Part shown: positions 1-20,000 of the stretch, one piece after another | How the letters are laid out: each line of letters begins with the position of its first letter | Numbering within the stretch: the first letter of the stretch is position 1 | Source: an uncultured virus (IMG/VR IMGVR_UViG_3300030328_002163) | Lineage: Duplodnaviria; Heunggongvirae; Uroviricota; Caudoviricetes; Crassvirales | Reading direction: 5' to 3' (one strand) | IMG/VR virus record: IMGVR_UViG_3300030328_002163 | DNA: 20,000 nucleotides | Position numbers and translations under genes: made by a program | The notes under the pieces: generated by a model | Told to the model about the DNA's origin: nothing | The model's input: the letters and a program-made list of their open reading frames with translations, nothing else | Databases searched by the model: none

Positions 1-1
1 C

Positions 2-868
2 TATAGCCCAGCTACAATCCTTAATGATGAGCAGATATCTGATTCTCCAGAAGGTGGAACAGGTAAAGGTTTGTTTATTAATGCTTTGTCTCATATGAAG
101 AAGGTAGTAGTAATAGATGGAAAATCATTTAATTTTGAAAAATCTTTTGCTTATCAGCTTGTTAGTGCTGATACCCAGATCCTATGTTTTGATGATGTAA
201 GTAAACATTTTAATTTTGAAAGATTATTTTCTGTTGTCACAGAAGGTTTAACCCTTGAGAAGAAAAACAAAGATGCAATAAAGATTCCATTTAGTAAATC
301 TCCTAAGGTAGCAATCACTACCAACTATGCTATAAGAGGTAAGGGCTCATCTTTCGAGAGGAGAAAATGGGAGTTAGAATTAGCACAATTTTATACTAGG
401 GAATATACTCCTCTTAAAGAGTTCGGTAAGTTAATGTTTGGAGAGTGGAATGATGATGAATGGTGTTCCTTTGACAATTTTATGATTGAGTGCTTACAGC
501 TTTATTTAAGGTCTGGATTAGTTAAGAGTGAATTTGTTAACTTGAAGATCAGAAGACTCTCGGCTGAGACATGCCATGAGTTTATAGAATGGTGTGGAAT
601 ATTAGATGACATGCCACCAAATAAAATGTTAGCAACTAATACAAAAATATTTAAACAAGACTTGTACTTTGATTTTATTGAAGACAACCCTGACTTTGCT
701 CCTAAGTCTAAAATGACAGTATCTAGGACTAGGTTTTATAAATGGCTTACAGCTTATAATCAATTTAAATATAAGTGTGATCCTGAAGAAGGAAGAGATT
801 CTGGAGGAAGATGGATTGTGTTTAGAAATGTACAAGATTTAGAAGAAAATGGTAAAATAGATTTTTAG
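2..868 (+). CDS. Phage primase-helicase, SF3 (D5/P4-like) helicase C-terminal part; 5'-truncated by the window
   Basis: The frame is open from base 2 (YSPATILNDEQISDSPEGGTGKGLFINAL...), so the track's start at 71 is artificial. Walker A is EGGTGKG, Walker B is ILCFDDV and motif C is ITTNY, followed by SSFERR. Stop is TAG at 866-868. Confidence 0.85.
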   Translation, partial: YSPATILNDEQISDSPEGGTGKGLFINALSHMKKVVVIDGKSFNFEKSFAYQLVSADTQILCFDDVSKHFNFERLFSVVTEGLTLEKKNKDAIKIPFSKSPKVAITTNYAIRGKGSSFERRKWELELAQFYTREYTPLKEFGKLMFGEWNDDEWCSFDNFMIECLQLYLRSGLVKSEFVNLKIRRLSAETCHEFIEWCGILDDMPPNKMLATNTKIFKQDLYFDFIEDNPDFAPKSKMTVSRTRFYKWLTAYNQFKYKCDPEEGRDSGGRWIVFRNVQDLEENGKIDF

Positions 869-888
869 GGGTATCTAGGTATCACCGA

Positions 889-907
889 CTAAGAGATAGT
901 CTCTTAG
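889..907. repeat. Perfect 8-bp inverted repeat CTAAGAGA-TAG-TCTCTTAG (hairpin or operator) between the primase-helicase and MTase genes
   Basis: Seen directly. There is no following U-tract on either strand, so it is not a canonical intrinsic terminator. Confidence 0.55.
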
Positions 908-939
908 AACTCATCTATGAAAGCCGAAATTTAGAAAAT

Positions 940-2139
940 ATGAAGAAAATCACTGTTTTAGACCTTTTTTCAGGAATTGGGGGATTTCACCTCGGTTTTG
1001 AAAAAGCGGGATATGACGTTAAAACTTTCTTTTCTGAAGTCGATACTCATGCCATTGCAGTATATAAGTATAATTTTAAAAATAGTAAATATGTCGGATC
1101 AGTTACAGATGTTCGAGGAGAACAGTTACCAAAAATTGACGCTATCACCTTTGGAAGCCCTTGCCAAGACTTTAGTGTTGCTGGAAATCGTAAAGGGATG
1201 GGAGGAGATAGATCGAGCCTTATACTTGAAGCGATTAGACTCATCGATGAGTGCCGACCAGGAGTTTTTATCTGGGAAAATGTTAAAGGAACGTTCAGCT
1301 CAAACGATGGCGAAGACTTTGCGGCAATCCTCCAAGCCTTTACCAACATTGGGGGCTATAGACTTGAATGGCAATTGTGTAATACATCGTGGTTTCTACC
1401 CCAAAACAGAGAGAGAATCTACCTTGTCGGATATTCTACAGAACCCAAAGAAGATTGGAAAGGAGTTTTTCCTATCCAAAAAAATGACAAAGTTTCTCCT
1501 GGAGAGGGAGGGACCTTGGGGAAAGAATCTGGACATTCACGAACAATAACCGCTAGGTATTGGAAAATGGGATCTCATGATACCTATGTAAAGATGGCAG
1601 ATTATAGGAATGATGAGGGATTACGAGTAAGGGAAGATGATGAAAGCCCTTGTTTATCTGCACGAAGACACAGTGAAAAGGATGTAAGCACTATGCCACC
1701 ACTTGCAGTCTCTGGAGCATTAAGAACTTTTCCTAGGCAAAAACCTAAAGGTGAAGAGGATAATAGAAAAAAACAACTAGAAACTAGGAGTGATGATGTT
1801 TCTAATGCAGTTACCACCCACCCTTTTGATAGTGTCGTGGTCCCCACTCAATTAGGTAACTCAGAAAAATATGGTAATTCCGTTAAAGCTGAGGGGGATG
1901 ATGCTTTCACATTACGATCTTCAGAGCCCAATGGTATTATAGAAAACAAATCAATACGAAGACTTACACCTATAGAGTGTGAAAGGCTCCAAGGGTTTCC
2001 TGATAATTGGACCCAATATGGAATCTATGATGGTGAGACAAAAGAGGTGAGTAACACTCAAAGGTATAAGATGTGTGGTAATGCAGTAACGGTAGATGTA
2101 GTTGAAGCTGTGGTTAATCAATGCAAAGATATAATATGA
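940..2139 (+). CDS. DNA (cytosine-5)-methyltransferase, orphan, with a long variable region
   Basis: Motif I DLFSGIGG, IV FGSPCQDFS (catalytic PC), VI WENVKG, VIII QNRERIY, IX RRLTPIECERLQGFP and X YKMCGNAV are all present and in order. Confidence 0.96.
   Translation: MKKITVLDLFSGIGGFHLGFEKAGYDVKTFFSEVDTHAIAVYKYNFKNSKYVGSVTDVRGEQLPKIDAITFGSPCQDFSVAGNRKGMGGDRSSLILEAIRLIDECRPGVFIWENVKGTFSSNDGEDFAAILQAFTNIGGYRLEWQLCNTSWFLPQNRERIYLVGYSTEPKEDWKGVFPIQKNDKVSPGEGGTLGKESGHSRTITARYWKMGSHDTYVKMADYRNDEGLRVREDDESPCLSARRHSEKDVSTMPPLAVSGALRTFPRQKPKGEEDNRKKQLETRSDDVSNAVTTHPFDSVVVPTQLGNSEKYGNSVKAEGDDAFTLRSSEPNGIIENKSIRRLTPIECERLQGFPDNWTQYGIYDGETKEVSNTQRYKMCGNAVTVDVVEAVVNQCKDII
1091..1549 (+). CDS. Putative alternative-frame (+1) polypeptide nested in the MTase gene, similar to the M.EcoHK31I beta subunit (~152 aa from ATG 1091; frame open from at least 977)
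   Basis: A 190-codon same-strand stop-free frame in AT-rich DNA. ATG 1091 has the same AAAT-ATG context as other starts. It ends with ESTLSDILQ...KEFFLSKKMTKFLL, resembling the LxDILE...KYYLS segment of C5 MTases that is absent from the main frame. CG dinucleotides are visibly enriched over the overlap. Confidence 0.65.
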   Translation: MSDQLQMFEENSYQKLTLSPLEALAKTLVLLEIVKGWEEIDRALYLKRLDSSMSADQEFLSGKMLKERSAQTMAKTLRQSSKPLPTLGAIDLNGNCVIHRGFYPKTERESTLSDILQNPKKIGKEFFLSKKMTKFLLEREGPWGKNLDIHEQ

Positions 2140-3368
2140 AGCTAAGAGACTATCAATCTGATATAGTTAAAAAAGGAATAACAGTTCTTCAAAAGCATAG
2201 ATTTTTGTATCTTGCTATGGAGGTTAGGACTGGGAAAACCTTGACAAGTTTGGCTATGAGTCTTGCTCTTCCTATTCGTAACCTCTTATTTATAACAAAG
2301 AAAAAAGCAATTTCTAGTATTCAGTCAGACTATGATATGCTTAACCCTCCTTATAATATTACTATAATAAATTATGAAAGTCTACATAAGGTGTCTCATG
2401 AGACACAGTGGGATATGATAGTCTGTGATGAAGCACATTCTATGGGGGCATTTCCTAAGCCAAGCCTTAGAGCAAAGACAGTAAAAGAGTTTGTGTTAAA
2501 GCACAATCCTTTTGTTATTCTTTTATCAGGAACTCCTACCCCTGAGTCTTACTCACAAATGTATCACCAGGTTTATGGGATCAGAACAAATCCTTTTAGA
2601 CCTTATGTTAACTTTTACAAGTTTGCTAAACAATATGTGAAGGTTACCCAAAAAAAGATTGGAGCCTTAAGTATTAATGACTACAGTAATGGATTGCCAA
2701 CCATCTTAGATATAATGAAACCTTATACCTTAGCTTATTCTCAGAAAGAAGCAGGTTTTAAAGTGAGCACTGATGAGAAAGTGTTATATGTTCCTGTCTC
2801 ACCATTAATAAAAAAATTAGTAAGAAAATTAACTACTGATAGGGTGGTAGAAGGAGATCAGAATGTAATATTAGCCGATACAGCAGTTAAGTTAATGTCA
2901 AAATTGCATCAACTTTATTCAGGCACGGTAAAATTTGAAAGCGGAGAGTCTATGGTAATTGATTTAAGTAAAGCGGAGTTTATTAGAAAAGAGTTTAAAA
3001 ATAAAAAGATAGCTATTTTTTATAAGTTTAAAGAAGAACTAAATGCTCTAAAGAAAGTATATAGAAAATCTTTATGCACAGAATTGGAAGAGTTTAATAG
3101 CACTAACAAATGTATTGCATTACAGATAGTATCAGGTAGAGAAGGTATCAGTTTAAAGAATGCACAAGCATTAGTATATTATAATATAGACTTTAGTGCC
3201 ACGAGTTATTGGCAATCTAGAGATCGAATGACTACTAAGAATAGATTATATAACAAGATATATTGGGTGTTTAGTGAGGGAGGAATAGAAAATGATATAT
3301 ATAAAAGTGTGATTAAAAAGAAAGATTACACCCTTAATCACTTCAAAAAGGATTTACTAAATTTGTAA
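2136..3368 (+). CDS. Superfamily 2 (SNF2/DEAH-like) phage helicase
   Basis: Q-motif LRDYQ, Walker A MEVRTGKT, DEAH, motif III SGTP, motif V SGREGISL and motif VI QSRDR. ATG 2136 overlaps the MTase stop (ATGA) and is preferred over 2121. Confidence 0.88.
   Translation: MKLRDYQSDIVKKGITVLQKHRFLYLAMEVRTGKTLTSLAMSLALPIRNLLFITKKKAISSIQSDYDMLNPPYNITIINYESLHKVSHETQWDMIVCDEAHSMGAFPKPSLRAKTVKEFVLKHNPFVILLSGTPTPESYSQMYHQVYGIRTNPFRPYVNFYKFAKQYVKVTQKKIGALSINDYSNGLPTILDIMKPYTLAYSQKEAGFKVSTDEKVLYVPVSPLIKKLVRKLTTDRVVEGDQNVILADTAVKLMSKLHQLYSGTVKFESGESMVIDLSKAEFIRKEFKNKKIAIFYKFKEELNALKKVYRKSLCTELEEFNSTNKCIALQIVSGREGISLKNAQALVYYNIDFSATSYWQSRDRMTTKNRLYNKIYWVFSEGGIENDIYKSVIKKKDYTLNHFKKDLLNL
3358..3365 (+). promoter_or_regulatory. 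Possible Bacteroidota -7 promoter box TAAATTTG, 4 nt upstream of ATG 3370
   Basis: Matches TAnnTTTG, but no TTTG -33 box at the expected spacing. Confidence 0.35.
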
Positions 3369-3369
3369 T

Positions 3370-3591
3370 ATGAGGTTTATTAAGTTTACTCTTATATGGA
3401 TAAGCCAAAACTTAGCAATACCTTTTTGGGTGGTGGGACACATACATCTTTCTATTCATTCTTTTCATGACTTAATAGAAATTTGTTCATCATTAGGAAT
3501 GAATATTATTGTAGCAATAGGTTTTTATTTAGATTATAAATATGACAGAACAACAAATACAAAGCAAAAGAATAAAAGAGTTAGAGGCTGA
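3370..3591 (+). CDS. Small putative membrane protein (two hydrophobic segments, basic C-tail)
   Basis: Starts 1 nt after the helicase stop. Hydrophobic stretches are FTLIWISQNLAIPFWVVG and ICSSLGMNIIVAIGFYL. Confidence 0.65.
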   Translation: MRFIKFTLIWISQNLAIPFWVVGHIHLSIHSFHDLIEICSSLGMNIIVAIGFYLDYKYDRTTNTKQKNKRVRG

Positions 3592-3781
3592 TGGATATTA
3601 TGTAATTAAGTTAATTAAAACTAATAAGAATGGGATTCCTGATCTCCTGGCAATACCACCAAATAGTGATGTTTTATTTTCAGAGGTTAAGACTCCTAAA
3701 GGAAGAGTGTCAGCTTTACAAAAATATAGATTAAAAGAATTAAAAGACTATGGATATAAAACCGAGGTATATAAAGGATAG
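3542..3781 (+). CDS. VRR-NUC domain nuclease (PD-(D/E)xK; probable Holliday junction/branch resolvase)
   Basis: N-terminal MTEQQIQ, GIPDLL, FSEVK and GRVSALQ follow the single-domain phage VRR-NUC pattern. It lies close to the SF2 helicase. Confidence 0.88.
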   Translation: MTEQQIQSKRIKELEADGYYVIKLIKTNKNGIPDLLAIPPNSDVLFSEVKTPKGRVSALQKYRLKELKDYGYKTEVYKG

Positions 3782-4073
3782 GGGGTATGATGTTGAAGAC
3801 AACTTTATAACTTCTTTAGAAGAAATAGATGAACAGATAGCTATAAAAATTGCTATGTATATTGAGCAAAACTTAACAGATATTTCTCCTAACAACTCTA
3901 CCACATATGTGTTGGGGGGTGTTGTTCATCATTTTAATGAACCGATTACTTTTGCAGTTGAGGTTATGAAAACTTATGGGATACAGATTACATTAACAGA
4001 TTTATCTCTCATAGACATGAATGAATATTTAGATTTAATTTGCTTAAATGCATATATAAAGCCAAGAAAATGA
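3750..4073 (+). CDS. Hypothetical protein (107 aa)
   Basis: Fills the gap in a tightly packed operon. Its stop overlaps the next ATG (ATGA at 4070-4073). Confidence 0.65.
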   Translation: MDIKPRYIKDRGYDVEDNFITSLEEIDEQIAIKIAMYIEQNLTDISPNNSTTYVLGGVVHHFNEPITFAVEVMKTYGIQITLTDLSLIDMNEYLDLICLNAYIKPRK

Positions 4074-4285
4074 ATTATATAATAGAAGATTTAGAATATT
4101 TTAAATCATATAAAAGAAATTTATATCAATTTCTTATTATTAATTGTTGTTATCCAGGGAATTATAATCATAATGGGGGGCGTATACCTATATCTGCAAA
4201 AGATATGTTAGGACTGCTTAAAGAGATCAGTAGCATAGAGATTCGTATCAATAGATTAGAAGAGGAAATTGATCCCACCGTTTGA
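4070..4285 (+). CDS. Hypothetical protein (71 aa, MNYIIEDLEY...)
   Basis: ATG 4070 is coupled to the upstream stop, so it is preferred over the track start at 4040. Confidence 0.55.
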   Translation: MNYIIEDLEYFKSYKRNLYQFLIINCCYPGNYNHNGGRIPISAKDMLGLLKEISSIEIRINRLEEEIDPTV

Positions 4286-4311
4286 ATCTTATCAAAAAAT
4301 TTTTATATTTG
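4281..4311 (+). promoter_or_regulatory. Bacteroidota primary-sigma promoter: -33 TTTG (4281-4284), 19-nt spacer, -7 TATATTTG (4304-4311)
   Basis: Exact match to the TTTG-N19-21-TAnnTTTG consensus, mostly in the intergenic gap and ending 20 nt upstream of ATG 4332. Confidence 0.7.
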
Positions 4312-4331
4312 ATGTAGATGGTCAAATATAA

Positions 4332-4523
4332 ATGAACGATATATCTCAAGACGATGTGAATGCTATCAAGCATATTAACTATGTGACAAATAATTCACAC
4401 GATCTTATTACCGAGTTATATGAGGATTTAATGGAGAGAGATCATCAACAAGCCAAAATAAAAGCCCAAGAAATTTGTAAAGTTATGGCTGAACTTATTC
4501 AGTCTTTGTCTGATGAAGTTTAG
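4332..4523 (+). CDS. Hypothetical acidic helical protein (63 aa)
   Basis: Has its own promoter and an A-rich start context. The TAG stop overlaps the convergent gene's TAA. Confidence 0.7.
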   Translation: MNDISQDDVNAIKHINYVTNNSHDLITELYEDLMERDHQQAKIKAQEICKVMAELIQSLSDEV

Positions 4524-7500
4524 TTCTTTTTCTCTCTTTTTTCTTGTTCCTTCAACATCTTAATTATTTGTCTATATGCTGCTGGGGCATATTTTCGTAG
4601 GTTTTCTAGCTCTTCTTTTGAATAAGATATTCTTCCACCACTTTTTTTCTGAGCCTTTCTCTTGTCTGCAAAGAAATCATTAACTATCATTCTTCTTATG
4701 TCTTTATAAAATGGAAGTAAATTTAAGTTACCTGCTAATTCAACTGCCATTCTTTCAGTCAGTTCTCTTTCATAAAAGTCCCTAGTCTTTTTATCTTTAG
4801 CAGTAGTTAACCCTACTAGTACCTTTCTTAGTCGTTCACTTGATTGAAGAGCTGGACCATAAGGGCCGGCAAATAATTTAATAGCATTTTCAAATGAAGT
4901 TTTATTTTTAATGTCTTCTGCACCTATAAGATTAAACACCACTGAATGTTCAAACTGATCGTACTCTTCACCTCCTCTTAAGTCTTCACCAAATTCTTCA
5001 TTAGCTAACTCTATTGCTAATGAAATAGGATAGTTAGGTATATTACCCAATCCTCTTCTAAACATTAATGTAGCAATAGTTCCAACCAATTGTCTACCTA
5101 ATAAGTCCTCTAGTACAATATCTTCTTCTTCATCCTCCATGTCGAAGGCTTCATCGAACAATCCTCTAAGAACTGTATATAATGCCATATAAGCTGTCAT
5201 CCTACCTGTTATACCTAAAAGCAAACCTCCCGCTTGTACTCTACTTAAATCTCCATTATTATACATAGCGGTTATAGCTTTCTTAGCTGTAATAAATTCA
5301 AACAAATTAAATCTAGCCATATATCCATTAGCTAGTTTATATGCCCTCATCATTCCACTATCTTCTTTCTGAGTTTGTAGTTTTAAAATAGAATTAAAAG
5401 GATTTACTGATGTTGCCATTCTTACTATAGCTGCATCTGCCGCTATTCTAGCATTCTTAATAGCTTCTTTATTATTTAAATATTCAGAGTTACCTTCTCC
5501 TATATTAATAAGATCTTGTTCTGTAAGTTTTACCCCTGTTTCTTTTTCGAATGCATTCACAAACTCTGCAAAATACAAAGGTCTTGATATAGCTTTATCA
5601 GGATTAGAGATAAGATTTGATCCCATAAAATCAGTAAGTGCAGTCGCACCTTTTAATATTGGTAAATTATCATATATAAAATTAATCTTCTCAAGTATAG
5701 GTGGTATAGCTCTATCTTTAACAGATTTACCTTTTTTAAATACTGCTGCATCTACCATTTTGCCAGTCAAAGCAGTAGGATCATATAGTTTTAATGTTTC
5801 TGAACTACCTATATTTCGCATAAACATAGCGCCTTGAGGATTCATGGAGTACTTTCCAAACTTAGTCATACCTTGTATAAGGGCTTTTGGACTGGAAAGC
5901 AACCCAAATAATAAGTTAGAACCTAATTCCGCACCAGCTCTAGGTACAGAAGCTAGTGCAGCAAAGTATCCTATTCTTCTCATGTTATCGAATATTCTTT
6001 CACCGAAAGTAGTTTCTATAAAATTTCCTTCGAATACTATTCTTATATTTTCTTCAAGAGCTTTCTTTAAAGCCTCTACCGATTCTTTTTGTATGTCTGT
6101 AGCATTTGGATCATTATCAATTTCTTTCTGTACTTTGTCAACTGTTTTTAAAACTTGTCTAATAGGTCTAGTCATTTGATAGTCCATAATAGTTTGTCTC
6201 ATACCTCTTGATGTAGATGATATTATGTCAAAGTTTATAGGCTTTCCGCCAGGTGTTCTTTGTGTTAATGTACCAGCTTTAGTTGAACCAGTAGGGTTCA
6301 TAAATTTTTGTTTTTGTTCTAGTGTAGCCTTTGACATGTCCTCTTTACTTTCATATACTACATCATGATGTACATAGTAATTATATAAATCAACTCGATT
6401 ACCTCTTACATTTGCAGCAGTATATAAAGCTTTAGCCGCTAGTGACTCATTTACTTTATCTATTAACTCTAAGGCTTTTATCTCATTTTTACTTAAGGCT
6501 TTGTTTAATTTTTCATTATCTATCTGCCCTTCTTTGTTTGAAAATTCTTTTTTTAATTTTTTTAATATTTTAATATCTTCTTGAGCAAATGTTTTGTTAG
6601 ACTTTTCTAACATTTCTATTGTTTTGTCTACATAATCTATAGCAGGTTCAACCCCCTTTTTATCAGGATTAGCATTATATTCTCTTTGTAATGCATAAAT
6701 CATTAATCTGTACTTAGACTCAACTATACTATTAGTACCCTTTACTAGTTGTATTTTAGAATTTGGCTTACTTAATAAAACCTCTGCTTCTTCTAATAAT
6801 TTATCTGCTATACCAATATCAGTTTCGGCTTTGGAATACTCTGAAGCTAATATTAATGCAGTGGCTTTAGCTATGTCAGAATTATTATAGTTTCCTAAGA
6901 CCTCATCAATATTGCCCATATTGGTTGCTCTTATTTCTTGAAAAGTTCCTGATCCACCTCTCAACACAGACTTAACTTTACCATAAAACTTAGATAAGAA
7001 ATTGGTTATGTTGGTGCCTTTTACTTTTCTTTTAATAATGTTTGTAAACTTATTTCTATTAGCTATAATGTCATCCATTAAAGACACTGCGCTTTGGTCT
7101 ATAAAACCATTGTTGATGTTGTTTAATATTTTCTTTAAATTAACTAAAGTTGAATAATCATTGCTACCATCTTTCTTTACTTTCACTAATTGTTTTAAAT
7201 CTTCTTTAGTTAATGTTTTATAAAACTCTGCATCTTCAAATGCTATTTGTCCTTTAAGTGGAGATGTGTCTAATTTAATATTAAGAATATCATCTATCTC
7301 ATTATCTAAATTAAAATCTAATTCTAACTGAGTTGATTCTTCTAAATTTGTTTCTTCTTTTACTATAACAGAGTTGATTATATCATCTGCTGTCTTAAGC
7401 ATTTTACCTGATTCATCTAAAGTTAATACCTTAGCTCTTTCACCTATGATGTTTAATAAATCCATATAAGCATCTAGCTTTTCTAATGGTATAATCTTAG

Positions 7501-10500
7501 CATCATAACTAAGTAATTTCTGTAGAGATGGAAACAAATCTTTAGCACTTCCAATCTTACTCTTAATATTTCTTTTAGCTACTTTTCTTTTTTTGTTAGC
7601 TTGAACAATTGTATTGGCTAAATCAGCCTTCTCATAAATTTTAGTTATATAATCTTGTAATGCTTTAACTTGAGCTTCATCATTAAAATTAGTTCTTAAA
7701 GCTTTACTAATCATTACATTAGCTTGATTCTTAGTAATTACATTTTTATTTCCTAATCCTTTAATATATTTAACTACCTCTGCGGCTTTCTTTCTAAAAT
7801 CTCTTACAGCTTCCTTTGCACCTCTTTTTTCGCTTTTGACTATTTCTTTTAGTTTAGTAAGCTCAGAAGTCTTTTTCATATCAAAGCCTTTAGTTTTTAC
7901 ACCTTTACCTAACATAGCATCATATACTTTAACCATATTAGGTGTAAGTTTTTTCTCTATAGCCGAACCTTTAATGCCATTATATATATCAGTTAACCAA
8001 TCTTTAAACCTAGAGAAGATTCTTTCTAATCTACTATTTGGCGCTTTACCATCTGCTAAATATTTTTCAAATCCTCGAGCAAAGATTTCACTTACTTCTC
8101 TACTCCATCTTTTTTTACCTGCAAACTTTAATACAGTTTGTTTCTCTTCTTTAGTTAAATATTTCTCATATATATGAGCTAACTCATGTAATGGAGTAGA
8201 AACATCAGGGTTTGTCATAGCTATTATAACAAATTCACCATCTCTTGCAATCATCGCACCTCTAGCTGAAGCATCCATTTCTTGGAACAAAGGCCCTCCT
8301 GTTTCTGAGAAAGGATTTATCATGCTACCATTTTTTGTGAAAAAGTATTTCCCAGATCTTGCTTTCTTAATTCCATAGCCCAATTTTTCTGCTGCTTTTC
8401 TCAAAGCAAACTCATCAAGATTAGATGCCATGCTATACCCAGACTCATTAAAATTATAAAGTTGTGCTAATTTACCTATAGGACTTTTAGGTGATTGATA
8501 TAATTTCTTTTGTTCCTTAAGAGCTTTTATATCTTCATCAGTAGCTTTTACAAATTTTATTTTTTTGTACATTTCTTCTACAGAAATTCCTTCTCTTTTA
8601 GCCATAGATCGTATGGCTTTATCCATAACTGTAGCAGCTCCTAATGCTTGATCTCTATCAAGATTAAATACTTTTCGTTGTATATCATAAAGTTGTTTGA
8701 GATTATTAGCCACTTTACCAGGTAGAGGTTTTTTTGTTTTTTCTTCTGCTATTTGTTTTTTTCTTCTAGCTACAGATTTTGGATTAGCAATATTTTCAAA
8801 TCCTTCTATTGTTTCTGTAAGTTTTATAGTTCCAGGCTCAACTATATCAGTTTTTTCAATAAACTCCTCGTTAGTAAGGGTGTTATCTTTAGATACTTTA
8901 ATAGTGCTATAAACGTCTCCGTCTGCATTTTTATATCTAAAAGTTCTACTTCCGTCTTTAGCTGTAATAACTTCAACTGAAGAATTTTCATCTGGCTCAC
9001 CTTCTACACGCTCTCTTGTAAATGTGTGAGTTTCTTTTTTTACTGGATCTTTATCATTGATAGCTAAAGGATCTACTTCCTCTTCGGACTTCGTTTCCTC
9101 TTCACTGATAACTTCGGTTTCTTCTTTACCCTCTTGGGTAATGGTCCCTTCGGTGTCTCCTTTTCCCACCTCCGAGCCATCTGGGGATTGTTGGCGTGCA
9201 TCCACGCCCTCTGTGCTTCGCTTTTGAATGGCATCTTCTGTAATTTTAGTTATACTTTTATTTATTTCTTCTATCTTATTATCAATATCTTTAACTGTTC
9301 TAGGATCTTTATTTGCTTTCTTTTGCATTAAAGCTTGTTCCTCTACCATTAGGGATAGAATTTCTTTTTTAGACTGTGTATCGAGCTCTGGATTGATTTT
9401 CTTGCTTAGTCCAACTATCTGATCATAATTAGCTAGTATCTTTTCTCCTTCTTCTTTAGTTAACTTACCATCATTAATCATTTCTTTTATAGCTCCTACC
9501 TGTGCCTTTCTAATTTTTTTATAGTTCTTATCGTTTGATGTGTTTAAAAACAGCTCAAACAACTCATCATTCATTTCTTCTAGGTTATTTACCATAGGAT
9601 CAGTTCCTAATCCTTGATACATCATCATAGGTATAGACAATGTAATACCTCCAATACCTTCTTGTATACCAGCTTTGAGTACTTGTTTATAATATTCTTC
9701 ACTAAATGCTTCAGGTGTATCGAAGTTACCTTTATCTGAAGCTACATTCCATAATCTTTTAGCATTAATCTCGGCTATTTGTTGAAGAGCTCCTGTCTCT
9801 GCTTCGGCTAATCCCATAGAGCCAGCTCGTAAGGTGCCTTTCAATATTTTGTTTTTAACTTCTCTTTCTATAATTTCAGAAAAAGTTTTTGCAGAACTTT
9901 TTCCTGTGCCTTGTCCAAGTTTTTTTAATCCTTGTAAAGTCAATTGCTTAACAAATGGAGAAGATGCAGTCATGTTACGAAATCCATAAGCTTCTAGTAT
10001 ACCTGTAACTATACCTAATGGACCTGTTATTAAATACTTTTGAGATTCTGGTACTTCTGCAAAACTAGGATCTTTCTCCATTTCCTCATTAATTGCATCC
10101 ATTTGAAGTATTCCAAAGTTTAATACCCTACCACCAAAACCATAACTCATTAAAGCTGGTAAGCTTTCACCGACACCTAATACAGCCCCTCCCACAAGAG
10201 ATTCTCTTTGTACTCTATCAGCATATTCCCTAGTTGTTTTTGTTATAGGTCTTGATAATAAATCTGTTGCACCTACCCTTACAGAAGGTAGTACTTCTGC
10301 TTTTACAGATTTACTAGCTATATCTTTTACTTTAGAATTTAACTCAGATTTCTTTGATTTATCTATATTATTAACAATGTTTTGTAATTTATCTAGTGGT
10401 ATATCTCCATATTTAGCTTCTAAGTAAGCATTTCTTAATGCCATCTCAGCAGGTTTACCTTTTTTAAAACCTTGTATCTCTTCTACTTTCTCATCACTCA

Positions 10501-11587
10501 ATGATACTCTCCAACTGTCATAATCTAAATCTTTACTATCTAATCCTTCTACCTTTTCTCCACTATTTATTAGTTCTTCTATTATGTTTCGATTATAATC
10601 TTGTGGTGACATTCCAGCGTTAGGTAAAATGTTAACTAAAATATCTGTAGCAATTCCAGATTGCCCACTTGCTATTCTACCAACACCATCAAAAAATTTA
10701 TTTATAAAAGCTCCTACAAAAGTTCCTTTCTCTGCTTCTTTTTCTACATACCTTCCTACATTCTTTCTATAAGCAATCATGTCTTGTTGATTCTTGGTTT
10801 GCTTTTCGCTTATTTCATTTCTTTTTGTTTCTAGTTGTAAGTCTCTTTCTTTAAATTGCTCCAGTTGTTGTTGAGCTAATAAAGGGTTCGATTGTTTTAA
10901 ATCATTATATTCTTTAGAATAAAAATATTGTCTTTCCTTTTCTAATTCATTAAAGTCTCTTAAATATAATTTAAGCTCACTATTGAACCTGCTTTGATTG
11001 TTTTGAAAACTTTTTACATAGTTATCATACTCCTCTTCATCATAAAACTTGACCTCATTTTTATCATAGTTTTTTTCTATAGTAGATAAAGGATCAGTAG
11101 ACTGATTGTTTTTAATAAAATCTTGTATACCTTTTGGGTTTCTTTTATAGTTAGTAAATGTTTCTTCTACTCCTGTAGGGCTAGTAATTTTTATTGCATT
11201 AATACCAACACCTAATGGACTACTCCATTCTTCAAACTTAAAACCTTTGTTGCCGAATAAATAATTTAATTCTGGAACTGCATTCTCTTCACCTTGATTA
11301 AGGACTTCATCCGTTGCTAATAATTCCAAAGAACCATCTTCTGCCACTTGAGTTTCTGTAGTAGATACCGAAACGCTTTGAGGAGAAATGGAAGGAGAGT
11401 CTTTTTTTTTTACCCCAAAATCTTGGAGCATTTGTTCTATGGGAGGCATCTCGTAATGCTCTAGCATATTTTCCCTAAGCTTACCTATTTTAACAGGGTC
11501 TTGCATATCTATAGCAAACTGTTCATAAGCTGGTAGATCAAAATACTTTAAAGCATTTTCATACAGTCTTTTTAATTTTTCCTCCAT
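4520..11587 (-). CDS. Giant internal virion/ejection protein (large polyvalent protein-like) with a zincin-type metallopeptidase-like domain
   Basis: 2355-aa ORF, last in the virion block. Contains STPLHELAH (8174-8188) plus SEIFARGFEKYLADGKAP...FSRFKDWLTDIY, a pattern typical of MPTase-like domains in phage polyvalent proteins. Also has Gly/Ala-rich hydrophobic helices and coiled-coil stretches. Confidence 0.8.
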   Translation of the reverse strand: MEEKLKRLYENALKYFDLPAYEQFAIDMQDPVKIGKLRENMLEHYEMPPIEQMLQDFGVKKKDSPSISPQSVSVSTTETQVAEDGSLELLATDEVLNQGEENAVPELNYLFGNKGFKFEEWSSPLGVGINAIKITSPTGVEETFTNYKRNPKGIQDFIKNNQSTDPLSTIEKNYDKNEVKFYDEEEYDNYVKSFQNNQSRFNSELKLYLRDFNELEKERQYFYSKEYNDLKQSNPLLAQQQLEQFKERDLQLETKRNEISEKQTKNQQDMIAYRKNVGRYVEKEAEKGTFVGAFINKFFDGVGRIASGQSGIATDILVNILPNAGMSPQDYNRNIIEELINSGEKVEGLDSKDLDYDSWRVSLSDEKVEEIQGFKKGKPAEMALRNAYLEAKYGDIPLDKLQNIVNNIDKSKKSELNSKVKDIASKSVKAEVLPSVRVGATDLLSRPITKTTREYADRVQRESLVGGAVLGVGESLPALMSYGFGGRVLNFGILQMDAINEEMEKDPSFAEVPESQKYLITGPLGIVTGILEAYGFRNMTASSPFVKQLTLQGLKKLGQGTGKSSAKTFSEIIEREVKNKILKGTLRAGSMGLAEAETGALQQIAEINAKRLWNVASDKGNFDTPEAFSEEYYKQVLKAGIQEGIGGITLSIPMMMYQGLGTDPMVNNLEEMNDELFELFLNTSNDKNYKKIRKAQVGAIKEMINDGKLTKEEGEKILANYDQIVGLSKKINPELDTQSKKEILSLMVEEQALMQKKANKDPRTVKDIDNKIEEINKSITKITEDAIQKRSTEGVDARQQSPDGSEVGKGDTEGTITQEGKEETEVISEEETKSEEEVDPLAINDKDPVKKETHTFTRERVEGEPDENSSVEVITAKDGSRTFRYKNADGDVYSTIKVSKDNTLTNEEFIEKTDIVEPGTIKLTETIEGFENIANPKSVARRKKQIAEEKTKKPLPGKVANNLKQLYDIQRKVFNLDRDQALGAATVMDKAIRSMAKREGISVEEMYKKIKFVKATDEDIKALKEQKKLYQSPKSPIGKLAQLYNFNESGYSMASNLDEFALRKAAEKLGYGIKKARSGKYFFTKNGSMINPFSETGGPLFQEMDASARGAMIARDGEFVIIAMTNPDVSTPLHELAHIYEKYLTKEEKQTVLKFAGKKRWSREVSEIFARGFEKYLADGKAPNSRLERIFSRFKDWLTDIYNGIKGSAIEKKLTPNMVKVYDAMLGKGVKTKGFDMKKTSELTKLKEIVKSEKRGAKEAVRDFRKKAAEVVKYIKGLGNKNVITKNQANVMISKALRTNFNDEAQVKALQDYITKIYEKADLANTIVQANKKRKVAKRNIKSKIGSAKDLFPSLQKLLSYDAKIIPLEKLDAYMDLLNIIGERAKVLTLDESGKMLKTADDIINSVIVKEETNLEESTQLELDFNLDNEIDDILNIKLDTSPLKGQIAFEDAEFYKTLTKEDLKQLVKVKKDGSNDYSTLVNLKKILNNINNGFIDQSAVSLMDDIIANRNKFTNIIKRKVKGTNITNFLSKFYGKVKSVLRGGSGTFQEIRATNMGNIDEVLGNYNNSDIAKATALILASEYSKAETDIGIADKLLEEAEVLLSKPNSKIQLVKGTNSIVESKYRLMIYALQREYNANPDKKGVEPAIDYVDKTIEMLEKSNKTFAQEDIKILKKLKKEFSNKEGQIDNEKLNKALSKNEIKALELIDKVNESLAAKALYTAANVRGNRVDLYNYYVHHDVVYESKEDMSKATLEQKQKFMNPTGSTKAGTLTQRTPGGKPINFDIISSTSRGMRQTIMDYQMTRPIRQVLKTVDKVQKEIDNDPNATDIQKESVEALKKALEENIRIVFEGNFIETTFGERIFDNMRRIGYFAALASVPRAGAELGSNLLFGLLSSPKALIQGMTKFGKYSMNPQGAMFMRNIGSSETLKLYDPTALTGKMVDAAVFKKGKSVKDRAIPPILEKINFIYDNLPILKGATALTDFMGSNLISNPDKAISRPLYFAEFVNAFEKETGVKLTEQDLINIGEGNSEYLNNKEAIKNARIAADAAIVRMATSVNPFNSILKLQTQKEDSGMMRAYKLANGYMARFNLFEFITAKKAITAMYNNGDLSRVQAGGLLLGITGRMTAYMALYTVLRGLFDEAFDMEDEEEDIVLEDLLGRQLVGTIATLMFRRGLGNIPNYPISLAIELANEEFGEDLRGGEEYDQFEHSVVFNLIGAEDIKNKTSFENAIKLFAGPYGPALQSSERLRKVLVGLTTAKDKKTRDFYERELTERMAVELAGNLNLLPFYKDIRRMIVNDFFADKRKAQKKSGGRISYSKEELENLRKYAPAAYRQIIKMLKEQEKREKKN
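9073..9234 (-). CDS. Nested alternative-frame small basic protein, 53 aa: MPFKSEAQRAWMHANNPQMARRWEKETPKGPLPKRVKKKPKLSVKRKRSPKRK
   Basis: Hand translation from ATG 9234 to TAG 9075-9073, in the +1 frame relative to the host ORF. It coincides with a local GC/CpG-rich island and has an A-rich upstream region. It resembles small phage proteins beginning MPFKSxxQRxW (recalled, not searched). Confidence 0.7.
   Translation of the reverse strand: MPFKSEAQRAWMHANNPQMARRWEKETPKGPLPKRVKKKPKLSVKRKRSPKRK
11402..11411 (-). other. A10 homopolymer (GTA AAA AAA AAA GAC, codons 59-63): candidate slippage/frameshift site
   Basis: Run seen directly. Both shifted frames stay open for about 27-31 codons downstream. 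Confidence 0.5.
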
Positions 11588-11589
11588 AT

Positions 11590-13488
11590 TTAATATCCCT
11601 TTGGTTTTGATCCACTTGGATTATTGTAAGCATTGTTACTAGCAATCAATATCTTATCTATAATATACTTAATACCCGCATCAGAACCTCCAGTATCTAA
11701 TTCCTCAACACTTACCTCCATATAGTCCTCACCAGGAATGGCATCACCACTAAAGACAATGTCGGTTTTATCAATTAATCCCATTACTTCTGGTGGTAAA
11801 TAAAATCTTAATACATCATCAGTACCTGTACTTCGTGGTGAAGGAACAACTTTTATGTTTTCTAAAAGATATTCTGTACCTTTTTCTACACCTAAACTCT
11901 TGAAAAGATCTTGATACAATGATGCACTATCTTCATCTGGATCAATTTCTGTTAATGCTTCAGATATACTTACAGGCACAATTTTACCTCCTTCTGATTT
12001 AGTTCTATTTAAGAATCCTGTACCAGATGACTGTACATCCACAGGAGTTCTTTTTACATTATAGTCATCTACAAAAGGCTTATCTTCACCTTTATATAAT
12101 TCTCTAGCTCTTTGAGCTGAAACTACATCTGCACCAGGAGTAACAGCTGCCATTAATGATACTGCTGTTTCTTTAGCATCATATATTTTCTTGCCGTCCT
12201 TGTCTTTAGTATATTGTTTCTTTATTACCTTAGGTTCTCTACCATCAGTATATTGAATTACAAAAGCATCTTGAGTATCATCACTATAAATATTTTGTAT
12301 TTCATCATTATTAGCAGTTATTTTTGCCAATGCAGCGCTAGAAGGTTCACCACCTGAAGCAAAATTATAAGCTATTTCATATGATACATTTAATTTTTCA
12401 TCTTCTTTACTTTGATTTATTGAGGTAGATGATTCTTCTTTATCTGTTTTAGTCATATCATCTACTTGCCTATCAACAGCAGCTCTCGCAACTTTTTTTG
12501 CTTCTGCCTCCATATCTCCTTTAGCAAGACTGTAAACAGGTGCTCCTGAGTCATAACTTACTAAAATCATTTTATCAGTGCTTACACCTGGATATTTTTT
12601 TTTAAACTCTTCTTCACTTTGTGCTATACGGTATCCAACACCTGCTAAAATTTGCATCTGATCATCATTTGTTGCAGTCAAAGTGTTTTCAGCATCTACT
12701 AAAAAATCTTCATATGTTTTACCATCGGCATATCTAAAACCTTCTTTAGTAAAGCCTGTTCCTTTCTCAGACACATATGATTTTATAACTTGGCCTAAAG
12801 GATCAACTAGTTTTTTTGCTTCATCATTTAAAACTTTTCTGTTTGAACGCATGTTCATTCGTTGATTTATACCATGTGGATTAATAATTCTTTGAGGGTT
12901 TTCTGTTACATCTGGCATTACGGTAAAATTACCATCACCATCTTTATCCATCTCAACTAACTGTAGTTGTCCATTTGCAGGATTAGTCATTAACACTTTA
13001 TTCTTCAAATTACCAAAAGATTCTAAGGCAGTGGTATTATACAGCTCACCTTCACTTGCTATAATGTTTCCATTAGCATCTATTTCTTGTCTCTCTAATG
13101 ATTTTTGATACCATGTATCCCAATTCTTTATGGAATCACTATAACTTGCATAACCATTTTTTTGTTGTTGCATGTACAGTTTAAAGTCTTTAGGGCTAAT
13201 TAAACCTCTTTTTAATAAATCATATTGTATCTGTAAATTTTTTTTAGACATGTCACTGGCATTAATTATTAACCCCCCTGCGTCTTGATTTTGCACATCA
13301 GGAACAGCACTTAAGTTTTCCATTGCCTTTTGCGTCTCCTCATCTAAAGCTGCTTTTCTTGCTGCTCTATCTGCTGCAATAGTAGTAATACCTTTAGTTA
13401 CATCTTGTGCTACTTTACCCCAATCAACATATTCTTTCTCTAAATTTTTTTGGGCGTATATTGAATACTTTTGTGGATTAACTGCCAT
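11590..13488 (-). CDS. Probable internal virion/DNA ejection protein (632 aa)
   Basis: Long ORF between the pilot-like gene and the giant gene, with a helical N-terminus (VDWGKVAQDVTKGITTIAADRAARKAALDEE). Function is inferred from podovirus synteny. Confidence 0.65.
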   Translation of the reverse strand: MAVNPQKYSIYAQKNLEKEYVDWGKVAQDVTKGITTIAADRAARKAALDEETQKAMENLSAVPDVQNQDAGGLIINASDMSKKNLQIQYDLLKRGLISPKDFKLYMQQQKNGYASYSDSIKNWDTWYQKSLERQEIDANGNIIASEGELYNTTALESFGNLKNKVLMTNPANGQLQLVEMDKDGDGNFTVMPDVTENPQRIINPHGINQRMNMRSNRKVLNDEAKKLVDPLGQVIKSYVSEKGTGFTKEGFRYADGKTYEDFLVDAENTLTATNDDQMQILAGVGYRIAQSEEEFKKKYPGVSTDKMILVSYDSGAPVYSLAKGDMEAEAKKVARAAVDRQVDDMTKTDKEESSTSINQSKEDEKLNVSYEIAYNFASGGEPSSAALAKITANNDEIQNIYSDDTQDAFVIQYTDGREPKVIKKQYTKDKDGKKIYDAKETAVSLMAAVTPGADVVSAQRARELYKGEDKPFVDDYNVKRTPVDVQSSGTGFLNRTKSEGGKIVPVSISEALTEIDPDEDSASLYQDLFKSLGVEKGTEYLLENIKVVPSPRSTGTDDVLRFYLPPEVMGLIDKTDIVFSGDAIPGEDYMEVSVEELDTGGSDAGIKYIIDKILIASNNAYNNPSGSKPKGY

Positions 13489-13496
13489 ACTTCTAA

Positions 13497-14438
13497 CTAT
13501 TTAATGCCTAAAATCTTTTTAATTGCTTCTAATTGTTCAGGAGTTAAGTTTGAAAAGTCTTCTTTCCTTGCTTGTCTAAAAGATTTTTTATCACCAAATA
13601 TACTTTCTATATTTTCTCCTATCTTCTGTCTTGCCTCATCAGGTGTGTATCCTTGCACAAAATCTACATACTCTGGTATATAACCTTCATCACCTGGTTT
13701 TAAATCTACATTATAATCTGATCCACGCGCAGTATTTTGTGTTTGTACTGGTTTACCAGTCTTAGGATCAATAACTACTTGTCCACCATATGTGATAGTA
13801 CCATCTGCACCTACAGTTCCTAAACCTTTAAAGGTATCACTTTCTGCTAATTTACCTGCTTGTCTATCTGCGGCTCCTTGCATATAATCAGGAAGTGAAC
13901 TAGCTAAAGCTGAAACTCCTGATATCCCAGATTGTATTGCCGACATCGTAGATGCGGCAGCTGCTTCTCTTTGATCACCAGACATAGCCATCGCATCTTT
14001 TGCTGCTCCTACATCCATCCCTACAAGTTCATCTTGTATTCTATTTCTATTTTCTGCTTTTTGAAGCTCTAAAGCATATAAATCTTTACCCATTTGTAAT
14101 CTTTGTTGTTCATTTGCAGCGGTACCTAAAGCTCCAACCTTACCAACTCCAGCCGCTAACGATCGAGCATCTGCCCCTTGTAATGAATCTAAAGCTTGTC
14201 TTTGTTGAGCTGTATTAGAACGAAATGCTCTATCATATGATTCAGTTGGTAATTTAATATTTTCAAACTCATCTTTCATCATTCGATTTCTAGCTTCTTG
14301 CATTAATCTTTCTGATTCTTTTTTTGACTGACTCGCTGCCCTACGTTGTTTTGCAGATTGACCTAAACCGATACCCATACCTGCTAACCCTGTGGCTGCT
14401 GCTACACTTCCTATTATAATTGCTGCTGCTCCTGACAT
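13497..14438 (-). CDS. Probable DNA ejection/pilot protein (313 aa)
   Basis: Gly/Ala-rich hydrophobic N-terminus (MSGAAAIIIGSVAAATGLAGMGIGLG) followed by Ala/Gln-rich coiled coil, typical of the first small ejection protein in podoviruses. Confidence 0.7.
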   Translation of the reverse strand: MSGAAAIIIGSVAAATGLAGMGIGLGQSAKQRRAASQSKKESERLMQEARNRMMKDEFENIKLPTESYDRAFRSNTAQQRQALDSLQGADARSLAAGVGKVGALGTAANEQQRLQMGKDLYALELQKAENRNRIQDELVGMDVGAAKDAMAMSGDQREAAAASTMSAIQSGISGVSALASSLPDYMQGAADRQAGKLAESDTFKGLGTVGADGTITYGGQVVIDPKTGKPVQTQNTARGSDYNVDLKPGDEGYIPEYVDFVQGYTPDEARQKIGENIESIFGDKKSFRQARKEDFSNLTPEQLEAIKKILGIK

Positions 14439-14941
14439 GTTTTTTTTATTTTATTTATTATTTTGCTGGGTAAATCCCTATAATTATTTGTATAAACCTC
14501 TGCTTCTGCTTCTTCAAAAGTTTTAGCTTTTACTTTATATACACAACAGAAGCTACTATCTTCATGCACATAAAACACTCGTTGAGTGCCTATCTGAGTA
14601 AATATAGTATGCGGAGCTTCAATTGTTTGAATTTCTCCAGCATCTGTTATGTATGACACCTTACCCTTTAACAAAAAAGAAGGGTGTTGTTGTTTGTGTA
14701 TCATACTAATTATTATACCACCTTTTGGCATAAATAATTCTCTAGTGTACAAACCACCTTCGATGTGTTGTTTTAATGGACATAGCTCTGAAAACTCTTC
14801 GCTGTATTCTTCTCCTGCGGTGTGGTCTAAAGATATTTCTAAAGCTTGAGCTTTTTTATGAAAGTCTTCTATTTTTTCCCACATCATTCCTCTTTTAGCC
14901 ACTACAGAGTTCAACACATCATGAGCTATTTCTAATTCCAT
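14414..14941 (-). CDS. Cupin-fold-like phage protein (~175 aa)
   Basis: Pattern HIEGGLYTRELFMPKG...IHKQQHPSFLLKGKV...APHTIFTQIGTQRVFYVHED resembles a double-stranded beta-helix/cupin. ATG 14941 is preferred over GTG 14947. Confidence 0.65.
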   Translation of the reverse strand: MELEIAHDVLNSVVAKRGMMWEKIEDFHKKAQALEISLDHTAGEEYSEEFSELCPLKQHIEGGLYTRELFMPKGGIIISMIHKQQHPSFLLKGKVSYITDAGEIQTIEAPHTIFTQIGTQRVFYVHEDSSFCCVYKVKAKTFEEAEAEVYTNNYRDLPSKIINKIKKTCQEQQQL

Positions 14942-14946
14942 TTTCA

Positions 14947-14954
14947 CAAAGATA
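14947..14954 (-). promoter_or_regulatory. Bacteroidota -7 box TATCTTTG, 5 nt upstream of ATG 14941
   Basis: The minus strand reads TTGTTATCTTTGTGAAAATG in the 20-nt intergenic gap. There is no clear -33 TTTG. Confidence 0.55.
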
Positions 14955-14961
14955 ACAAATT

Positions 14962-15717
14962 CTAAGGATAACTTTTCATGACACTGCTTCCTACAGAAAA
15001 TAACTCTACCGCACTAGTATCATCATTAGTCATTGTAAACTCCATATAGTATCCCCTAGCCCCATGAGACTCGGCTATACTGTTTTTATAATATAATATC
15101 ATATCTCCACCACTAGGGATAGTAGCTCCAGGAGCTGAAGCATCCACTGTAATAGACTTACTGGTTAAAGACAGTATTGGCCCTACAATCACCGGAGTGG
15201 TTGTTCCAGTGTACACTGTATCTCCCACGCTTACAATACTTCCAATTGAGTTATTAAAAGTAATTAATGTTGTTGCGGCCACACCTGATACTGTAGCACA
15301 TCCGCCTAAACCATTACCTGATCTTAACTTCCAATCTACAGTAGCCGCATTACTTCTTATATATGAATACCATTCCCCTTCTTTTTGTTCAAAATATGTT
15401 TCTAACATTGAGCCGCTGTTTAAATCGGTATTTAAATTAGTTACAGCCCAACTATGAGAACTTTCATAAGACATTGTCTTAAACAACTTAATGCTTAATG
15501 TAGGTTCAGGGTTAAAAACACTAGTCATAGTAGATATTCCTTGAACACCATAGTAATTATTTCGCAGAGAATTGGTGTTATGTCTCCATAAATTCCCTTC
15601 ATAAAAAGTGTATAAATACCCATTCATACCTTTTATATATTCTGGATAATATGTGTAAAAAGAGGGCCACCCTGGGCTTCTTTTGTCATCGCTAAATGTT
15701 AATGTTTCTGCTGCCAT
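14962..15717 (-). CDS. Tail stabilisation/nozzle protein, C-terminal part encoded as a separate gene (251 aa)
   Basis: TLTFSD...GWPSFYTYYPE...LYTFYEGNLWRHN...RNNYYG...SVFN...KLFKT...KEGEWY...RGYYMEFTMTN...ELFSV resembles the C-terminal half of Bacteroidota podovirus stabilisation proteins (from recollection of the family). Confidence 0.65.
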   Translation of the reverse strand: MAAETLTFSDDKRSPGWPSFYTYYPEYIKGMNGYLYTFYEGNLWRHNTNSLRNNYYGVQGISTMTSVFNPEPTLSIKLFKTMSYESSHSWAVTNLNTDLNSGSMLETYFEQKEGEWYSYIRSNAATVDWKLRSGNGLGGCATVSGVAATTLITFNNSIGSIVSVGDTVYTGTTTPVIVGPILSLTSKSITVDASAPGATIPSGGDMILYYKNSIAESHGARGYYMEFTMTNDDTSAVELFSVGSSVMKSYP

Positions 15718-15721
15718 ATTA

Positions 15722-17437
15722 TTATGTAGGTATACAATTTGATTCTGTGGTTACTTCTCCAAGACTACCTGTTATTTCTATGTATGTGTTTTGAGAGCCC
15801 ACTGTGTAAAGATAATAATTTCCTGCCGCTAAAGGACTAGAGCATCCCGAGTTAGTATACACAAAGTCACCTAATACAGGATAACTTCCAGATCCATCGT
15901 GATAGTAAGTAACATTTGCTGTTGGATTAGCACCTGGTCCACAAATCTGATTAAATACTAAATCAGAACTACCTAAAAACGAAGTACACGTTCCGCAATT
16001 AGTTACAGATGCAACTACTCCAGCTCCACCACTTATAGTTATGTAACTACCACCATTAGCAGTGGTTATTTTATATAATCCATTGGAGAGTGTTGTTGCT
16101 TTACACACATCAGTATAACAAATATCGGTTGCAACCGGTAATGAGCCTGATCCATTATGATAGAAATTAGTTGTTAAAGATGCTGCACATGCATCAGCGC
16201 CACTAGCTTGACTTGTGCTTGAGCTAAAGGATGTTCCTAATGCAAAACTAAATGGACCTGTTACTGCCCCTGCGGTCCCTACCTCATAATAAGCAGTAGC
16301 ATCTAATTTATAATACCCTGCACTTAAAGGTGTCGTGCCTCCTGCATCTGAATAAGCTGTGTCCCCTGTTGTTGGTAAACTACCAGCGCCATCATGATAA
16401 TAAGTTTGATCAACAGTATCCCCACACGCTGCAACTACTGTTGCATTAAGAGTTGAACTTTGGAATGCAGTATTAGTTGGACATGTTGTGATGGCGGTTA
16501 CTACACCACTTACCACCTCTGCTACTGTAGTTGATGTAATTTTATAAAACCCATTTGTTAATGCAGTGGCTCCAGTACTGTTTGAAAACACAAAGTTACC
16601 TACTTGAGGAACAGTATTGCTATCCGCAACAGGTGCACTTGATCCTGTAGTAGATGAATTTTGTGCAAAATAATATGTTTGCCCTTGAGTAGCACTACAC
16701 GCTAAAGGTGCACTTGTTTGTACTAAATTAGTAGTAAATGATGGTAATGATGTTGGACAAATAGCTTTAAATTGAAATGCTGTACCTCCACACACACCAA
16801 CTAATTGTAATCTTAATGTAGAAGGTGAAGCATTTGGTTTAGGTATAACCATCGTGTAATAAATATTACCTGTAGCATTTAAATTTACTGTACCAGACGC
16901 GGGTATAGCTATGGTAGAACTGGTTCCAGCATCTACAAAAGCCGCACCATCATAAGTAAAGTCAGTGACTGTAAATGAATTGCCTTGTAAATCCGAGGCT
17001 GCACATCCACTTACACCTGTAGCTCCAACAAAGTTAAGTTCTCCAGCTGTGGCTTCTTCTATACCATGATTATTCGTAGTAAGAGTGTTATATGTTGTTG
17101 AATCAAAAGTTGCTAGTATACCATCTGGCACACTATAAGGTTGAAAATAAACCACTATAGCTCCTACATCCCCTGTAGTATTACCCATGTCAATATCAAT
17201 AATATAACTACCCACACCTCCACTTGCAGAGACATCACTTCCACATGGTACTGGACACTCACAACTAGCAGCAGTTCCTAATGTTCCTCCTGTTTGTTGT
17301 CTATATGTCAAAGTAGTTTCAGTTGGTGCTTGATACCATCCATCAGGTGCTTTTGTTGTTAAAAGACTATCTGTCCACACTGCGGTTGCAGAAGCAAAAG
17401 TTGATGTGTCTATATAATATGTAGTGTCTGTAGCCAT
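15722..17437 (-). CDS. Thr/Gly/Ser-rich, Cys-containing repeat virion protein (tail fibre/adhesin/decoration-like, 571 aa)
   Basis: Beta-rich composition, four internal ~80-90-aa repeats, and location within the tail block. Confidence 0.7.
   Translation of the reverse strand: MATDTTYYIDTSTFASATAVWTDSLLTTKAPDGWYQAPTETTLTYRQQTGGTLGTAASCECPVPCGSDVSASGGVGSYIIDIDMGNTTGDVGAIVVYFQPYSVPDGILATFDSTTYNTLTTNNHGIEEATAGELNFVGATGVSGCAASDLQGNSFTVTDFTYDGAAFVDAGTSSTIAIPASGTVNLNATGNIYYTMVIPKPNASPSTLRLQLVGVCGGTAFQFKAICPTSLPSFTTNLVQTSAPLACSATQGQTYYFAQNSSTTGSSAPVADSNTVPQVGNFVFSNSTGATALTNGFYKITSTTVAEVVSGVVTAITTCPTNTAFQSSTLNATVVAACGDTVDQTYYHDGAGSLPTTGDTAYSDAGGTTPLSAGYYKLDATAYYEVGTAGAVTGPFSFALGTSFSSSTSQASGADACAASLTTNFYHNGSGSLPVATDICYTDVCKATTLSNGLYKITTANGGSYITISGGAGVVASVTNCGTCTSFLGSSDLVFNQICGPGANPTANVTYYHDGSGSYPVLGDFVYTNSGCSSPLAAGNYYLYTVGSQNTYIEITGSLGEVTTESNCIPT
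15734..16747 (-). repeat. Four tandem protein-level repeats, consensus F..S......AC......TYYHxGxGSxP..GD.xY....TxL..GxYKx......V..GxV....C
   Basis: aa ~231-319, 322-398, 402-481 and 485-568 of the 571-aa ORF. A fifth copy ends the upstream gene (~17445-17680). Confidence 0.85.
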
Positions 17438-17441
17438 ATTT

Positions 17442-20000
17442 TTAACAAGTTAATAAATTTTCTACTCTACCCGAGCTGTTAACATATATTACTGATGTTG
17501 CACTTAATGAATAATAACCAGCAGAAACTATTGTTGTTCCTGTATTATTAGAAAATACAAAATCATTTACAATTGGAGTTGTCCCACTTCCATTATGATA
17601 GTAAGTTTGATCTTGAGCGAGTCCACATGCTTCAGATCTTGTAGATTTCATTAATGATCCTGGGAAAGATGTATATGTACATCCAGTACAACATACATCA
17701 GTAGCACTAGTCGTACTTGCACATAAAGGTATAGCTGTTCCACATGGTGCACATTGAGTGGCTGGAAGAAGTGATCCGCTTGATTGCTCTCTAACAATTC
17801 CACCTGTTTGATAAAACTGATTAGGGGCTTTAGTGTGTAAATTAGAGTCTGTCCAAACAGCAGTAGCAGTAGCAAAACTATCTGTGTCAATATAATAACC
17901 CACAGTATTTCCTGAACAACATGCAATTACATCTGTTGAACCATCTCTTAAATTTACATTAGTTACATTTCTATAATCCCATACCATATATAAATACTTA
18001 TCAGTCGTTGGATTATTATTAGTGTAAGTAAATGATGCTTGATACAAACCAGTAGATGGATTAGTTATTGGTGTTACATTAGTTGCTGCAGCATCAATAT
18101 TAGCCCATGAACCTGCATCATATTCAGTTGAACTTATAAGGTATTTAAACTTGTCCACCGTAGGATCAAAAACAAAATCATCAAAATCTTTTTTGTTTGA
18201 TTGCATGGTAATCGTAGCACCACTTATAGGCATAATTCCCACAGATGTTTGTCCAGTTGTAGAAATAAAACTTTCTACTGGATACGCAAATGGCAGATTA
18301 TTTGGTGCAAATTGAATTAGCTCACTAGACGATGGACTAGTTAATGTTCCTTTAGACCAAAAATATTGATTATGAATAAATTTACCATCATCTACAGGAG
18401 AGCCTAATGTCATTTGTACTACAATAATTTCATTTGTTACTGGACAATAAGGTGTTATTTCATAGGTAACAGTACCAGTTGGAGTAATTGTAACAGTTGC
18501 TGTAGAGGGGGTAGATTTGTTTTTAGTAAAACTTAGAGTTCCACTACCAGTTATAGATTGGTTTATAACAGCATTTCCATCCCATACCACAAGCAGAGTC
18601 ACTGTTCCTGTGACATAATAACCAAATTCTACTGTACCTTGAGTAGAACCAAAATTTATTGAATAAGAAGAGGCGTTAGTTACATTTTGCCTAGCAATTA
18701 AAATTCCACATGATAATGGTACTACTGCCGTAGGAATATTTGTGGTGGTATTTGATAATACATATTCATTCATATAAGGATCAAATCCTCCTAGTTTTTG
18801 TTTTCCAAAATTTCCTGTAAATAAATCTCTAAAATAAGACCTCATTCCCAACTCTGAAATAACTCTCAAAGCCTGTTGTCTTCCTGACCCTTTAAGCTGG
18901 ATCACTACATTTCTTTTAGCATCTGTGAAATACATAGAATCACCATGAGAAGCAAAGCTTTCAGGGTTATTGCTTATACCGTACTCTTCTATTCGTGCTA
19001 TCTGTTGCCCTAAAATTAATGGTGATGATGTAATTGCCCCTCCACCCTCAGCTGTAGTTAATACATCTTTTTGTGCTAATACATAAGATATTTTATCTTC
19101 TTGTAAACACATTATATCGGTTTCTCTGCCATGTAAAACTTGTATAGGACCATACGACACCTCACAGTCTTTAAAGTTAGCGAGACCTAGGTTAAATTCA
19201 TTAAGCCTATTGATATTAGTTTCCTCACTATATAACCCACTATAAGTCATTCCTGCAAACCTATCCGCTTCTTTGTAGTCTACATCTGATACTGATGTGA
19301 CTCTTTGCCCTAAAGTAAATGATTGTCCAACCAGTGAGTCTTCTACTTTAAAACTTTCTACCCCATTACCAAATGAAAAACAATCAAAGAAACCTAATGT
19401 ACTTATTGCCGGTAATGTACTTGTTTGATTTTGAGTACTTCCTGTATGAAACCCTCCTGTTATATCATAACATGTATCATCTTCATAATATACGTCATTA
19501 TCCACATCTACAGGTATTGTTTCAAAGGTTATTATAGAATTAGCAATTTGTACTGATATTCTAGCTTTTAATTTTGATTTGTGCCCTCCAACACCTTGAG
19601 TTCCACTTTTTATCCATAAGTATAAAAAATTAGTTTGAGATGTCCCTGTGGATGGAGCTCCTCCATTAGTGGTTCTATATTCATATCTATTTCTACCTTC
19701 ATCAGACCCAATATTAGAGTCATCAGTTGTAGATGGGAAAGGTTGTGAGTTTAAAAATATATTTTCATTAGCCCCTGAATCATCTGTACTAGTGTCTGTT
19801 CCTCCTTGAAAATCAACCCCTTCTCCTATGGTAAAGTCATATAAATTAGCATAATCATTAGAAGCTGCAAAAGTTTTATTATAATTATAAATTCTTGAAC
19901 CCACATTATTATTTCTTTCACTTCTAAAAAATTCAATATCAAATGTTACTAAACTACCCTCTGGTATAACTAAGTTTACATCGTCTGTAGTATTATCTCT
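17442..20000 (-). CDS. Tail stabilisation/nozzle (P22 gp10-like role) protein with appended accessory domains; 5' end lies beyond the window
   Basis: The frame is open to base 20000 (RDNTTDDVNLVIPEGSLVTFDIEFFRSERNNNVGSRIY...). Motifs CFSFGNGVES, TYSGLY, LNEFN, YGPIQ, LQEDKISYV, EYGISNNPESF, YFTDAKR, GMRSYFRD and LGGFDPY are characteristic of crAss-like/Cellulophaga-phage stabilisation proteins. Confidence 0.75.
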   Translation of the reverse strand, partial: RDNTTDDVNLVIPEGSLVTFDIEFFRSERNNNVGSRIYNYNKTFAASNDYANLYDFTIGEGVDFQGGTDTSTDDSGANENIFLNSQPFPSTTDDSNIGSDEGRNRYEYRTTNGGAPSTGTSQTNFLYLWIKSGTQGVGGHKSKLKARISVQIANSIITFETIPVDVDNDVYYEDDTCYDITGGFHTGSTQNQTSTLPAISTLGFFDCFSFGNGVESFKVEDSLVGQSFTLGQRVTSVSDVDYKEADRFAGMTYSGLYSEETNINRLNEFNLGLANFKDCEVSYGPIQVLHGRETDIMCLQEDKISYVLAQKDVLTTAEGGGAITSSPLILGQQIARIEEYGISNNPESFASHGDSMYFTDAKRNVVIQLKGSGRQQALRVISELGMRSYFRDLFTGNFGKQKLGGFDPYMNEYVLSNTTTNIPTAVVPLSCGILIARQNVTNASSYSINFGSTQGTVEFGYYVTGTVTLLVVWDGNAVINQSITGSGTLSFTKNKSTPSTATVTITPTGTVTYEITPYCPVTNEIIVVQMTLGSPVDDGKFIHNQYFWSKGTLTSPSSSELIQFAPNNLPFAYPVESFISTTGQTSVGIMPISGATITMQSNKKDFDDFVFDPTVDKFKYLISSTEYDAGSWANIDAAATNVTPITNPSTGLYQASFTYTNNNPTTDKYLYMVWDYRNVTNVNLRDGSTDVIACCSGNTVGYYIDTDSFATATAVWTDSNLHTKAPNQFYQTGGIVREQSSGSLLPATQCAPCGTAIPLCASTTSATDVCCTGCTYTSFPGSLMKSTRSEACGLAQDQTYYHNGSGTTPIVNDFVFSNNTGTTIVSAGYYSLSATSVIYVNSSGRVENLLTC

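Follow-up and report, generated by a model that had tools for sequence, protein, structure and literature searches.

A protein-coding gene that is embedded in a giant virion-module gene and read in its +1 frame very probably occupies positions 9073..9234 on the minus strand of the window, i.e., the whole stretch of 20,000 nucleotides from an uncultured phage of the Crassvirales that was analyzed here. The probability that this gene is genuine can be put at about 0.8. The features concerned are the following:

4520..11587, minus strand: host gene, a 2355-aa ORF, the last in a minus-strand run of virion-module genes
9235..9274, minus strand: presumed internal initiation region, A-rich, upstream of the internal ATG and without a Shine-Dalgarno (SD) motif
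9073..9234, minus strand: embedded small gene, 53 codons from ATG to TAG, MPFKS family of small basic phage proteins
9145..9234, minus strand: conserved N-terminal core of the small protein, residues 1-30, with two short predicted helices (6-15 and 17-26)
9076..9144, minus strand: Lys/Arg-rich tail, residues 31-53, differing between family members in both length and sequence and modelled without secondary structure
9068..9235, minus strand: acidic linker of low complexity that the host frame encodes with the shared bases, host residues 785-840

The 53-aa ORF lies entirely within the 2355-aa ORF and, since (11587-9234) mod 3 = 1, in its +1 frame. An initial annotation of this DNA had pointed out the ORF from its ATG to its TAG, and both the ORF and its translation were reproduced. 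The composition that it described also stands: the peptide has 12 Lys and 7 Arg (19 basic residues) against 3 Glu and no Asp; the nested segment is a GC/CpG island, with a GC content of 0.512 and a CpG observed/expected ratio of 0.79 versus 0.314 and 0.33 in the rest of the giant gene; and the host-frame reading is acidic, with 18 Asp/Glu against 6 Lys/Arg in 56 residues. The giant protein matches phrog_32588 (E 4e-81) and is adjoined by virion proteins. Among cultured phages, blastn of the region gave no match and tblastn of the giant protein only one domain-level match, and nucleotide, protein and family searches found no cultured phage with the nested form; a PDB sequence search with the giant protein returned one weak match.

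The small protein belongs to what is a very large phage family without a name, built of a two-helix MPFKS core followed by a Lys/Arg tail. A phmmer search of 5.8e9 sequences with the 53-aa peptide, the comparison proposed in the initial annotation, matched 41 of 44 candidate small called proteins at E <= 0.01, all of them metagenomic, with E values from 3.9e-13 to 1.6e-4 and identities of 54-85%. A profile made from the family alignment (A1) matched, out of 1.84e9, 4102 cluster representatives at E <= 1e-3, of which 837 reach E <= 1e-10; in these matches the MPFKS motif is nearly always at residue 1, and most of the 4102 are free-standing proteins or the N-terminus of longer ones. In viral contigs, 427 of 596 stretches found by pattern encode MPFKS relatives. 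The free-standing phage proteins with an MPFKS..QR..M start that the initial annotation had mentioned do exist, according to both the searches and the alignment. Cultured isolates with the family are few (10-12 records, mostly Streptomyces phages); for instance, gene 48 of Streptomyces phage FlowerPower, annotated as hypothetical, shares 59% identity over residues 1-27 and the same start Met. Like the free-standing proteins (e.g., FlowerPower gp48), the window peptide combines the N-terminal core with a basic tail; unlike them, as they are called genes, the window copy is embedded and uncalled.

In alignment A1 the residues M1, P2, K4, S5, Q8, R9, P17 and A20 are invariant and 14 more columns are at least 90% conserved. 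The window peptide has all 8 invariant columns, the W-E-x-E-T-P-K-G stretch that also defines the family, and the Lys/Arg-rich C-terminal tail expected on a protein of 40-70 aa (53 aa, 19 Lys/Arg). Its AlphaFold2 model has a mean pLDDT of 77.5, and a Foldseek search of the PDB with this model gave nothing at E <= 0.001; the PDB sequence search with the peptide yielded only a weak, chance-like match of 13 residues (E 0.1). Pfam gave nothing significant for the peptide and 42 family members (weak chance matches only, E 0.035 or above), NCBIfam did not match the family, and phrog_1375 is a weak match to the peptide (E 0.0017). DUF3008 (PF11450) was considered and rejected, with 0 matches at E <= 1 among 42 family members and 9 longer variants; its sole link to the peptide was an Atlas feature lead of 0.82, under the 0.9 mark. 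A full-text literature search for "MPFKS" gave nothing relevant among the papers listed, and literature searches on overlapping, embedded or small phage genes, at the level of abstracts, listed nothing on the MPFKS family or its embedding.

The nesting itself is conserved. Embedding was scored on the best 80 of the 427 viral matches and on the best 80 of 123 genome matches. In the viral set, the giant-hosted copies are those of the window, of locus L003 and of 16 further loci, and 18 of 18 are in the +1 frame, at host codons 583-1094 and with encoded peptides of 45-98 aa. Beyond the window, +1 nesting in homologous giants is thus found in 17 viral contigs, to which 3 metagenome contigs are added, and at least 12 further giant-hosted copies, all in the same frame, occur on contigs of metagenome-assembled genomes (among the best 80 of 123). 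The host giants are homologous yet distant, at around 25-35% identity (29% between the window and L003). In the three metagenome relatives just counted, with identities of 94% and 54%, the ORF is intact; L089, a fourth such locus, does not differ from the window. A second, unrelated host, a gene of about 400 aa between the portal and capsid genes, carries the small ORF in at least 8 + 4 loci. The entire ORF lies within a longer ORF of the same strand in the window as in its relatives. Every giant relative holding the segment keeps the ATG and an open +1 frame, which the initial annotation had singled out for comparison, and the conserved residues as well. Four loci (L008, L016, L048 and L079) were left ambiguous as to embedding; in L008, the terminase homology of the host ORF begins only past the end of the small ORF. 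In L018, L019, L042, L053, L055 and L056 the ORF is also contained in frames of the opposite strand, which are probably spurious and were set aside.

The variation of the shared bases follows the nested frame. At codon positions 1, 2 and 3 of this frame, nested copies differ pairwise by 0.330, 0.226 and 0.444, and free-standing ones by 0.321, 0.210 and 0.588. In host terms, variation over the nested segment is lowest at position 3 and highest at position 1. Changes that are silent in the nested frame and replacing in the host frame number 1336, versus 629 for the reverse class. Between the window and L090, the nested frame has 7 silent and 6 replaced codons, and the host frame 0 silent and 11 replaced; the segment is the more divergent part (17 of 162 nucleotides changed versus 12 of 900 in the upstream flank) and lies inside a mosaic patch that reaches about 370 nucleotides further downstream. 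A suppression of synonymous variation in the host frame, as foreseen in the initial annotation, was seen over the segment in most of nine pairs. In window versus L010, host third-position variation is 0.167 over the segment and 0.568 gene-wide (rank 7 of 2028 windows), and L012 versus L063 ranks 2 of 1808; two close pairs reach moderate ranks only, and the expectation failed in L021 versus L032 (rank 1314 of 2482), perhaps through misalignment.

Codon usage carries a further trace of dual coding. All 26 nested copies have TTC as codon 3 of the small gene, while other copies use TTT (32), TTC (22), CTC (2) and TAC (1); TTT at this position would make a TAA in the host frame. Among 49 free-standing copies, the frame equivalent to that of the host is open throughout in just 3, and the mean number of stops is 4.65; by this comparison host-frame stops are purged in nested copies only. 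Together with the free-standing homologues and the conserved ATG, frame and position, this nested-frame coding signature strongly supports the proposal of a real, conserved nested gene made in the initial annotation.

The rival explanation that survives best, although it is improbable, is that the ORF is an untranslated relic of a captured gene, conserved because of constraints that act on the host linker or directly on the nucleic acid, as a structure in the RNA or a site in the DNA. It would explain why the acidic host-frame pattern recurs in 27 host segments, with A12 invariant and Q14 and V21 at least 90% conserved, and why the predicted RNA fold here is somewhat better than that of shuffled sequences (z = -2.83). 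A relic kept by the host reading is at odds with position variability that follows the nested frame and with the 1336 versus 629 excess just described. It is also at odds with the ATG and intact ORF in all giant-hosted copies (18 + 3 distinct + 12), whose hosts are only about 25-35% identical, with the enrichment of SD-like motifs before the ATG, and with the host linker being dispensable, as it is absent in L088. The giant of L088 is homologous and has a clean gap of about 54 aa at exactly the nested segment, and the small gene is found there free-standing, 13 nucleotides after the stop of the giant. By this comparison the shared segment is a discrete cassette.

Returning to the embedded gene as the preferred reading, its initiation signals differ with the lineage. 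The internal ATG is kept in all nested copies found. In the window, the stretch upstream of it is largely unpaired in the predicted RNA fold, with an A fraction of 0.55 in the last 20 nucleotides versus 0.41 gene-wide, and neither the window nor the other low-GC loci have an SD-like motif before the internal ATG. In the relatives, SD-like 4-mers are present at -16..-7 in 7 of 17 (1.74 expected, P ~ 8.5e-4) and 5-mers in 5 of 17 (0.35 expected); because the SD and codon counts were drawn from related sequences, P values overstate the independence of the observations. On the minus strand near the ORF, no sigma-70-like promoter and no internal promoter or terminator was found. Translation of the nested ORF would involve a late structural mRNA read twice: ribosomes from the giant gene's own start would pass through the segment in frame 0 and produce an acidic, probably disordered linker, and other ribosomes would start at the internal ATG and read the 53 codons in +1. 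This ATG has an A-rich context, unstructured by prediction, in the low-GC lineage of the window and follows SD-like motifs in higher-GC relatives.

Programmed frameshifting without any independent gene is the next rival and a very improbable one, even when its two variants are taken jointly. In the first, a shift out of the giant frame would cut the giant protein short after its N-terminal portion and end it in a basic tail; in the second, ribosomes starting at the internal ATG would slip by -1 and place an MPFKS module on the C-terminal 1500 residues. In favor of frameshifting, long proteins of other phages begin in frame with MPFKS (L007, 1152 aa; L074, 449+ aa; profile matches up to 761 aa), and a single frame relation is common to all embeddings. 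Frameshifting was nonetheless rejected because slippery sites are absent from the window and scarce in giant-hosted copies: in-phase -1 slippery heptamers occur in 2 of 18 of these, in 3 of 8 class-B copies and in 16 of 53 free copies, and none is conserved. Moreover, the Met-Pro-Phe-Lys-Ser start is exactly that of the free-standing genes, and the tails and stop positions vary freely (45-98 aa). Finally, a chance ORF in a GC-richer patch is practically refuted: the stop-free stretch of 58 codons that holds the ORF is the longest in the two alternative sense frames of the giant gene, but others there reach 55 and 53 codons, and the length of the ORF is therefore unremarkable; yet the homology of the peptide (E 3.9e-13 against 5.8e9 sequences) and the same ORF, place and frame in distant homologues, by which and not by its length the ORF stands above chance in these comparisons, speak against it.

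With regard to the origin of the arrangement, the initial annotation had the small gene overprinted in the giant one, and this direction has to be reversed. With 4102 mostly free-standing or N-terminal representatives of its family, the small gene is the older, widespread partner, and the acidic linker of the giant is therefore the derived, overprinted reading. The small gene was probably inserted into a tolerant linker of the giant, or engulfed by it, and adapted to dual coding afterwards. The family tree (85 N-terminal cores, 39 columns) is unresolved, so that a single origin of nesting is neither shown nor excluded. In general terms, this indicates that overprinting can go from a large gene onto a small old one.

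The function can be proposed only tentatively, from the neighbours and the fused domains: the product is possibly a basic protein tied to head assembly or carried inside the virion. In 14 of 21 loci with an annotated neighbour, the free-standing copy follows the portal gene or tail fibre genes or is flanked by the genes for the large terminase and the portal; in the other 7, non-structural genes adjoin (e.g., ribonucleotide reductase, GroEL/GroES and nucleases). As an N-terminal module, MPFKS is fused to Phage_Mu_F (E 1.2e-11), InPase (E 3.7e-45), Cupin_2, DUF5661 and EncFtn-like domains. Because it adjoins terminase, portal, scaffold-position and giant virion genes and because its N-terminal cargo fusions are so varied, the family is a concrete candidate for a role in packaging or inside the head. 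In such a role, the tail would bind nucleic acid and the helical core a conserved virion or packaging partner. The roles put forward in the initial annotation, a protamine-like DNA-condensing or core peptide or a chaperone of the ejected protein, are hypothetical; the observations that bear on core DNA binding are the composition (19 Lys/Arg of 53) and the gene context. Basic proteins of the head or core include the internal proteins of T4, gp6.7 of T7, adenovirus protein VII and the protamines. Like these, the MPFKS protein is small, very basic and encoded among late or virion genes; unlike what a relative would show, PDB sequence and fold searches found no relation of sequence or fold.

A more speculative and rather unlikely proposal is that the MPFKS basic protein and its matching acidic segment form a mobile two-frame cassette, acting as a self-addressed adaptor that loads cargo into the capsid. 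At least four proteins without relation to one another may have received the cassette, each time in one and the same register: the polyvalent-like giants, the scaffold-position protein of about 400 aa, a protein of about 130 aa (L014, L027 and L029) and one of 212 aa (L018). The host register of the nested copies is the least open frame in the free-standing ones. The small protein may dock on the acidic segment encoded by its own DNA and may serve as a general head-targeting or DNA-tethering module, hence its fusion to MuF, InPase, cupin and ferritin-like cargo. Prediction of a complex between the host-frame segment (alignment A2) and the peptide (A1) scored 0.00 in two runs, which bears neither way on binding.

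The host giant can be compared with the polyvalent proteins of phages, giant multidomain proteins that are likewise encoded among virion genes; in the main text of Iyer et al. (2017, PMC5512222), InPase and MuF domains are linked to virion packaging and injection. The word "overlapping" is not used anywhere in that main text. The homologue L003 carries ART-PolyVal (PF18760; E 2.5e-9, 38.5 bits versus a cut-off of 31.2), and MPFKS is fused elsewhere to InPase and MuF; unlike polyvalent proteins, the giant of the window has no domain of these models above threshold (LPD1 at E 0.16).

In tailed phages, a gene embedded out of frame is a textbook rarity, for which Rz/Rz1 is the usual example, and the spanin genes of related phages are found in embedded, overlapping and separate arrangements. 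The architecture described here resembles most closely that of lambda Rz/Rz1. In both cases a small gene lies wholly inside a larger phage gene in the +1 frame, and related phages show differing arrangements, here embedded in the giants and separate in L088. The spanin account in PMC5295617 describes Rz1 as embedded in Rz, the constrained part of one partner lying over a tolerant linker of the other, and the same relation holds between the MPFKS core and the linker of the giant. The differences are also clear: there is no sequence relation between the MPFKS peptide and Rz1; the hosts here, giant virion-module genes and a gene at the scaffold position, are not lysis genes; and the embedded family is ancient, widespread and also free-standing in thousands of phages. 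An o-spanin (Rz1) identity was rejected, as the peptide has no Cys, no lipobox and no hydrophobic or lipoprotein signal.

The MPFKS gene would be a second, unrelated case of an embedded gene besides Rz/Rz1, with unusually strong comparative support from dozens of uncultured phages. Nested copies are invisible to annotation, since gene finders miss them; when 6 nested peptides were looked up in a collection of 15 billion proteins, all 6 were missing from it. The signatures that mark them, i.e., the forced TTC codon, the purged host-frame stops and the local rise in GC, can be used to find similar cases.

The small open reading frame (ORF) lies within the giant gene of the window, on the same strand:

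9073..9234 (-): nested ORF, from ATG to a terminal TAG, 53 codons
4520..11587 (-): giant ORF of 2355 aa, which encloses it

The nested ORF stands one base off the register of the giant ORF and is therefore read in the +1 frame. The initial annotation had described a 53-aa, strongly basic +1-frame ORF coinciding with a GC- and CpG-rich island and facing an acidic main-frame product, and each of these features was recovered. The peptide contains 12 K and 7 R against 3 E, the GC content is 0.512 in the nested segment versus 0.314 in the remainder of the giant gene, the CpG observed/expected ratio is 0.79 versus 0.33, and the host-frame (frame 0) translation of the shared bases is acidic, with 18 D/E versus 6 K/R over 56 residues. 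Length by itself does not set the nested ORF apart; the alternative sense frames of the giant gene contain other open stretches of 55 and 53 codons.

A homology search with the peptide, as proposed in the same annotation, yielded stand-alone homologues. Among 5.8 billion clustered proteins, 41 of 44 candidate small proteins (38-74 aa) match the nested peptide at E <= 0.01 (best E 3.9e-13; identities of 54-85%), and the predicted peptide is, on these matches, a member of a real and very large protein family. In the alignment of its small relatives (A1), eight of the first 33 columns are invariant and 14 nearly so, and a Lys/Arg tail follows. Searched against 1.84 billion representatives, the A1 profile retrieves 4102 proteins at E <= 1e-3, of which 837 reach E <= 1e-10; among the 150 matches listed, which range in length from 46 to 761 aa, the motif starts almost always at residue 1. 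In GenBank phages, a member is gene 48 of Streptomyces phage FlowerPower, free-standing, 72 aa long and annotated as hypothetical, whose Met lines up with that of the window peptide. A shorter member lies between two annotated CDSs:

L002:2998-3105 (+): family member of 35 aa in Phage C75C1 (GenBank OQ984151), unannotated in the record

Pfam gives no significant match for the peptide or the family (weak chance matches only, E 0.035 or above) and NCBIfam none, and the sole match in PHROGs is phrog_1375, of unknown function (E 0.0017). The ESM Atlas groups the peptide with viral hypothetical clusters that lack a Pfam family; DUF3008, a sub-threshold lead there (0.82), is unsupported by the Pfam scans. 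AlphaFold2 with A1 (mean pLDDT 77.5) models residues 6-15 and 17-26 as two short helices and the tail as devoid of secondary structure; a Foldseek search of PDB with the predicted model gave no match at E <= 0.001. All six nested peptides checked are absent from a collection of 15 billion proteins. A longer variant with an insert between the conserved halves occurs at several loci in MAG contigs, some chromosome-sized (L146-L172); its scores against the A1 profile are 19-38 bits, and in Pfam it gives weak SHOCT matches at most.

The embedding was surveyed in viral contigs, covering the best 80 of 427 family-encoding loci, at 16 of which the small ORF lies inside a same-strand ORF of 1261-3138 codons. 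A further giant homologue, L003, whose protein is about 29-32% identical to that of the window, has a divergent member of the family at its codon 796, also in +1. Counting L003 and the window, all 18 giant-hosted copies are in +1, at host codons 583-1094, and the giants are mutually homologous on either side of the shared segment. The ORF is likewise intact in metagenome contigs identical to the window (L089, 53 aa), 94% identical (L090, 53 aa) and 54% identical (L091 and L092, the same as each other, 51 aa). The comparison of homologous giants suggested in the initial annotation upheld both the ORF and its frame. In MAG contigs, 12 of 78 matches lie within host-type frames of 1010-2898 codons, and the remaining alternative frame spans the ORF in frames of 164 codons at most. 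The embedding in giant genes is, as judged from these comparisons, conserved. The nearest known architecture is that of lambda, in which Rz1 is likewise embedded in the +1 frame of Rz, with sensitive parts of one gene lying over silent parts of the other (PMC5295617). No report of the MPFKS family or of its embedding was found in a full-text motif search or in topical searches at the level of listings, and the word "overlapping" is absent from the main text of Iyer et al. (PMC5512222).

Differences between unique copies were compared pairwise by codon position over codons 2-29. At nested positions 1/2/3 they amount to 0.330/0.226/0.444 in giant-hosted copies (n=17), 0.240/0.203/0.364 in a second class of hosts (n=8) and 0.321/0.210/0.588 in other copies (n=49). 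The order of variability is thus that of the nested frame, and variation at its third position is reduced in copies where a second frame is also read (0.444 and 0.364 versus 0.588). Single-site changes comprise 1336 that are nested-silent and host-replacing versus 629 that are host-silent and nested-replacing; between the window and L090, seven codons are silent and six replaced in the nested frame, and none is silent and 11 are replaced in the host frame. The suppression of synonymous variation in the main frame, which had also been put forward for testing, was assessed by ranking the first 30 shared codons against windows over the whole gene, and it holds in most pairs but not in all. Host third-position differences between the window and L010 are 0.167 versus 0.568 gene-wide (rank 7/2028), rank 2/1808 for L012 and L063 and 10/2099 for L010 and L025, and fall to zero for L006 and L010; suppression is only moderate for L010 with L011 and L025 with L037, and is missing for L021 with L032 (rank 1314/2482).

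The host-type frame averages 4.65 stops across 49 unique free-standing or ambiguous copies and is open in three of them, and the other alternative frame averages 1.41 and is open in 12; every embedding therefore uses the frame that needs clearance. All 26 nested copies have TTC as codon 3, and the others have TTT (32), TTC (22), CTC (2) or TAC (1); TTT followed by AAR creates TAA in the host frame. Taken at the level of sequence, the host frame is apparently also read. The local GC rise is confined to nested copies in low-GC phages, with little or none in free-standing copies of equally AT-rich phages, and is best explained as a cost that dual coding imposes rather than as a mark of foreign DNA.

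Regarding the start of the small gene, programmed frameshifting finds no support from slippery heptamers. Of 17 giant-hosted loci, 7 have SD-like 4-mers 7-16 nt upstream of the internal ATG versus 1.74 expected (P about 8.5e-4), and 5 have SD-like 5-mers at -16..-7 versus 0.35, with expectations taken from the same genes and the near-duplicate L011 excluded; these probabilities are optimistic because the loci are related. The clearest examples are L021 and L040. No such motif precedes the ATG in the window or the other low-GC loci, where the upstream stretch is A-rich (0.55 A versus 0.41 gene-wide) and mostly unpaired in the predicted fold; initiation there would be independent of SD.

The second host, found at eight viral loci and four further loci of the MAG set, carries the ORF in +1, 40-70 codons into an acidic protein of about 400 aa. 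Its gene has a portal gene (phrog_6547) on one side and a virion structural gene (phrog_13704) on the other, which is the position of a scaffolding gene; it was not recovered by BLAST with the giants' flanks as queries (E <= 1e-5). At four loci, in a third arrangement, the overlap is confined to the 3' end of an upstream gene:

L014:1700-2174, L027:5709-6162 and L029:5718-6162: small gene over the last 30-40 codons of a gene of about 130 aa
L018:267-912: small gene over the end of a 212-aa gene

These upstream genes have no PHROG match; the frame relation is identical at the four loci, which gives the upstream protein the same acidic motif at its C terminus.

The giant gene has two relatives, L087 (2642 aa) and L088 (2861 aa), that lack a nested copy and have the small gene 12-13 nt beyond the giant's stop codon. 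Compared with its nearest nested relative, L088 shows a clean gap of about 54 aa exactly at the shared segment; L087 has an unrelated linker there, with many +1 stops. A tree otherwise without resolution places the free copy of L017 together with nested copies of related giants (SH-aLRT 84). Given these free copies, the gap and the L017 grouping, the segment behaves as a discrete cassette that has entered or left the giant gene. Since the family extends far beyond these hosts, the small gene is the older of the two readings and the acidic linker is the newer, which reverses the direction of overprinting initially assumed. Between the window and L090, 17 of 162 nt of the nested segment are changed, with amino-acid changes at family-variable positions, and a further stretch of about 370 nt downstream diverges as well. 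This mosaic patch (window 8700-9234, -) is flanked by near-identical sequence (upstream, 12 of 900 nt changed) and represents either an allele swap by recombination or fast local evolution.

In terms of function, the window giant gene is the last of a run of virion-module genes, whose products include virion structural proteins (phrog_14478, phrog_13764) and a tail fibre (phrog_12032), and the L003 homologue bears ART-PolyVal, a phage polyvalent-protein domain. An annotated neighbour is present at 21 of 35 free-standing loci scanned, 14 of them beside large terminase, portal or tail-fibre genes and seven beside non-structural genes. Longer proteins that begin with the motif carry fused Phage_Mu_F, InPase (with glycine zippers), Cupin_2, DUF5661 and EncFtn-like domains, with weaker matches to DnaJ, AAA and ParB-like domains; the majority of the 44 long forms contain no known domain. 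Neighbours and fused domains tentatively point to a basic protein that would be tied to head assembly or travel within the virion, a role that we consider possible but somewhat doubtful. Free-standing members at L068:892-2472 and L050:532-996 adjoin phage GroEL-like and GroES-like genes; together with the weak DnaJ match of one long form, they hint at a possible connection of the family with chaperones.

Elsewhere in the giant protein, a region with an HExxH motif (window 7808-8350, -) shares 55% identity with a hypothetical protein of Leptolyngbya phage Lbo-JY46 and may be a polyvalent-type metallopeptidase; its only Pfam match is LPD1 (E 0.16). A divergently oriented module is also found in the window:

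940-3781 (+): DNA methyltransferase (phrog_116), helicase (phrog_62) and a small endonuclease-like ORF (phrog_93)
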